A DNA stretch of 63,994 bases, filler included, from Acidimicrobiia bacterium (GTDB lineage Bacteria > Actinomycetota > Acidimicrobiia > Spongiisociales > CAZKJJ01), in assembly GCA_046759765.1 (NCBI GenBank). It is 4 parts of 4 records of this genome, joined end to end, with 100 filler letters (N's around TTAATTAATTAA, not from the genome) between each part and the next. Parts side by side here need not be neighbours in the genome. Positions count along the whole stretch, not along the records: positions 40,865 to 60,720 come from JBHICV010000031.1; 3 more parts are not named here. One strand, given 5' to 3'. The stretch's first letter is position 1; every line of letters begins with the position of its first letter. Position numbers and translations under genes: made by a program. The notes under the pieces are model-generated. The model saw nothing but the letters and a program-made list of their open reading frames with translations. It ran no database searches and was not told where the DNA came from. Shown here piece by piece: positions 1 through 63,994 of the stretch.

Positions 1-825
1 ATCATCGACGGGCTGGACGTGATGAAGCACCCCCACGAAGTCAGAAGCCGGGTGGGGTACGCGGCACAGTCCATCGGCGTCGACGACGACCTGACCGGAA
101 CCGAGAACCTGGTACTTCAGGCCCGGCTCCATGGCCTCGACAAGCGTAAGGCGCACAGAAAGGCCGCCGAGCTGATCGAGATTGCCGACCTGACCGACGC
201 CGCCGGTCGCCGCGCCGGGACGTTCTCCGGAGGTATGAGACGGCGCCTCGACCTGGCACAGGCCCTGGTTCACGAGCCGCCGCTGCTGTTTCTGGACGAG
301 CCGACCACCGGCCTCGATCCGCAGAATCGGCGAGCGATGTGGAGCTACCTCAAAGCGCTGAACTCCAGCGGCGTGACCATCTTCCTGACCACCCAGTATC
401 TCGAGGAGGCCGACGAGCTCGCCGACCGCCTGGCCATCATCGACCATGGACGGATCGTCGCCGAAGGCTCGCCCGCGCAGATGAAAGACGCCCTCGGAGG
501 TGACGTCATCGAGGTGACCCTTCCCGATGACATTCCCGCCACGGTTCTCACCGAGGCCAAGCAGCTGCTGATGCTGCTCCCGGGCGCCGGCGAGACCCAG
601 GCTCACGACCACGCCGTGTCCGTGTTCGTGCCGGACGGGGGATCTGCGCTGGCCGACCTGGTCCGACGCCTGGACGCGGCCAGAGTCCCCGTAGCCCGTC
701 TGGAACTCCATGAGCCAACGCTCGACGACGTCTTCCTACATCACACCGGTGAGCACATGAGGGTCGAAGAGGTCAAGCCACCCTCTCGTATTCGACTGGG
801 TCGACGGAGCCGAAGGAATCGCTGA
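1..825 (+). CDS. ABC transporter ATP-binding protein, DrrA-like (5' truncated by the window)
   Basis: FSGGMRRR signature, LLFLDEPTTGLD Walker B, C-terminal PTLDDVFL; frame is open from base 1. Confidence 0.9.
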   Translation: MIDGLDVMKHPHEVRSRVGYAAQSIGVDDDLTGTENLVLQARLHGLDKRKAHRKAAELIEIADLTDAAGRRAGTFSGGMRRRLDLAQALVHEPPLLFLDEPTTGLDPQNRRAMWSYLKALNSSGVTIFLTTQYLEEADELADRLAIIDHGRIVAEGSPAQMKDALGGDVIEVTLPDDIPATVLTEAKQLLMLLPGAGETQAHDHAVSVFVPDGGSALADLVRRLDAARVPVARLELHEPTLDDVFLHHTGEHMRVEEVKPPSRIRLGRRSRRNR

Positions 826-1592
826 TGGTTCATATGACAGAAAGCAGTGTCCTCTGGGGACGCAACCTGAAAAAGCTCGTCCGCGTACCGATGCTCGTCT
901 TCTTCAGTCTCTTCCAGCCACTCCTGTTCCTACTCCTCTTCAGCCAGGTGTTCTCCTCGATGGCAAACCTCCCTGGTTTTCCGTACGAGAGCTACCTGCA
1001 ATTCCTGGTACCCACGATCATCGCCCTCACGTCGCTGAACTCGGCCTTCCAGTCCGGGATGGGAATGGTTACCGACATCGAGGACGGCATGCTGGACAAG
1101 TTCCTGATCGCTCCGATTCACCGGTCGAGCATCCTGTTAGGCAAGGTGGCCGCGGACGCGACGAGGATGGCCATCCAGGCTCTGCTGATCGTCGTTATCG
1201 CCTATGTGATGGGGGCGCGGTACGCGACGGGCCCGCAGGGGGTGGCGGTGATGATCCTGCTGGCGGTGGCGTTTGGCATTGCCTGGGCCGGAATCTCGAA
1301 CGTGATCGCACTCCGCACCGGAAACGCCGAGCTGACGATGGTGCTCGGAATTCTGATCACGTTTCCCTTGCTGTTCCTCTCCACGGGTTTCATGCCACTG
1401 GCGCTTCTTCCTTCTTGGCTCGAAACGGTCGCCCGCTTCAACCCGATTACTTACGTGATCGACGCGCTCCGAGCGTTGGTGAACGACGGCTGGATCTGGA
1501 TAGAGGTAGTCGAGGCGCTAGCCGTCACCTTGGGACTGGCCGTGGTCACACTTACCGCGGCCACGCGCTCCTTCCGTAAAGTCATCGGCTGA
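825..1592 (+). CDS. ABC-2 type transporter permease
   Basis: Six hydrophobic segments, NPITY motif; start overlaps the ATPase stop. Confidence 0.9.
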   Translation: MVHMTESSVLWGRNLKKLVRVPMLVFFSLFQPLLFLLLFSQVFSSMANLPGFPYESYLQFLVPTIIALTSLNSAFQSGMGMVTDIEDGMLDKFLIAPIHRSSILLGKVAADATRMAIQALLIVVIAYVMGARYATGPQGVAVMILLAVAFGIAWAGISNVIALRTGNAELTMVLGILITFPLLFLSTGFMPLALLPSWLETVARFNPITYVIDALRALVNDGWIWIEVVEALAVTLGLAVVTLTAATRSFRKVIG

Positions 1593-2805
1593 TCCAGCCC
1601 GCCAGGGCCTCCGACCACAGTCCGAGCGCTCCCTGCATCTCGGATCCTTCTCGCACGAACCTGTCTGAGGAAACGACCGCCACCAAGCCTTCGAGTTTGC
1701 CGACTAGATCGAGAATCACCTCGTCCGCCAGGACGTTGCGCTCCGTGAACCGGATGTCAACGGGGCCCGGCTCAGAGTCGGCATCGCCGCCGTCGGTGGA
1801 GTCATAGACAACGATTACTTTCATCTGGCTCTTCGCTTGCTTCTTGAGCTCAGCCAGTGCGAGGTTGAGCCTGGCGCGCATCCCGCCGGTGTGAAACTCG
1901 GAGGAATCGAGCTGATAGGTGACGTTGTAGCCGTCGACGACGACAGTCGTTGGGGTGGAAAGTGCCAATAGCCAGTCCACGATTGCCGGATCGTCCGGCC
2001 TCACGCCCTTGGGCGGTGACTCCTTTGCAGGCAAGCCTGCCGTTGGTAAGGCAATCTCACCGGGACCGGCGACCGAGGCCTCGGTGAGTTGGTCCAAGTG
2101 TCGGGCGAGATCGATCGGGTCAGAGAAGCTCCAGGCGCTCTCGCGAGAGGAGGAGGGATCCTCTGGACCTGACCTCCTTGCCCGCAGAAGCGCAGCTCTG
2201 AGGAAACGGCTCCGATCCTGTGCTTTCGCCACGGCTTCCCTCAGCTCATCCATCTCGTCCGACATCCGCTCGAGCTTGCCGGCCAGCTCGGCCTCCTTGT
2301 CGATGTCTTCCCGCCGCGCCCGGGCCGAGTCCGCCTTGGTGGCCTTCCTCCGTTTCGCCGCGGACTGCTCCGCTTGACGGGCCCTCTTCTCGGCCGCCTT
2401 CGCTCGACTTCGAGCCAACTCCAGCTCCCCGCGGAGGCTTTCAGTCTCTGCCTGCAGCTGCTCCAGCTCCCTGAGTTGGTGATCCTGGGACCACGCTTCC
2501 GTGACTGCTTCGAGCTCGCTCTCCCATCCTTCGGGCCGCTCGAGGAAGAGTGCGGCAGCCTTCGCCGGCGCGCCCGCAACGGTTGGCTTCTTCTCGCCCC
2601 ATGCCTCTGTCACCTTCTCGCGCAACCAGGTGTTGGCCTCCAGCTCGCGTACCAGGGCCCGCCCGAGAGGCGGAGGGAGACGGTCGCTGGCCGCCACGCG
2701 CCGAACGCCTGCCGGCACCTCGTCAGACTCGAGCCGGCGCAATACTTGATGGGCTACGGCGGTCAGATCGCTCCACAGCTCGAGAGGCACGTTCTCGATT
2801 TCCAT
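1582..2805 (-). CDS. Coiled-coil protein with C-terminal NYN/YacP-like PIN nuclease domain
   Basis: VVVDGYNV...VVYD...ADEVI...VSSDR acidic PIN motifs; start moved to ATG 2805, which follows TACGAT -10 by 7 nt. Confidence 0.8.
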   Translation of the reverse strand: MEIENVPLELWSDLTAVAHQVLRRLESDEVPAGVRRVAASDRLPPPLGRALVRELEANTWLREKVTEAWGEKKPTVAGAPAKAAALFLERPEGWESELEAVTEAWSQDHQLRELEQLQAETESLRGELELARSRAKAAEKRARQAEQSAAKRRKATKADSARARREDIDKEAELAGKLERMSDEMDELREAVAKAQDRSRFLRAALLRARRSGPEDPSSSRESAWSFSDPIDLARHLDQLTEASVAGPGEIALPTAGLPAKESPPKGVRPDDPAIVDWLLALSTPTTVVVDGYNVTYQLDSSEFHTGGMRARLNLALAELKKQAKSQMKVIVVYDSTDGGDADSEPGPVDIRFTERNVLADEVILDLVGKLEGLVAVVSSDRFVREGSEMQGALGLWSEALAGWISR

Positions 2806-2845
2806 GACCGCAATCGTACGGCCGGCTCCAGCTTTTTCCGGACGC

Positions 2846-5800
2846 TCAGTCGAACTCGAGCCGAGGCGGTTGGCGAGACGGGATCGGCTGAAACTCCGGA
2901 ACCTTCGGGCGGGCTCGTCGAATCTCCTTGAGTGCCTCCGCAATTGCCTTATCCAGCTGAGGGTCGGCGTCGGCGGCATGGTCCTGAGGCCGAATCTCGA
3001 CCTCGATGTCAGGGTCGGTTCCGTAGTTCTCAACGCCCCATCCCACGTCCTTGAACCAGAACGCGAACTCAGGCTGGGTGGTGATCGTCCCGTCGACCAG
3101 GGCATGCCGCGGGAAGATACCTACTACGCCTCCCCAGGTTCGCTTGCCGATGAGGGGGCCGAGATCCATCAGCTTGAAGGCATGGCTGAAGATGTCGCCA
3201 TCCGAGCCGGAGTACTCGTCCGTGAGACACACCATCGGACCGGTCGGAGCCTCCACCGGCCAAGGCTGGGGTTCACTCCATCGGGAGACGTCATATCCCA
3301 CCCTGCGCCGGGCAAGTCGTTCGAGCAGCAGCTGCGAGACGTTGCCCCCCGAGTTCTGACGTACATCGATGATCAGCCCGGGCCGGTCCACCTCTGCTCG
3401 AAAGTAGCGGTGAAACTCGGCGAACCCCCGTGGTCCCATGTCGGGTATGTGCACATAGCCGACCTCGCCATCCGTGCGCTCATGGGTGGTTCGCCGGTTT
3501 TTCTCGACCCAATCCCGATAGCGGAGCGGCAACTCGGAACGAAGAGCCTGGGTGAGAAGTGTGCGCCGCCGTGCGCCCGGAGTTCTGACGGCCAGCGTGA
3601 CAGCCGAGTCGGCCTTGTGTACGAAGAGCCGATCCGGTGATCTTCGCTTGGACGTTTCCACCCCGTCGACTGCGACGATGAGGTCCCCTTCGGAGACGTT
3701 CGCTCCCGGCCTGGTCAGCGGCGAAGACGCCGTAATGTCCCACGGGTCGCCGGTGGGGACGCGGTCGACTCTCCAGCTCCGGGCCCCGTCGTCCCACACG
3801 AGATCAGCACCCAGGAAGCCCTGGAACCACTTCGGCTCGGGCCGGTAGTCGCCCCCCAACTCGTAGGCGTGGGACGTGCCCAGCTCGCCCTGCATCTCCC
3901 ACATGAGGTCGGAGAACTCAGCCCTGCTCCCGACTCGATCTACTAACGGCAAGTACCTGTCGTAGACGCCTTCCCAGTCAACGTCCGACATCGTCTCGGT
4001 CCAGAACTGGTCGCGTTGGAGTCGCCACGCCTCCGAAAACATCTGCTGCCACTCGCTTCCCGGGACGACCTCGACCTTCAGGCGCCCTAGGTCGACGTAG
4101 CCAGATTCGCGACCTGGTTCCTCCGTCTTCTTCTCCTCTGATTCCTTGAAGCTCGCAGGAACGACTCTCAGCTTCTTGCCGGCTCGGATAGCCATGACTT
4201 TGCCGTCGGATGAAACCTCAAAGCTCGAGATGCCTTCTGCTACGCGCTCCGTCTTCTCGGACGCGAACTCATACGCTTCCAAGACTCCCTTGGGCTTCGA
4301 CTTGTCGGCCGGAGGCTGCAGGCTCCCGGCGACCGGCACCGAATGCAGCAGTACCCGCCCCTCTGCGCCCCGTACGGCCCGGTAGCGTGCCTCAGGCACC
4401 GGAAACTCCACGATCCGGCTCTCTATCCCGTCAAGATCGATATCCGTTTCCGGAGGCTCGGAGTTGTCGGCCTTGTTCGCTTCCGGCTCCTCGGGCGACC
4501 CGGGAGGTCTCGGCTCCCTGGTAGCGGCCGCGAACGGAGAAGACAGCTCCGCGCGTAGCGTTACCAGGTATGGCCGCGCTCCCCTGGGAAAGCCGCGCTC
4601 GAAGAAGTGACCGTCCACAACCGGATCGAAGACCCTCCAGGACAGGAAGTACAGATAGCGACCCTCCGGGTCGAAGGAAGGCGCTACATCTATGAAGTCC
4701 GGGCGCGTGACCCGCGTTTTCTCCCACGTCTTGGTGTCACATAGATGAACCGCAGAGCTGGTGTGGGACTCGAAAGCCGCATACGCCAGCCACCGGCCGT
4801 CAGGGGACCAGGCATGGCCGGCGATCGGCTCCCAGGGGCTGTGATGGACCACCTGGGACTCTCCCGAGCTCACATCCACCACGATCAGTTCATGACGCTG
4901 ATTGCTCAGCGCCACCATGGAACCAGCGGGCGCGGCTGCGAGCGTTGCCGCCCGGCCCAGGTCGCCCGTGATCAGGCGAGCGCGCCCGGAGCCGTCGGCG
5001 TTGGCGACCACCAGTGACTCCTCGCCGGTCTCGTCCGAGATCGCGATCAGTCGCTTGCCATCCGGAAGCCAGGTAGCCAGGCGGCGCCGCGCTTCCGAAG
5101 GGACGCCGTGGCGCAGCGGTGCACCTTCCCACAGGGGCATCGTGAACGCTCCGCCTCGAGCCACGAGCGCTACCGAGTGACCGTTGGGGTGAAGGCTGTA
5201 GGACTCGAGGTGGTCGGAGGCGCTCACGAACCGGCGGTTACGCTGGCTCCGGGAACCTGAGGTCTGGATCGAGACCGGCCGAGCATCCGCAGCTTCCGCG
5301 TCGTAGATCCAGAGATCGGCGCCGGCGTGATAGACGATGCGGCGCCCGTCCGTAGCGGGAAACCGCGCGTAGAAATCTTCGTGGTTCGTGTGACGCTGCA
5401 GCGAGCGACCCCCGGGAGTGGTGGAGTAGAGGTTGCCGGTTCCCTCATGATCAGAGAGGAAGTAGATGCGGCGGCCCAGCCACATCGGAGCAGCCAAGTT
5501 TCCGTCGAGCGCAATGAGCTTGGAAAACTCACCGTCGCCATGCCTGTCGACCCAGATCGTGCCCGCAGTGCCCCCGCGGTAGCGCTTCCACCGAGCAGGG
5601 TCGGCCAGGCCTCTGGCCATCGCCACGCCCGGTCCCTCCCTCTCAAAGGTGATCGCTCGCGCAGGTCCCGCAACGAGCTGGGTGGGAGGACCCCCATCGA
5701 CAGCCACGGCCCAGAGGGTGAAGTCCGCACGAAACGGGCGCTTCCAGTCGGTAGCTACGACGACGCGGCCGTCCGGTGTCCAGCCCGCAACGTAGGTGAA

Positions 5801-6061
5801 TGAGCCCATGTGGGTGATCCTGGACGGTGGACCTCCCTCGGACGCCATGACGTATGCCTCGGGAGGGCCCTCATCCCGCGACGTGAAGGCGAGGAGTCGC
5901 CCATCGGGCGAGAACGACGGGAAGGTGATCATGCCCGGATTCGATGTGAGCCTGCGGGCGAATCCACCCTGGACATCGACGGTCCAGAGGTCATCTTCAG
6001 AGACGAAGACGATCTCGGATCCGAAAATGGTCGGGTGCCGGTAGTAGCCGTCCGAACTCAT
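2846..6061 (-). CDS. Tricorn protease (S41 family)
   Basis: Beta-propeller N-terminus (RHP..G..IVF..EDDLW), SHAY His, PDZ, DVRQNSGG, catalytic GSDGD, GKRTWGG. Confidence 0.92.
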   Translation of the reverse strand: MSSDGYYRHPTIFGSEIVFVSEDDLWTVDVQGGFARRLTSNPGMITFPSFSPDGRLLAFTSRDEGPPEAYVMASEGGPPSRITHMGSFTYVAGWTPDGRVVVATDWKRPFRADFTLWAVAVDGGPPTQLVAGPARAITFEREGPGVAMARGLADPARWKRYRGGTAGTIWVDRHGDGEFSKLIALDGNLAAPMWLGRRIYFLSDHEGTGNLYSTTPGGRSLQRHTNHEDFYARFPATDGRRIVYHAGADLWIYDAEAADARPVSIQTSGSRSQRNRRFVSASDHLESYSLHPNGHSVALVARGGAFTMPLWEGAPLRHGVPSEARRRLATWLPDGKRLIAISDETGEESLVVANADGSGRARLITGDLGRAATLAAAPAGSMVALSNQRHELIVVDVSSGESQVVHHSPWEPIAGHAWSPDGRWLAYAAFESHTSSAVHLCDTKTWEKTRVTRPDFIDVAPSFDPEGRYLYFLSWRVFDPVVDGHFFERGFPRGARPYLVTLRAELSSPFAAATREPRPPGSPEEPEANKADNSEPPETDIDLDGIESRIVEFPVPEARYRAVRGAEGRVLLHSVPVAGSLQPPADKSKPKGVLEAYEFASEKTERVAEGISSFEVSSDGKVMAIRAGKKLRVVPASFKESEEKKTEEPGRESGYVDLGRLKVEVVPGSEWQQMFSEAWRLQRDQFWTETMSDVDWEGVYDRYLPLVDRVGSRAEFSDLMWEMQGELGTSHAYELGGDYRPEPKWFQGFLGADLVWDDGARSWRVDRVPTGDPWDITASSPLTRPGANVSEGDLIVAVDGVETSKRRSPDRLFVHKADSAVTLAVRTPGARRRTLLTQALRSELPLRYRDWVEKNRRTTHERTDGEVGYVHIPDMGPRGFAEFHRYFRAEVDRPGLIIDVRQNSGGNVSQLLLERLARRRVGYDVSRWSEPQPWPVEAPTGPMVCLTDEYSGSDGDIFSHAFKLMDLGPLIGKRTWGGVVGIFPRHALVDGTITTQPEFAFWFKDVGWGVENYGTDPDIEVEIRPQDHAADADPQLDKAIAEALKEIRRARPKVPEFQPIPSRQPPRLEFD

Positions 6062-6109
6062 GGGTCCCGGAATGCTACGTGTCCCCGGTAGCCAGCTGCT
6101 CGTTACCGC

Positions 6110-7024
6110 TCAGGCGTCAATGAACCCGTTGGTGACGAGCCAGTCCCGCGCTACCGCGGAGGGATCGTCGAGATCGATGTTGACCCGCCTATTCATCTGG
6201 GAGAGCTCTGATGTCGTTATCTTGGCCGTCACCCGGTCGATCAGATCGGTCAGCGCACTTCCGTACTCGTCGACCAGATCCAGCCTTACCACCGGGACGA
6301 TGTTGTCGGCTCCTTGTAGATGACGATCGTCTTCGAGGACGACAAAGCCGTTAGCGGCTATAGCGCCGTCGGAGGAGAACAGCAGAGCGACGTCGATCTC
6401 GCCGGTAGCCAGGGCGGTCACTGTGATCGGCCCTCCTACGTCGAGCGGCCTGAACTCGGCGAACTCGATGCCGTACACGTCGCGGAGCCCGATCTCGCAG
6501 AACTCGCGCGTCGGACACTCTGGTGGGCCTCCGAAGACAAGCTGTCCTGCGTGAGGCACAAGGTCGCTCACCTTGGCCAATCCGAGCTGATCCGCGGTCG
6601 CCTTGGTGACGACGATGGCATTGGCGTCGATTGCCGGCGCGTAGTCGAGGACCATCACTCCTCGATCGGCGAACCTCTCGGTGAGCTCGGCGTGCGCCGC
6701 GTCGACATCTCGGATGTCGGATCGGGGCGCGTCGGGGCGAGCAAGAAACGACAGCACAGTGGCCACGTACTCGGCATAAAGCCCGATCTCGGCGGCTTCA
6801 ATGGCCGGCTCGACGACCTCTCGGCTACCGAGTTGGAACTTCTTCTCCACTGGATAGCCCTCGGCTTCCAACACCTGGGCATAGATCTCGCCCAGGATCT
6901 CCTGCTCGGGAAAGTTTGTGGAGCCGACGATGATGGTCGTGCCTTCACCCGACCCGCAGGCTGCAGCCAGTAAGGCCACCGCCAGAAGGGCCGCCCCGAA
7001 GACACGGGTGCGGTACTTCCGCAT
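6110..7024 (-). CDS. Osmoprotectant (glycine betaine/choline) ABC substrate-binding lipoprotein
   Basis: Lipobox LAAAC, GSTNFPEQEILGEIY, LEDD motif. Confidence 0.9.
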   Translation of the reverse strand: MRKYRTRVFGAALLAVALLAAACGSGEGTTIIVGSTNFPEQEILGEIYAQVLEAEGYPVEKKFQLGSREVVEPAIEAAEIGLYAEYVATVLSFLARPDAPRSDIRDVDAAHAELTERFADRGVMVLDYAPAIDANAIVVTKATADQLGLAKVSDLVPHAGQLVFGGPPECPTREFCEIGLRDVYGIEFAEFRPLDVGGPITVTALATGEIDVALLFSSDGAIAANGFVVLEDDRHLQGADNIVPVVRLDLVDEYGSALTDLIDRVTAKITTSELSQMNRRVNIDLDDPSAVARDWLVTNGFIDA

Positions 7025-7111
7025 GGGTATCCCCTTCCTTAGGAGACTGCATTGGGAAAGCGCCCACCGGGCACTGCTCCTTGAACGATAGGTGAAGGCG
7101 CGGAATTCCCT

Positions 7112-7822
7112 CTAGCCGGGCTTGCTCCGCGTAAGAGCGTCCAGATACGGACCGCGGGCCAGCCCAGGCGACGCGGTCACCCGCTGGAGGAGGCTGAACC
7201 CAGCTTCGAAGGAGAGTGCCAGAGCGGCGACGAGTATCGCGCCGCCCAGAACCTCCGGAATGTTCAAGGTCGCCAGTCCGTCGATGATGTACCGGCCGAG
7301 CCCGCCACCGGCTGCCAGGGCGGCCAGCGGGGCGGTGGCGATGACGTGCACCGACGCTATCCGCAGTCCGGTCAAAATCAGGGCCACGGCGATAGGCAGC
7401 TCGGTCCGGGTCAGGATCTGGCGAGGTTTTAGGCCCATTCCGCGGGCTGCCTCCCTGATCTCCGGGTCGACCTCGCGCACCCCTGTGTAGGCGTTGACCA
7501 GGATCGGAGGTATCGCCAGCAGGAACAGCGCCGCAAAAGCGGGCCAGTAGCTAAGTCCGAGTCCCCAACGGATGGCCAACGGAAGCGCCAGCACGAGAAC
7601 CGCGAACGACGGCAGCGCTCTTCCGACGTTGGCTACCGAAATGGTGAGAAAGGCGCCGCGTCTCGTGTGGCCGAGCACCACGCCGATCGGGATCGCCAGC
7701 AGCGCGGCGAGGGCGACCGGCGGAATCGATAGCGTGAGATGCTCGAAGACTCGATTGGGAATCCCGTCCGTGCCCTGCCATTGGGCAGGATCCGTGAACC
7801 AGGCCCAGAGCCCGTCGATCAT
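7112..7822 (-). CDS. Osmoprotectant ABC permease
   Basis: EAARGMG loop, GGGLG motif; ATG overlaps the upstream stop. Confidence 0.9.
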   Translation of the reverse strand: MIDGLWAWFTDPAQWQGTDGIPNRVFEHLTLSIPPVALAALLAIPIGVVLGHTRRGAFLTISVANVGRALPSFAVLVLALPLAIRWGLGLSYWPAFAALFLLAIPPILVNAYTGVREVDPEIREAARGMGLKPRQILTRTELPIAVALILTGLRIASVHVIATAPLAALAAGGGLGRYIIDGLATLNIPEVLGGAILVAALALSFEAGFSLLQRVTASPGLARGPYLDALTRSKPG

Positions 7823-8496
7823 GCGCGCCTCCTCGCCCAAGGAGTCAGGGCGCGCTGGGTGCTCACGAGGGCCAGATCAATCAGGAGCGCGAGCGCGACC
7901 GACAAGACCGCACCCACGATGAGAGGCGTCGTGAAGAACCGATTGAGGCCAGTGAGGATCAGCTGACCGAGGCCTCCTTCTCCGATCAACGCCGTGACGG
8001 TTACCAGGCCCACTGTCGTTACCGCGGCCACGCGAATGCCAGCGACGATCACAGGCAGCGCGAGGGGAACCTCGACTCTCCAGAGCAGGCTCCGTCTGTT
8101 GTACCCCATCCCGGCGGCCGCCTCGCGGACTTCTCCCGGTACTCCGTCGATTCCGGCGACGATGTTGCGCACGAGTATGAGCAGGGTGTAGGAAACGAGC
8201 CCTATCAATGCCGTTGTCTTCGAAAGGCCCGTGATCGGGATCAGGATCACGAACAGGGCCAGCGAAGGGATGGTGTAAAGCACCCCTGTCATCCAGGAGA
8301 TCGGATGGAACGTCCACCGCCAGCGCAAGGCGACAAACGCCAGCGCGGCCGAGAGGACGATCCCGACCCCAAGCGCGTAAGCGGTGAGGACGAGGTGCTC
8401 GACTGTCTGTGCCCAGATGTCGTCGAGGTGATCCCACACCCAGTCCCATCGCACCAGCGGCTGAGTCGTCTGAGCCTGGGCCCCGAGGAGAGTCAT
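7819..8496 (-). CDS. Osmoprotectant ABC permease
   Basis: YTIPSLALF, EAAAGMG, GGLG motifs. Confidence 0.9.
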   Translation of the reverse strand: MTLLGAQAQTTQPLVRWDWVWDHLDDIWAQTVEHLVLTAYALGVGIVLSAALAFVALRWRWTFHPISWMTGVLYTIPSLALFVILIPITGLSKTTALIGLVSYTLLILVRNIVAGIDGVPGEVREAAAGMGYNRRSLLWRVEVPLALPVIVAGIRVAAVTTVGLVTVTALIGEGGLGQLILTGLNRFFTTPLIVGAVLSVALALLIDLALVSTQRALTPWARRRA

Positions 8497-9596
8497 CGCT
8501 CGAGCTCGTCGTGCAGGTGTGTGAGGCTGAGGAGACCCAAGTAGGCGCCCTCATCCGTTATGACCGAGACCTGGGTGCGGTGCGAGACGATGGCGTCGAG
8601 TGCCTCTCTGAGAGTGCCGCGCGGGCTCAGCTCCACCAAGAACGGTCTCGGCTCCGCTTCGCCGACCTTTTCGCGCGCCGCCAGGTCGTCCTCTCCGACC
8701 CATCCGAGCAGTCGGCCGTCCCCCACCACAACCACCCAGTCGGTGCCGCCCGCCGCCATTATCCGGCGAGCCTCGGCCGAAGGTGTCTCGGGCTGTGTCA
8801 CAGGACCGGGCTCGAGCTTTATGTCGGATATGCGGAGCAGTGCCAGTCTCTTCAGGCCTCGCTCGCCACCGAGGAAGTCCTCGACGAATTGATCCGCCGG
8901 CTCCCTCAGGATCTTCTCGGGGCGTGCGAACTGGGTGAGAACACCGCCGATATTGAGCAAAGCGATCCTGTCGCCCAGCTTGAGCGCCTCGTCGATGTCG
9001 TGGGTGACGAAGACAATCGTCTTGGAGAGCTGACCCTGCAGCGCGAGGAGCTCGTCCTGGAGACGCCCGCGCACGATAGGGTCGACCGCGGCGAAGGGTT
9101 CGTCCATAAGCAGCACCGGAGGGTCTGCCGCCAGAGCCCTCGCCACCCCTACTCGCTGCTGTTGTCCGCCGGAGAGATCGGACGGGTATCGGGCCGCGAG
9201 ATCAGCATCGAGCCCCATCAGCGACAGGAGCTCCGCAACTCGCTCCGATATCTGGGGCTTCGACCAGCCAAGCAGACTCGGGACGGTGGAGATGTTTTCG
9301 GCCACGGTTCTATGGGGAAACAGTCCGACTCGTTGGATGACATACCCCATCTGCCGCCTGAGCTCGAACGGCTCGATCTCGGAGACGTCGACGCCGTCGC
9401 ACAAGATCGTTCCCGAGGTTGGGTCGGTGAGTCGGTTGATCATGCGGAGCGTGGTGGTCTTGCCACATCCGGAGGGGCCGACCAGCACCACGGTTTCTCC
9501 GTGTTCAATATCAAGCGAAAGATCCCGGACGGCAGGTTCGTCGGCTCCCGGATAGACCTTCGTCACGCTGATAAGACGGATCAGAGGCTCGGCCAG
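8493..9596 (-). CDS. Osmoprotectant ABC ATP-binding protein with CBS domains
   Basis: GPSGCGKT, LSGGQQQR, LLMDEP; likely CTG start at 9596 after GAGGAG RBS (ORF track starts at 9566). Confidence 0.9.
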   Translation of the reverse strand: MAEPLIRLISVTKVYPGADEPAVRDLSLDIEHGETVVLVGPSGCGKTTTLRMINRLTDPTSGTILCDGVDVSEIEPFELRRQMGYVIQRVGLFPHRTVAENISTVPSLLGWSKPQISERVAELLSLMGLDADLAARYPSDLSGGQQQRVGVARALAADPPVLLMDEPFAAVDPIVRGRLQDELLALQGQLSKTIVFVTHDIDEALKLGDRIALLNIGGVLTQFARPEKILREPADQFVEDFLGGERGLKRLALLRISDIKLEPGPVTQPETPSAEARRIMAAGGTDWVVVVGDGRLLGWVGEDDLAAREKVGEAEPRPFLVELSPRGTLREALDAIVSHRTQVSVITDEGAYLGLLSLTHLHDELER

Positions 9597-9655
9597 GGAT
9601 ACTCCTCGTCCATTCGAAAGAGCCTAAAGCCGCGGCTCTCCAACCACGAGAGGCT

Positions 9656-10555
9656 TCAGAATGTCACGTCGCCGACCAGCATCCCGTCTTCATCCGTCAC
9701 CGGGATGCGTTCGAAGGGATGATCGCGGGCCCTCAACTCCTCGAGCGAGTCTTCCTGAGCCGCCGAGGCGCCTTCTTCCATCACGCTTGATACCAAGGCT
9801 TCCGGATCGGATTCCGCCAGGGATTCGCGTCGAACCACGCCGATCAGACGGCCGCCGTCGACCACCGCCACCACCGGGGCATCGGTAACCCGGGAAGCCT
9901 CGGCGACACTCATGTGTCCGCTCACATAGGAAGGGTCCACCATTCTTCGGAAGACTCTCATCGGCGCAGCCTGGACGATCACGGCGCCCGACGGCGCTTG
10001 GGAGCGTAAACGGACTCCGGTCCCGAAGAACAGCCTTTGCAGCAACCGTCCGCCTGCCGCGCCGAACACCAGCAGAGACCGCTCTCCGACGCTGTGGATC
10101 AGGTCGGAGACCTCCGAGATCTTTACCAGACGACCGCCGGCTCCTATCTGCCGGGATATGTCGGTCAGGGCACGGCCTCCGGCCATGCGCTCTTGGTCGT
10201 TGCTGTGCGCGGTCACCAGCTCCACCGGCACGTCAAGGCGGCTCGCCAGCCGAACCGCCACTTGGCCGGCGAACAGGGAATTCGGACCCGTGCCTACGAG
10301 AGCCGCGACTTTCTCTGGGGTCTCCGGGTCGAAATGATGGGGCACGGCCTGATTCGTGAGATCAAAGTTGGACAGCTTTCGACTGACGAGGACATCGGCG
10401 CGCGCCTGTATGCAGGCCCCGTGTATGTCGTCCACCACACGCACTGGAGTGTCCGTTGCGAGCAGCGAGGCAAGCTCCAAGCACCCTTCTCCTCTTGTAA
10501 AGGCAACGCGGATGATGGCCTCGGGAGTCGGCAGCCTCTCGGCACTAGTGACCAC
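9656..10555 (-). CDS. CBS-domain protein with USP-like N-terminal region
   Basis: GTGPNS motif, LLVFGA...GTG USP-like pattern, two C-terminal CBS-like repeats (PVVAVVDGGRLIGVV; IPVTDEDGMLVG). Confidence 0.6.
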   Translation of the reverse strand: MVTSAERLPTPEAIIRVAFTRGEGCLELASLLATDTPVRVVDDIHGACIQARADVLVSRKLSNFDLTNQAVPHHFDPETPEKVAALVGTGPNSLFAGQVAVRLASRLDVPVELVTAHSNDQERMAGGRALTDISRQIGAGGRLVKISEVSDLIHSVGERSLLVFGAAGGRLLQRLFFGTGVRLRSQAPSGAVIVQAAPMRVFRRMVDPSYVSGHMSVAEASRVTDAPVVAVVDGGRLIGVVRRESLAESDPEALVSSVMEEGASAAQEDSLEELRARDHPFERIPVTDEDGMLVGDVTF

Positions 10556-10661
10556 CCGATGTCCCCTTCCCCGAGGTGTAGATGCTCCAACCTACCAAGG
10601 TCGCTTCCCTTGCCAAGACGAGCGAAGGGACGACAGAAGCAATCGTTGTAAATTGCCCGCC

Positions 10662-11798
10662 ATGCTTATCGGCGTTCCTTCCGAGTCCGCCTCCCGGGAG
10701 CGGCGGGTGGCACTGACACCGAGCGCCGTTGAACGCTTGACGGGTCAGGGCTACGAGGTCCTGGTCGAGAAGGGTGCGGGTGAACGAGCTCTCTTTGCCG
10801 ATGACGACTACTCCGCGGCGGGGGCCCGGGTGGTCGCTCAGCACAGTGAGGTGTGGAACGCGGATCTCGTGTGCGTCGTTGCCCGGCCTGCCCCGGCCGA
10901 GGAGTCATACCTGGGTCCGAACACCGCGCTGCTCGGTCTCCTCGAGCCCCTTGACCACCCGAAAGCGGTGCTTCGTCTCGCTCATACCGGGGCCACACTG
11001 CTCTCATTTGACCTCTTGCCGCGCACCACCCGGGCTCAGGCGATGGACGCGCTGTCATCTCAGGCAACGGCGGCCGGATATCAGGCGGTGATTGTGGCGG
11101 CCGAGCATTCGCCTCGATTCCTCCCGATGCTCACGACCGCCGCCGGCACCGTTCCCCCGGCAGGTGTTCTGGTCCTCGGCGCGGGCGTGGCCGGCCTCCA
11201 GGCAATCGCCACTGCCCGCAGGCTGGGAGCGCGGGTGAGTGGCTACGACGTAAGGGCGGCCGCGCAGGAGCAGGTCGAGAGTCTGGGCGCCGGTTTCGTG
11301 TCCCTCGATCTCGACCCTCAAGACGCGGAGGCCTCCGGCGGCTATGCCCGTGAGCTGGAGAAAGACGACCAGGCTCGACAACTAGCCCAGCTGGCTCCTT
11401 TCGTTGCGAGCGCTGATGTGGTGATTACAGCCGCCGCGATCCCCGGCCGGCGAGCCCCTTTGTTGATCACTGCCCAAATGCTCGAGGCGATGGCGCCCGG
11501 ATCGGTGGTAGTGGACCTATCCGCCTCCACCGGGGGTAACTGCGAGCTGACTAAGCCCGATGAGGTGGTTTCTTTCGCGGGAGTAACCATCCTGGGCCCC
11601 ACCGACCTGCCTTCGCGGGTGCCTACCCACGCCAGTCACCTCTACGCCCGCAATGTCACCGAACTGGTGCTATATGTCTCGACCCCGGACGGGCTCCAAC
11701 TGGATCCGAAGGATGAGATCGTGGCGGGCTGCCTGGTGGCTCAGGGAGGCGAGCTGGTGCATCCGGAAGTGTTAGCGGCGGCGGGAACGGCACTGTGA
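10662..11798 (+). CDS. pntA: NAD(P) transhydrogenase subunit alpha (domain I)
   Basis: ERRVALTP, RAQAMDALSSQ, GAGVAG, GGNCE; start at ATG 10662. Confidence 0.95.
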   Translation: MLIGVPSESASRERRVALTPSAVERLTGQGYEVLVEKGAGERALFADDDYSAAGARVVAQHSEVWNADLVCVVARPAPAEESYLGPNTALLGLLEPLDHPKAVLRLAHTGATLLSFDLLPRTTRAQAMDALSSQATAAGYQAVIVAAEHSPRFLPMLTTAAGTVPPAGVLVLGAGVAGLQAIATARRLGARVSGYDVRAAAQEQVESLGAGFVSLDLDPQDAEASGGYARELEKDDQARQLAQLAPFVASADVVITAAAIPGRRAPLLITAQMLEAMAPGSVVVDLSASTGGNCELTKPDEVVSFAGVTILGPTDLPSRVPTHASHLYARNVTELVLYVSTPDGLQLDPKDEIVAGCLVAQGGELVHPEVLAAAGTAL

Positions 11799-12079
11799 CC
11801 GTTCTCGTAGGCATCACCGTGTTCGTTCTGGCGGCCTTCGTCGGCTTCGAGGTAATAACCAAGGTCCCTCCGACGCTGCACACGCCCCTGATGTCCGGAT
11901 CCAACGCCATCTCCGGCGTCACCGTGATCGGAGCCCTGGTGATAGCAGGAGGCGCCTCGGAGACCTTGGCCGGCGCGCTCGGATTGGTGGCCCTGGTCTT
12001 CGCCACCATCAACGTGGTCGGCGGGTTCCTGGTCACGGACCGGATGTTGGAGATGTTCAGGCGTAAGGACTCCAGTTGA
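11795..12079 (+). CDS. NAD(P) transhydrogenase alpha subunit, membrane part
   Basis: LHTPLMSGSNAISG, NVVGGFLVTDRMLEMF. Confidence 0.95.
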   Translation: MTVLVGITVFVLAAFVGFEVITKVPPTLHTPLMSGSNAISGVTVIGALVIAGGASETLAGALGLVALVFATINVVGGFLVTDRMLEMFRRKDSS

Positions 12080-13446
12080 GCTCCACGCTGGCGGGCCTGC
12101 TGCTTCTGCTGGCGTCGGTTCTGTTCATTGTCGGCTTGAAACGACTGTCTTCGCCGGCAACGGCGAGGTCGGGCAATCAGGCGGCGGCAGTCGGGATGCT
12201 GATTGCCGTAGTTGTCACGCTTGTCTCCACCGAGGTTCTCACCTGGGGCCTGATCGCAGGGGGCGTGGCGGTCGGAGGCGTTATCGGAGCCGTAGCCGCT
12301 GTGCGCGTGCCAATCACTTCCATGCCGGAGCTCGTAGCCGCATTCAACGGGTTTGGTGGCGGCGCGTCTGCGCTCGTGGCGGCCGCCGAGATCCTCACAG
12401 GACCTGCTCCCACGGAAACGACCGCCGTGACGATCGTGATCTCCAGCGCCGTCGGCGCCATCACCTTCACGGGCAGCTTCGTTGCCTTCGGGAAACTACG
12501 GGGGCTCGTTCCGGGCCGGCCGCTCACCTACCCGGGTCAGATGGTCGTGGACCTGCTGCTGGCCGGCGTCGTCTTGGCCTCCGGGATCTTGGTCGTCGTC
12601 GACGGGAGCACTGCCACCTACATAGTGCTTGCCGCCTCCGCCGGCGTGCTCGGCATCAGCCGCGTTGTGCCCATTGGCGGCGCCGACATGCCCGTCGTGA
12701 TTGCGCTGTTGAATTCATTCTCGGGCATCGCCGCCGCATCAGCCGGCTTCGTGATCGAGAGCCCGGCTCTCATCATCGGTGGAGCCTTAGTTGGGGCGTC
12801 GGGTCTGATCCTGACCAGGATCATGAGCAGAGCGATGAACCGCAGCCTCGCCGACATACTATTCGGTGCGTTCGGGACGGACGAGACGGCCACGCTCGAA
12901 GGCGCCGAGGAGAAGCCGGTTCGGGCGACAACCCCCGAGGACGTGGCGATCACCCTCGGCTATGCGCGGTCTGTCATCGTGGTCCCTGGCTATGGCCTGG
13001 CGGTGGCGCAAGCTCAGCACGCCCTCAGAGAGGTAGCCGATCTCCTGGAGCAGCGCTCGGTGGACGTTCGTTACGCCATCCATCCGGTAGCGGGGCGAAT
13101 GCCGGGGCACATGAATGTGCTCCTGGCCGAAGCAGATGTCTCCTACGACCAGCTCGTCGAGATGGATGAGATCAATCGTGACTTTCCTCACACCGACGTA
13201 GCGCTGGTCGTCGGCGCCAACGATGTCGTCAACCCTTCCGCGCGAGACGACGCGACGTCCCCTATCTATGGAATGCCGATCCTCGAGGTGGATCGGGCGA
13301 ACACAGTGGTGGTGGTGAAGCGGAGCCTTTCACCCGGCTTTGCCGGCATCGACAATCCGCTGTTCTACCGGGACAATACGGTGATGCTGTTTGCTGACGC
13401 CAAAGAGGGGCTCGGTCAGGTCGGGGCGGGCGTCCGGAACCTCTGA
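12076..13446 (+). CDS. pntB: NAD(P) transhydrogenase subunit beta
   Basis: IGGADMPVVI, VPGYG, HPVAGRMPGHMNVLLAEA, GANDVVNP. Confidence 0.95.
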   Translation: MSSTLAGLLLLLASVLFIVGLKRLSSPATARSGNQAAAVGMLIAVVVTLVSTEVLTWGLIAGGVAVGGVIGAVAAVRVPITSMPELVAAFNGFGGGASALVAAAEILTGPAPTETTAVTIVISSAVGAITFTGSFVAFGKLRGLVPGRPLTYPGQMVVDLLLAGVVLASGILVVVDGSTATYIVLAASAGVLGISRVVPIGGADMPVVIALLNSFSGIAAASAGFVIESPALIIGGALVGASGLILTRIMSRAMNRSLADILFGAFGTDETATLEGAEEKPVRATTPEDVAITLGYARSVIVVPGYGLAVAQAQHALREVADLLEQRSVDVRYAIHPVAGRMPGHMNVLLAEADVSYDQLVEMDEINRDFPHTDVALVVGANDVVNPSARDDATSPIYGMPILEVDRANTVVVVKRSLSPGFAGIDNPLFYRDNTVMLFADAKEGLGQVGAGVRNL

Positions 13447-13450
13447 GTCA

Positions 13451-13786
13451 TCACCGAGGCAGGATCCTCAGCACCCATATCGTTGCAATGGTGCCCAACA
13501 GCATGGCGATGAGAAGCATCATCAGTCGTGCTGTGCTCGTGAAGAGGCTGATCGCTGCCGCCAGCGCGAGCATTATTCCGCCGAACAGGAGCATTGTCGG
13601 ACGAACGCCCAGCGCCAGGCGCGAAGAGTCGGTCGTCGTAACCCACCAAGCGACGCCGAGCAGCAGCGCGAAGGTCATCAGCTCCAAAGTGAATGGTGTC
13701 GCCCACCAGATGGCGCTGAGCGCGATGGCAGAAGTCCCGATCCCGATTCCCAGCTCTCGGGCCGCCTTACCCCAACTGCGCTCCAC
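13451..13786 (-). CDS. Small membrane protein, hypothetical
   Basis: Four hydrophobic segments; fills the gap; TAGGTT -10 just upstream of GTG. Confidence 0.6.
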   Translation of the reverse strand: MERSWGKAARELGIGIGTSAIALSAIWWATPFTLELMTFALLLGVAWWVTTTDSSRLALGVRPTMLLFGGIMLALAAAISLFTSTARLMMLLIAMLLGTIATIWVLRILPR

Positions 13787-13818
13787 GGCCGAAACCTAGC
13801 TCCTAGCCTCGAGCGGGG

Positions 13819-14424
13819 ATGGAGTTCCGAAAAGTGATCCGCCGGCGGCGAATGGTCCGTAACTACACGCAGGAGGCCGTAGGTACCGAGTCGTTGGAGC
13901 GCATCGTGGATGCGGGACGCCGGGCGCCCTCGGCCGGTTTCACGCAGGGACAATCCTTCGTCGTTGTTACCGATGAATCTCTTCGCCACTCGATCGCCGA
14001 GCTGGCAGATGAAGCCGCATATGCACAGGCCGGCTTCGACCCCTGGATCTCTCGCGCACCGGCTCACATAGTCGTGTGTGTCAGCGAGGAGGCCTACCAC
14101 CGTCGCTATCGCGAGCCCGACAAGTTGCAGGAAGACGGTAGCGAGATTGACTGGCCAATCCCTTTCTGGTGGATAGACGCGGGAGCCTCGATGATGGCCA
14201 TCCTGTTGGCCGCCGTGGATGAAGGATTGGCCGCGGGTTTCCTCGGGACGCACGCTGTGTCGGGATTGCAGGATCTGCTCGCTATCCCGGCTGAGGTAAC
14301 GCCGATCGGCATCGTTACCGTCGGGCACCCCGCTCCCGACCGGCGATCCGGCTCACTGAGGCGCGGCTGGCGCCCCGATGCCGAAGTGCTCCACTGGAAC
14401 CGCTGGCAGTCAACTACTCCTTGA
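13819..14424 (+). CDS. Nitroreductase family protein
   Basis: RRRMVRNY, RAPSAG, DAG...LLAAVDEGL. Confidence 0.9.
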   Translation: MEFRKVIRRRRMVRNYTQEAVGTESLERIVDAGRRAPSAGFTQGQSFVVVTDESLRHSIAELADEAAYAQAGFDPWISRAPAHIVVCVSEEAYHRRYREPDKLQEDGSEIDWPIPFWWIDAGASMMAILLAAVDEGLAAGFLGTHAVSGLQDLLAIPAEVTPIGIVTVGHPAPDRRSGSLRRGWRPDAEVLHWNRWQSTTP

Positions 14425-14436
14425 AGCCTTGGTCCC

Positions 14437-15237
14437 GTGGCGAAGATCAGCTCCAGCACCAACCCGCGGGTCAAGGCGCTGGTCCGCCTCCGTTCCAGAC
14501 GGGAGCGTGATCGCTCCGGCCGCTTTCTCATCGAGGGCCATCGGGAGTTGAGCCGTGCGGTCGAGGCCGGCCAGCCGATCGAAGAGGTGTACTTCGCTCC
14601 GGATCTTTTCCGAGAGGTCGACGAGTCATTGCTGCTGGAGCGGACCGAGGCCCAAGGAGCGCGCCTCTTCGAGCTCACCGAAGCTCCCTTCCGCAAGGTC
14701 TCCTACCGCGGCCGGCCGGACGGTTTGCTGGCCGTCGCGCCTCAGTTCCAGACCGGTCTCGCGCGTCTAGCGCCAGGAACCAACCCATTGCTTCTGGCCG
14801 TCGAGGCGATAGAAAAGCCCGGCAATCTGGGGACAATGCTCCGAACCGCCGACGCCGTCGGTGCTGACTCGGTCATCGTCTGTGACCCAACCACCGATCT
14901 GTTCAACCCCAATGTCGTTCGCGCCTCGCTGGGAGCTCTGTTCACGGTCCCGGTCGCCGTCGTAACAACCAACGAGGCTCTTTCTTGGCTGAGGTCCGCC
15001 GACGTGAAAACCTATGCCGCCACGCCCACGGCGGAGCTCGCTTACTACGACGCCGACTATTCGGGTCCATCGGCAGTCGTCGTCGGAAGCGAGCAGCTGG
15101 GTCTGTCCGATGACTGGTTGGCCGGGTCCACCGCGCGGCTTCGTATCCCGATGAGCGGGCGCATCGACTCGCTCAACTCGGCTATGGCCGCCGGGATTCT
15201 TCTCTTTGAAGCCGCCCGCCAGCGAGCCGAGTCCTGA
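14437..15237 (+). CDS. TrmH/SpoU family RNA methyltransferase
   Basis: EKPGNLGTMLRTADA, GSEQLGL, IPMSGRIDSLN SPOUT motifs. Confidence 0.92.
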   Translation: MAKISSSTNPRVKALVRLRSRRERDRSGRFLIEGHRELSRAVEAGQPIEEVYFAPDLFREVDESLLLERTEAQGARLFELTEAPFRKVSYRGRPDGLLAVAPQFQTGLARLAPGTNPLLLAVEAIEKPGNLGTMLRTADAVGADSVIVCDPTTDLFNPNVVRASLGALFTVPVAVVTTNEALSWLRSADVKTYAATPTAELAYYDADYSGPSAVVVGSEQLGLSDDWLAGSTARLRIPMSGRIDSLNSAMAAGILLFEAARQRAES

Positions 15238-15247
15238 ACTCCGGTCG

Positions 15248-15277
15248 TTGACATCGAACGTATGTTCGATATAGCTT
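15248..15277 (+). promoter_or_regulatory. Sigma-A promoter with LexA (SOS) box in the spacer
   Basis: TTGACA (15248-53), TCGAAC-GTAT-GTTCGA (15254-69) matching the actinobacterial SOS box, TAGCTT (15272-77), GTG 6 nt later. Confidence 0.88.
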
Positions 15278-15283
15278 GGCTCG

Positions 15284-16900
15284 GTGGTCCAGCGAAGCTT
15301 CGAGGAGCTGGGAGCCCCTCTCCACGAGGTCCCCTTCTGCGTCGTGGACCTCGAAACCACGGGCGGCGCTGCGAGCCGGGACGCCATAACGGAGATAGGT
15401 GCGCTGCGATATCAGGCCGGCGAGCTGCAGGGCACCTTTCACACACTCGTCAACCCGAATCGCCAGATTCCCGCCACGATCACGATCCTCACCGGAATTA
15501 CCCACGCGATGGTGGTCGAGGCACCCCCGATCGCAGAGGTGCTACCGACCTTCTTCGAGTTCCTGTCCGATGCCGTTGTCGTAGGCCACAACGTTCGCTT
15601 CGACCTCGGCTTTCTCAACACGGCAGCCGAAGAGCTGGGATACGGCCGGCTTCCTAACCGGGCGGTCGACACCCTGGGCTTGGCTCGCCGGCTCCTGGCG
15701 GGTGAGGTGCGACGTCTGAGCCTGTCCAGCTTGGCAGCACACTTTCGCTCCCCGCAGGAACCAACCCACCGAGCCCTTGACGATGCGCATGCCACCGCCC
15801 ATGTCTTCCACGGGTTGCTCGAACGCGCCGGCACGATTGGTGTCACGGCGCTCGAGGACCTCCTGCAGTTGCCCACTGCCCGTGGCTCACCTCACTATCA
15901 GAAGATCTCGTTGACCGAGTTGCTTCCCCGCCGGGCCGGCGTCTACGAGTTCCTCGATCGCAACGACGAGGTGTTCTATGTGGGCAAGGCGAAGAACCTG
16001 CGGACGAGAGTCCGCTCGTACTTCTACGGCGATGGTCGCCGGAGCGTCACGAACATGCTGCGAGAGCTGCGAAGGATCGAGCACCGTGTCTGCGAGACCG
16101 AGCTCGAAGCCTCGGTCACTGAGCTGCGGCTCATTCAGTCTCACCGGCCGAGGTTCAACGTGAGGTCCAAACCGCCACGGAGCGTTCACTACGTGAAGTT
16201 GACCGACGAGACCTTTCCTCGGCTCTCCTTGGCCAGGAAAGTCCGTGACCAATGCCTCTATCTCGGCCCTTTCCGGTCGCGCCGTGCCGCCGAGCAGGTT
16301 CAACTCGCACTCTGGGATGCTTTGCCGATTCGGCGCTGCCGCGGAAAGGCGCGCTCGCGATCCGGTCCGTGCCAGTTCGCGCAGCTGGGCGTTGCCTACT
16401 GTCCGTGCGACGGCAGCTTGGCGGCGGAGGAATACGGGCACGTCGTGGGCAAGCTGCGCGAAGGAATCGAAACCTGGCCCGCTGTGCTCCTCGATCCTCT
16501 CGCGGCGCGAATGTCGGCGCTGGCCGGAGAGCAGCGTTTCGAGGAAGCCGCTTGGGCACGCGACCGCTACCGGGCGCTTGCCCGAGCGATCGAGCGCAGA
16601 CGCGCCTGGCGGACGCTGATCGAAGCCGGCCTCCTCCGCTTGGAGCGTCGCTCTGGTGAGGGAGCGCTCGTTGACCGTGCTCGGCTGGTCGCGAGCTGGG
16701 CCGACGGGAACCGTCCTCCTCTCTTGCCGGTCGAGCCCGACGACGAGGAAGGGTCGCAGGTACCGCTCACATGGGGAGCGGCCGAGGAGGCCGAACTCAT
16801 CTGGCGGTGGTTGACGGGCGAGCAGGCAACAGTTGTCGATGCGACGGGTGTTGTCGCCCATCCGATCGGGTCGATACCCGACCTCCAACTCGCCGGCTAG
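15284..16900 (+). CDS. DEDD 3'-5' exonuclease fused to GIY-YIG/UvrC-like endonuclease (Rv2191/Cho-like)
   Basis: DLETTG, GHNVRFD, HRALDDA; GVYEF...YVGKAKNLRTRVRSYF; Cys cluster; UVR-like FEEAA..RDR. Confidence 0.88.
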   Translation: MVQRSFEELGAPLHEVPFCVVDLETTGGAASRDAITEIGALRYQAGELQGTFHTLVNPNRQIPATITILTGITHAMVVEAPPIAEVLPTFFEFLSDAVVVGHNVRFDLGFLNTAAEELGYGRLPNRAVDTLGLARRLLAGEVRRLSLSSLAAHFRSPQEPTHRALDDAHATAHVFHGLLERAGTIGVTALEDLLQLPTARGSPHYQKISLTELLPRRAGVYEFLDRNDEVFYVGKAKNLRTRVRSYFYGDGRRSVTNMLRELRRIEHRVCETELEASVTELRLIQSHRPRFNVRSKPPRSVHYVKLTDETFPRLSLARKVRDQCLYLGPFRSRRAAEQVQLALWDALPIRRCRGKARSRSGPCQFAQLGVAYCPCDGSLAAEEYGHVVGKLREGIETWPAVLLDPLAARMSALAGEQRFEEAAWARDRYRALARAIERRRAWRTLIEAGLLRLERRSGEGALVDRARLVASWADGNRPPLLPVEPDDEEGSQVPLTWGAAEEAELIWRWLTGEQATVVDATGVVAHPIGSIPDLQLAG

Positions 16901-16950
16901 TAATCGCGGGCGACTCCCAGTTACTAGATTCCTTCCGCCGAGGGAGGGCG

Positions 16951-18661
16951 ATGTATTCCGTCGATGAGCTGACGGGCTGGCGCCGATACGTACCGGCGGC
17001 TGCCTGGCTGCCGGACTACGACCGGTCCTGGCTGAGCGGCGATCTCATCGCCGCCCTCACTGTCTGGGCGCTGTTGGTGCCCGAAGCCATGGCCTACGCC
17101 TCGCTTGCCGGCATGCCCCCCCGAAACGGGCCTCTACACCGCCTTGGTCGCACCTTTCGCCTACGCGATCTTCGGTACCTCGCGCCAACTGAATGTCGGG
17201 CCGAGCTCGACGGTCGCCGTCATGTCGCTGGCCGTGGTAACTCCCCTTGCTGTGAGCGATCCCGATCGCTTCGTGGAGCTGACGACGGCACTCGCCATTC
17301 TGGTTGGCGTCATATTCGTCATCGCGGGATTCCTACGTCTGGGCTTCATCGCCGACTTCATGTCCAAGCCCGTGCTCGACGGGTTCATTGTGGGGCTGGC
17401 CCTCACCATCGCCGCCGGCCAGCTCCACAAGCTGTTCGGGTTCGAAACCGACTCGGAGAACTTCTTCGAAGATATCTGGGAGATCATCACCAACCTCGAC
17501 ATGACCAATGGGTGGACGCTGGCGGTCGGGATCGCGAGCCTTTCCTTGCTCTTCGGGATGGAGAGGTTGGTTCCCCGCATCCCCGCGGCGCTGGTGGTGA
17601 CCGTTCTATCGATCCTGGCGGTGACCGCACTCGACCTCGAGGCCAAAGGGGTACACGTAATCGGCGAGATACCCAGTGGTCTGCCGTTGCCCGGCTTGCC
17701 CTCGGACCTCACCGTCGACGATTGGGTCGCACTGATTCCAGGAGGCCTAGGAGTCTTCATTGTCGCATTCGCGGAATCGGTAGCGGCTGCTCGAACCTAC
17801 GCCAACAAGCACAAGTACTCGATAAGCCCCGACCAGGAGATGGTGGCTCTAGGCGCTTCGAACGCGGCCGCCGGGTTCTTTGGTGGCTTTGTAGTCGACG
17901 GGAGCCTCTCCAAGTCGGCTGCGGCCGATCAGGCGGGGCAGAAGACGCAAATGGCGTCCTTCGTGCTCACGGCCGCCGTGTTCATCACCATCCTCTTCTT
18001 GACCGGCCTGTTCGCGAACCTGGCGGAGGCGACCCTCGGTGCGATCGTGATCCACGCCGTGTGGCACCTCATCGACTTTGGAAAGATCGCCCGCTACCTC
18101 AAGGTACGGAAGGACGACTTCTGGGCAGGCTTGGCTGCCATGCTGGGCGTTCTGGTCTTTGACATTCTCGCCGGCCTGGCCATTGCAGTGGGCGTGTCGA
18201 TTGTGTTCCTGGTCGCGCGTGCCAGCCGGCCGCACTCGGCGATCCTGGGCCGCGTCCGGGACGAAGAATCGGACGACATCGCCTTCCAGAGCCTCGAGAA
18301 CCACCCCCAGGCTGAGACCTTCCCGGGGCTCATCATTTTCCGGTTCGATGCCGACCTCTTCTTCGCCAACGCCAACGTACTCAAAGAGGCAGTTAGAGAT
18401 GCCATCGCCAGTACCGAACCGACGCCCCGGGTGGTACTGATCGATGCCGAGACCATCTTTGACGTCGATTCGACCGCGTTGGCAGCAATGGCCGAGCTGG
18501 TGGAAGAACTCGGGGCCGAAGGCATCGAGATCTGGATGGCACGCGTGAAGGATCACTTGGTCGAGATGCTCGAGCGGGCCGACGCAATCCGGCCAGTGCA
18601 CTTCGAGAGGCTCTTCCCGAGCGTACGCGCCGCGGTCGAGGCTTTTACCCGCGAGGCCTGA
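16951..18661 (+). pseudogene. SulP family anion transporter with STAS domain, +1 frameshift in a C7 run (17116-17122)
   Basis: N-terminus (GDLIAALTVWALLVPEAMAYASLAGMPP) is in one frame and continues as ETGLYTA...FGTSRQLNVGP in another; STAS FRFDADLFFAN. Confidence 0.85.
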
Positions 18662-18662
18662 G

Positions 18663-19958
18663 GTGTCGGACTTCGGCCTCGCACTAGTAGCGCTCAGCTT
18701 TGTCCTTTACGCGCTGATCTCCAGGAGGCTCAGTCGTAGCCCGATTACGGGCCCGATGATTTTCGTGGTGGCCGGCATCTTGATCGGTCCCGGCTCGCTC
18801 GATGCCCTCGACGTTTCCGTCGCGTCGCAGGGCATCGGCCTCCTGTTGGAGTTCGCCCTGGTCGTAGTCCTGTTCACAGACGCGGTGGCGATCGACCTTC
18901 GGGCACTTAGGCAGGAGTCCTTCGTGCCCGGCCGGCTGCTCGGTATCGGCCTCCCACTTACCGTCGCCGCCGGACTCGGCACGGCACTTTTGCTGTTCAC
19001 CGGTCTTGGGTTCTGGGAAGCGGCCGTGCTGGCGGTGGTGCTGGCGCCAACCGACGCCGCGCTCGGCCAAGCAGTGGTGACCAACCGCCGCGTTCCCCGT
19101 CTGGTCAGACAAGGACTCAATATCGAGAGTGGACTGAACGATGGGCTGGCAGTTCCCGTTCTCACGGTCTTCCTTGCTCAAGCGCAGATCGACGCGGGTC
19201 TGATGAGCGAGGCCGAGATCGGGAGGGTCTTCTTGGAGGAGATCGGAATAGCCGCGGTCATCGGCACCGGGGTCGGTTACCTGGGTGGAAAGGCGGTCGT
19301 GTTTTCGAGCCATAAGGGATGGATGGGGCCGATCTGGCGCGGCCTGTCGGTTACCGCGCTCGCGCTGCTTTGCTTTGGGGTCGCCGACCCTTTGGGCGGT
19401 AGTGGTTTCATTGCCGCCTTTGTGGGAGGGGTCACCTTCGGCGCCGTTGCCCGGAGCGCTTATCCCGATGTCGGCGATCATGCCGAGGGGGTTGCCCACT
19501 TGCTAACGATGCTGTCTTTCTTCGTCTTTGGGGCGCTCATGCTGGGGCCATCGCTTTCGGAACTCGATGCCAGCGTGGCCGTCTACGCGGTGCTGTCCTT
19601 GAGCTTGGTAAGGCTCATACCGGTGAGGATCGCCATGATCAGATCGGACGTGCGGCCCAGGACCGTCGGCTATCTCGGGTGGTTCGGGCCTCGCGGCCTC
19701 GCCTCCCTTGTCTTTGCGGTAACGATCGTCCTCGACTCTGGACTCCCGAACACAGACCTGATCATCCTGATCTTGACCGCGACAGTGGGGCTGAGCGTGT
19801 TTGCGCACGGTGCGACCGCTTGGCCGGCCTCGGTTCGATATGCGGACTGGTATGAGGGCCAGGAGGCTGAGCAGGACGAGATGATGGAATCGGCGGCCGT
19901 GGCTCACATGGGAGAACGCCGTCGAGTTCATCCCCATTGGGAGAGGGAAGCGGGTTAG
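18663..19958 (+). CDS. CPA1 family cation:proton antiporter (NhaP-like)
   Basis: LAPTDAALG, NIESGLNDG, WFGPRGLAS. Confidence 0.9.
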   Translation: MSDFGLALVALSFVLYALISRRLSRSPITGPMIFVVAGILIGPGSLDALDVSVASQGIGLLLEFALVVVLFTDAVAIDLRALRQESFVPGRLLGIGLPLTVAAGLGTALLLFTGLGFWEAAVLAVVLAPTDAALGQAVVTNRRVPRLVRQGLNIESGLNDGLAVPVLTVFLAQAQIDAGLMSEAEIGRVFLEEIGIAAVIGTGVGYLGGKAVVFSSHKGWMGPIWRGLSVTALALLCFGVADPLGGSGFIAAFVGGVTFGAVARSAYPDVGDHAEGVAHLLTMLSFFVFGALMLGPSLSELDASVAVYAVLSLSLVRLIPVRIAMIRSDVRPRTVGYLGWFGPRGLASLVFAVTIVLDSGLPNTDLIILILTATVGLSVFAHGATAWPASVRYADWYEGQEAEQDEMMESAAVAHMGERRRVHPHWEREAG

Positions 19959-20017
19959 GAGCCCCGGTGGTTTCCACTTCTTCTCAGGCCCTCTCGACAG
20001 TTCCTACCATTTGAACA

Positions 20018-20495
20018 GTGCGTTTCGTTGTGCGTGAAGGGCGCGATCCAGTAGCCGGGGCCGACCGGGTAATGCTCGCCGCGATGGGCTTGCCCGGCGG
20101 TGGAATCATCGAGATCGGTGATACCCACGTGCTGGTGACGCCGCGCCAAACCACGGAGCCGTCGGCCCTTCTGCTGGGACCTCAGTCGATGACCAACGCC
20201 GGGCTCGAGCCGGGTGCTGCCGCCGAGGGTCGTCGAAAGGTGCTCGGACCTGCGTCACGGATCGTCGTCGCGAGCGACTCGCTTCCGGTCGACGCCGGAC
20301 AGCTGGTCCGGGCGCTTCAGGGCCGCCCTATGACCTCTGGTGATCGTGTCACCATCGATCCTGCTTTTCTGGACGGCGACGAGGAGATGACGCTTGTCAT
20401 CGCCGAGGTCACGCCCCCCGCGGAAGTAGTTGGTGCCCGTACTCGATTCGTCACCGAGGACACGGCGGCCGAGGTGGCCGCCGAGCCAACCGCCC
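20018..20495 (+). CDS. Probable Cdc48-like AAA ATPase N-terminal region (truncated at contig end)
   Basis: Pattern resembling the Cdc48 N-domain (AAMGL..GG..., NAGL, RALQGRPMTSGDRV); ATPase part not visible. Confidence 0.5.
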
Positions 20496-20595
20496 NNNNN
20501 NNNNNNNNNNNNNNNNNNNNNNNNNNNNNNNNNNNNNNNTTAATTAATTAANNNNNNNNNNNNNNNNNNNNNNNNNNNNNNNNNNNNNNNNNNNN
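20496..20595. other. Artificial contig linker
   Basis: N44-TTAATTAATTAA-N44 (stop codons in all six frames). Confidence 0.98.
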
Positions 20596-21000
20596 GTTGG
20601 CGACCTCCAAGTGGTTGTGCGTCTTGGAACCCTCGGCCCAGTAGAGGATCGTGCCTGCCACCCAGAACGGGTCGTTTAGATGATCCAAAGCGAAGGCTCG
20701 AGCATCCCGTCTGATTGCCTCGATCTCCAGCCGGCGCTTGCGCTGTGTGTCCACCGGGATCCCTGTTCGCACTCCGGGCGGACGCCGCACTCGGATCGCC
20801 TCCACCTGCTCCTCCGTCAGTCGGATCTCCCGGCACCAGTAGCTCAGCGTGCCCTTGGGGACCGGAATGAGCTCGCGAATCTCCGAGTACGTCCAGCCCA
20901 GCTGGCGAAGGGCGCGGCCCAGCTCCGCCCGTTCCCAGCGGTGGAGCTCGTCCCACTGCTGGGCGCGCGCCAACATCTCGGGGGAAGCAGGAGGTTTCAT
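20596..21000 (-). CDS. HTH protein with LAGLIDADG-like motif (3' truncated)
   Basis: LRQLGWTYSEI...VPKGTLSYW HTH, then AGTILYWAEGSK...EVAN. Confidence 0.6.
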
Positions 21001-21006
21001 GACCCG

Positions 21007-21029
21007 AAGGTATCAAGAGAGTGTGACAG
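21007..21029 (-). promoter_or_regulatory. RecA-NDp/PafBC-type DNA-damage promoter (candidate)
   Basis: Minus strand CTGTCACAC-TCTCTTGA-TACCTT-CGGGTC-ATG; TGTC-N12-TAnnnT spacing. Confidence 0.55.
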
Positions 21030-21072
21030 CTCTCGCCGTGCGAGAATGACTAATAGCTGATAGCTGTCCGTC

Positions 21073-21146
21073 CGGGCTGTGGCGCAGCTTGGTAGCGCGC
21101 GTGCTTTGGGAGCACGAGGTCGCCGGTTCGAGTCCGGCCAGCCCGA
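21073..21146 (+). tRNA. tRNA-Pro(TGG)
   Basis: CGGGCTG/CAGCCCG acceptor, CGTGC-TTTGGGA-GCACG anticodon arm, GTTCGAGTC. Confidence 0.96.
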
Positions 21147-21188
21147 CACAATGAGGACGCGGACCCTGACGCTAGGATTTCAGCGCGG

Positions 21189-21260
<72 letters not shown>

Positions 21261-21264
21261 CGAG

Positions 21265-21338
21265 GCCCCCGTAGCTCAGCCGGACAGAGCAGGAGCCTTC
21301 TAAGCTCAAGGTCGGGGGTTCGAATCCCTCCGGGGGCG
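21265..21338 (+). tRNA. tRNA-Arg(TCT)
   Basis: GCCCCCG/CGGGGGC acceptor, GAGC-CTTCTAA-GCTC, GTTCGAATC. Confidence 0.95.
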
Positions 21339-21354
21339 CTGCCGGCCACCCCGT

Positions 21355-21429
21355 GGTGACCGTAGCTCAGTTGGTTAGAGCGCCGGGTTGTGGACCCGGA
21401 GGTCGCGGGTTCGAGTCCCGTCGGTCACC
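21355..21429 (+). tRNA. tRNA-His(GTG)
   Basis: Encoded G-1, GTGACCG/CGGTCAC acceptor with C73, CCGGG-TTGTGGA-CCCGG. Confidence 0.96.
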
Positions 21430-21455
21430 CTGATCCATCGATCCCAAGGAGCAAC

Positions 21456-22814
21456 ATGACGACCACGGTCCGCGACGCCGGTCCGTTCGAGAAGCTGGTC
21501 ACGGTCCACATCCCCAACGAAGAGCTGGACGCGGCGATGAACCGGACCGCCCGCCGCCTGTCCTCCGAAGTGAAGATCAAAGGCTTCCGGCCCGGCAAGG
21601 CTCCCCGCCCCATCGTCGAGGCCACCGTCGGGACCGATCGTCTCCGTTCGGAAGCGCTCGAGGATGCACTCCCGGAGCTGGTCGCCGACGCCCTGTCACA
21701 GTCCGATCTCCGCCCCGCCGTGAACCCGAGCCTCGAGAAGCTGGAGGACGTAGACGACGGTGTGGAGATCGAGGTCAAGGTGACATTGTGGCCCACTCTC
21801 GACAGGGTTCCTTCCTACCGAGACCGCGAAATCCAGGTAGAGGCGCCCGAGGTGTCGGAGCAAGAGCTCTCCACCCAGATCGATCGCATGCGAAGCCAGT
21901 TCGCCGAGCTCGCCGTCGTTCCACGAGCTGCTCGCGATGACGACTTCGCCTCCATAAACATCTCGGCCACCCATGACGGCGAGCCGGTGCCGGAAGCGGC
22001 GGCCTCGGATCTCCTCTACGAGATCGGCTCCGTTTCTTTCATCGAGGGCCTCGATGATGAACTGGTCGGCAAAGCCGCGGGCGAGATCTTCAAATACCGG
22101 GCATCGCTCCCCGACGGGTTCGGAGACCTGGCCGGGGAACGCGTCACCATCCAGGTCCTGGTCAAGGACGTCCGGGAGAGGCGGCTCCCGGACCTGACCG
22201 ACGAGTGGGTGGAGGACGTGACCGAGTTCGAGACGGTGGAGGAGCTGAAAGGCGAGCTCACCACCCAGCTCGAGTCCTTCAAGCGCGCGGCCGCCGCCGA
22301 CCAGTTTCGAAGGAATGCACTCGACCAGCTGCTGGCCGAGATGGACGTGGTCGTGCCCGAAGCGATCGTCGGCGCCGAGATGGACGCCACCCTCCACCGT
22401 TTTGCGCTGCAGCTGGCCGGCCAAGACATCGAGCTAGCGGACTACCTCGAGGTGACCGGGCAGACCCAGGAGGCGTTCCTCGACGACCTTCGCTCCCAAG
22501 CAGAAAGAAACGCCCGCACCGACATCCTCCTCGACGCCGTCGCACAGAAGGAGGAGCTCGAGGTCACTGACGAAGAGTTCGAGGCGGCCGCCCGCGCGAT
22601 CGCGGCCCAGGCGGAGGAGTCTCCTGATGGCTTCGTGAAAGAGCTTCGCGGAACGTCGCGGGAGATCGCCCTCCGGAGTGATATCCTGAAAAGGAAGGCA
22701 CTGCAGGCTGTCCTAGACGCTGCAGTGCCGATTGATCAGAACGGGAGCCCGATCGATCTACGCTCGGTCGACGAGGGATCAACCGAACGAGAGCCGGCCG
22801 AGGAGAGTGAATGA
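21456..22814 (+). CDS. tig: Trigger factor
   Basis: GFRPGKAP signature, FKBP domain; AAGGAG RBS before ATG 21456. Confidence 0.95.
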
Positions 22815-23437
22815 GCGGAGAGAATTACCTGGTCCCGACGGTCGTCGAAACCACTAGCCGTGGTGAGCGGGCGTTCGACATCTACAGCCGACTACTCAAG
22901 GACCGCATCGTCTTCCTCGGCACCCCCATCGACGACACCGTCGCCAACCTGATCATGGCCCAGCTCCTACACCTCGAATCGGAGGACCCGGACAAGGAAA
23001 TCGCCCTCTACATCAACTCGCCCGGCGGAAACATCACCTCGCTCTTCGCTGTCTACGACACCATGCAATACATCAAGCCGCCGGTCAGCACCGTCTGCAT
23101 GGGAATGGCGGCCTCGGCGGCCGCCGTCATCCTCGCCGGCGGCGCCCCGGAGAAGCGGATGGCACTTCCGCACGCCCGCGTCATGCTCCACCAGCCCACC
23201 GGCGGAGCTCAGGGCCAAGCGAGTGACATCGAGATCCAGGCCCGGCTGATTGTGCACATGCGGGAGCAGATCAACCGGATCCTCTCTGAACGAACCGGCC
23301 AGGAGTACGACAAGATCGCCATCGACACCGAGCGTGACTTCTGGATGACCGCTGAGGAAGCGCTCGAATACGGAATCGTCGATTCGGTTCTGAGTCGCAG
23401 GGAGCTAGCCGCAGTGGCCGGAGGCAAAGAGAGCTGA
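22811..23437 (+). CDS. clpP: ATP-dependent Clp protease proteolytic subunit
   Basis: [25 protein letters not shown]. Confidence 0.97.
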
Positions 23438-24702
23438 TGGCCAAGTTCGCCGAGGGCAGCGATCTACTCAAGTGCAGCTTTTGCGGCAAGTCACAGAAGC
23501 AAGTTCGCAAATTGATCGCAGGCCCCGGCGTATACATCTGCGACGAGTGCATCGATCTCTGCAACGAGATCATCGAGGAGGAGTTCTCAGGTACCGAGGA
23601 GGTGTCGTTCGGCGAGCTGCCCAAACCGAAGGAGATATTCGAGTTCCTCGATGACTACGTCGTCGGTCAGGACTCGGCCAAGAAGGTCCTCTCGGTTGCT
23701 GTGTACAACCATTACAAGCGAGTGCGGGCCGGGCAGCAGCGCAAAGACGACGTCGAGCTGCAGAAGTCGAACATCCTCCTCATCGGCCCCACCGGCTGTG
23801 GGAAGACCCTCTTGGCCCAGACGCTCGCCCGGCTCCTCAACGTTCCTTTTGCCATCGCAGATGCGACGGCCCTTACGGAGGCCGGGTACGTCGGCGAGGA
23901 CGTAGAGAACATCCTGCTGAAGCTCATCCAGGCGGCCGACTACGAGGTGAACCGGGCCGAGACCGGCATCATCTACATCGACGAGATTGACAAGATCGCT
24001 CGCAAGGCCGAGAACCCGTCCATAACCCGCGACGTGTCAGGCGAGGGGGTCCAGCAGGCGCTCCTCAAGATTCTGGAGGGCACCACTGCGTCGGTGCCTC
24101 CCCAAGGTGGTCGCAAGCACCCGCATCAGGAGTTCCTGCAGATAGACACCACCAACATCCTGTTCATAGTCGGTGGGGCTTTTGCGGGCCTCGAGGATGT
24201 GGTCAGCCGCAGGATCGGCAACCAAGGAGTGGGCTTCGGGGCCGACATTCGGAGCGTCAAGGAGCGGAGGGCGACCGAGCTGCTCGACCAGGTGTTACCC
24301 GAGGATCTGATCAAGTTCGGCCTCATCCCCGAGTTCGTCGGCCGGCTGCCGGTGGCGGCCACGGTCCAGGATCTCGATCTCGATGATCTGATCCGCATAC
24401 TGGTGGACCCCAAGAACGCCCTCACCAGGCAATACAGCAAGATTTTTGACCTCGACGGCGTCGAGCTCGTCTTCACGGAGGATGCGCTGGAGGCAATCGC
24501 CGACCAGGCGTTGTTGCGCAGCACCGGCGCGCGCGGCCTCCGCGCCATCCTCGAGGAAGTACTCCTCAACACCATGTATGACCTGCCGTCCCGATCGGAC
24601 ATCGGCCGGGTGGTAATCGACCGCCAGGTGGTCCTCGACCGCGTCAATCCCCCCCTCGTGCCGGTGCATGAGCTGGAGGAGCCCGAAGAGCGCTCTGCGT
24701 GA
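23437..24702 (+). CDS. clpX: ATP-dependent Clp protease ATP-binding subunit
   Basis: CSFCGK Zn finger, [21 protein letters not shown] loop. Confidence 0.97.
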
Positions 24703-24983
24703 CTTGTTTGTCACTTTGCGTGGTAGTAGCTTGATCCGCGCCGGAGTCCTCGGGAGGGTCTGAGCACTCTCAGCCCATCTCGGGATTCCCACCAGAAGGG
24801 AGAGGGGGGAAACGCGTGGCAGCCACGCGCAGAATTGTCGCTCGTCATCACCCGACCTCCCGCCACCTCGCGTTCATTTGTCCGGGCGTAGTTCCGGCCC
24901 TCGGTGGCGTCGCCCTACCTTGGGCAGCCATGCGCCGCTGGGGGCCGGAACTCGACTGAGCGGGACCGCCCGCTCCGCGCTCA

Positions 24984-25011
24984 AGGCCCCGGGACTCCGG
25001 TCCCGGGGCCT
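24984..25011 (+). terminator. Intrinsic terminator-like hairpin
   Basis: AGGCCCCGGGAC-TCCG-GTCCCGGGGCCT, 12-bp stem followed by a pyrimidine tract. Confidence 0.65.
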
Positions 25012-25170
25012 CTCTCTGGTGCACTAGTCAATGGGGCACCTCGCATTTTGTTACCTATTGACCCCGAGTTCGAATTGCCACTCTGCGTGGAGGTGATAAG
25101 TTGAGCACAGCCACCGAAAGTGGTTCTCATACCACTCTCCGTGGGCGGGCTGACAATAAGGGGAGGCAAA

Positions 25171-25956
25171 ATGAGAGTCGCGCGACGGCGCGTGGGCGCG
25201 GCGTTCGTCGTGATTGTGGTCGCCGTAGGGATCCTGGCGATCGCACCGGCCGCTTTCGCACACCATCCGGTCATCTCGGCGACATGTGTGCTCGACGGTT
25301 CCTACATCATCGCGGGGACGGTCGTTTCATGGAACGGACCCACAGACGAGTCAAAGACCAATGGAAACGTCGAGGTGCGCAGAGGGGGCTTCAACGGTGA
25401 AGTCGTTGGCCAGGGCGAACTGAACGCCGGAAATGGATTCTCCTTCGGCTGGTCGGACAGCCTGCCGTCCGACACAGAGGGCCCGGTTACCTATGTGACA
25501 GTCGCGCTGGAGCCGTGGGCTAACAACACTCCGAACCGTGGTGAGGGCAACCTCCACCCGTCGCAGACCATGGTCCTCAGCTTCGACGGATGCGTCGTAA
25601 CCGAGACCACCACCACCACGACGACAACGACTACCACGACGACACTTGCTCCCACCACCACTCTGGAGGTTGTTGAGGAGACGACCACTACCACTGTGCA
25701 GGAAACAACGACGACGACCGAGGCGGCTACTACGACAACCGAGGCGGCCTCTACTACAACCGAGGCCCCAACCACGTCGGTCTTGGCCGCCGTGGTCACC
25801 CAGCCGCCCACGACCGGCGAGACTCTGCCAGTCACCGGTTCTTCCAATGGCGGCTTCGGCCTGGTCGGTTTCCTACTGCTTCTGGGGGGGGTTGGACTTC
25901 TGGCCACGGCCCGTCGAGCGCAGGGAAAGCACGCCGCCAGCACGAAGTGGGAGTAG
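25171..25956 (+). CDS. Secreted Thr-rich protein with LPXTG-type sorting signal
   Basis: GGGGAGG RBS, signal peptide ending AFA, poly-Thr linker, LPVTG + hydrophobic stretch + RR tail. Confidence 0.8.
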   Translation: MRVARRRVGAAFVVIVVAVGILAIAPAAFAHHPVISATCVLDGSYIIAGTVVSWNGPTDESKTNGNVEVRRGGFNGEVVGQGELNAGNGFSFGWSDSLPSDTEGPVTYVTVALEPWANNTPNRGEGNLHPSQTMVLSFDGCVVTETTTTTTTTTTTTTLAPTTTLEVVEETTTTTVQETTTTTEAATTTTEAASTTTEAPTTSVLAAVVTQPPTTGETLPVTGSSNGGFGLVGFLLLLGGVGLLATARRAQGKHAASTKWE

Positions 25957-26091
25957 AGGTTTGTCCCTCGCTCCTGGCTCGGGGGGGAGACCGGTTCCGA
26001 GTCGAGACAGGTCGCGGTTGACCGCCTACCGCGAGCTGGACGGAGCCGGACCACAGGCGCTCGGCTAACACGAACCGCCTGCTGGGTAGGG

Positions 26092-26120
26092 AGTGAGCCC
26101 CGGGTTTCCCGGGGCTCACT
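26092..26120. terminator. Strong hairpin upstream of valS
   Basis: AGTGAGCCCCGGG-TTT-CCCGGGGCTCACT, perfect 13-bp stem. Confidence 0.55.
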
Positions 26121-26170
26121 GCTCAAATGCGGGAGAGGTTCGAGGCATCGGTCGGTAGCATTTCCCGACC

Positions 26171-28765
26171 ATGCAGGCGACTTACGATCCGAAGTCCGTC
26201 GAGGTCGATTGGTACGAGCGGTGGGTCGATGCTGGGCTCTTCCGCCCCGAGTACCGGCCCGATGGTGAGCCGTTCTGCATCGTCATTCCACCTCCGAACG
26301 TCACCGGTTCGCTCCATATGGGTCACGCCCTCAACCACGTCATCCAGGATGTGATCATCCGGAGAAAGAGAATGCAGGGATACGCGACCCTCTGGCTTCC
26401 GGGCTCCGACCATGCCGGAATCGCTACGCAAAACGTCGTCGAGCGGGACCTCAGACAGGAGGGAATGACCCGTTATGACCTAGGCCGCGACGAATTCGTC
26501 GAGCAGGTGTGGGCCTGGAAGCGACGGTATGGCAACCGCATATCCGAGCAGATGAGGCTCCTCGGGGATTCGGTCGACTGGTCTCGCGAACGCTTCACAA
26601 TGGACGAAGGGCTGTCGCGAGCCGTGCGAGAGGTCTTCGTTCGTCTCTACGAAGAAGACCTCATCTACCGGGGAGAGCGAATCATCAACTGGTGCCCCGT
26701 CTGTGCCACGGCCCTGGCCGACATCGAAGTCGAGCACGAGGTTACGGACGGCGAGCTGGTGCACATTCTTTACCCGTTTACGGAGGGCGACGGCGGCATC
26801 TCCGTCGCCACGACTCGAGCCGAAACCATGCTCGGAGACACAGCAGTGGCGGTCCACCCAGACGATGACCGCTATCGCGAGGCCGTCGGCAGGACCGTGC
26901 GCCTCCCGCTGCTCGGACGCGAGATCCCGATAGTCGCGGACGATGCGGTGGACCCCTCGTTCGGGACGGGAGCCGTGAAGGTGACACCGGCGCACGATCC
27001 GAATGATTTCGAGATCGCCGAGAGGCATGGTCTGGAAGCCATCAAGGTGTTGGACGAGGACGCCCAGATCACCGAGGCCGGGGGGCCGTTCGCGGGTCTG
27101 AGCCGGTACGAAGCGCGCGAGGCCGTCAAGCAGGCGCTGGAAGCGGAAGGAGTCCTGCTGGGCGTCGAGGATTACGAGCACTCGGTCGGTCACTGCTATC
27201 GAAGCAAGACCGAGGTCGAGCCGCTGCTCTCTCGGCAGTGGTTCGTTCTCGTGCGGCCGCTGACGATCCCGGCGATCGAAGCTGTGGCCGACGGCTCGAC
27301 GCGATTCTCCCCCCGGCGGTGGGAGAAGAACTACTTCCATTGGATGGAGAACCTTCGAGATTGGTGCATCTCCCGGCAGATCTGGTGGGGTCATCGCATC
27401 CCGGCCTGGTATTGCGGGGACGATCACGTGACGGTGGCGAGGGAGGAACCGTCTTCCTGCTCCGAGTGCGGATCCGAAGAGCTGCGCCAAGACGAGGACG
27501 TGCTCGACACCTGGTTCTCGTCGGCTTTGTGGCCATTCAGCACTCTGGGATGGCCGGAAGCAACGCAGGACTTGAGTACCTACTACCCGAACAGCGCGCT
27601 CGTAACCGGCTTCGACATCATCTTTTTCTGGGTCGCCCGCATGATGCAGATGGGTATCCACTTCATGGAAGAGGTGCCTTATCCCGACGTGGTCATCCAC
27701 GGACTGATACGCGACGCCGCCGGGCGCAAGATGTCCAAATCCGAGGACAATGTGGTCGACCCGCTGGACGTTATCTCAGACCATGGGGCCGACCCTCTCC
27801 GGCTGGCGCTCATCCAGGCGGCCGCACCGGGCCACGACGTCACCTTCGAGCTCGACTCTGTGGTCGCCGCGCGCAAATTCGCCAACAAGCTATGGAACGC
27901 CACTCGGTTCGTCCTCAGCCATGTCGAAAGCGCCCCGGCCGAGGGTGGCTATCCCGAGAGTCCCGGACCTGTCGACTCGTGGATCCTCTCCCGGCTGGCC
28001 GAAGTCGTGGCCAGGTTCGACGAACTCTCCGAGGGGTACCGCTTCTCCGATGCTTACGGCCTCCTTTATAACTTCGCCTGGTCTGAGGTTTTCGACTGGT
28101 ATCTCGAGCTTTCCAAGAGCCAGCTCACCGATCCCGATCTCGCCGAAGCCACGGGGCGGACTCTCGGAGTCGTGCTCCGTGATCTGCTCAAGCTTTTCCA
28201 CCCTGCGATCCCCTTCGTTACCGAAGAGCTCTGGGGAGAGCTCATCTCGGACGGACTACTGGCCGGCTCGACATGGCCGGAACCGCCGACCGAATATGAG
28301 TCACCCAGGTCTATGGGCGAGTTCCAAGAGCTCGTTACCGGTGTGCGTCGGCTGCGCGCCGAGCATGGGCTATCGCCGCGCCATCCGCTCAATTCGCGGA
28401 TCCGCGATCCTGAATCGGTGGCGGAGTCGTGGTGGGAACCGCAGCTCCCTGCGCTGGCGGCCGTCGATCCGGTGTTCGGAGATGTTCCCGACGATCTGAG
28501 TGGCTGGACCAAAGTCCTGGCGGGATCCGTGGAGGCCTTCGTTCCGGTGGCGGGTCTGGTTGATTTAGAGGCAGAGCGGGAGCGCTTGGAACGATCGGTG
28601 GCCACAGTACGCGACGATCTGGCCATGGCCGAGACCAAGCTGGCCAAGAACGAGTTCCGAGAGAGAGCACCGAGCGAGATCGTCGCCAAGGAAGAGAGCA
28701 AGGCCAACGAACTCCGATCGAGGCTGGAGGCGCTGGAGCGTCAGCTCGCTCAGCTCGGTTCGTGA
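26171..28765 (+). CDS. valS: Valine--tRNA ligase
   Basis: PPPNVTGSLHMGH, WCISRQIWWGH, KMSKS, C-terminal coiled coil. Confidence 0.97.
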   Translation: MQATYDPKSVEVDWYERWVDAGLFRPEYRPDGEPFCIVIPPPNVTGSLHMGHALNHVIQDVIIRRKRMQGYATLWLPGSDHAGIATQNVVERDLRQEGMTRYDLGRDEFVEQVWAWKRRYGNRISEQMRLLGDSVDWSRERFTMDEGLSRAVREVFVRLYEEDLIYRGERIINWCPVCATALADIEVEHEVTDGELVHILYPFTEGDGGISVATTRAETMLGDTAVAVHPDDDRYREAVGRTVRLPLLGREIPIVADDAVDPSFGTGAVKVTPAHDPNDFEIAERHGLEAIKVLDEDAQITEAGGPFAGLSRYEAREAVKQALEAEGVLLGVEDYEHSVGHCYRSKTEVEPLLSRQWFVLVRPLTIPAIEAVADGSTRFSPRRWEKNYFHWMENLRDWCISRQIWWGHRIPAWYCGDDHVTVAREEPSSCSECGSEELRQDEDVLDTWFSSALWPFSTLGWPEATQDLSTYYPNSALVTGFDIIFFWVARMMQMGIHFMEEVPYPDVVIHGLIRDAAGRKMSKSEDNVVDPLDVISDHGADPLRLALIQAAAPGHDVTFELDSVVAARKFANKLWNATRFVLSHVESAPAEGGYPESPGPVDSWILSRLAEVVARFDELSEGYRFSDAYGLLYNFAWSEVFDWYLELSKSQLTDPDLAEATGRTLGVVLRDLLKLFHPAIPFVTEELWGELISDGLLAGSTWPEPPTEYESPRSMGEFQELVTGVRRLRAEHGLSPRHPLNSRIRDPESVAESWWEPQLPALAAVDPVFGDVPDDLSGWTKVLAGSVEAFVPVAGLVDLEAERERLERSVATVRDDLAMAETKLAKNEFRERAPSEIVAKEESKANELRSRLEALERQLAQLGS

Positions 28766-30054
28766 ACTACACGGACGCGGTCGCCTACCTCGATCGTCAC
28801 ATCGGGCAGGGGGTGCGGCCCGGGCTCGAACGTATTTCGGCGCTGCTCGATCTGATGGCCAATCCCGAGGCCGGATACCCGATCATCCACATCGCCGGCT
28901 CCAATGGAAAGACGTCCACGGCCCGCATAGCAACGTTCCTCCTGGCGGCCCATGGGCTCAAAGTCGGCACATTCACCTCGCCTCATCTCGAACGGATCGA
29001 ACAGCGCTTCGCCCTCTCGGGAGTCGATTTAACTCGGGAGGAGTTCGCCGATGCGGTGGAAGACGTAGCGCCGTTTGCCGACCTTCTGCAAGAGCAAATC
29101 GGGGATCCACCCACTTACTTCGAGCTCACTGCGGCGGTCGCGTTTGGTCTGTTCGCGGAGAAGGCGGTTGACGTCGCGGTGGTCGAAGTGGGATTGGGTG
29201 GCCGGCTGGACGCGACCAATGCCGCGGATGGAAAGGTGGCGGTCGTCACGAGCATCTCCCGGGAGCACACTGACTACCTCGGTGAGACCCTTGCCGAAAT
29301 CGCCCGAGAGAAGCTGGCTATCACCAAGCCTGACTCCGTCCTTGTGCTGGGCAAGCTCCCACCGGAGGCGCTCTCAGAGGCGGAGAAAGTGAGAGAGGCT
29401 CTAGGGGTTCGGGCGGTTGCCCTGACAAGAGACTTCGACGTGGAACCCACCATGGCGGTCGGGGGTTGGACGATCGACATCGATGGCGTGTACGGCCGGT
29501 ACGAAGGCGTGTTCATTCCGGCTCACGGACGTCACCAGACCAGGAACACCGCCGTGGCCGCCGTAGCGGTGGAAGAGATGTTGGGACGGCCGCTCGTGCC
29601 GGAAGCCGTCATAGAAGCGATGGCCGAGCTGACTCTCCCTGGGCGGCTCGAGGTGCTCGGCCGCCGGCCGTTGCTCGTACTCGACGGGGCTCACAACGCG
29701 GAGGGATTCGAGCTTCTGGGCGGGGTGCTCGCCGAAGAGTTCCCTGCCCTCAAATGGACGCTCGTATTCGGTGTTCGAGGAGACAAGGACCTCGAGACGA
29801 TGATCGGCTCACTCGCCACACAGCTCAGGACGGTGGTCACTTGCGCCGCTGACAGCCCGCGGGTGGTGCCTGCTCCCGAGGTCGCCGACCGGGTCCGGGG
29901 GGTGCTCGGTTCTGCCACAGAGGTCATCACGTCGTCCGGTGTTGCCGAGGCCGTGGATATCGCTCTCGCGCAGACGGAGCCCGATGGGGCCGTGCTCGTG
30001 ACAGGCTCGCTGTACGTGGTGGGAGAGGCTCGCACGCACCTGCGGGACGGTTAG
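28762..30054 (+). CDS. folC: Folylpolyglutamate synthase/dihydrofolate synthase
   Basis: [30 protein letters not shown]. Confidence 0.95.
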
Positions 30055-30064
30055 CGTTCTGGCG

Positions 30065-30466
30065 ATGACCGAGCGCACCTTCGTGATGGTCAAGCCGGAC
30101 GGAGTCGCCCGCGGTTTGGTAGGTGAGATCATCTCGCGGCTCGAGCGAAAGGGCTTGACCTTGGAGCAGATCCGGCTCCTGACCATGGACGTCGAGATGG
30201 CCGAGCGCCACTACGACGAGCACCGAGACAAGCCGTTCTTCTCCGATCTGATCGAGTTCATCACCAGCGGTCCTTCAGTGGCGATCGAGTGGTCAGGCGA
30301 CAGCGCGGTAGCGGTAGTGCGCGACACCATGGGCGCCACAGATCCGAAGCAGGCAGCCCCGGGCACGATTCGCGGTGACTACGGGCTCGAAGTCACGCAG
30401 AACTTGGTTCACGGGTCTGATTCGCCTGAGACGGCGGAGAGGGAGCTCAGCCTGTTCTTCGGCTGA
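30065..30466 (+). CDS. ndk: Nucleoside diphosphate kinase
   Basis: [20 protein letters not shown]. Confidence 0.97.
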
Positions 30467-30539
30467 CTGAGCGTTCGCGACCAACTGGCATAGCCAGGTC
30501 GGGAGCCATAGACTTCACTTTTCCCGATCTTGGGTCGCC

Positions 30540-31571
30540 ATGGCTGACACCCTCTTCGCACTAGCCGGCCAAGATATGGCCATAGACCTCGGCACGGCCA
30601 ACACGCTGGTGTTCGTGCGCGGGCTGGGCATCGTACTGAACGAGCCCTCGGTGGTCGCCATCAATACCCAAAGCAATCAGGTCCTGTCGGTCGGCATGGA
30701 CGCCAAGCGGATGATTGGGCGGACCCCCTCCTACATCCAGGCGATCAGACCCCTACGCGACGGGGTCATAGCCGACTTCGACATAACCGAGCGGATGTTG
30801 CGTTACTTCATCCAGAAGGTGCACTCGCGCCGCTGGGCGAAGCCCCGGATCGTGATCTGCGTTCCGTCTGGGATCACAGGAGTCGAGCGGCGAGCGGTCG
30901 AAGAAGCGGCCTATCACGCCGGCGCTCGGCGCGCTTACACGATCGAAGAGCCGATGGCCGCCGCCATTGGCGCCGGCCTGCCAATCCACGAGGCCAGCGG
31001 CTCGATGGTGGTCGACATCGGGGGCGGCACGACGGAGGTGGCGGTGATCTCGCTCGGAGGGATCGTCGTCTCGCGCAGCATTCGGATCGGAGGCGACGAG
31101 AAGGACGAGGCGATCATCGAATGGGTCAAGAAGGAGTACAACCTGCTACTGGGAGAACGGACGGCCGAGCAGGTGAAGATGGCGATCGGATCGGCCTACC
31201 CCTATGCGGACGAGCCCGGCGCCGAGGTACGCGGTCGTGACCTCATCTCCGGGCTGCCCAAGACAATCGTCCTGTCCAGCGGCGAGGTACGGGAGTCGAT
31301 CGAAGAGCCGGTGCAGACCGTCGTCGACGCCGTCAAGTACACGTTGGACAAGACCCCTCCTGAGCTGGCTGCTGACATCATGGAACGAGGGATCATGCTC
31401 ACGGGTGGCGGAGCATTGCTTCGTTCACTCGATGAGCGGATCGCGTACGAAACCGGAATGCCGATTGTGACGGCAGATCGCCCGCTCCAATCGGTTGTGC
31501 TGGGCTCCGGCAAGACGCTGGAAGACTTCGATGTCCTACAGGGGGTTCTGGTTTCCTCGAGCCGTCCCTAA
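30540..31571 (+). CDS. mreB: Rod shape-determining protein MreB
   Basis: [22 protein letters not shown]. Confidence 0.97.
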
Positions 31572-31607
31572 GGTCGTGAGATCGCATCCCCGACGCGAGT
31601 CCCGGCC

Positions 31608-32501
31608 ATGATGAACCGCAGGCCCCGGGCGGACTTCGCTACGCAGATGATGATCGGCCTCGTCATTGTCTCGTTCCTGGCGATGACGTTCGATATCCAA
31701 ACCTCCGGCGAAGGTCTCCCGGGGACGCTTCGATCCGGTGCCCAGCGCCTGTTCGCTCCTCTGCAGACCGTCGCGGCCACGGTCGTTGACCCGGTCGTCG
31801 ACTTCGTTGATGGCGTCGCCAACCTGGCAGGTCTCCGAGAGGAGAATGCGGCGCTGCGAGAGACGATCGCGGAGCTCCAAGATGACCTTGCCCGAGTGCA
31901 GGTGGACGCCAATGAGCTGGGCTCGTTGCAAGCACTCCTGAGCCTCCAGCTTCCGGACGCAACCCTGGCGACGACCTATGCCCGGGTAGTCGCGGGCGGC
32001 GACACCTTCGACCTGGCCTTCACCATCGACAAAGGTGTCGACCACGGCGTACTCATCGGCAATCCGGTGGTGGACAGCATGGGTCATCTGGTTGGGACGG
32101 TCGTCGATTCCTTCGCTCAGACTGCCTTGGTGGCGCCCCTCACCGATCCCCAAGTAGCGGTCCCGTTCGTGACCGCCGGCGGCCTGCGAGGGTTCACGCA
32201 GGGCCTGGGTCAAGGGCTTCGGTTGACGATTCTCGAAGCCGAGCAACCAGTGCTCGCGGACGAGCTCCTGCTCACAGCCGGCAGCGACAGATATCCGCCG
32301 AATCTCCCCGTCGGTACCGTCTCGGCCTCGGTGCTCCCGGAGACCGGGACTCGGGTCATTCGGGTGGAGGCGAGCCCGCTCGTGGAGCTCGACCGGCTTC
32401 GTTTCGTCGTTGTCGTGCAGTGGCCGGTTGCCGAAAAGCCTGAGCCGGTCGTTACCACCCCCGAGCCGGTGGGCACGGAGGAGAACAACGGGACGGGATG
32501 A
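31608..32501 (+). CDS. mreC: Rod shape-determining protein MreC
   Basis: N-terminal TM, LREENAALR coiled coil, IDKG..HGV; synteny. Confidence 0.9.
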   Translation: MMNRRPRADFATQMMIGLVIVSFLAMTFDIQTSGEGLPGTLRSGAQRLFAPLQTVAATVVDPVVDFVDGVANLAGLREENAALRETIAELQDDLARVQVDANELGSLQALLSLQLPDATLATTYARVVAGGDTFDLAFTIDKGVDHGVLIGNPVVDSMGHLVGTVVDSFAQTALVAPLTDPQVAVPFVTAGGLRGFTQGLGQGLRLTILEAEQPVLADELLLTAGSDRYPPNLPVGTVSASVLPETGTRVIRVEASPLVELDRLRFVVVVQWPVAEKPEPVVTTPEPVGTEENNGTG

Positions 32502-33004
32502 GCTCCACCCGGCAAATACTCATCTCTCTGGGGGCAGTTCTGGTCGCCGTGCTGATCCAGACCACGCTCTTTCGGCGCGTACAGCCGTACGGTGTGGCTC
32601 CCGACCTCGTACTCCTCGTCGTCATAGGCGCAGCTCGTTGGCTCGATCCCGAACCGGCGGTTCTGCTGGGATTTACCGGCGGCCTGCTGCTCGATCTACT
32701 CGGTTCGACACCCCTGGGCCTTCGAGCCCTGGTCATGACCCTGGTGGCCTTCGGAACGCTGCGATTCCGTAGGTACTTCGAGGAGAATCCGATCACCCTC
32801 CTGGGCGCCATCGGTGCACTGTCGCTGGTAGGTGTGCTCCTTCTGGCGGTAATAGGAACGCTGTTCGGAGAACGAACCTTCTCAGACGTCGATGTGTGGC
32901 GACGGATCGTGCTCGTTCCGGCCTACAACGTAATCGCGGGGATCGTAGTGCTTCCCCTTCTCACCCGGCTGCTCCGGCCAGTCCGGACCCGAGGAGTGAT
33001 GTGA
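32498..33004 (+). CDS. mreD: Rod shape-determining protein MreD
   Basis: PDLVLL, GFTGGLLLD; synteny. Confidence 0.9.
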   Translation: MSSTRQILISLGAVLVAVLIQTTLFRRVQPYGVAPDLVLLVVIGAARWLDPEPAVLLGFTGGLLLDLLGSTPLGLRALVMTLVAFGTLRFRRYFEENPITLLGAIGALSLVGVLLLAVIGTLFGERTFSDVDVWRRIVLVPAYNVIAGIVVLPLLTRLLRPVRTRGVM

Positions 33005-34962
33005 GGTTCGGGTGGCGGCTGGCCGCCCTCGGAGTTCTGTTCATTGCAATGTTCGGCGTGCTGTTCACCAGGCTGTGGTATGTCCAGGTGGCCGCGGGCG
33101 AGTTCTATGCGGTCCAGGCCGAGGACCAGGCCATCGATGTGCAGCTCACCTCGGCCCCGCGCGGGATGATCGTCGACCGAAACGGCAACGTGCTGGCCAG
33201 AAGTCGGTTTGACCTCGGGCTGCTCGTCGATCGGCGTCAGATACCGGTGGAAGACGAGCCAGAGGTCATCCAGGTTCTCGCTGCTTTCACCGACATCGCT
33301 CCTGCTGATGTGGCCTCGCGGTTCGAGGTCGAAGGCTCAGGAGCGAGGTTTGTGCTCACGACTGTGGATCAGGAAACCGCCTTCCGGATCTTGGAACGGC
33401 GGGCTTCGTTGCCGGGAATCTCGATCGAGGAAGTCCCGGTTCGTGTATATGAGCTGGGCGAGGCCGGCACCCTGATGGCCCACGTCATCGGGCACGTAGG
33501 ACTTCCGTCCCCGGAAGACGTCGAGGCCAATCCCGGTATCGATCGCCGGGCACCGGTAGGGAAGAACGGAATCGAGCTCCAGTACGACGAGGCGCTCCGG
33601 GGCACGCAGGGGTTCTTCGTCTATGAGAACTTCGACGGCAACCTCGTCGAGACGAGAGCAGAAGCTGCTCGACCTGGTTCCACTGTCGTCCTGACTATCG
33701 ACTCCGAGCTCCAGAGGTTGGCCGAGAAGGCCCTCGGTGAGGGAATCGACCTCGCTCGCGGGATCACGGAAACGGAGAACGAAGAGCGGCTGAGCGTGGG
33801 GGAGGACCCCCGCCCCCTCCCCGAGCGCGGAGCCGTTGTTGTCCTCGATCCCAATGACTTTGCGGTCCTGGCGATGGCATCGCATCCGGCCTTCGCACCC
33901 CAAGACTGGGTGGGCGGCATCACGAATGAGCGCCTCGAGGAGCTCCGGGCGGCGCGGGCGCTCAACAATCTGGCGATCCAAGCTCAGGTACCGCCCGCCT
34001 CGACTTTCAAAGCAGTCACTTACGTAACGGCGATGGAGACCAATGTCTTTGCCCGCTCGGCCTCCGCCAACACTCCCTCGGGTGACATCGTCTGTAGCGG
34101 CCGACTCGTTGCCGACTTCACTGACGGAAGCCAGCTGGGATGGAATGACTGGAGACCCAGCGGCCATGGCACACAAGACATACACGCCGCCTTCGGCGAC
34201 TCCTGCAACATCTACTTCTGGGAAGTGGCTCTCAACATCTGGGATCAGCACAAAACCACCGATCAGGAGAACCTGATTCAGGACTTTGCTCGGGAGTTTG
34301 GCTTCGGGGCCCCGACGGGGGTCGACTTGCCCTTTGAGGCCTCAGGTCGAGTACCCGACCGCGAGCTTTTTGAGCAGTGGGCACGCGACGGAGATCCCCG
34401 GCTCGATCCGAGTCGTATCGTGCCCGGCCAGAGCGTCTGGTATGGGGGCGACCTTCTGCTGTTGGCCGTAGGGCAGGGAGCGATGGTGGCAACGCCGCTG
34501 CAGCTGGCCACCTCATACGGGGCCATGGTCAACGGAGGAACAGTCGGAGTGCCCTACGTCGTCAAGGAGATCCAGGACATCGACGGCACGGTCATCTCCA
34601 AGTCTGTACCCCAGACCGCAGGGCAGGTGGGCCTTTCTGAGGAGACGGTCTCGTTCCTGCAGGCTGATCTGGCCCGCGTAGCCAACGACGGGACGGCCGA
34701 GTTCGCCTTCGCCGACTTCGGCCCCGGCCGGGAGCAGGTAGGCGGCAAGACCGGAAGCGCCCAGATCGGCGCCGGTCGCAACAGCCACGCCTGGTTTGTC
34801 GGGGTGGCCCCCGTTCGAAGTCCTCGCTACGTGGTGGTGGTGTTCATCGAAGAGGGCGGCAGCGGCGGCAGGGTGGCAGCCCCGGTCGCCAAGGTGATCC
34901 TGCAGCACCTGATGGGCGTGCCGGTGACCGAGGTCAGCGAGGGCGGAACGGATACGGACTGA
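33001..34962 (+). CDS. mrdA: Penicillin-binding protein 2
   Basis: PRGMIVDRNG, STFK, SCN, KTG motifs; GTG start overlapping the mreD stop. Confidence 0.92.
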   Translation: MRFGWRLAALGVLFIAMFGVLFTRLWYVQVAAGEFYAVQAEDQAIDVQLTSAPRGMIVDRNGNVLARSRFDLGLLVDRRQIPVEDEPEVIQVLAAFTDIAPADVASRFEVEGSGARFVLTTVDQETAFRILERRASLPGISIEEVPVRVYELGEAGTLMAHVIGHVGLPSPEDVEANPGIDRRAPVGKNGIELQYDEALRGTQGFFVYENFDGNLVETRAEAARPGSTVVLTIDSELQRLAEKALGEGIDLARGITETENEERLSVGEDPRPLPERGAVVVLDPNDFAVLAMASHPAFAPQDWVGGITNERLEELRAARALNNLAIQAQVPPASTFKAVTYVTAMETNVFARSASANTPSGDIVCSGRLVADFTDGSQLGWNDWRPSGHGTQDIHAAFGDSCNIYFWEVALNIWDQHKTTDQENLIQDFAREFGFGAPTGVDLPFEASGRVPDRELFEQWARDGDPRLDPSRIVPGQSVWYGGDLLLLAVGQGAMVATPLQLATSYGAMVNGGTVGVPYVVKEIQDIDGTVISKSVPQTAGQVGLSEETVSFLQADLARVANDGTAEFAFADFGPGREQVGGKTGSAQIGAGRNSHAWFVGVAPVRSPRYVVVVFIEEGGSGGRVAAPVAKVILQHLMGVPVTEVSEGGTDTD

Positions 34963-36122
34963 TGAGCACACTCACACTCGACCGAGATCTCCTTGATGAC
35001 GGGAAGGTCCGTCCGCGTCCTGATCTCATCTCACTGCTCACCATGCTGGCGCTCTCGGCGTTTGGCGTGCTGATGATCTACACGGCTTCTCGCCATCGGC
35101 TCGCGCTGGAGGGCGTTGATCCGGCCTCGACCATGAAGAAGCAGCTGCTCTTCGTGGCGATCGGACTGATCGTCTACCTGCTGGCGTCATACATCGACTA
35201 CCGGGAGTACCGCCACTACGCCAGCTACATCTTTCTCGGGATGGTCATCCTGTTGCTCGGGGTCCTGTTCGCGGAACCGACCCAGGGGGCGTCCCGATGG
35301 ATCCCGATCGGGCCCTTCCAGTTTCAGCCGAGCGAGTTCGCCAAGCTGGCGATAATTCTGGTCCTGGCCACACTGCTGGCGCCGGCCCGCCGAGAGGGCA
35401 TGACGTGGCAGCGCGTGGGCGCGGCGGTCGCAATCACTGCCATTCCCGCCTTCCTGATCTACCGACAGCCCGACGTCGGCACGATGCTGGTGTTCGGCTT
35501 CATCGTCGGGATCATGCTCTTCGCGGCCGGCGCGACCCTGCGTCAACTGCTGGTGCTGGTGGCGGGTGCCACAGTCGGCATTGTTGCGGTGGTTCGGCTC
35601 GGACTGCTCGAGCGCTATCAAGTTGAAAGGCTTTCGAGCTTCCTCAACCCCGAGGCGGATGCCCTCGGCTCCGGCTACAACCTCCTCCAGAGCGAGACCG
35701 CCATCGGAAGCGGGCGGATCTTTGGCAACGGGCTTTTCAGCGGCACTCAGACCAACCTCAGCTTCATACCGTCGCAGCCGACTGACTTCATCTTCACAGC
35801 CGTGGGCGAGCAGCTCGGGTTCGTCGGCGCCATCGTTGTCCTGGCCGCGTTCGCCATCCTGATGTGGCGACTCTTTCGCGCGGCAGCCGCTTCCAGGGAC
35901 CGGTACGGATCCCTCGTATGCATTGGAGTAGCAGGCATGCTGATGTTCCACGTCTTCGTGAACATCGGGATGACGGTGAGGATCATGCCGGTGACCGGGC
36001 TGCCGCTGCCTCTGCTCAGTTCCGGAGGCTCCTTCTACCTGACCGTGGCTTTCGCCCTCGGGGTGGCGAACTCGGTGTTGATGCGGCGCTCGCCTGTCCC
36101 GGGGGAGACGTACATCCTCTGA
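34962..36122 (+). CDS. rodA: Rod shape-determining protein RodA
   Basis: QPSEFAK, QPDVGT, TDFIF, MPVTGLPLP. Confidence 0.93.
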   Translation: MSTLTLDRDLLDDGKVRPRPDLISLLTMLALSAFGVLMIYTASRHRLALEGVDPASTMKKQLLFVAIGLIVYLLASYIDYREYRHYASYIFLGMVILLLGVLFAEPTQGASRWIPIGPFQFQPSEFAKLAIILVLATLLAPARREGMTWQRVGAAVAITAIPAFLIYRQPDVGTMLVFGFIVGIMLFAAGATLRQLLVLVAGATVGIVAVVRLGLLERYQVERLSSFLNPEADALGSGYNLLQSETAIGSGRIFGNGLFSGTQTNLSFIPSQPTDFIFTAVGEQLGFVGAIVVLAAFAILMWRLFRAAAASRDRYGSLVCIGVAGMLMFHVFVNIGMTVRIMPVTGLPLPLLSSGGSFYLTVAFALGVANSVLMRRSPVPGETYIL

Positions 36123-36139
36123 GCCTGCGGCTCAGAGGA

Positions 36140-36243
36140 GCTGTCAGCAATAAGCCGTCAGCCGTCAGTTCTAAGAAACCGCGTTCTAGCGCTGACGGAC
36201 CGCCGCCAGGTACCGTGCCGACTGATTGCTGATTGCTGATTGC
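36140..36243. repeat. Inverted arrays of degenerate 7-bp tandem repeats
   Basis: GCTGTCA/GCAATAA/GCCGTCA/GCCGTCA on the left; TGATTGC x3 on the right. Confidence 0.75.
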
Positions 36244-36261
36244 TAAGGAGCGAAGCGACTC

Positions 36262-36843
36262 ATGTACCGCCGCGGTGAGCGAGGCTGGATCGAGGTCATC
36301 ATCGGCCCGATGTTCTCGGGGAAGAGCGAAGAGCTGATCAGAAGGGTGACGCGCTCCAAGATCGCCCGGGTTCCCACGCAGACGTTCAAGCCCATGGTCG
36401 ACGATCGCTACTCCTCCAGTGAGGTCGTATCTCACAGCTCGTTGGCGACTGAAGCGCAGCCGGTCAAGAGCTCAGACGAGCTGCTGCGGAGCGTTGACGA
36501 GTCGACGGTCGTGATCGGAATCGATGAGGGCCAGTTCTTCGATGAAGGCTTGGTCGAGGTAGCAGAAACACTCGCCGCCGCCGGCAAACAGGTGATTGTG
36601 GCCGGTCTCGACACCGACTATCTGCGGCGTCCGTTTGGTCCCATTCCCGCGCTCACGGGGCGGGCCGAATACGTCTCGAAGATGCTGGCTGTGTGCCACC
36701 GCTGCGGATCGCCGGCGCTCTACACCCAACGGATCGCCGAGTCAGACGAACTCGTAGTGATCGGGGCGACGGACTCCTACGAGGCGCGTTGCCGAGCCTG
36801 CTACGACCCCACCGAGGCCCGGCAGGAGAAGCTGGGAATTTAG
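36262..36843 (+). CDS. tdk: Thymidine kinase
   Basis: [23 protein letters not shown], CxxC...YEARCRAC. Confidence 0.95.
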
Positions 36844-37017
36844 CTGTCAGCTGTCAGCTTTCAGCCGTCGGTGCCCTCCCCCTACTCGCAGGGCGGAGCA
36901 CCTTATTTCCTCCCCCAGCGGAGCGCGCGGAGCTGGGGGAGGTGCCGAGCGGAGCGAGGCGGAGGGGTCAGGTGGCCCGAAAGGGCCGGAGGGGGTCTAC
37001 TGGTAGCTGAGAGCTAT
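36842..37017. repeat. Heptamer repeats enclosing nested REP/MITE-like palindromes
   Basis: AGCTGTC x2 + AGCTTTC + AGCCGTC; CCTCCCCC...GGGGGAGGTG...CGGAGGGG elements; TGGTAGC TGAGAGC on the right. Confidence 0.65.
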
Positions 37018-37233
37018 CTGGGCATCCGGCCGAGAGCATTGACATCCCTGCTACTGTGAGTGGTGTCGCGGTGATCGCGGCACCCTCCGAGGGAGATATA
37101 GTGAGTTTCTGGCGTCCATTCTCAATCGTCGGGAATGCGCGCCGGCACCCCGGCCCCATACGGGCGGCGCAACGGCTTCCGCTGTCGCATGCCGCCTCGG
37201 GCCGGATACCTCAGATACAAGGAGTTCAGCTTT

Positions 37234-38742
37234 ATGAGTTTGAAGCGCAAGAAGAGCCCCGTCGTGATACGAAAGGGCTCTGGATCGGAGATTACCGAGT
37301 GGACCACCCGACGGGTCGGAAAGGAGACCGTCGAGGTTCGCAGGGTGCGGGAGGCGGATCGGCCCGCTGAGAGAAAGAAGCCCCGCGCCAAGAGCAACGG
37401 GAAGCAGCGGCGGAAGCCGCCCCCGCGGAAGCCTCCTCAATTCGTAGAAGAGGAGCTGATAGTCCCACCCGAGACCGAGCGTAAGCAGATGCTCGTCCGG
37501 GTGAGGCCCCACCAGACACAGATTGTGGTCCTTGAGGGCCCGGTGCTCGTTGAGCACTACGTGGCTCAGTCGGACCGCGAGTCCCTCATCGGGAACATCT
37601 ACGTCGGCAAGGTGCACAACGTCCTCCCCGGGATGGAGGCGGCGTTCGTGGACTTCGGTTCCTCCAAGAACGGCGTGCTCTACGCCAGCGACCTCCAGAC
37701 GGAAGGTCGGGCGGTTGTGAGGATCGAAGAGACTCTCTCGTCCGGTGACGAGGTCGTCGTCCAGGTGGTCAAGGACGCGATGGGTGCCAAAGGGGCCCGG
37801 CTGACGGCGGAGATCAGTCTTCCCGGGCGCTACCTCGTGCTGGTGCCCGACTCCGATGTCCACGGCATCTCGAGGAGGTTGCCCGAAGAGGTACGCGACC
37901 GGTTGCGGCAGATACTCAAAGAGCTGCGACCGAAGGGCTTTGGGGTGATCGTCCGGACAGCAGCCATGAGTGCCAGCAAGGAGGACATCAAATCTGACAT
38001 TCAAAGGCTGCTCGATCGTTGGGACGCCATCCAGAAAAAGAAGGCCGAGCAGGGTGAAGTTCCCAGGATTCTCTACGAGGAGCCGAGCCTTTTGATCAGA
38101 GTGATCAGAGAGCACTTCACGCCCGACTATCGCCGGCTGCTGATCGATGATCAGGCCGCCCATGAGAGCGTCGTGGCCTACCTCAGGGAAACTGCGCCAG
38201 AGCTGCTGCCGAAGGTCTCCCACTACCGGGACCAAATGCAACTATTCGAGCGTTTCCACGTCGAGGATCAGCTCCGTAAAGCACTCGATCGCAAGGTATG
38301 GCTCCCTTCCGGCGGACACCTGATCATCGACCTGACCGAGGCACTGACGGTGATCGACGTGAACACGGGCAAGTTCGTTGGATCGAGCAACCTCGAGGAA
38401 ACGGTCCTGCAGAACAACCTGGAGGCCGCGGAGGAGATCGGCCGCCAGCTTCGCCTGAGGGACATAGGCGGCATCATCGTGATCGACTTCATCGACATGG
38501 AGGAACCCAAGAATCAGTCGGCGGTTCTCCGGCGACTTCGAGAAACGCTGGCCAAGGACAAAACCCGGACCCAGGTGTTCGACGTCTCGAATCTCGGATT
38601 GGTGGAGATGACGAGGAAGAACGTCTCGGCCGGCTTGATCGAGTCTTTCTCTGAGGTCTGTCCGACGTGTAACGGACGTGGCGTGGTCCTGCACGAAGAA
38701 GCGGCCACTCAGGCGGTTCCCGTCGACCAGGACGACGACTGA
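37234..38742 (+). CDS. rne: Ribonuclease E/G
   Basis: GNIYVGKV..VLPGMEAAFVD S1 domain, IDVNTG, DIGGIIVIDFIDM, CPTC; AAGGAG RBS. Confidence 0.92.
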   Translation: MSLKRKKSPVVIRKGSGSEITEWTTRRVGKETVEVRRVREADRPAERKKPRAKSNGKQRRKPPPRKPPQFVEEELIVPPETERKQMLVRVRPHQTQIVVLEGPVLVEHYVAQSDRESLIGNIYVGKVHNVLPGMEAAFVDFGSSKNGVLYASDLQTEGRAVVRIEETLSSGDEVVVQVVKDAMGAKGARLTAEISLPGRYLVLVPDSDVHGISRRLPEEVRDRLRQILKELRPKGFGVIVRTAAMSASKEDIKSDIQRLLDRWDAIQKKKAEQGEVPRILYEEPSLLIRVIREHFTPDYRRLLIDDQAAHESVVAYLRETAPELLPKVSHYRDQMQLFERFHVEDQLRKALDRKVWLPSGGHLIIDLTEALTVIDVNTGKFVGSSNLEETVLQNNLEAAEEIGRQLRLRDIGGIIVIDFIDMEEPKNQSAVLRRLRETLAKDKTRTQVFDVSNLGLVEMTRKNVSAGLIESFSEVCPTCNGRGVVLHEEAATQAVPVDQDDD

Positions 38743-38767
38743 GGGCCGGTAGAGTTACACATTCGCC

Positions 38768-39142
38768 ATGTACGCCATCATCAGAACCGGGGGAAAGCAG
38801 GCCAAAGTCGCAGAAGGCGACGTCCTCGACGTGGAACGCCTCAAGGGCCAAAGCGACGATGTGTCATTCACGCCCCTGCTGGTCGTTAAGGATGACGGCT
38901 CAACCATCACGGGCCGGGACAAGCTGGCCAAGGTGAAGGTGAGCGCCAAGATTCTTGGTGAAACACAAGGCCCGAAGATCGATATTCTTAAGTACAAGCC
39001 AAAGACCGGTTATCGTCGAAGAGCCGGTCACCGGCAGCGTTATACGAGGATTCAGATCACCAAGATCCAGGTCCCCCAGCCGAGAGCCAAGAAAGCAGCC
39101 GCTCCTAAAGAAGGAAAGGCTGAGCCCGACAAGGAGAGCTAG
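38768..39142 (+). CDS. rplU: 50S ribosomal protein L21
   Basis: MYAII.TGGKQ.KV, GHRQRYT. Confidence 0.97.
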
Positions 39143-39144
39143 CA

Positions 39145-39396
39145 ATGTCAAAGACCAAAGCCGGAGGGTCGACGCGGAACGGCCGCGACTCTGCCGCCAA
39201 GCGGCTTGGACCCAAGGTCTTCGACGGCCAGGCCGTGTCCGCAGGAGCGATCCTTGTCCGCCAGCGCGGTACTCGGATTCACCCGGGCGAGAACGTCCGT
39301 CGCGGAGGCGACGACACCCTCTATGCCCTCACGGAAGGGACCGTCGCCTACTCATCCCGTAACGGCAGGCGTCTCGTCAACGTCCACCCCGACTGA
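39145..39396 (+). CDS. rpmA: 50S ribosomal protein L27
   Basis: [19 protein letters not shown]. Confidence 0.97.
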
Positions 39397-39399
39397 TCT

Positions 39400-40647
39400 T
39401 TGTTCATAGACAGGGTTCGCGTCCATCTGCGGGCGGGCGCGGGCGGAGCTGGGGTCGTCAGCTTTCGTTCCCGGCGCGGTAGACCCAGGGGGAGGCCCGA
39501 AGGCGGATCGGGTGGCGACGGAGGGAACGTGGTGGCCCGTGTCTCGGAGCGGATGTCGACGCTGCTCACCTACACGGAGCATCCACATGCAGCCGCTGGA
39601 GATGGTGCACATGGCGGGCCAGACCTCCGCACGGGAGGGCGTGGCGATGATTACATCCTGGAGTTACCACCCGGAACGGTGGTCCGCGACTCGGATGGAA
39701 CGCTCATTGCCGATCTCGTGGAGCACAGACAGCAGGTAGAGCTGCTTCATGGTGGGCGAGGGGGAAGGGGCAACGCCGCGCTGGTTTCTGTCCGTAATCG
39801 AGCCCCGAACCACGCCGAGCAAGGTGAGTACGGAGAGGCGGGCTCATTCGACCTGGAGCTGAAGCTCGTCGCAGACGCGGCCATTGTTGGGTTTCCCAAC
39901 GCCGGCAAGAGCACTCTGATCTCGGCCGTGTCGGCTGCCAAGCCCAAGATCGCCGAGTATCCGTTCACGACGACCCGGCCCCACCTCGGTGTGGTCATGC
40001 TGGACGATCGGGAGCTGGTCTTGGCCGACATCCCGGGACTGATCGAAGGTGCCGCGGAAGGCAAGGGCCTGGGTCGTGAGTTCCTCCGGCACACCGAACG
40101 AGCTCGCGTTCTGCTGCTGTTGCTGGATCCAACCCAGGCTGTCTCGATATCGGAGCAGGATCGAGTCCTCTCGGCGGAGCTAGAGGAGTACTCGCCGGAG
40201 CTAGCTGCCCGAGCCCGGGTTGTGGCCGTCAACAAGACCGACGTTTTGGATCCAAGCTCCGAAGCAGCCGAGCTCGCACGGGCACAGGGCTTTGAGGTGC
40301 ACCTGATGTCGGCAGTGCGGGGTGACGGCCTGGCGGAGCTGGTCGGCGCGGTAGCAGATGCCGTGGAGCAGGCAGAGGCAGTGGCGCCAGATCGAGACGG
40401 GTACGTCCTGCATCGCCCTGTCGAGGAGACGTTCACCGTGGCGAAGGAGGACGACGTGTGGGTCGTGTCCGGCCGAGCCGCCTCTCGAGCCGTGCGGCTA
40501 TCGGATCTGACAGATCCCTCGGCCGCCTCCGAGGCCGCGCGCCGGCTGTCATCGCTGGGCGTCGACGAGGCGCTGCGTGCCGCCGGGGCCCAACCGGGTG
40601 ACGAGGTCCGGATTGGGGACCTGACGTTCGTCTTCGAGGAGGATTGA
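39400..40647 (+). CDS. obgE: GTPase Obg
   Basis: Gly-rich Obg fold, GFPNAGKS, YPFTT, DIPG, NKTD. Confidence 0.96.
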   Translation: MFIDRVRVHLRAGAGGAGVVSFRSRRGRPRGRPEGGSGGDGGNVVARVSERMSTLLTYTEHPHAAAGDGAHGGPDLRTGGRGDDYILELPPGTVVRDSDGTLIADLVEHRQQVELLHGGRGGRGNAALVSVRNRAPNHAEQGEYGEAGSFDLELKLVADAAIVGFPNAGKSTLISAVSAAKPKIAEYPFTTTRPHLGVVMLDDRELVLADIPGLIEGAAEGKGLGREFLRHTERARVLLLLLDPTQAVSISEQDRVLSAELEEYSPELAARARVVAVNKTDVLDPSSEAAELARAQGFEVHLMSAVRGDGLAELVGAVADAVEQAEAVAPDRDGYVLHRPVEETFTVAKEDDVWVVSGRAASRAVRLSDLTDPSAASEAARRLSSLGVDEALRAAGAQPGDEVRIGDLTFVFEED

Positions 40648-40649
40648 CC

Positions 40650-40699
40650 CGTTCTTGTGACGCTCACTACCCATACGGTCTCGAAACGACACAAGAACG
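40650..40699. repeat. About 50-bp REP-like palindromic element (copy 1)
   Basis: CGTTCTTGTGACG...CGACACAAGAACG arms; related copies at 41853 and 41918. Confidence 0.75.
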
Positions 40700-40701
40700 A
40701 T

Positions 40702-40764
40702 TCAGCGCCTCCACAGCTCCCGGGTGAACAGCAATAGCACAGGGAAGATCTCCAGCCTGCCGGC
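40702..40764 (-). CDS. TrkH-type potassium uptake protein, C-terminal fragment
   Basis: Reads AGRLEIFPVLLLFTRELWRR*; GRLE is the conserved TrkH C-terminal motif; not in the ORF track. Confidence 0.75.
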   Translation of the reverse strand, partial: AGRLEIFPVLLLFTRELWRR

Positions 40765-40864
40765 NNNNNNNNNNNNNNNNNNNNNNNNNNNNNNNNNNNN
40801 NNNNNNNNTTAATTAATTAANNNNNNNNNNNNNNNNNNNNNNNNNNNNNNNNNNNNNNNNNNNN
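40765..40864. other. Artificial contig linker
   Basis: N run with TTAATTAATTAA. Confidence 0.98.
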
Positions 40865-41239
40865 GGGTACAAGCAGGTTTGGAGGGTTTACGACCAAAGA
40901 GGACGGGCGACTGCAGATGTGCTTGCGCTCCGGGATGAGGACATTCAGTCGACCTCGGAGCTGCGGCTCTATCACCCGACGGACTACGGCGTGAGACGCC
41001 ACCTGACCCGCGAGGACATATCGTCCGCGGAGCTGATGCTCGGCACCGCTTTCGAAGGCGGCAAGCGCACGCAACCGGAGGCGCCGCTGGGAGAGCTCAG
41101 AGAGCGACGGATTCAGGATCTGGAGAGGCTGGACCCGGGCGTGCGTCGACTCGTCAATCCACACCGCTACCACGTCTCGCTCACTAGCCGGCTGTGGGAT
41201 CTGAGACAGGATCTCATCGAGCAAGCTCGCAGCAAGTGA
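40865..41239 (+). CDS. pncB: Nicotinate phosphoribosyltransferase, C-terminal fragment
   Basis: GYKQVWRVYD..G.ATAD..., RRLVNPHRYHVSL..RLWDL resembles the NAPRTase C-terminus. Confidence 0.75.
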   Translation, partial: GYKQVWRVYDQRGRATADVLALRDEDIQSTSELRLYHPTDYGVRRHLTREDISSAELMLGTAFEGGKRTQPEAPLGELRERRIQDLERLDPGVRRLVNPHRYHVSLTSRLWDLRQDLIEQARSK

Positions 41240-41493
41240 CGATGATCAACATCGAGGAGCATCGGGCCCCCGAGATAAAGCGAGGAGACCGCACTTACGT
41301 GCCCGTGGCGCGCACGTGGAGAGTCGGCTTCAGAGGCGGCGGATACTCTTACACGGTCCCACATCGCATCGAAGTTGCAAGCCCCGGAAAGGAAACCGAA
41401 TGGATTCGAATCCCGGATCCCCAACGAGTGATCAAGTTGGTGGCCGGTCTCGTAATGGGTCTGGGTCTGGCTCGGCGACTAATGAAGGGATGA
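41236..41493 (+). CDS. Hypothetical protein with C-terminal hydrophobic segment
   Basis: GTGA/ATGA overlaps with both neighbours. Confidence 0.6.
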   Translation: MTMINIEEHRAPEIKRGDRTYVPVARTWRVGFRGGGYSYTVPHRIEVASPGKETEWIRIPDPQRVIKLVAGLVMGLGLARRLMKG

Positions 41494-41849
41494 AGATGGA
41501 AACCATTGACGAGATCTCGAGCGGAGTTCAGGAAGGGTTCGACCGGCTGATCGGCGGCCTGTCGGCAGAGGCGGTCTTCGGTGCTCCTCAAGAGATAGGG
41601 GAGCGCATCGTCTTCACAGCCGCGGCCATCGAGCGGATGGGGGGCTTCGGATTTGGCGGCGGCTTCGATGAGTCCGCCGGCGGAGGAGGAGGCGGCGGCG
41701 GAGGTGGCCGGGCCGAAGGACGGCCCGTTGCGGTCATCGAGATCGACGACGCCGGCGTCCGAATACAGCCCGTAATCGACGTGACTCGCATCGGCGTGAC
41801 GGTGGCACTGGCGCTGTTGGCGCTCCTGAAGGGTGGCCGCGGCGGTTGA
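41490..41849 (+). CDS. YtfJ/GerW-like protein
   Basis: VFGAP...GGFGFGGG...GGGGGG...PVAVI pattern. Confidence 0.7.
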   Translation: MKMETIDEISSGVQEGFDRLIGGLSAEAVFGAPQEIGERIVFTAAAIERMGGFGFGGGFDESAGGGGGGGGGGRAEGRPVAVIEIDDAGVRIQPVIDVTRIGVTVALALLALLKGGRGG

Positions 41850-41852
41850 CAT

Positions 41853-41963
41853 CGTTCTTGTGACGTTTCAGGAGCCCATAGGTAGTTGAGCGTCACAGGA
41901 ATCCGTGCCGAATCTGGTTGTGTCGTCTGAACGCCGTTTGGGTAGTTGAGCGTCAGAAGAACG
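41853..41963. repeat. Two tandem copies of the 50-bp REP-like element
   Basis: CGTTCTTGTGACGTTTC..GGTAGTTGAGCGTCACAGGAA and TTGTGTCGTC..GGTAGTTGAGCGTCAGAAGAACG. Confidence 0.75.
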
Positions 41964-42013
41964 GGAGGGGGACTGACTCGCGGAGGGGGACGAGAGGGGT
42001 GCTGGCTTCATCT

Positions 42014-42041
42014 AGTTAACATAAGAGGGATTATGGGCAGT
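42014..42041 (-). other. dif-like XerC/XerD recombination site
   Basis: Minus strand ACTGCCCATAA-TCCCTC-TTATGTTAACT; 11-6-11 layout; XerD arm differs from E. coli TTATGTTAAAT by one base. Confidence 0.85.
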
Positions 42042-42073
42042 CAAATCCCTCGAGTCTGCACCACCTCTAGATA

Positions 42074-42087
42074 ACGTCACGTGACGT
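42074..42087. promoter_or_regulatory. Palindrome ACGTCACGTGACGT (candidate binding site)
   Basis: Perfect 14-bp palindrome; the same core recurs at 42456-42479. Confidence 0.6.
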
Positions 42088-42115
42088 AATTGCACGCCAA
42101 AGGAGGGGTGTCTGC

Positions 42116-42454
42116 ATGCAGCCCGATCAAACTTGCGTCTGGTGCGGCGCTGCGTTTGTACGCACCGCGGGTCCAGGCCGCCCACGCCTCTACTGCCGGC
42201 GGAGCCACCGACAGCGCCATCACGAGGCGAAGACGTTGGGTACTCGCATGGGTCTGGGTACGGATGACGTTTTGATAGGCCGGGACGCCTACAGGTCGGT
42301 GCGCGATCAGATCTACGTTCTGCAAGCCGCGCTCGAGGACGCGGCTGCCGACCTGGGCGAAGGCGCTGAGTGCATCGACGTGCTCAATGACCTGAGGGGG
42401 GCGGCTCGTCCATTGGTGAGGATCCGTTGGGATCCAAAGGCCGTAGGGAGCTGA
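42116..42454 (+). CDS. Small putative Zn-finger protein (CxxC...CxxxH, GRPR motif)
   Basis: CVWCG...GPGRPRLYCRRSHRQRHHE followed by a helical C-terminus; AAGGAGG RBS. Confidence 0.75.
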   Translation: MQPDQTCVWCGAAFVRTAGPGRPRLYCRRSHRQRHHEAKTLGTRMGLGTDDVLIGRDAYRSVRDQIYVLQAALEDAAADLGEGAECIDVLNDLRGAARPLVRIRWDPKAVGS

Positions 42455-42455
42455 T

Positions 42456-42479
42456 CTATTTCGTCACGTGACGAAATAG
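42456..42479. promoter_or_regulatory. Perfect 24-bp palindrome CTATTTCGTCACGTGACGAAATAG
   Basis: Loop-less palindrome starting 2 nt after the stop codon. Confidence 0.65.
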
Positions 42480-42510
42480 CGCCAAAGAAGGGGCCGTTAG
42501 TCTGCCCGCC

Positions 42511-43392
42511 GTGCGCGTCGTCGTTGTGGGAAGCATCAACGAGGACCTCGTCGCTCGTGTGTCCCGTTTACCGACTCCCGGAGAGACCGTCAGTGGAACC
42601 GGCCACTCTTGGCACGGCGGCGGCAAGGGTGCCAACCAGGCCGTGGCGGCCGCGCGCTTGGGGGCTGAGGTCGCCATGATCGGCAGAGTGGGTGACGACG
42701 AGTCAGGACGGCGGCGGGTAGCCGATCTGATGGAAGAGGGCATCAACGTGGACCACATCGGCCGGGACGGCGATATCGAGACGGGACTGGCGCTGATCCT
42801 TGTAGATGCGCAAGGACAGAACGTGATTGCGGCTAGTCCGGGCGCCAACCATGCCCTGACGCCGGAGCACGTTGTTGCAGGCGAAGAGCTGCTGTCTGAG
42901 GCCGACGTTGTACTTCTGCAGCTCGAGATCCCGGACACAGCCGTGAGCCAAGCCGCCAAGCTGGCGCCTCACAGAGTGATCCTCAACGCGGCTCCTGCTC
43001 GGGACCTTGATCCTGGGCTTCCCCTCGATGTGACCGTGGTCAACGCAACGGAGTTGGCGACCCTCACCGGTCGACCCATCCGGCATTCGACGGAGGATTT
43101 CATCGGAGACGCTCGGGCCGTCGGAGGTGCCGTCGTGGTGACGTTGGGTGAGGGAGGTGCGGTCATCTCCTCCCACGAGGCGGGGAAACGGATGCCGGCC
43201 CCCTCAGTTAATCCGGTCGACACGACCGGCGCCGGAGATGCCTTCTGTGGCGCACTGGCGGTCAGCATTGGCGAAGGTAAGGACCTCGAGACCGCGGTCG
43301 GCTATGCGGTCGCGGCCGGCGCCGCAGCCACATTGAAGCCCGGTGCGCAACCGTCTCTCCCCTACCCTGACGAAGTCGAGGCTTTGCTCTAA
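42511..43392 (+). CDS. rbsK: Ribokinase
   Basis: GGKGANQAVAAARLG, DTTGAGDAF. Confidence 0.92.
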   Translation: MRVVVVGSINEDLVARVSRLPTPGETVSGTGHSWHGGGKGANQAVAAARLGAEVAMIGRVGDDESGRRRVADLMEEGINVDHIGRDGDIETGLALILVDAQGQNVIAASPGANHALTPEHVVAGEELLSEADVVLLQLEIPDTAVSQAAKLAPHRVILNAAPARDLDPGLPLDVTVVNATELATLTGRPIRHSTEDFIGDARAVGGAVVVTLGEGGAVISSHEAGKRMPAPSVNPVDTTGAGDAFCGALAVSIGEGKDLETAVGYAVAAGAAATLKPGAQPSLPYPDEVEALL

Positions 43393-44333
43393 TGGCTGCT
43401 CAAAAGATCATCATCGATACCGATCCGGGACAGGACGATGCGGTTGCCCTGTTGCTGGCGCTGGCTTCTCCGAAGGAGCTGGAAATCCTCGGGGTCACAA
43501 CCGTCGCCGGAAACGTTCCCCTGAAGCTGACGTCGAGGAACGCTCGGATCATCTGTGAGCTTGCCGATCGCCCCGAGGTCGGCGTCTATGCAGGTTCCGA
43601 TCGGCCCCTTCGGCGGGACCTGGTGACCGCCGAGTACGTCCACGGCAAGACCGGGCTCGACGGGGCAGATCTTCCCGAACCAACAATGCCCCTACAGCCA
43701 ACCGAAGCTGCCGATTTCATTGTGGAGGCCGTATTGGGGACCAAGCCGGGAACGGTCACCCTTTGCACTCTCGGACCGTTGACCAACATCGGAACCGCCC
43801 TCCAGAGAGAACCAAGGTTGGCATCGTCACTTCAGCAGATAGTGATGATGGGCGGTGGCTTCTTCGAGGGAGGCAACACGACGCCTACCGCAGAGTTCAA
43901 CATCTACGTCGATCCGGAAGCGGCTGCCCTGGTGTTCACATCCGGGATACCGATCACGATGATGCCACTTGATGTCACGCACCGCGCCTTGACGACCCCT
44001 GAATTCATCGGTCAGGTAAAGGCGCTCGGGACGCCGGTGGGACAGGCCACAGCGGGAAGGCTGCAGTTCTACGAGCAGTACGACCGGCGCCGGTATGGAA
44101 CGAGCGGAGCCCCGCTACACGATCCATGCGTCATCGCCTACCTGTTGAAACCCCAGCTGTTTCGTGGCCGGGCATGCAACGTCGAGGTAGAGACGCTTTC
44201 CTCCCTAACGCTGGGTATGACGGTCGTGGATTGGTGGGGGCAGACCGATCGTCCCCGCAACGCAATGGTGATGCGTGATATCGATGCGGATGACTACTTC
44301 GATCTGATCGTGGAACGCCTCTCCGAGCTCTAG
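43392..44333 (+). CDS. Inosine/uridine-preferring nucleoside hydrolase
   Basis: DTDPGQDD, VHGKTGL, AEFNIYVDPEAA, LHDP. Confidence 0.93.
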   Translation: MAAQKIIIDTDPGQDDAVALLLALASPKELEILGVTTVAGNVPLKLTSRNARIICELADRPEVGVYAGSDRPLRRDLVTAEYVHGKTGLDGADLPEPTMPLQPTEAADFIVEAVLGTKPGTVTLCTLGPLTNIGTALQREPRLASSLQQIVMMGGGFFEGGNTTPTAEFNIYVDPEAAALVFTSGIPITMMPLDVTHRALTTPEFIGQVKALGTPVGQATAGRLQFYEQYDRRRYGTSGAPLHDPCVIAYLLKPQLFRGRACNVEVETLSSLTLGMTVVDWWGQTDRPRNAMVMRDIDADDYFDLIVERLSEL

Positions 44334-45112
44334 TAACCGCGGCGAGCTTGCGCGAATGTGCGCGCGGCCACGAGGACAAGAAAGCCACCGAAAAGAGCTT
44401 GTGAGAGTCGCGGGTTCAGATCTACCGCGATCCTGCTGGCGATAAAAGCACTGGCGATCCCGGCAGCGCCCACCACCGCCGCCATCTTCAAATCGGCGTT
44501 GCGGTTGGCGAGATTGCGGATGGTTCCTACTGCGGCCGTAGGAAGTATGACGGCCAGCGACGTTCCCTTGGCCACCGCGTCCGGTATTCCAAACAGGATG
44601 ACCATCGCGGGAACCATTACGATCCCACCGCCAACTCCCATCATCCCGGAGAGAGCGCCCGCGAACAGACCCACTACTGCAAGGGCAACCCCCACCGTGA
44701 GTGTCAGGTCGCGCTGGGCGATCCCTGGTCCAATCGAGACGAACAACCGGGCCGCGGCTACGACAAGGAGGATCCCAAAACCGATCTGGAGCCCGCGGAT
44801 GGGAAGACGATGGAGCCAGTGAGTGCCGGCATAAGCACCGATCACCGACCCTGCGATGAGCAGGGCGGCGGCTTCCCAGTAGACGAGACCATCGATCAAA
44901 TAGCCGATCAGGGCAGCTGCTGCGATCGGCGCGATCGCAGCCAGCGAGGTGCCGTGGGCGAGGCGCTGGTTCAGCCCCACGAGGAAGACGAGTCCGGGGA
45001 CTATGACCACTCCCCCGCCGACCCCAAACAGCCCGGAGATCAGGCCGGCCAATATCCCTACTAGCGCCGCACTCAGAAAGGTATTTCGAGCGCGGACGGA
45101 AGCACCTTCCAA
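44330..45112 (-). CDS. TSUP (TauE/SafE) family transporter
   Basis: Duplicated G(L/M)xGVGGG..VP and A.GTSLA motifs. Confidence 0.88.
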   Translation of the reverse strand: MEGASVRARNTFLSAALVGILAGLISGLFGVGGGVVIVPGLVFLVGLNQRLAHGTSLAAIAPIAAAALIGYLIDGLVYWEAAALLIAGSVIGAYAGTHWLHRLPIRGLQIGFGILLVVAAARLFVSIGPGIAQRDLTLTVGVALAVVGLFAGALSGMMGVGGGIVMVPAMVILFGIPDAVAKGTSLAVILPTAAVGTIRNLANRNADLKMAAVVGAAGIASAFIASRIAVDLNPRLSQALFGGFLVLVAARTFAQARRGY

Positions 45113-45172
45113 GCTTCAACCCCTAGCACCAGCGGTCGGTGAACGTTAACGGCTTACAGCTAACGTGCCCCC

Positions 45173-46009
45173 GTGCTCAGCTCGCTCTCCCCCCAGCAAT
45201 TTCGGATACTCATCGGCCTGTTGGCTGTCCTCGCAATCGTGCTCATCGCGCTCATCGTCACACAGCTCACCGGGAGTGACGAGCCGGGGGCAGCGGGAGC
45301 CACAACCACCGTAGCCACCACCGCGCCGCCGTCGACGGAGCCGGAAACCACGACCACGAGCGAGGCGACCACCACTACGGAGCAGACGACGACCACGACC
45401 GAGGCCACCACCACAACGGAGCAGTCCACGACTACGTCCACCGCTACTACCACTACCGCCGAGACCACTACCACGGTCCCTCCCCCACCAAATTTGGTGC
45501 TGAACCCGGACGGGCTCGGAGCAGTCGCGTTTGGTACGTCTCCCGACGACACGGTCGCCGTCGTCACAGCCGCGGTCGGCGAGGATCCTGACCTGGATAC
45601 CGGTTGGGTCGACAGTTTCGATAACCCCTACGGGACCTGCCCGGCGCCGGAAGTCAGAGGCGTGGAGTGGGGCATACTCGTAACACTGTTCACGAAAGCG
45701 GCCACCGACTTCGCCTCCGAGGGCACTGAACACTTCTTCGCCTACATGTACGCGCCGAATCCCTCCAAGCCGGGTGCCGGGCCCCACGGTCTCGTGACCG
45801 CCGAAGGAATCGGACTGGGGTCGTCACGGACCCAACTGCAGGGCGCCTATCAGGATCGAGTAGAGATCTTCGACGATGAGATATTCGGCAGTTTCTTCCA
45901 GATCGACCTCGATTTCGAGAGCGACACCGCCCTCGGAGGGAATCTCACCGGTCCGGAAGACACCGATCAGGTGTCGAGCTTTCTCGGCGGACAGGGCTGC
46001 GGAGAGTAG
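45173..46009 (+). CDS. Membrane-anchored Thr-rich protein, hypothetical
   Basis: N-terminal TM, repeated ETTTTTE linker, globular C-terminal domain ending GCGE. Confidence 0.75.
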   Translation: MLSSLSPQQFRILIGLLAVLAIVLIALIVTQLTGSDEPGAAGATTTVATTAPPSTEPETTTTSEATTTTEQTTTTTEATTTTEQSTTTSTATTTTAETTTTVPPPPNLVLNPDGLGAVAFGTSPDDTVAVVTAAVGEDPDLDTGWVDSFDNPYGTCPAPEVRGVEWGILVTLFTKAATDFASEGTEHFFAYMYAPNPSKPGAGPHGLVTAEGIGLGSSRTQLQGAYQDRVEIFDDEIFGSFFQIDLDFESDTALGGNLTGPEDTDQVSSFLGGQGCGE

Positions 46010-46015
46010 AACCTC

Positions 46016-47032
46016 TTAGCCCAGCAGGGCGACGACCTCGGCTAGGCGTTCGAGCACTTCGGTCTGGTGTTCGAATGTCAAACCTGGAAAATAGGACCGC
46101 GAAACCAGCTCGAGATCGACACCGGACTCGCTCCGGATCTCCCCGAATTGGTCGGCTAGCTGTTCTGCCGTCCCGAGCAAGGTGAAAGCGCGAAGCCGCT
46201 CCTCCCCTTCGGCGTCAAGGGGAGGAGCGGATGCGAGAGGCCCGGTTCTATGAGCGGAAGCCTCCATATCGGAGTACTTCCAGCGGATTCGCCACACATG
46301 CTCACGGATCTCCTCCCATCCCTTATCGGGATCGTCGCATGGGTAAGCCACTGCGTAATAGATCCAGCGGAACGCCTCCGGGTCTCGACCCACGCGCTCG
46401 AGCTCGGAGATCCCAACCTCGATCTGATGAGCTAGTCGGCGCCTCGAGGCGTTGGAGAAGAACCCGTCGGCCCCACGCGCCGCTCTCTTCACAGCCGCGT
46501 CGACGGTTCCACCGACAACGATGGGGAGAGCAGCCTCCGGGTAGGGTCGCACGGCTACCTCGGGGATGTCATAGATAGGGCCGTGATGCTTGACGACCTC
46601 ACCTGACCAGGCCTGCGGCAGGACCGCGAGTATCTCCTCCATAGCCCGTCCCCGCTTCGACAGTCCTTCACCGAAGGCGTCGAACTCGATGGCCGACCAT
46701 CCGAGGCCCAGGCCCAGTGTGAACCGTCCCTCCGCCAGCAGCGAGACGGTGGCGGCATCCTCGGCGAGCCGGAGCGGGTGATACAAGGGTGCCAGCAACA
46801 CACCGGTTCCGATCTCGATCCGCTCTGTAGACGCCCCAAGGGCGGCGCTAACCGGAAGAAGCGAGGGCATATAGCCGTCATCGACGAAGTGGTGTTCCGT
46901 GGTCCATACGCTCCCAAATCCGAGGCTCTCCGCCTTCTTAGTGAGCTCGATCGCCTGCCGATACAGATCGGTCCAGGTGCGCGGATCATCAGGCGATCGT
47001 TGACAGGAGATAAGGGCGAAGCCCAACGACAT
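46016..47032 (-). CDS. LLM-class flavin-dependent oxidoreductase
   Basis: GFGSVWTTEHHF, HPLRLAEDAA, GRFTLGLGLG; start at ATG 47032. Confidence 0.9.
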   Translation of the reverse strand: MSLGFALISCQRSPDDPRTWTDLYRQAIELTKKAESLGFGSVWTTEHHFVDDGYMPSLLPVSAALGASTERIEIGTGVLLAPLYHPLRLAEDAATVSLLAEGRFTLGLGLGWSAIEFDAFGEGLSKRGRAMEEILAVLPQAWSGEVVKHHGPIYDIPEVAVRPYPEAALPIVVGGTVDAAVKRAARGADGFFSNASRRRLAHQIEVGISELERVGRDPEAFRWIYYAVAYPCDDPDKGWEEIREHVWRIRWKYSDMEASAHRTGPLASAPPLDAEGEERLRAFTLLGTAEQLADQFGEIRSESGVDLELVSRSYFPGLTFEHQTEVLERLAEVVALLG

Positions 47033-47051
47033 GGCGCGAGAAGCTACCCGC

Positions 47052-49370
47052 TTACCCTGCTGGTTCCAAGGCGAGGTCCAGGACTTCGGCAATGGTCTCG
47101 GCGGTATGGAAGGTCAGATCATCGGCCACGGTCGAAGGAATCTCGTCGAGATCCACCTCATTGCGGCTGGGGACGATCACCTCGGTAAGGCCGGCTCGGT
47201 GGGCGGCAAGGGCCTTCTGCTTCACGCCTCCGATGGGCAGCACCCTGCCCTGGAGCGTGACCTCGCCCGTCATTCCGACATGCTCCGACACCTTGCGATC
47301 CGTGAGGAGGCTCACCAGGGCGGAGGTCATGGCGATTCCGGCCGAGGGACCGTCCTTAGGGATGGCGCCGGCGGGAACATGAACGTGGAAGTGCCGATTG
47401 AGCAGCGATGGATCTATATCGAGCTCGTCGGCGTGGGATCGGACGTACGAGAGCGCGATCGAGGCCGACTCTTTCATGACGTCGCCGAGTTGGCCGGTCA
47501 GCGTCAGGCCTTGGTCGCCCTCCATGAACGCAGCCTCGATGAACAACACGTCGCCGCCGGCTCCCGTCACCGCCAATCCTGTGGCTACTCCGGGCACCGA
47601 TGTACGATCGGCCGCCTCGTCGTGGTGGACCGTCTGCTTGCCGAGATAGTCACGAAGGTCATCGACCTCGACTCTCACGGTTCCGCCGTTAGTCGCAACC
47701 TCTGTAGCTGCTTTGCGGCAGAGCTTGCCCAGCTGGCGCTCGAGCCCTCGCACACCGGCTTCCCGGGTGTAGGAGTCGATGACGTTTCTCAGCGCCTCGT
47801 CGGAGATGTCCAGCTCGTCGTCCGTCAGTCCCGCCTGTCTGATCTGGCGCGGGAGGAGATGATCGCGTGCGATCGTGATCTTCTCGAGATCCGCATACCC
47901 GTCGAGTCGGATGACCTCCGTTCGGTCGAGTAGCGGGGCCGGGATCGTTTCCACGATGTTGGCGGTCCCAACGAACAGGACATCGGAGAGGTCGAGATCG
48001 ACCTCCAAGTAGTGATCACGAAACGTGTGGTTCTGGGCTGGGTCGAGGACCTCTAGCAAGGCCGCCGAGGGATCTCCTCTCCAGTCCGCCCCTACCTTGT
48101 CCATCTCATCGAGCAGGAAGACCGGGTTCATGGTTCCGGATTCGATCAAAGCACGAACGATGCGCCCCGGTCGAGCTCCGACGTAGGTGCGTCGGTGACC
48201 TCGGATCTCGGCCTCGTCGTGGATGCCGCCGAGTGATACCCGGACGAACTCTCTCCCGAGCGCTCGGGCGATTGACTCTCCCAGGGATGTCTTGCCTACT
48301 CCGGGCGGACCCACGAACAACAGAATGGCTCCCGATCCGCGCCGAGAGGTCGAGTCCTCTGCCAATCCGCGCTCCTCCTTGAGCCTTCGGACTGCCAGAT
48401 GCTCGACTATCCGCTCTTTCGGATCCTCCAGCCCTGTGTGGTCCGCGTCCAGAACCTCACGAGCGTGCTCGAGATCGAGTCGTTCTTCGCTGCGCTCCGA
48501 CCACGGAACGTCCAGGAGCGTGTCGAGCCAGGTGCGGATCCAGGAGTGCTCCGGGCTCTGCTCCCCCACTCGCTCCAGCCGATCCACCTCGCGCTCGGCT
48601 GCCTCTCTTACGCTCTCGGGCATTCCTGCTTCCGCAATCTTCTCCCGATATTCGGAGGCGACATCTCCGCTGCTCTCCCCGAGCTCGCTGCGAATCTCCT
48701 CGAGCTGGCGGCGGAGCAGGTATTCGCGCTGAGATTGGTCGATCTTGGAGGCCGCGTCGCGGTGAACCCGTTCGCGAATCTCGATGTCAGCGAGTATCTC
48801 CCGCATCCAGTCGCTCACGAGACGCAGCCGATCGCGTACGTCGATGGTCTCGAGCAACTCGACCTTCTGCGCAAGTGTCAGATCCGGCGAGTAGACGGCC
48901 AGGTCGGCGAGCTGACCGGGGTCGTCGATGTCGGTAATGCGCTCGGCAACCGCCCCCATTCCTCGATGGTCCAGGATGTCGGAAACGAGAGCTCGGTACT
49001 CGCGAGCTATCGAGAGCACTTCTTCGTTGTGATCCGACGGTTCCGGCACCACGTCGACCTCCAGCCAGAGGGCCTCTCCGGAGCCCGGGCGAGCTGTGCC
49101 CGCTATGGCGCGGCTCATAGTTCGCACCACCGCGGCCCTGGGCCCTCTACTCCCTTGTGACACCTCCTCGAACTCCGCCACCACACCGATTCGGGCGTAC
49201 TCTCCCTCGATCTGAGGGAGAAGCAGCACTCGGCCGGCGCTGTTGGAGGCAGCCTCGATAGCGGCCACCGCCTCCTCGGACTCGATGTTCACGGTGACCA
49301 CCATGTGCGGGACCAAAACCCCGTTGCGAATGGGAAGCACCGGGAGCGCAAGCGTCGTTACTTCATCCAC
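47052..49370 (-). CDS. lon: Lon protease
   Basis: GPPGVGKTS, LLDEMDK, PKDGPSAG (Ser), IGGVKQK (Lys); AGGAGG RBS. Confidence 0.96.
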   Translation of the reverse strand: MDEVTTLALPVLPIRNGVLVPHMVVTVNIESEEAVAAIEAASNSAGRVLLLPQIEGEYARIGVVAEFEEVSQGSRGPRAAVVRTMSRAIAGTARPGSGEALWLEVDVVPEPSDHNEEVLSIAREYRALVSDILDHRGMGAVAERITDIDDPGQLADLAVYSPDLTLAQKVELLETIDVRDRLRLVSDWMREILADIEIRERVHRDAASKIDQSQREYLLRRQLEEIRSELGESSGDVASEYREKIAEAGMPESVREAAEREVDRLERVGEQSPEHSWIRTWLDTLLDVPWSERSEERLDLEHAREVLDADHTGLEDPKERIVEHLAVRRLKEERGLAEDSTSRRGSGAILLFVGPPGVGKTSLGESIARALGREFVRVSLGGIHDEAEIRGHRRTYVGARPGRIVRALIESGTMNPVFLLDEMDKVGADWRGDPSAALLEVLDPAQNHTFRDHYLEVDLDLSDVLFVGTANIVETIPAPLLDRTEVIRLDGYADLEKITIARDHLLPRQIRQAGLTDDELDISDEALRNVIDSYTREAGVRGLERQLGKLCRKAATEVATNGGTVRVEVDDLRDYLGKQTVHHDEAADRTSVPGVATGLAVTGAGGDVLFIEAAFMEGDQGLTLTGQLGDVMKESASIALSYVRSHADELDIDPSLLNRHFHVHVPAGAIPKDGPSAGIAMTSALVSLLTDRKVSEHVGMTGEVTLQGRVLPIGGVKQKALAAHRAGLTEVIVPSRNEVDLDEIPSTVADDLTFHTAETIAEVLDLALEPAG

Positions 49371-49434
49371 TGAAAACCTCCTGGAGTACCTCCAGCGTAT
49401 ACAACTTTTGTGATATTCCCTGAGCCCTGAGCGC

Positions 49435-49959
49435 TCAGATCTGACGCGAGCCGAACTGATCCAGGTGAACCATGGTCTGGAGGGCCCGGCGACCCTTCGG
49501 AATGAAGGCCCGGGCGACTCTCCCCTCGGCTTTGGGCGAAGGGTGCCCGACAGCCAGGGCGTACCGACAGTGATGGTCCTCCGGCACGCCCAGAACGGCG
49601 CGGGCCTTGTTCTGGTTGTGCAGCGTCACCGGACACGAGCCCAGGCCCAGTGCCGCCGCAGCCAGCATCATGTTCTGGGCGAGCCTGCCGATGTCGAAGC
49701 TGCTCCCTCCGGGTCGCCCCACCAGGACAATGCAGCTCGGCGCGGCCGTTATTGGGCCCGTAAAACGGCCACAGCGACTCAGGCTCCTTCGGATCTCGGG
49801 GTCTGAGACGACGATGAGGTCCCATGGCTGGCTGTTGCGGGAGCTTCCTGTCCACCGGCCGGCCTCGAGGATCCGGAGTAAGTCTTCGGCGTCGACGGGT
49901 GAGTTCGTGAATGCCCGTACCGCCCGGAGCTTGATCGTCTGTTGGTAGGTATCACTCAC
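49435..49959 (-). CDS. Nitroreductase family protein
   Basis: RAVRAF, GSSRNSQPW, DIGRLAQNMMLAA. Confidence 0.88.
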   Translation of the reverse strand: MSDTYQQTIKLRAVRAFTNSPVDAEDLLRILEAGRWTGSSRNSQPWDLIVVSDPEIRRSLSRCGRFTGPITAAPSCIVLVGRPGGSSFDIGRLAQNMMLAAAALGLGSCPVTLHNQNKARAVLGVPEDHHCRYALAVGHPSPKAEGRVARAFIPKGRRALQTMVHLDQFGSRQI

Positions 49960-51095
49960 GAGCGTTTCGCGATCTCCTCGAGCATGATCTCGGTGGTCCC
50001 GCCGCCAATGGAGTGGATCCTTGCGTCTCGCACCATTCGTTCGATGACCGATTCACGCATGTAGCCTGCTCCGCCGAAAAGCTGCTGGCAGGCGTACATC
50101 ACCTCGTTGACCAGCTCACCTGCCACGGCCTTGGCCATCGAGACCTCTCTAGTTGGATCACTTCCTTCTTCCATCGCCCAACCCGCCCAGTAGACCAGCT
50201 GGCGTGCCCCTTGGATGCGGGCCTGAAGCATCGCCAGCCGGTGACGTACCGCCTGCTTCTCATACAGTGGAGCTCCGAATGCCTGGCGCTTCTTGGTGTA
50301 GTCCAAGGTGAGCTCGATGGCTGCTTGCGCTTCGCCGATGGCTGTGGCAGCTAAGACCACGCGCTCGTTCTGGAAGTTTCGCATGATCGAGTAAAACCCC
50401 TCGTTCTCTTCCCCTAGCATCGACTCTCCTCCCACCCAGCAATCCTCGAAGGCGAGCTCCGCAGTGTCTGAGGAGTTCCAGCCAAACTTGCGCAGAGCCC
50501 GGCTGACCGAGAACCCCTTGGTCTCCTTGGGTATCAAAAACAGCGAGATTCCCCTGGAACCGGCCGACGAGTCGGTCTTGGCGGCCACGAAGAACAGGTC
50601 ACCGTGCACTCCGTTGGTGATGAAGGTCTTGGAGCCATTGACCACAAACCCGTCGCCCTCTCGTCTGGCGGTGGTTCGGATGCCGGCCACGTCGGATCCT
50701 GCGCCCGGCTCGGTGACAGCAATGGCCGTTAGCGTCTCCCCGCTGAGGATCCCTTCTGACCAGCGGGTGATCTGCTCTTCGGATCCGGAATGAAATAGGT
50801 GGGGCGAAGCCATGTCGCTGTGGACGAGCACCGTGGCTGAGAATCCCCCGTACGTCGATCTGCCGAGCTCCTCGGCAAACACAACGGAGGTCAAAGCTCC
50901 CATTCCGATCCCGCCGTGCTCTTCTGGGACCCTCAGACCGAAGAAGCCGATGTCACCCATCTTCCGGAGGACGTCGCGCGGTACGAATCCCTGTTCCTCC
51001 CAGGTGTCGCCGTGGGGCTTGACTTCGGCCTCGACGAACCGCTTGGTCTGGTCTCTGATCGCCCGGTGGTCATCTGTCTCGTAGACGGTGGTCAC
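49956..51095 (-). CDS. Acyl-CoA dehydrogenase
   Basis: TEPGAGSD, NGSKTFITNG, RQAFG, GGGTTEIM. Confidence 0.93.
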   Translation of the reverse strand: MTTVYETDDHRAIRDQTKRFVEAEVKPHGDTWEEQGFVPRDVLRKMGDIGFFGLRVPEEHGGIGMGALTSVVFAEELGRSTYGGFSATVLVHSDMASPHLFHSGSEEQITRWSEGILSGETLTAIAVTEPGAGSDVAGIRTTARREGDGFVVNGSKTFITNGVHGDLFFVAAKTDSSAGSRGISLFLIPKETKGFSVSRALRKFGWNSSDTAELAFEDCWVGGESMLGEENEGFYSIMRNFQNERVVLAATAIGEAQAAIELTLDYTKKRQAFGAPLYEKQAVRHRLAMLQARIQGARQLVYWAGWAMEEGSDPTREVSMAKAVAGELVNEVMYACQQLFGGAGYMRESVIERMVRDARIHSIGGGTTEIMLEEIAKRS

Positions 51096-52006
51096 TGGTT
51101 GCCTTTCAGTCCTACCAATGCTCTTCCGGCCCTGCTCATGTGAGGAATTCCAAACTTCGCGCAGAATTCCACCCCGATCCGCGCCACCTGGGCGATATCG
51201 ACTCCGGTCGGGACACCGAAGCCCTCGAGCATGTAAAGGAGATCTTCGGTCGCCAGATTCCCTCCTGCGCCCGGGGCGGAAGGACTTCCGCCCAGGCCGG
51301 CTACGGAAGCGTCGAATCTCGTGATTCCCCGCTCGAGGGCTGCTGCCGCGTTGGCCAGAGCCTGACCGTAGGTGTCGTGTGGGTGAAGCGCGAGGTTCTC
51401 TAGGGGTACGACTTCCAGTGTTCGGTCGAGCAGCCGGTTTACGGTGGCGGGAGTCCCCTCTCCCGTTGTATCACCGAGGGCTACTTCATCGCAGCCGAGC
51501 TCCAAGAGGCGTGCCGCCAGCTTGGCCGCTTGCTCGGGCGCGACCGGTCCCTCGTAGGGACAGCTCACGGCGCAGGACACGTAACCCCGGGCTGAGATAC
51601 CGGCCGGTATGGCCGCCTCGAGAATGTCGGAGATCCGTTCGAGGGACCCTTCGATCGTCGTGTTGGTGTTGCGAAGCGTGTATGTCTCGGTTGCCGCCGC
51701 CAGCACACCTATATGACCGAGGCCCGCCCTCGTCGCTGCTTCGAGGCCTTTCAAGTTGGGAACGAGGGCCGAAAAGCGTGCTTCGGTGTCTGGGGGCAGA
51801 GCCGCGGCCACGTCGGCGGCGTCTCTCATCTGCGGTACAGCTGTCGGACTGACGAAACTGGTCGCCTCGATGAAGCGAAGCCCGGCTGCGGCCAGGTCGG
51901 CAATTAGCTGGCCTTTGTCCGGTGTGGGGATGAAGTCAGGGATCGCCTGCAGCCCATCACGGGGGCTCACCTCGAGAATCTGGACTTCGTTCCGGGCTGC
52001 GTTCAC
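51092..52006 (-). CDS. Hydroxymethylglutaryl-CoA lyase family protein
   Basis: EVSPRDGLQ, LHPHDTYG, GLGGSP...GNLATED. Confidence 0.85.
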   Translation of the reverse strand: MNAARNEVQILEVSPRDGLQAIPDFIPTPDKGQLIADLAAAGLRFIEATSFVSPTAVPQMRDAADVAAALPPDTEARFSALVPNLKGLEAATRAGLGHIGVLAAATETYTLRNTNTTIEGSLERISDILEAAIPAGISARGYVSCAVSCPYEGPVAPEQAAKLAARLLELGCDEVALGDTTGEGTPATVNRLLDRTLEVVPLENLALHPHDTYGQALANAAAALERGITRFDASVAGLGGSPSAPGAGGNLATEDLLYMLEGFGVPTGVDIAQVARIGVEFCAKFGIPHMSRAGRALVGLKGNQ

Positions 52007-52071
52007 CTCCTGAGCATCTTACGAGCCGGAGTCGGTACCGAAGGCACACGTAGGGGCGCTAGGCTGGCCTC

Positions 52072-52401
52072 GTGGATCGTTCACATTTGCGTCCACTCGA
52101 GCGGGCCGTGCTAGCTCGGCTCGACGAGGGGCTCACGACGGAGGAGATTGCCGAACGGTTCCGCGCGGGAACCGATCACATCGAGCGGGTGATCTCCTAC
52201 ACGAAGATCCCGCGAACAACCGCTGCCAGTGATCAGTCCTACGGTGGCCTTCGTCCCTTGGAGCGGAGGGTCCTCTACTGGCGCGATAGGGGCCTTTCTC
52301 ACGCGCAGATAGGTGACATGTTCGGGAGAAGCCCCGCTCACATCCGGCGGGTCGAGGGCCTGGCCTACCTACGAAAAGGCCGCTTGCTGCTGGAAACCTG
52401 A
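52072..52401 (+). CDS. Small protein with two tandem HTH-like repeats
   Basis: LRPLERAVL..GLTTEEIAERF...HIERV and LRPLERRVL..GLSHAQIGDMF...HIRRV. Confidence 0.7.
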   Translation: MDRSHLRPLERAVLARLDEGLTTEEIAERFRAGTDHIERVISYTKIPRTTAASDQSYGGLRPLERRVLYWRDRGLSHAQIGDMFGRSPAHIRRVEGLAYLRKGRLLLET

Positions 52402-52456
52402 TCGGTCGACAGCCGTCGAGAAGCTCCTAAGGAAGAGGCCTTTGCTCGTTGGTTGG

Positions 52457-52753
52457 TCAGCTGGCCCGACGGACCTCGTCTAGCCAGGAACGACGGAGCT
52501 TTCGGCGACCGGTTGGCGTCTGACCTCCCCAGATCCCCTCGGTCTGGTTGGTCTCGAGTGCGTATGTCAGGCATTCATCCTGCACGGGGCAGGTGTCACA
52601 CACAGCTTTGGCGGCCGCAATCCTGCCCGGGGTCGGCTCAGAGCCGGGGAAGAACAGCTCGGGGTCGTGGCCGCGGCAGGCCGCGTACTCCCTCCAAGTC
52701 GGCTCAGCCCCCTGCTGCAGCGGGCCCGCCAGCGACGCGTGGTCGAGCCTCAT
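52457..52753 (-). CDS. WhiB family transcriptional regulator
   Basis: AACRGHDPELFFP, AKAVCDTCPV..EC, GIWGG; exact start uncertain. Confidence 0.93.
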   Translation of the reverse strand: MRLDHASLAGPLQQGAEPTWREYAACRGHDPELFFPGSEPTPGRIAAAKAVCDTCPVQDECLTYALETNQTEGIWGGQTPTGRRKLRRSWLDEVRRAS

Positions 52754-52816
52754 TAGATAATCAGTAACGCCGGCGGGAGCTTGTTTGTTCCCCTGTCGGA
52801 TACCCTGCTGGCCGCA

Positions 52817-53335
52817 ATGGACGTCTCCGACCGGGTTCTGGGCCAACTCGACGATCTAGGCGTGCCCTATGAGGTGATGGCGTGTGACCCTGAATATGCC
52901 GATACGGCGGCGTTCTGTGAGCACTATGGGATCGACCCGGGCATCTCCGCCAACGCGATCCTTATATCCTCCAAGCGCCCGCAGGGGCACCACGCGCTCT
53001 GCGTCGCGCTGGCCACCACGAGGCTCGACGTGAACCACCGCGTCCGCGGGCTGATGGGGGTGCGGAAGCTGTCGTTCGCCTCAGCCGAAGAGACAGTTGA
53101 GGTGACCGGCATGACGATCGGAGGGGTCACTCCCTTCGGCGTGCCGGCCGATCTGCCTATCTATGTAGATGAAGCGGTGATGGAACCGGACACGATCATT
53201 TTGGGTGGCGGCAATCGTTCCTCGAAGATCCGTGTGAACCCGGAGGTGTTCCGCAAGCTGACCGGGGCCGTGGTGGTATCCGACCTCGCTCACGAGGTCA
53301 GCGCTCACCGGGACGCCGCGCCGCCCGACGAATGA
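52817..53335 (+). CDS. YbaK/EbsC family aminoacyl-tRNA editing-domain protein
   Basis: SFAS.EE...TGMTIGGVTPFG, GGGNRSSK. Confidence 0.85.
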   Translation: MDVSDRVLGQLDDLGVPYEVMACDPEYADTAAFCEHYGIDPGISANAILISSKRPQGHHALCVALATTRLDVNHRVRGLMGVRKLSFASAEETVEVTGMTIGGVTPFGVPADLPIYVDEAVMEPDTIILGGGNRSSKIRVNPEVFRKLTGAVVVSDLAHEVSAHRDAAPPDE

Positions 53336-54047
53336 GAAAGAAGTAGCCGGCCGCGGCTATGGCCGCGAAGGAAAACCACTGGATGGCGTAACCGCGGTGT
53401 GGGCCCTCGTCTAGGGGAGGCTGGGGAAGGACGACTGGAAGCGCTCCGGGCTCAGGGGTCTGAGCTACGAGCTCAATGGTCACGGGTACCAGGTCGAGCG
53501 GGACCTGAGACTGTATTCGATCGATGTTGAGCCAAAACACTTGGTCAAGGTGCCCCTCGCTGGGATCTCGAGGACCGATCCGAGGCGGATCAACCGATGC
53601 CCTGATCCTTCCCTCCACCGTGACCGGCCCGAGAGGCGGCAACGCCGGCCCGACCGGTGGCTCATCGAACTCCTGTGGTACGAACCCGCGGTTGACTAGG
53701 ACGGCCTTGTCTCCATAGGAAAGCGGGGTCACGACGTGATATCCGGCCTGGCCCGCAAGACTGCGCGACCGGACCAGTATTTCGTGTTCGGGTGCGTAAG
53801 TTCCGCGTACGGCCACTCTTCGAAACTCGAGTTCGGCGCCAGGATCCGACCCGGCAGGGACGGAACGGAGGGCAACAGACAGATCGACCACCGGCGCGGC
53901 GCTCCTGGCCTGGATGACCTCGTTGTTGCTGATTCGATCGGAGAGCCGGTTCAGCTGCCAGATGCCAGCGGCAAGGAACAGGATGATCCCGGCTGCCGCC
54001 AGGGTGTGGCCGAGGATCCACCTTGGTCGCACGAGGAAGCCGTACAT
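53298..54047 (-). CDS. SURF1 family protein
   Basis: GIWQLNR, GYHVVTPL, LVNRGFVP, HRGYAIQWF. Confidence 0.9.
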   Translation of the reverse strand: MYGFLVRPRWILGHTLAAAGIILFLAAGIWQLNRLSDRISNNEVIQARSAAPVVDLSVALRSVPAGSDPGAELEFRRVAVRGTYAPEHEILVRSRSLAGQAGYHVVTPLSYGDKAVLVNRGFVPQEFDEPPVGPALPPLGPVTVEGRIRASVDPPRIGPRDPSEGHLDQVFWLNIDRIQSQVPLDLVPVTIELVAQTPEPGALPVVLPQPPLDEGPHRGYAIQWFSFAAIAAAGYFFLIRRAARRPGER

Positions 54048-54077
54048 AGGTGGATTATCACCTGAAGACCGCACCAG

Positions 54078-55451
54078 TCACGCGCTAGTGGCTCCTAGAT
54101 CCTTATCCCATCGGACCTCATGGACGCGCATTGGGTCATCGAACCCTCGCAGCTCAACCTCCCCCTTGTCGCCGAAGTCGAAGCCCTTGCCGGCAACGAG
54201 CTGTCTCACAACGTCCGAAACGTAGATCTCGTCTCCGTCTGCGTGTGCGGCAATGCGAGCCGCAGCTATCACGGCAGTGCCATAGAGATCGTCGTCCTCC
54301 TCGATCGGCTCGCCTGCATTCAGGCCGATACGCAACCTTATTCGGTGGGCCTGTGTCTCATTGCGGGCGGCGAACCGGCGTTGGATCGCGATAGCGCACT
54401 CGACTGCTCCCACCGCCGAGCCAAACGATGCCATGAACCCATCGCCCATGGCCTTGATCTCCGTTCCACGATGCGTACGAAGCTCGTCCCGCACCAGCTC
54501 CTCGTGCGCTTTCAATAGGTCGCGTACCCGTGTATCACCGAGCTCCTGCGTCAGGGACGTCGAGCCCTCCACGTCGGTGAACAGGATCGTGCGTAGCTGG
54601 CCTGCTCCCTTCGGGGTTTCTTCACTGACGGTGCTCGCGCCACCGCCCAAGAACATGTCGATCTCATGTATGACCTCTGTTGCATCACCGAGGTAAGGCG
54701 CCACCGTGGTGCCTTCCAGCACCGACAGCCGAGCACCGGGTATTCCCGCCGCCAGCGCCTGCGCCTGCTCGAAACGCCCAATCCCTACCTCGCGGCGATG
54801 CAGGACGAGCGTCGGACAGCGCACGTCTGCGAGCCGGGATGTCACGTCGAATTCGGTGGTGGCTGCGAGGGATGTCCGTGCCATCTCGGGTGTTGTGCAC
54901 TCGTGTACGAGACGGGCGAATCGATGCGCTGCCTCGGGTTCCGACCAACCGAGGAGCAGGCGCGCAACTAGTTCGGTGTAAAAGTCCCAATCCTGGTCAA
55001 TGATCGGTCGGCTGGCTTGTGTTAGCGGCGATTGGGCAAATTCGTAACCATCCGGATAGGAGCAGAAGAGCACGAGATTTTCCACCCGTTCCGGGTTCCG
55101 CGCCGCGTACTCGACTGCCACCGGGCCCGAGTGCAACCCTGCATACAGATCGAACGTTTCGAGCCCCAGACGTTCGACAACGGCTACGAGGTCGAGCAGT
55201 TGGTCATCTATTGCCTGCGAATCCACGTCCCGTTGCGAAAGCCCGAAACCGCGCCCGTCGTACCTCACGAGCTGTCGGCCGCGCGCGAGCCCCTCGTACC
55301 AATCGCGAATCTCGGGGATCTGCCATTCGAGCTGTAGATGGCTCCAGGGCATCGAGGGCATCGCGACCAGCGCCTTGCCCTCGCCCATCGCCCAGAATGC
55401 GATGCTGACTCCGTCACTGGTCTGGCCGTACTGGATGAGTGGATCCATCAA
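54078..55451 (-). CDS. Alpha/beta-hydrolase fold fused to class III adenylate cyclase (LipJ-like)
   Basis: RYDGRGFGLS; ILFTDVEGST, KAMGDG, RIGLNAGE, AAR. Confidence 0.88.
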   Translation of the reverse strand: MMDPLIQYGQTSDGVSIAFWAMGEGKALVAMPSMPWSHLQLEWQIPEIRDWYEGLARGRQLVRYDGRGFGLSQRDVDSQAIDDQLLDLVAVVERLGLETFDLYAGLHSGPVAVEYAARNPERVENLVLFCSYPDGYEFAQSPLTQASRPIIDQDWDFYTELVARLLLGWSEPEAAHRFARLVHECTTPEMARTSLAATTEFDVTSRLADVRCPTLVLHRREVGIGRFEQAQALAAGIPGARLSVLEGTTVAPYLGDATEVIHEIDMFLGGGASTVSEETPKGAGQLRTILFTDVEGSTSLTQELGDTRVRDLLKAHEELVRDELRTHRGTEIKAMGDGFMASFGSAVGAVECAIAIQRRFAARNETQAHRIRLRIGLNAGEPIEEDDDLYGTAVIAAARIAAHADGDEIYVSDVVRQLVAGKGFDFGDKGEVELRGFDDPMRVHEVRWDKDLGATSA

Positions 55452-55515
55452 GCTGTCATCGTAAGCCGGCGGTCGTTAGACCAAGAAAACCGGCCGGACC
55501 ACCTCGGGCTTATGT

Positions 55516-57024
55516 TCAGAAGTAGGCGACGCTGCCTTCCCGGCGGGAGTCGGACGCGGCAGATAAGTCTCCCGACGAGCTCTTCGTCGCCAGGGCAACG
55601 CCCCCGAAGAACATATCCAGATCGGCGAAGCTCCTGGCCCGCATACCCGGTAGCTCGATCTCCAGGCCCGGCTCGTGCAGCACCAGCGGCCCGTGCTCAT
55701 CCTGATCGACGTGGAGCCTTGGAGCTGAAATGGCTCCCTTTGGGCCCATCCCCATCTTGATGAGATTTACCATCACTTGGAGAAGCGCAGTAGCTATCCG
55801 CCCGGCGCCCGGCGAGCCCACCGCCAAGGCGGAGCCATCCGACCGTCGAGCGGCGGTCGGCGCCATATTCGATGCCAGGCGGCTTCCGGGCTCCAGGGCG
55901 TGAACTCCTCGCCGGTTCAGCTCGAGCTCGCCCAAGTGGTTGTTGAGCCATAGCCCCGTGCCCGGGATCACCACGCCCGCTCCGTAGCCCATCGAAACTG
56001 TGACGGAACATACAAGGCCGTCTCGGTCCACGGCTGAGGTGTGTGACGTGGAGGGTGCCGCGAGCGCCTCGGGGTCGCCGCCGGAAGCCTTCTCCAAGAG
56101 CGTTGCCGCATCCCGGCTGAGGTCGGTCGAGACGTCCAGCTTTCTGCGGCGATGATCGAGAACGGTTGCCTGAATCTGGACCATCTGAGCAATCTCGTCG
56201 GATCCCCATTCCGGCCATGACAAGGGAGAGGCCAAAAGGAGCATGGCCGCCAGCGTCGCGCCGCCTACGGCGGGCGGGGGATTGGTAGCCACGTTCCAGC
56301 TATCTATGTCTGCGCGGAGCGGTTGGCGGACGATCGCCTCATAGGCCTCGAGATCGGATTCCCCGATGAGGCCTCCGTGATCTTTCATGTCTTCCACGAG
56401 CCGGTTGGCCATCTCGCCGCGATACAGCAGACCTACACCTTCGGTGGCAAAGGCTTCGAGAGCCTCGGCCAGGTCCGGAATGCTTATCTCTGTGCCGGGT
56501 GCGGCCGGGTCACCGTCCGGCCCCAGTACGGATTGCTCGGCTTCCCCGTAGATGGCGTCGTAGCTCGTGATCAGGTATCGATACGAGGCCGGCGGCATTG
56601 GGAACCCTCGCAGGGCGTGCTCTATCGCGGGTCGAAAGAGCTCTGGCCACGGTGCCCGACCGTAGAGCCGGTGAGCCTCTGCAATTGCAGCAGGCGAGCC
56701 AGGGGTCGCAACGGATCCATGGCCGACCAGCGTGCTCACCCCGTCGCCGTACGGAAAGTCCGCTTTTCGGAGGCCTCCGCCTCGGCTTTCGGGCGGCGCC
56801 TCACGTCCCGGCATTTCGGCATAGCCGTCGACCGTTACGGGTTCATCGTCAGGTGGCCAGATCGTAACGAACCCGCCTCCGACCAGCGACGAGACGCCGG
56901 GTTCGGTGGTCGCAGCGACGATGGCCGAGGCAAGTGCAGCGTCGACGGCGTTACCGCCCTCAGCTGCCAGACGAGCTCCTGCCTCGGCAGCCAGCGCGGA
57001 ACTGGAAGCAACGGCGATTTGCAC
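55516..57024 (-). CDS. Gamma-glutamyltransferase family protein
   Basis: GGNAVDAA, STSHTSAVD (Thr nucleophile), ASNMAP, GSPG, PRLH. Confidence 0.9.
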   Translation of the reverse strand: MQIAVASSSALAAEAGARLAAEGGNAVDAALASAIVAATTEPGVSSLVGGGFVTIWPPDDEPVTVDGYAEMPGREAPPESRGGGLRKADFPYGDGVSTLVGHGSVATPGSPAAIAEAHRLYGRAPWPELFRPAIEHALRGFPMPPASYRYLITSYDAIYGEAEQSVLGPDGDPAAPGTEISIPDLAEALEAFATEGVGLLYRGEMANRLVEDMKDHGGLIGESDLEAYEAIVRQPLRADIDSWNVATNPPPAVGGATLAAMLLLASPLSWPEWGSDEIAQMVQIQATVLDHRRRKLDVSTDLSRDAATLLEKASGGDPEALAAPSTSHTSAVDRDGLVCSVTVSMGYGAGVVIPGTGLWLNNHLGELELNRRGVHALEPGSRLASNMAPTAARRSDGSALAVGSPGAGRIATALLQVMVNLIKMGMGPKGAISAPRLHVDQDEHGPLVLHEPGLEIELPGMRARSFADLDMFFGGVALATKSSSGDLSAASDSRREGSVAYF

Positions 57025-57035
57025 TCGATCGGAGG

Positions 57036-57374
57036 CTAGCTATGCCCATGACCGCCCCCGCCCAGCCACTGTTCCTCACCCATTGCCCGTGTCGCACTCC
57101 CCGCGACTACCTCGAGACGGCTTCGGCCGGCGCCGTTGGTCTGCGTGAACTGACGCTGGAGCGAGCCAGAAAACCACATTCCATCCCCTGTTCGCGCGGC
57201 CAGGTTCTCTTCGGTCGGCGCGAGGAGCGTTACCGGAATCACGTTGAGTGTGGGCCGGGACCCGATGCTCGATCGAACCCCGAGCAGATAGCGCGCCCGC
57301 GGGCCAGTGTCGAGCTGGCGAGGCTCGGGAGGCGCCGCCAGGCGACCCCAAAGCACGACCAGGTTGAGATCCAT
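57036..57374 (-). CDS. Short single-stranded DNA-binding (OB-fold) protein
   Basis: NLVVLWGRL...PE.R, GSLQRQF, SRLEVVA; no acidic tail. Confidence 0.75.
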   Translation of the reverse strand: MDLNLVVLWGRLAAPPEPRQLDTGPRARYLLGVRSSIGSRPTLNVIPVTLLAPTEENLAARTGDGMWFSGSLQRQFTQTNGAGRSRLEVVAGSATRAMGEEQWLGGGGHGHS

Positions 57375-57422
57375 TTCTCTCCCCTTTCAGTGTGGGGGAC
57401 CTGCGTGAGGGCGATGGGTCTG

Positions 57423-57445
57423 AAGGTAGGGTCTGCCTGTGACAC
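57423..57445 (-). promoter_or_regulatory. RecA-NDp/PafBC-type promoter (candidate) for the SSB-like gene
   Basis: Minus strand GTGTCACAG-GCAGACCC-TACCTT; TGTC-N12-TAnnnT. Confidence 0.55.
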
Positions 57446-58365
57446 GAATTGAAAGGCTGGCGGACGACCTCTATCTCATCGACGCCTATATGGAAGGTCA
57501 TCCCCAGAGACTGGCCTGCTACCTATTTGATACCCCACAACGGGTTTTGATCGAGGTCGGACCTTCGGCCACTCTCGACCACCTGGTTCGCTCACTGAAT
57601 GAGCTCGGGATAGACGACCTGTGGGCGATCGTTGTCACTCATGTCCATCTCGATCACGCCGGAGGCGTTGGTCACCTAGCGGCCCGGTTTCCGGACGCTC
57701 GCATAGGGGTCCACTCGGCCGGGGCCCGTCATCTCGTGAACCCGGAGCGGCTCTGGAACTCGGCCGCCCGGATCTACGGAGACGAAGAGCTGACGGCGAT
57801 GTGGGGAACCATGGAACCGATCTCGGAAGAACGCCTCCTCGTTTTGGAGGAAGGCAGTCGGATTCCGCTCGGCGGCGGCAGTCGGCTCGATGTATTGGAC
57901 ACGCCAGGGCACGCGCAGCACCAGGTGGCCCTGTACGAAGAGGGTTCTGGGGGCCTGTTTGTGGGTGACACGGTCGGCGTTTGCTATCCGCATGGGCACT
58001 TCGTGATGCCGTTGTCTCCCCCACCGGACTTCGATCCTGAGGAGACGACACGGCAGATGCGGCGGATGGCCGAGCTGGACCCGGGGTTCGTCGGCTTTGC
58101 TCACTTTGGGCCGGCTTACGACGCGGCCCAAAAGCTGGCCGACGCCGAGGATCGCATGTGGGATTGGGTGAGAACTGTGAAGTCCTTCGGGAATGCTCGC
58201 CTCGATGACGAGGAGGCGGCGCAGCGTCTGCGGACCTGGACGCTAGACGACTACCAGGCTCGCGGGTACTCCCGCGAAGACATCATGCGGTACGACGAGA
58301 CCGTCTTCTGGCCGATGCAGATCACGGGTATCAGGAGATGGCTCAAGCAGCAAACCTCTCAATGA
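57439..58365 (+). CDS. MBL-fold metallo-hydrolase
   Basis: THVHLDHAGG, TPGHA.H, GD, AHFG. Confidence 0.92.
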   Translation: MTRIERLADDLYLIDAYMEGHPQRLACYLFDTPQRVLIEVGPSATLDHLVRSLNELGIDDLWAIVVTHVHLDHAGGVGHLAARFPDARIGVHSAGARHLVNPERLWNSAARIYGDEELTAMWGTMEPISEERLLVLEEGSRIPLGGGSRLDVLDTPGHAQHQVALYEEGSGGLFVGDTVGVCYPHGHFVMPLSPPPDFDPEETTRQMRRMAELDPGFVGFAHFGPAYDAAQKLADAEDRMWDWVRTVKSFGNARLDDEEAAQRLRTWTLDDYQARGYSREDIMRYDETVFWPMQITGIRRWLKQQTSQ

Positions 58366-59146
58366 TGTCCTCGAGGGGTATCAGTCTTGGGATCGGGACG
58401 ACGTCTTGGCGCTCCAGGCGGCGTCCGTACACGTAGACCGGGATGCCGATCTCGAGGCGCTCCTTCAGCCATCTCATGTCTGACATGCGCACCCGGACAC
58501 AGCCGTGGGAGGCCGGATACCAAGGAACTGAGGGCGATCCGTGAATGGCATAGCCCCCGGTGAAGTAGAAGGGGTTGTACATCTCCCCCAGGTATGACTC
58601 GTACCAGCCAAACCGGCGGTTGTAGAGCTCGAACCGGCCCTCTGGTGTCCTCGCGGTGACGATTTGGCCGAAGAAGTTCTCGTACTTACCGCCGCTGGCG
58701 GTCGATACGGGTAGGACGGCTTTCACATCGGAATTCTCAACCAAATACATGATCTGACGGCTCAGGTCGATCTCGATCCGATGGTCCTCTCCCCCAGGCC
58801 CGGGGACCGGTGTGCCGTCGACGAGAAGCTCCCAGCTGCGGGCCTCAAAGCCTGGCTCGTCACTGATGTTGTGAACCTTGGAGAAGACACGCACCGCGGC
58901 GGCGGTGCTCCATCCGTAGACGCCCTCGCGGTCGTAGATACTGAAACCCGCGCGCCGGAGGGCCTTGTGTAGCTCCGTGACCCAAACTCCCCGATCCTTG
59001 GGGCGGACCTCTGGTCCGAGATATTCGATCGGGTCGACAAACGGTGGCCGAACACCGGGTTCGATAGCCGCGGCCGGCTGCGCAACTGCAATTGCCATCA
59101 TGGACACCAGCGCCACCAGTCTCGCCCGGGAGAGCCTCCGCCTCAC
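58343..59146 (-). CDS. L,D-transpeptidase with peptidoglycan-binding domain
   Basis: IEIDLSRQ, RTPEG, AIHG...ASHGCVR; GTG 59146 follows TAGAGT. Confidence 0.88.
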   Translation of the reverse strand: MRRRLSRARLVALVSMMAIAVAQPAAAIEPGVRPPFVDPIEYLGPEVRPKDRGVWVTELHKALRRAGFSIYDREGVYGWSTAAAVRVFSKVHNISDEPGFEARSWELLVDGTPVPGPGGEDHRIEIDLSRQIMYLVENSDVKAVLPVSTASGGKYENFFGQIVTARTPEGRFELYNRRFGWYESYLGEMYNPFYFTGGYAIHGSPSVPWYPASHGCVRVRMSDMRWLKERLEIGIPVYVYGRRLERQDVVPIPRLIPLEDIIERFAA

Positions 59147-59183
59147 GGCGCCGAACTCTAACCACGAAACTCGCGGCCGGGTG

Positions 59184-59876
59184 TCAGGCCACCTGCGCGT
59201 CCAGTTCGTCCAGACCAACGAACTCCGGATCAGAGTCCCTAATCGCGTCGCGCAGCTGCCGGGCCGTCTTCTTGTCCCCGAGTCGGGCGGCGGCCCGAGC
59301 CGCCACGTACCAGCGTCGCAGTTCCCACGGCGACGGGTCCTTGGTTAGCCGCTTCGGTTTGGTGACCTCCCACGCCGATTTGGGATCGTCTTCGTCCAAC
59401 AGGAAGGAGCCGTAGACGACGCGAGCCTCGGCGTCGGCGGCGGGCGAGCCTCCCAGCTCGAGGAACGTGTCCCAGGTCTTGTGCACGTCGTCCGTACGGC
59501 CCAACGCCCGCAAGCAGTCCATCTCGACCGCCATATGCAGTGTGTCGCCGGCCATCCTCCGGTAGGCGCGCAGCTCCCGCAGGGCGATGTCCCAACGGGA
59601 AGTGTGATAAGCGGATAGCCCGAGCAGCTCCCTTACCGTGGCGGAGCGAGGTGCTAAATCCTTGGCTTTTCGTAGTGGCTCGAAGGCAGCCGCGTAGCGT
59701 TCCGATGCATAAGCGGCGGTGGCCTTCTCCAGATTCCGCAAGGCAGCCTCTCTGCGTGCCGGTGAGGTGGCACGGGTGATCTCGTCACGTACCCACCGGG
59801 GAAGCTTTCCGCCGGTAAAGGTTCGCTGTTGGTCTGGCCTCCGTCGGCCGCCGTTCGGTTGGCCCGGTCTCGCCAT
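59184..59876 (-). CDS. TPR-like protein (rrn-downstream actinobacterial type)
   Basis: VRELLGLSAY..ALRELRAYRRM..DCLRALGR. Confidence 0.75.
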   Translation of the reverse strand: MARPGQPNGGRRRPDQQRTFTGGKLPRWVRDEITRATSPARREAALRNLEKATAAYASERYAAAFEPLRKAKDLAPRSATVRELLGLSAYHTSRWDIALRELRAYRRMAGDTLHMAVEMDCLRALGRTDDVHKTWDTFLELGGSPAADAEARVVYGSFLLDEDDPKSAWEVTKPKRLTKDPSPWELRRWYVAARAAARLGDKKTARQLRDAIRDSDPEFVGLDELDAQVA

Positions 59877-59888
59877 GATGGGATGACA

Positions 59889-59919
59889 ATAGAGGGGCTG
59901 CACAACGCAGCCCCTCTAT
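59889..59919 (-). terminator. rRNA operon terminator hairpin
   Basis: ATAGAGGGGCTGC-N5-GCAGCCCCTCTAT just downstream of 5S. Confidence 0.75.
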
Positions 59920-59927
59920 GACAAGGT

Positions 59928-60045
<118 letters not shown>

Positions 60046-60104
60046 CGCTTTTGTGCTCGGCACCCCGAGCACTCCATAGCGAGCACCAAAGCTGAGGATC
60101 TCTA

Positions 60105-60720
<616 letters not shown>

Positions 60721-60820
60721 NNNNNNNNNNNNNNNNNNNNNNNNNNNNNNNNNNNNNNNNNNNNTTAATTAATTAANNNNNNNNNNNNNNNNNNNNNNNN
60801 NNNNNNNNNNNNNNNNNNNN
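60721..60820. other. Artificial contig linker
   Basis: N44-TTAATTAATTAA-N44. Confidence 0.98.
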
Positions 60821-60913
60821 TCCCGCGCGGCACGCCACCAGCACCGGATTTCGCGGATTCGTGCGACAGCCTCCCCCACAAGGGATTCCGGCCCGTAGCG
60901 AGGCTCTCTTCTC

Positions 60914-60963
60914 GGTGCCCCCGGCAGGATTCGAACCTGCGACACCCGGTTTAGGAAACCGGG
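60914..60963 (-). other. 3' fragment of tRNA-Arg(CCT), probable att site
   Basis: Minus strand CCCGGT-TTCCTAA-ACCGG-GTGTC-GCAGGTTCGAATCCTGC-CGGGGGCACC; no D arm or 5' acceptor strand upstream. Confidence 0.85.
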
Positions 60964-61212
60964 TTTAACGGGCGAGAAATCCCTTTAGTAAGGGCATTTT
61001 GGCCTTCAGGAGTCCGCGAGGAATCCGCGGAAGATCCTGGAAGGGTCTGATCAGAGTCGTTCGAGATCCGGCCTCCGGCCACGCTACGTAGTCGCAGCGA
61101 CCGTGCCTCGTGAGGAAGCCGCCTCGAATCAAGGCGTTGCCACCCTCGTTGCGTCTCACTCATAGAAGAAACAATCGTTCCATTTGTGAGTGGTAGTGGT
61201 TATGCTGTCGAG

Positions 61213-61836
61213 GTGGACTTCGTTCGTCCCATCGAGGCCATCATCCCCGGCGTGCGGGGTCGGGTTCTCGCCGTCCTGGCGCAGACGACTGCCGACCTCA
61301 ACCTCCGGACTATCGCACGTCTCTCCGACGTGAGCTTGGCTCAGGCATCGCGCGTGCTGCCTGGCCTCGTCGAGCTGGGACTCGTCGAGCGCCGAGAGGC
61401 GGCCCCTTCATCGCTGTTCCGGCTCGTTCGCGAGCACGTTGTTGCGCGCCCGTTGCTCGAACTGGCACGAGCCCGGGACACGATGGTCGAGGAGATGGGG
61501 CGGGCGGCTGGCGACCTTCCGGTGGTGCCGGTAAGCGTGATCGTCTTCGGTTCGTTCGCTCGGGGCGAGGCGGACGAGGAGAGCGACATCGACGCCGTCT
61601 TTGTTCGAGCAGCGGACGCCAACGAAGCCGACGAGTCGTGGTCGGCGTCAGTCGAACAGTGGAGAGGCGCCGTGCGTCGGGCAAGCGGCAACCGTGTCGA
61701 GGTGCTCGAGGTCGGGTCCGACGAGGTAGCGGCTCGGCTCGGAAGCAGGCGGCAAGTCTGGCGCGAGATCCGGCGTGACGGACTGGTCGTGCACGGACTG
61801 AACCTCGACCAACTCGAGAAGCGCGTCGATGCCTAG
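61213..61836 (+). CDS. HTH + minimal nucleotidyltransferase (MNT) antitoxin-like protein
   Basis: N-terminal wHTH (LRTIARLSDVSLAQASRVL..LVELGLV), FGSFARGEADEESDIDA; GTG 61213 follows TATGCT. Confidence 0.88.
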   Translation: MDFVRPIEAIIPGVRGRVLAVLAQTTADLNLRTIARLSDVSLAQASRVLPGLVELGLVERREAAPSSLFRLVREHVVARPLLELARARDTMVEEMGRAAGDLPVVPVSVIVFGSFARGEADEESDIDAVFVRAADANEADESWSASVEQWRGAVRRASGNRVEVLEVGSDEVAARLGSRRQVWREIRRDGLVVHGLNLDQLEKRVDA

Positions 61837-62236
61837 GAAGGTGCGGACGAGAACCGTGAGCGCCGCCCAGGTGCGCGCCTACGTAGCCAAGGCCGAGGAG
61901 TACGTCGCCGCCGCATCGAGCGAACTTGAGGCTGGACGTGCCATCGCCGCAACGAGCCTGGCGATCCACGCCGCGATCAATGCCGCCGACGCCGTGTGCG
62001 GCGCACGGCTCGGCAGGCGGGCAGCGGGTCAGGACCACGACCAGGTGCTCGTGCTTCTCCGAGAAGCGGGCAAGGACGGTGCCGACCTCGAGCAGGAGCT
62101 TCGACGGCTGCTGCCAATGAAGACAAAGGCGGAGTACGAGCCCGACGACATCCCGGTCTCGGCGGCATCCAAGGCTGTCGAGCGCGCTCAGAGATGTGTG
62201 ACTGCCGCTCGGCGCGTCACCCCGTCCGGGAAGTGA
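61829..62236 (+). CDS. HEPN-domain protein
   Basis: KAEEY..AA, HAAINAADA, DH, KTKAEY; overlaps the MNT gene. Confidence 0.8.
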   Translation: MPRKVRTRTVSAAQVRAYVAKAEEYVAAASSELEAGRAIAATSLAIHAAINAADAVCGARLGRRAAGQDHDQVLVLLREAGKDGADLEQELRRLLPMKTKAEYEPDDIPVSAASKAVERAQRCVTAARRVTPSGK

Positions 62237-62359
62237 CAGAACCGCACCTGCCGCTAGGAGACGGAAGAAACTATGACTCAGGCCGACGCCGGCGAGGGCA
62301 TCGAGAAGGTCCAGGAGATGGTGGAGGCCGCCCGCCGGCTGCTCGAATCGGGAGAGCTG

Positions 62360-63529
62360 TCACCCTTCGGCTGAGACCGCCGGCGCTACGGAACCGGAGC
62401 CACGTACCATCATGCCTGTCACTTCTCCTCGTGGTTTGACTGCACCATCAGCAACCGCGTCTCGGTACGCGGAGTCCAGGTGGTCGGCCAGCTTCTCGAA
62501 CTCAGAGGGGAAGAGGTGGCCGTAGCGATCGAGGCTCACTTGGACGCTGGAATGGCCGAGGTGCTCGGAGATGGCCTTGGGACCGGCTCCCTGGGAGATG
62601 AGCAGGCTGGCAGCGGTGTGCCGCAGGTCGTGAATGCGTACCTGCTCACCCAATCCCGCCGCGGCGAGCGCTGGTCGCCAGATTCGACGGTGGAAGTTGC
62701 TGTGGCGGACGGGTGCGCCCTGGGGTGAGGTGAAGACCAAGGCATCCGCGTCTGCGTTGACCTCGCTCGCCAGGTGCCACGCCAGGCGATCCTTGAGGAA
62801 GGCCGGCAGGACCACCGTACGCCGCTGATAGGTCTTGGTCGGGCCCCAGTGGATTCGGCCACCCACATCCGCGACCGAGTCAACGACCTCGATTCGCGAG
62901 CGCAACAGATCGCAGCGGGCGCGGCGCAGCGCTGCTGCCTCACCCCACCGCAGACCCCCGTACCCGAGCAACAGGACCAGAGTTCCGTAAGGAGGCCTGG
63001 CGGCGTCGGCGAGGGCATTGAGCTCGCCCGCGGATAGGAAGTGCATCTGCGTTCTCGGCAGACGGGGCAGATCGAGGCTCTCTACCGGGTTCCTTGCCAG
63101 ATAGCCGGTTCGCATGGCCATCTTGCACATCGCTCCGAGAAGGTGAGCGGACTGGCGTACGCGAGACGCCGAAAGGCCCCTTCCTTGCAGTGTCCCGGCC
63201 CACTCGACGACGGTCATCGGGTCGATGCGGTTGATCGGTGCGTCACCGAAGGCCGGCAGGATCTGGTTCCTGAGAAGGCTCCGGTAGCCCTCGAGGGTCT
63301 TCGGCTTGAGGTGCCTCTTGGTGAAGAGGTACCGCTCGGCCCACTCGGCCAACGTGACCCTGCCGAGTTGCGGGTCGACCCACTCCCCGGCGTTCTTTTT
63401 CGCCTCGATGTGGTGGAGATAGCGCTCGGCGTCGACTCGGCGAACGAGGTTGCGGGCCCGCTCTCGACCGGATGGATCCCGATATCGAACTTGCCAACGA
63501 TCCCCTTGGAGCCTCTTGAGGTGTGCCAT
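62360..63529 (-). CDS. Tyrosine recombinase/phage-type integrase
   Basis: WQVRYRDP arm-binding domain; GLRWGE, TK, HDLRH, LGH, RY catalytic residues; strong AGGAGG RBS. Confidence 0.95.
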   Translation of the reverse strand: MAHLKRLQGDRWQVRYRDPSGRERARNLVRRVDAERYLHHIEAKKNAGEWVDPQLGRVTLAEWAERYLFTKRHLKPKTLEGYRSLLRNQILPAFGDAPINRIDPMTVVEWAGTLQGRGLSASRVRQSAHLLGAMCKMAMRTGYLARNPVESLDLPRLPRTQMHFLSAGELNALADAARPPYGTLVLLLGYGGLRWGEAAALRRARCDLLRSRIEVVDSVADVGGRIHWGPTKTYQRRTVVLPAFLKDRLAWHLASEVNADADALVFTSPQGAPVRHSNFHRRIWRPALAAAGLGEQVRIHDLRHTAASLLISQGAGPKAISEHLGHSSVQVSLDRYGHLFPSEFEKLADHLDSAYRDAVADGAVKPRGEVTGMMVRGSGSVAPAVSAEG

Positions 63530-63567
63530 TGTGTCTCCTCCTTCTCCTATGGGCTGCTAGCCGAAGA

Positions 63568-63797
63568 CTACGTACTGTCTCTGACAGAGCTCTGGCTGGA
63601 GGCAGGCATCGATCGACTTGATCCGCGTTGGCGGTTGAGCCACTGCCCACGTCGCGGCGTCGGTAGCGGAGGTGCCGGCCGACCCGGAAGCCGGGAGGGC
63701 CCTCGCCCCGGTACCTCCAGGCGTAGATGGTGGCAATGGGCACGTGGAGAAACTCGGCGAGGTCCTTCGCGGAGAGCAACGGCTCGAGCGGGTGCAT
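63568..63797 (-). pseudogene. Excisionase/AlpA-like HTH protein with a 1-nt deletion frameshift
   Basis: LLSAKDLAEFLHVPIATIYAWRYRGEGPPGFRVGRHLRYRRRDV, then continues as QWLNRQRG in another frame. Confidence 0.75.
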
Positions 63798-63994
63798 CCC
63801 CCGATCATGGGACGCCACCCTTTCATTTCGTTCTCATTTCGTTGCCATTCCGGCTGCTTCCCCTTGCCCAGAGCCAAGTTCTAGGGGGTGGCGTCCGGCC
63901 CTGGCGAACCGGACATGGGACCTGCGACTGGCCGATAACAGGCCTGTTGCGCGCATCTTGAGAGGCTTTCTGACACTCGACTGAGAGGGTGGTC

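Follow-up and report, generated by a model that had tools for sequence, protein, structure and literature searches.

A small zinc-ribbon protein gene and its palindrome beside dif in Acidimicrobiia: a predicted autoregulated DNA-binding system at the terminus

In Acidimicrobiia, the gene for a small zinc-ribbon protein is located together with its own palindrome beside the chromosomal dif site in species after species. This points to an undescribed protein-DNA complex at the terminus. Most likely, the protein belongs to an undescribed Acidimicrobiia family of small zinc-ribbon DNA-binding proteins, and it is a predicted binder of this palindrome. For the reading that it is an autoregulated dimeric DNA binder which marks dif, we estimate a probability of about 0.6. 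To our knowledge, Tus, RTP, MatP, the Xer recombinases and FtsK, i.e. the proteins with an established action at the terminus of bacteria, stem from a few model phyla, and a literature search on Actinomycetota found no terminus-specific DNA binder. In an entire class of bacteria that are abundant in the environment, an unannotated family and its putative cognate site are linked here to dif. The combination of a small protein, a 13-bp site and a single chromosomal address provides a testable handle on the coordination of replication end, dimer resolution and division beyond model organisms.

The window, i.e. the whole stretch of DNA analysed (63,994 nucleotides), comprises several contigs of a 308-contig assembly (2,726,369 bases, 2.73 Mb) joined by N runs. 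The locus lies on contig C31, the first base of which is window position 40865. A dif-like site, two palindromes (P1 and P2), an ORF for a 112 aa protein with a CxxC...C-x3-H motif and a degenerate direct repeat are all present in the window where the first-pass annotation had placed them (Table 1). P1 begins 32 nt past dif, and P2 is about 430 bp away from it. The direct repeat consists of two parts, 19 nt with 89% and 14 nt with 93% identity. The exact 12-mer CGTCACGTGACG occurs only twice in the entire assembly, and these copies are 387 bp apart. When up to one mismatch is allowed, the window contains two copies versus 0.48 expected, and 8 of 100 shuffles gave at least two. Therefore, the window alone is weak evidence for the palindrome pair. 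The ribokinase-like and nucleoside hydrolase genes form a neighbouring operon (42511..44333, plus strand). Ribokinase follows P2 in the sister genus G001, too; other families have different neighbours. This means, the operon is a neighbour within its own family only and lies outside the conserved module.

Table 1. Features of the dif locus in window coordinates.
Feature	Position	Strand	Basis or remark
dif, 28-mer AGTTAACATAAGAGGGATTATGGGCAGT	42014..42041	-	sequence
dif, XerD-type arm (minus strand: TTATGTTAACT)	42014..42024	-	
dif, centre (minus strand: TCCCTC)	42025..42030	-	
dif, XerC-type arm (minus strand: ACTGCCCATAA)	42031..42041	-	
Predicted -10 box TAGATA of the zinc-ribbon gene	42068..42073	+	alignment with orthologue boxes
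Palindrome P1 ACGTCACGTGACGT, core CGTCACGTGACG at 42075..42086	42074..42087	.	predicted operator over predicted transcription start
Leader segment CGCCAAAGGAGGGG with Shine-Dalgarno sequence	42095..42108	+	direct repeat, 14 nt
Gene for the 112 aa zinc-ribbon protein	42116..42454	+	ORF
Palindrome P2 CTATTTCGTCACGTGACGAAATAG, perfect 24 bp, core at 42462..42473	42456..42479	.	second predicted binding site
CGCCAAAGAAGGGG, part of the leader of the ribokinase gene further downstream	42480..42493	+	
PfkB-family ribokinase-like gene	42511..43392	+	PF00294, 7.9e-61
Inosine-uridine nucleoside hydrolase gene	43392..44333	+	PF01156, 1e-104

By comparison across genomes, the 28-mer is the true, unique and terminus-located chromosomal dif. 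The pattern CCCATAA-N6-TTATGTNAA with up to one mismatch has a match in 55 of 61 relatives, nearly always a single one, and the reversed control gave 0. In four complete relatives (G014, G025, G030, G041), dif is 43-53% of the chromosome away from dnaA. It is also found opposite dnaA in G154 and at a GC-skew sign change in G168. The site resembles the actinobacterial dif that is proposed for Frankia alni (PMC3025954).

The gene was found in 33 of 61 genomes of the order and is single-copy in 32 of these 33. In 25 of the 33 genomes, gene and dif share a contig and are separated by 24-2262 bp; in 23 of these 25, the gene is oriented toward dif. Among 78 scored species loci, 43 have dif inside the 4-kb flanks, downstream and in the same orientation in 41 of them. 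The distance to the stop codon is at most 31 bp, or dif even overlaps it, in 17 of those loci. Two further orders of the class display the same neighbourhood, with the gene 50-450 bp from dif in 8/8 genomes. In family f13 (one order, one genus), the gene is located on the XerD side of dif. None of the neighbouring gene families is common to more than 17 of 80 loci. Protein identity drops with taxonomic distance, from 70% within the same family to about 40-50% within the order. Judged by these comparisons, the linkage of gene and dif holds across the class (three orders). In accordance with the tie to the terminus that had been proposed from the window, homologues are not scattered relative to dif, and the palindrome is kept with them. 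On this comparative evidence, gene, palindrome and dif are a conserved module and not a local oddity. About half of the order lacks the gene, yet the dif sequence is identical. Therefore, the system is dispensable.

Of 61 relatives, 58 encode FtsK-gamma, gene carriers and non-carriers alike. Since it is present irrespective of the gene, the protein is no substitute for FtsK-gamma, and this candidate role was ruled out. A conserved gene right beside dif is reminiscent of XerS/difSL and XerH/difH. In these systems, the recombinase gene is genetically linked to its own dif site (PMC2731167). By contrast, the linked gene of Acidimicrobiia encodes a 110-130-aa zinc-ribbon protein and no tyrosine recombinase, and dif is the canonical two-arm 28-mer.

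The palindrome is also connected to the start of the gene. In 85 of 87 loci, the right arm contains the start codon, whose frame runs without interruption into the CxxC motif. A TANNNT box is found 5-9 nt upstream of the start codon in 74 of 87 loci. The boxes of the orthologues (TAGAAT, TACAAT, TATAGT and similar) align with TAGATA, which lies 7 nt before the GTG of P1, and not with TAACGT, the hexamer initially taken as -10-like. A palindrome over its own -10 box, predicted transcription start and start codon fits autoregulation, which had been suspected before and is now predicted from the overlap of site, promoter and start codon in these 85 loci. The general kind of such an arrangement is known: a leaderless autoregulated bacterial repressor whose operator covers its own -10 box and predicted transcription start. 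A consensus scan of 41700-42700 for simple sigma-70 promoters and for terminators returned 0 promoters and 0 terminators, and an Rfam search of 41300-42700 at E up to 1 yielded four chance-level matches only, far under the gathering scores. In lineages with an ATG start, CGTCATGACG is found at both P1 and P2. In one family, the two arms carry a paired change from G-C to A-T. The symmetry of the site is, across the lineages compared, maintained. Depending on the lineage, the CGTCA and TGACG cores of the half-sites are separated by 0, 2 or 3 bp, and even within one genome the spacing of P1 and P2 can differ. Therefore, a flexible reader would be needed.

In addition to the promoter, the palindrome keeps company with dif. 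A perfect palindrome is found on the XerC side of dif in 45/46 dif-containing loci, compared to 1/46 on the XerD side. In 41 of these 45 loci, the XerC-side palindrome closest to dif is at -261 to -593. In G012, the gene is on another contig, and a lone palindrome is still located 446 bp from dif. In four genomes, the gene is 16-18.5 kb away from dif; three of them have kept a palindrome at -282 to -312. Exceptions are L087 with no palindrome near dif, L080 (-1251), L066 (-946), G063 (nearest palindrome at about -2.1 kb) and G002 (none in the 627 bp available). In 18 genomes that lack the gene, the DNA up to 3 kb from dif contains no perfect palindrome (0/18). Different loci have unrelated DNA between site and dif, and variable small genes occupy the P2-dif interval. 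Using a six-frame profile search of 22 such intervals, the idea that the spacing is a relic of a decayed gene copy was ruled out (best E 0.86). Across whole genomes, the exact 13-mer with a central G or C is found in coding DNA of many genomes, gene-lacking ones included. Because these copies are background, the genome-wide co-occurrence of 13-mer and gene is unusable. G014 and G025 also have a few copies with a central A or T at other positions. Taken together, the comparison of loci shows that the linkage of the site to dif does not depend on the gene. The spacing of 0.25-0.6 kb could merely mean that one small gene fits between site and dif.

These data bear on the question whether the protein is an ordinary local transcription factor that controls itself and the gene after P2. 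In this case, the proximity to dif would be without mechanistic significance and come from inherited synteny or from selection for a low-dosage, late-replicating location. Such a factor would be compatible with P1 overlapping the promoter, with the many genomes that do without the gene and with the position of P2 in the ribokinase leader of both the window genome and G001; a glutaredoxin-like ORF of G025 starts inside P2. However, the gene after P2 varies by lineage and is often encoded on the other strand so that its 3' end meets P2, and where the gene has moved away, the palindrome is still found 0.28-0.45 kb from dif. Furthermore, dif is found in 43/78 loci compared to at most 17/80 for any neighbouring family, and this in three orders. 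A purely local regulator is, hence, conceivable, but we consider it unlikely.

The 112 aa protein is composed of an N-terminal CxxC...C-x3-H knuckle (C7-x2-C10 ... GRPR ... C27-x3-H31), a basic helix (residues 29-44) and a helical hairpin (56-81 and 86-101). The monomer was predicted with a pLDDT of 84.6, knuckle plus helix modelled. The cysteine/histidine metal-site pattern and the basic helix that follows it are present and conserved. With a limit of E up to 0.001, the family numbers 1019 representative clusters; the orthologues of the class have 110-130 aa. D64, D75 and D79 are invariant, and the acidic face of the helical domain is conserved. Pfam, NCBIfam and PHROGs yielded no family match for the protein, with Pfam limits of E up to 1 for the window protein and of E up to 0.01 for 42 family members. 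A PDB profile search gave nothing below E 0.26. Foldseek against PDB found no match at E up to 0.001, the top rows being helical hairpins of CsoR-type repressors (E 0.2-0.4). In cysteine spacing and the subsequent basic helix, the protein is similar to C-x2-C ... C-x3-C zinc ribbons of the FCS/TRASH/YacG type. In a protein-atlas feature search, clusters bearing YacG and DUF2116 were among the nearest named ones, with scores of 0.79-0.82 that serve as leads only. In contrast to these ribbons, to which no profile match was significant, the family here has a histidine as fourth ligand in this order and a specific C-terminal dimerising hairpin.

Homodimer prediction resulted in an ipSAE of 0.76 compared to 0.01 for the best control. 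In the calibration, the mark was reached by 20 of 30 solved homodimers and by 1 of 23 monomers; with the custom alignment used here, these counts are approximate. In three runs, at least 94% of the contacts agree, and the partner pLDDT is at least 85. The predicted contacts are two-fold symmetric and involve residues 45-101, with the helical hairpins forming the interface. According to these models, the protein is most likely a symmetric homodimer. They also lend support to the proposal of the first-pass annotation that it binds the palindrome as a dimer, which is most likely the case.

The following mode of action can be envisaged. In the dimer, the C-terminal helical hairpins of two subunits would make a four-helix bundle, and two N-terminal modules of zinc knuckle and basic helix are predicted to read the half-sites of wwwCGTCAC(n)GTGACGwww. 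This would add a DNA-binding architecture in which zinc knuckle and basic helix are carried by a four-helix-bundle dimer and engage abutting half-sites. P1 would be placed between the -10 box and the start codon of its own, normally leaderless gene, so that the protein would repress its own transcription. Self-repression would keep the protein low and steady. Another copy of the site would be retained about 0.25-0.6 kb from dif, mostly on the XerC-arm side. In the simplest layout, the dif-proximal copy would be P1 itself, with the gene occupying the gap. With a dif-proximal copy, the system would thus set one defined protein-DNA complex beside dif. This complex might act in cis on end-of-replication events at dif. 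As candidate actions, the complex could regulate XerCD recombination or the arrival of FtsK, stop forks or transcription, or serve as a tether or anchor. In this scheme, the connections between gene and dif, site and promoter, and site and dif come from sequence comparison, while dimer, binding and transcription start are predicted.

One of these actions would make the protein a functional analogue of Tus-Ter or RTP-Ter, i.e. a barrier in which the bound dimer stalls forks, FtsK or RNA polymerase. Both tus and rtp are autoregulated, via TerB and TerI, respectively, and each gene lies beside its own site. The parallel to Tus-TerB of Escherichia coli and RTP-TerI/II of Bacillus subtilis is a small, here predicted, binder encoded in the terminus beside its own promoter-overlapping site. 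The confinement of one to three sites to a few kb around dif would also agree with a barrier. On the other hand, the protein is unrelated to Tus and RTP (no match to either family in Pfam, no PDB relative by sequence or Foldseek). The sites, one to three at about 0.3-4 kb, are found on one side of dif in 45/46 loci and do not flank it in opposed orientation. Furthermore, they are symmetric palindromes and, therefore, have no obvious polarity. A barrier of this kind appears distinctly improbable.

In another reading, already suggested in the first-pass annotation, the protein organises the whole terminus region like MatP. Both systems have a dimeric binder (a predicted one here), a 13-bp palindrome of GTGAC half-sites and a terminal location. 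The matS consensus is GTGACRNYGTCAC. Compared to it, the half-sites CGTCAC(N)GTGACG are in the opposite arrangement, i.e. the arms are inside-out. Instead of about twenty sites across a macrodomain, one to three local sites are present, and a zinc ribbon with helical hairpin takes the place of the ribbon-helix-helix of MatP, for which no family match was found in Pfam. In complete relatives, GTCACWGTGAY occurs 2-5 times per strand, and only the gene-flanking pair is near dif. Matches with one mismatch are scattered round the chromosome. In four 18-20-kb stretches by dif, perfect sites are confined to the last 0.3-4 kb. Since the sites remain local instead of extending throughout the terminus region, a MatP/matS-like system is unsupported and scarcely credible.

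The linkage to dif might also originate from a mobile or once-mobile, IMEX-like cassette that integrated at dif by Xer recombination. Xer-integrated elements would sit on the XerC-arm side of dif, and this is the side of the gene. Moreover, dif-adjacent DNA is very variable, congeneric genomes share just the 28-33 bp of dif itself, small genes between P2 and dif vary, and contigs often break near the locus. However, a repeat-bounded cassette parked by dif, as had been considered for the window, is at odds with a gene that is single-copy in 32/33 genomes and whose identity tracks taxonomy. No second dif-like site (up to 4 mismatches) is present in the four 18-20-kb stretches; L131 is an exception with two chance-level dif-like matches, one of which overlaps dif itself. 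The palindrome flanks have no XerC-arm consensus. Phage matches were not obtained, and seven plasmid matches are restricted to the N-terminal zinc-ribbon part (residues 3-51 in six, 9-70 in one). In G061, the 18 kb between gene and dif contain housekeeping genes. An origin as a cassette is, hence, very unlikely. Prompted by GCGCGCATAA before P2 in one locus, P2 was also considered as a hybrid Xer site of an XerC arm and a foreign arm left by integration. This idea was discarded, as nothing but an A/T-rich, symmetric flank is seen in 48 dif-proximal and 20 more distal palindromes.

Alternatively, the palindromes could be structural elements, a terminator hairpin or cruciform, that are not bound by the zinc-ribbon protein. 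P2 directly follows the stop codon, and its RNA could form a stem of 9 bp (56 nt, -16 kcal/mol, z -1.86; matched by 8 of 200 shuffles). However, this hairpin has no U tract, the terminator scan found none, and for most orthologue palindromes, the stem would have just 5-6 bp. Because the predicted transcription start falls within P1, the RNA of P1 would lack the left arm. In addition, the same sequence is found at the promoter and near dif, and is not found near dif in the 18 genomes that lack the gene. A merely structural role is, consequently, rated as highly improbable.

The reading as an autoregulated dimeric binder that marks dif can be extended to a direct role in the chromosome cycle. 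In this tentative and less probable version, the zinc-ribbon dimer would form a dedicated dif-flanking complex about 0.25-0.6 kb from the XerC arm, undescribed in any bacterium. The dimer might gate the side from which FtsK or the fork reaches XerCD-dif. It may also load or hold XerC/D, FtsK or a topoisomerase via its acidic face (D64, D75, D79). Between site and dif, there would then be a protected interval in which no more than a single small gene, open to free exchange, is tolerated. DNA-bound or small factors by an Xer core are familiar from plasmid Xer sites (ArgR/PepA at cer, ArcA/PepA at psi) and from XafT of TLC-phi. At plasmid Xer sites, the accessory DNA is on the XerC-arm side. The palindrome shares this side in 45/46 loci, with the f13 gene on the XerD side. 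In contrast to cer and psi, the site here is a chromosomal dif with FtsK-gamma retained, the distance is 0.25-0.6 kb versus within about 0.2 kb, and there is no sequence relation. Even with an indirect role at dif, palindrome and gene would be a practical marker for dif and the terminus in fragmented Acidimicrobiia assemblies.

The window genome deviates from the leaderless layout. Here, the frame from the P1 start codon is closed by GTG ACG TAA, and the gene has a 35-nt leader with a Shine-Dalgarno sequence; the sister genus G001 retains the leaderless GTG start. The CGCCAAAG(G/A)AGGGG part of the direct repeat is specific to the window genome, the sister genus having no upstream copy. The leader segment CGCCAAAGGAGGGG is missing upstream of the gene in G001, where a related GGGCAAAGGCGG is found after P2. 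This suggests that the leader segment is a lineage-specific copy of the segment following P2.

Gene, palindrome and dif form a triad whose conservation is shown by sequence comparison of related genomes. The features described in the first-pass annotation, i.e. the dif-like site, the palindromes at the start (P1) and after the end (P2) of the gene, the 112-aa ORF and the repeat, are all found in the window. The source assembly has 308 contigs and comprises 2.73 Mb with 63% G+C. The dif locus is on contig C31, the first base of which corresponds to window position 40865. Since the window concatenates contigs, nothing can be inferred across its joints. Two copies of the 12-mer palindrome in the window are mildly unexpected (0.48 expected; at least two in 8 of 100 shuffles), and P1 and P2 are its only exact copies in the whole assembly.

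Features of the dif locus and other sequence features mentioned in the text (window positions unless a locus is named)
Feature	Position	Size	Remarks
Nicotinate phosphoribosyltransferase gene, C-terminal piece	40919-41239		Upstream, cut by contig start
Tandem element pair	41858-41901 and 41918-41961	~45-50 nt each	70% alike
dif-like site	42014-42041	28 bp	
P1 palindrome	42074-42087	14 bp	ACGTCACGTGACGT
Repeat, second part, first copy	42095-42108		CGCCAAAGGAGGGG
Zinc-ribbon ORF (+)	42116-42454	112 aa	C7-x2-C10, GRPR, C27-x3-H31, basic stretch, helical C-terminal half
P2 perfect palindrome	42456-42479	24 bp	
Repeat, second part, second copy	42480-42493		CGCCAAAGAAGGGG
PfkB ribokinase-like gene			Downstream of P2
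Nucleoside hydrolase gene			Downstream of P2
Four-tRNA cluster	21073-21430		Different contig; Pro(tgg), Gly(tcc), Arg(tct), His(gtg)
Contig joints	20496-20595, 40765-40864, 60721-60820		Each a pair of 44-base N runs
Zinc-ribbon ORFs of genus g15	L033:2075-2269 (+); L034:2754-2957 (+); L035:3377-3634 (-)		

The dif-like site of the window represents the chromosomal dif. Allowing for at most one mismatch, CCCATAA-N6-TTATGTNAA matches 55 of 61 genomes from this order, nearly always at a single position (53/59 without the unpublished genomes G004 and G015). The reversed pattern, used as a control, has no match in the 61 genomes. In five complete or near-complete relatives, dif is located roughly opposite dnaA (dnaA/dif/chromosome in Mb: G014, 0.50/1.59/about 2.3; G025, 1.34/3.03/3.5; G030, 1.36/0.19/2.2; G041, 1.13/2.71/2.8; G154, 4.68/2.23/4.8). 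In G168, both are just 0.3 Mb apart, yet dif lies exactly where the sampled GC skew switches from positive to negative. The complete 2.38-Mb chromosome of this genome has four skew sign changes near 0, 0.30, 1.3 and 1.9 Mb, with dif at 0.30, and this pattern suggests a large inversion or a misassembly. Both dif arms are similar to those of the dif proposed for Frankia alni (PMC3025954).

The gene is carried by 33 of the 61 genomes, in 32 of them as a single copy; the matches in G032 are two partial ones located at contig ends. Gene and dif share a contig in 25 of the 33 carriers, at a distance of 24-2262 bp. The gene lies on the side of the XerC arm and points at dif in 23 of these 25. In the window's genome and G001, which belong to one family, it lies on the same side but faces the other way, so that dif is upstream of it, at 79 and 55 bp, respectively. 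Seven of the other eight carriers have the gene at most about 2.6 kb from a contig end (G002, G020, G027, G032, G034, G043, G056); only in G012 is it well inside a contig different from that of dif. Contig ends 0.1-2.6 kb from the gene are seen in many metagenome-assembled genomes (the seven just named and contig C31 of the window's genome), which would fit dif-adjacent DNA that varies in the population and breaks assemblies.

A set of contigs with one genome per species yielded 276 relatives. The best 80 of these 276, nearly all labelled Acidimicrobiia or Actinomycetota apart from a few bins with other labels, comprise 78 loci that could be scored with 4-kb flanks. dif is found inside these flanks in 43 of the 78 loci, downstream and in the orientation of the gene in 41, upstream and inverted in two. 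At 17 of the 41, it lies 2-31 bp past the end of the reading frame or overlaps it. The downstream flank is shorter than 2.5 kb in 16 of the 35 loci without dif. A whole-record search of five full-flank loci without dif located it in four, at 16-18.5 kb downstream of the gene and again with matching orientation, and did not find it in G065. In G061, the 18 kb between gene and dif contain ordinary genes, e.g. for deformylase, urocanase and a family-1 glycosidase. The distances of homologues to dif, proposed as a check on the window, show that the link holds across the order and in two further orders of the class. In family f14, dif lies 0-450 bp past the gene (5/5 genomes). In f13, it is about 50 bp past the gene in 3/3 genomes of one genus, in opposite orientation, which places the gene on the XerD side. 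Family f50 (7 genomes from 2 genera) belongs to another class; its more distant homologue is 64-141 kb away from dif and points towards it in the three genomes checked, which belong to one genus and therefore count as one observation. Ordinary synteny does not explain the link: leaving aside the gene and its antisense shadow ORF, the top shared neighbour family occurs in just 17 of the 80 loci, and the 31 bp that two congeneric genomes have in common are the dif site itself.

The idea of a repeat-bounded cassette parked beside dif is at odds with a single-copy gene whose identity tracks taxonomy. Nor is a mobile element evident: no second dif-like site was found in four stretches of 18-20 kb next to dif, and an XerC-arm signature is absent from the flanks of the palindromes. 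A phage homologue of the family was searched for and none was found. In three genomes of genus g15 in which the family is absent (L033, L034, L035), a different zinc-ribbon ORF of 65-86 aa (CxECGxRY ... WCSxxCE ... RRQR ... WFLR) is located 40-730 bp from dif. It lies on the XerC side, points at dif and adjoins a thioredoxin gene. These ORFs lack the palindrome, and a profile comparison with the family was not significant (hhalign probability 1.7%); they may be analogues of it.

Homologues keep the palindrome: one that holds the start codon is found in 85 of 87 loci, and perfect GTCAC(N)GTGAC is present on the XerC side in 45 of 46 dif-containing loci (XerD side, 1/46). For 41 of the 45, the centre of the nearest XerC-side palindrome is 261-593 bp away from dif; exceptions to this 0.26-0.6-kb rule are L087, L080, L066, G063 and G002. 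Both genomes of family f1 have an extra palindrome at -43 and -42 (negative values denote the XerC side) besides those at -430 and -393. In the simplest layout, P1 itself is the dif-near site, with the gene occupying the space in between. In the second one, the gene is followed by P2 and then by one small unrelated gene before dif, often on the other strand. In the third, gene and P2 are separated by 1.5-3 kb, and P2 is still 0.37-0.58 kb away from dif. Among the genomes whose gene is far off, G012 has a single palindrome near dif, at 446 bp, and three of the four genomes with the gene at 16-18.5 kb have one at -282, -312 or -301; in the fourth, G063, the nearest is at about -2.1 kb. Genes between palindrome and dif encode, for example, DUF302, a zf-UBP protein, a glutaredoxin/NrdH-like ORF or a conserved membrane protein. 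In L044 and L056-L121, these intervals span 0.3-0.6 kb with one small gene, different between lineages and in many cases encoded on the opposite strand. No remnants of the gene are detectable in the intervals (best E 0.86), and the 18 genomes of the order without the gene have no perfect palindrome within 3 kb of dif. The exact 13-mer is not confined to the locus: with central G or C, it occurs in coding DNA, where GTC ACC GTG ACG encodes V-T-V-T, of most genomes, including those lacking the gene. G014 and G025 also have a few A/T-centred copies at other places. Given a background of about 1-6 copies per 2-4 Mb, well under 1% of genomes are estimated to have one by chance in the 0.6 kb on one side of dif. 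A terminus-wide organizer, as first envisaged, does not agree with the complete relatives, in which motif matches are few and scattered save for the pair at the gene. Similarly, a matS-like system is not supported, as perfect sites occur only in the last 0.3-4 kb of the 18-20 kb next to dif.

At the promoter, the 85 loci (of 87 with an upstream CAC(N)GTG-type core) have the right-arm GTG, or ATG, in frame and open to the CxxC 5-11 codons further on. A TANNNT hexamer precedes this codon by 5-9 nt in 74 of the 87. Ten more loci, mostly from f5 with the variant TTTCATCACTGTTATGAAA, were missed by the search expression and are outside the 87. Family proteins in databases begin with MT(K/Q/E), or with VTVT when called too long. 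With its start codon in the right arm, the gene should normally be leaderless or nearly so. Judged from the sequences, the palindrome spans the putative -10 box to the start codon, the classic position of an autorepressor site. The window gene is the sole real exception: GTG ACG TAA closes the frame, and the gene instead starts, behind a Shine-Dalgarno sequence, at an ATG 35 nt further on. G001, from a sister genus, has kept the leaderless start and has a GGGCAAAGGCGG-like segment after P2 only. We therefore infer that the degenerate direct repeat arose when the ribokinase leader was copied in front of the gene. This repeat is present in the window as annotated but lies outside the conserved module, since G001 is devoid of the upstream copy.

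The palindrome evolves as a symmetric unit. The commonest site in the order is CGTCAC-N-GTGACG; in f1 and a few others, the central base is absent, leaving a 12-mer. In f14, P1 is CGTCATGACG with an ATG start, and the copy after the gene is the same in 3/3 loci having one; the f13 site is CGTCACATGACG or CGTCACGTGACG. In f5, one arm has A for G and the other, correspondingly, T for C. Symmetry extends to the A/T-rich flanks (TTAC...GTAA or TTTC...GAAA). 12-mer and 13-mer are found together in single loci, so a protein that reads them would have to accept one base of spacing. A similar tolerance is known from bZIP proteins, which recognize AP-1 as well as CRE sites.

The 112-aa ORF has no match in Pfam (E <=0.01), NCBIfam or PHROGs and no PDB relative by profile (best E 0.26) or Foldseek (E <=0.001). 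A word-indexed search yielded 45 clusters of unnamed relatives, an exhaustive profile search 1019 representative ones at E <=0.001, of which 271 reach E <=1e-10. Invariant are G21, R22, P23, C27, R29, S30, Q33, R34, E37, D64, D75 and D79; in other lineages, Cys (SCRQR) replaces His as fourth metal ligand. In the AlphaFold model (mean pLDDT 84.6), an N-terminal knuckle is followed by a basic helix (29-44) and a helical hairpin (56-81 and 86-101). In the predicted homodimer, residues 45-101 pair through two-fold symmetric contacts, with an ipSAE of 0.76; the highest value among three controls was 0.01. Contacts agree to at least 94% between the three runs, with a partner pLDDT of 85 or more. In a calibration, the mark was reached by 20 of 30 solved homodimers as against 1 of 23 monomers; these counts apply only roughly, since a custom alignment was used. 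The model supports, rather than demonstrates, a dimeric product.

In the most likely mechanism, the basic helices of the symmetric dimer would read abutting half-sites and the dimer would repress its own leaderless promoter. The resulting steady, low protein level might keep the dif-proximal site occupied, and the complex formed there could act in cis on events at dif. Since about half of the order lacks the gene, its function is accessory and non-essential. The genes of Tus and RTP adjoin a terminus site and are autoregulated by it, a striking likeness to the triad. A polar fork trap is argued against by sites that are symmetric and one-sided. cer and psi have their accessory sequences on the XerC side, where the family's site lies, too. 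However, this site is farther away from dif, FtsK-gamma is present, and the f13 gene is on the XerD side. A substitute for FtsK-gamma is rejected: FtsK-gamma is encoded in 58 of 61 relatives with or without the gene (56/59 without G004 and G015). A role as tether, or in partner loading via invariant acidic residues in the helical domain, is just as conceivable. A full-text search of the literature outside subscription journals found no account of a dif-linked zinc-ribbon protein or of this palindrome in bacteria. The triad can be assigned to a known kind, the terminus-associated site-specific DNA-binding system; the protein family, the site and the dif-centred geometry are new.

On the XerD side of dif in the window, at 53-156 bp, both copies of the tandem element have inverted ends TTCTTGTGACG ... 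CGTCACAAGAA around the conserved core GGTAGTTGAGCGTCA. The arms contain a GTGACG/CGTCAC half-site as in the palindrome. The 15-mer core occurs seven times in the assembly, often in tandem pairs (contigs C1, C18 twice, C19, C31 twice, C180), and the element has no Rfam match.

The f50 homologues (L147-L153) are more distant (CRWCGREV ... GRRRQYCRQSCRQRAYEQR) and have another conserved upstream sequence, ATGATACCGGGATC ... GTCTACAGTC. No GTCAC/GTGAC palindrome was found upstream of them; L150 has one unrelated TCACGTGA ~1 kb upstream. Seven plasmids (L180, NZ_CP097802.1, and six others) match the N-terminal zinc-ribbon motif alone. The matches are hypothetical proteins, six from small Streptomyces plasmids (residues 3-51) and one from a small Tsukamurella plasmid (residues 9-70). 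One of the Streptomyces plasmids also encodes an FtsK/SpoIIIE-domain protein, a GntR-family regulator and a relaxase-domain protein.
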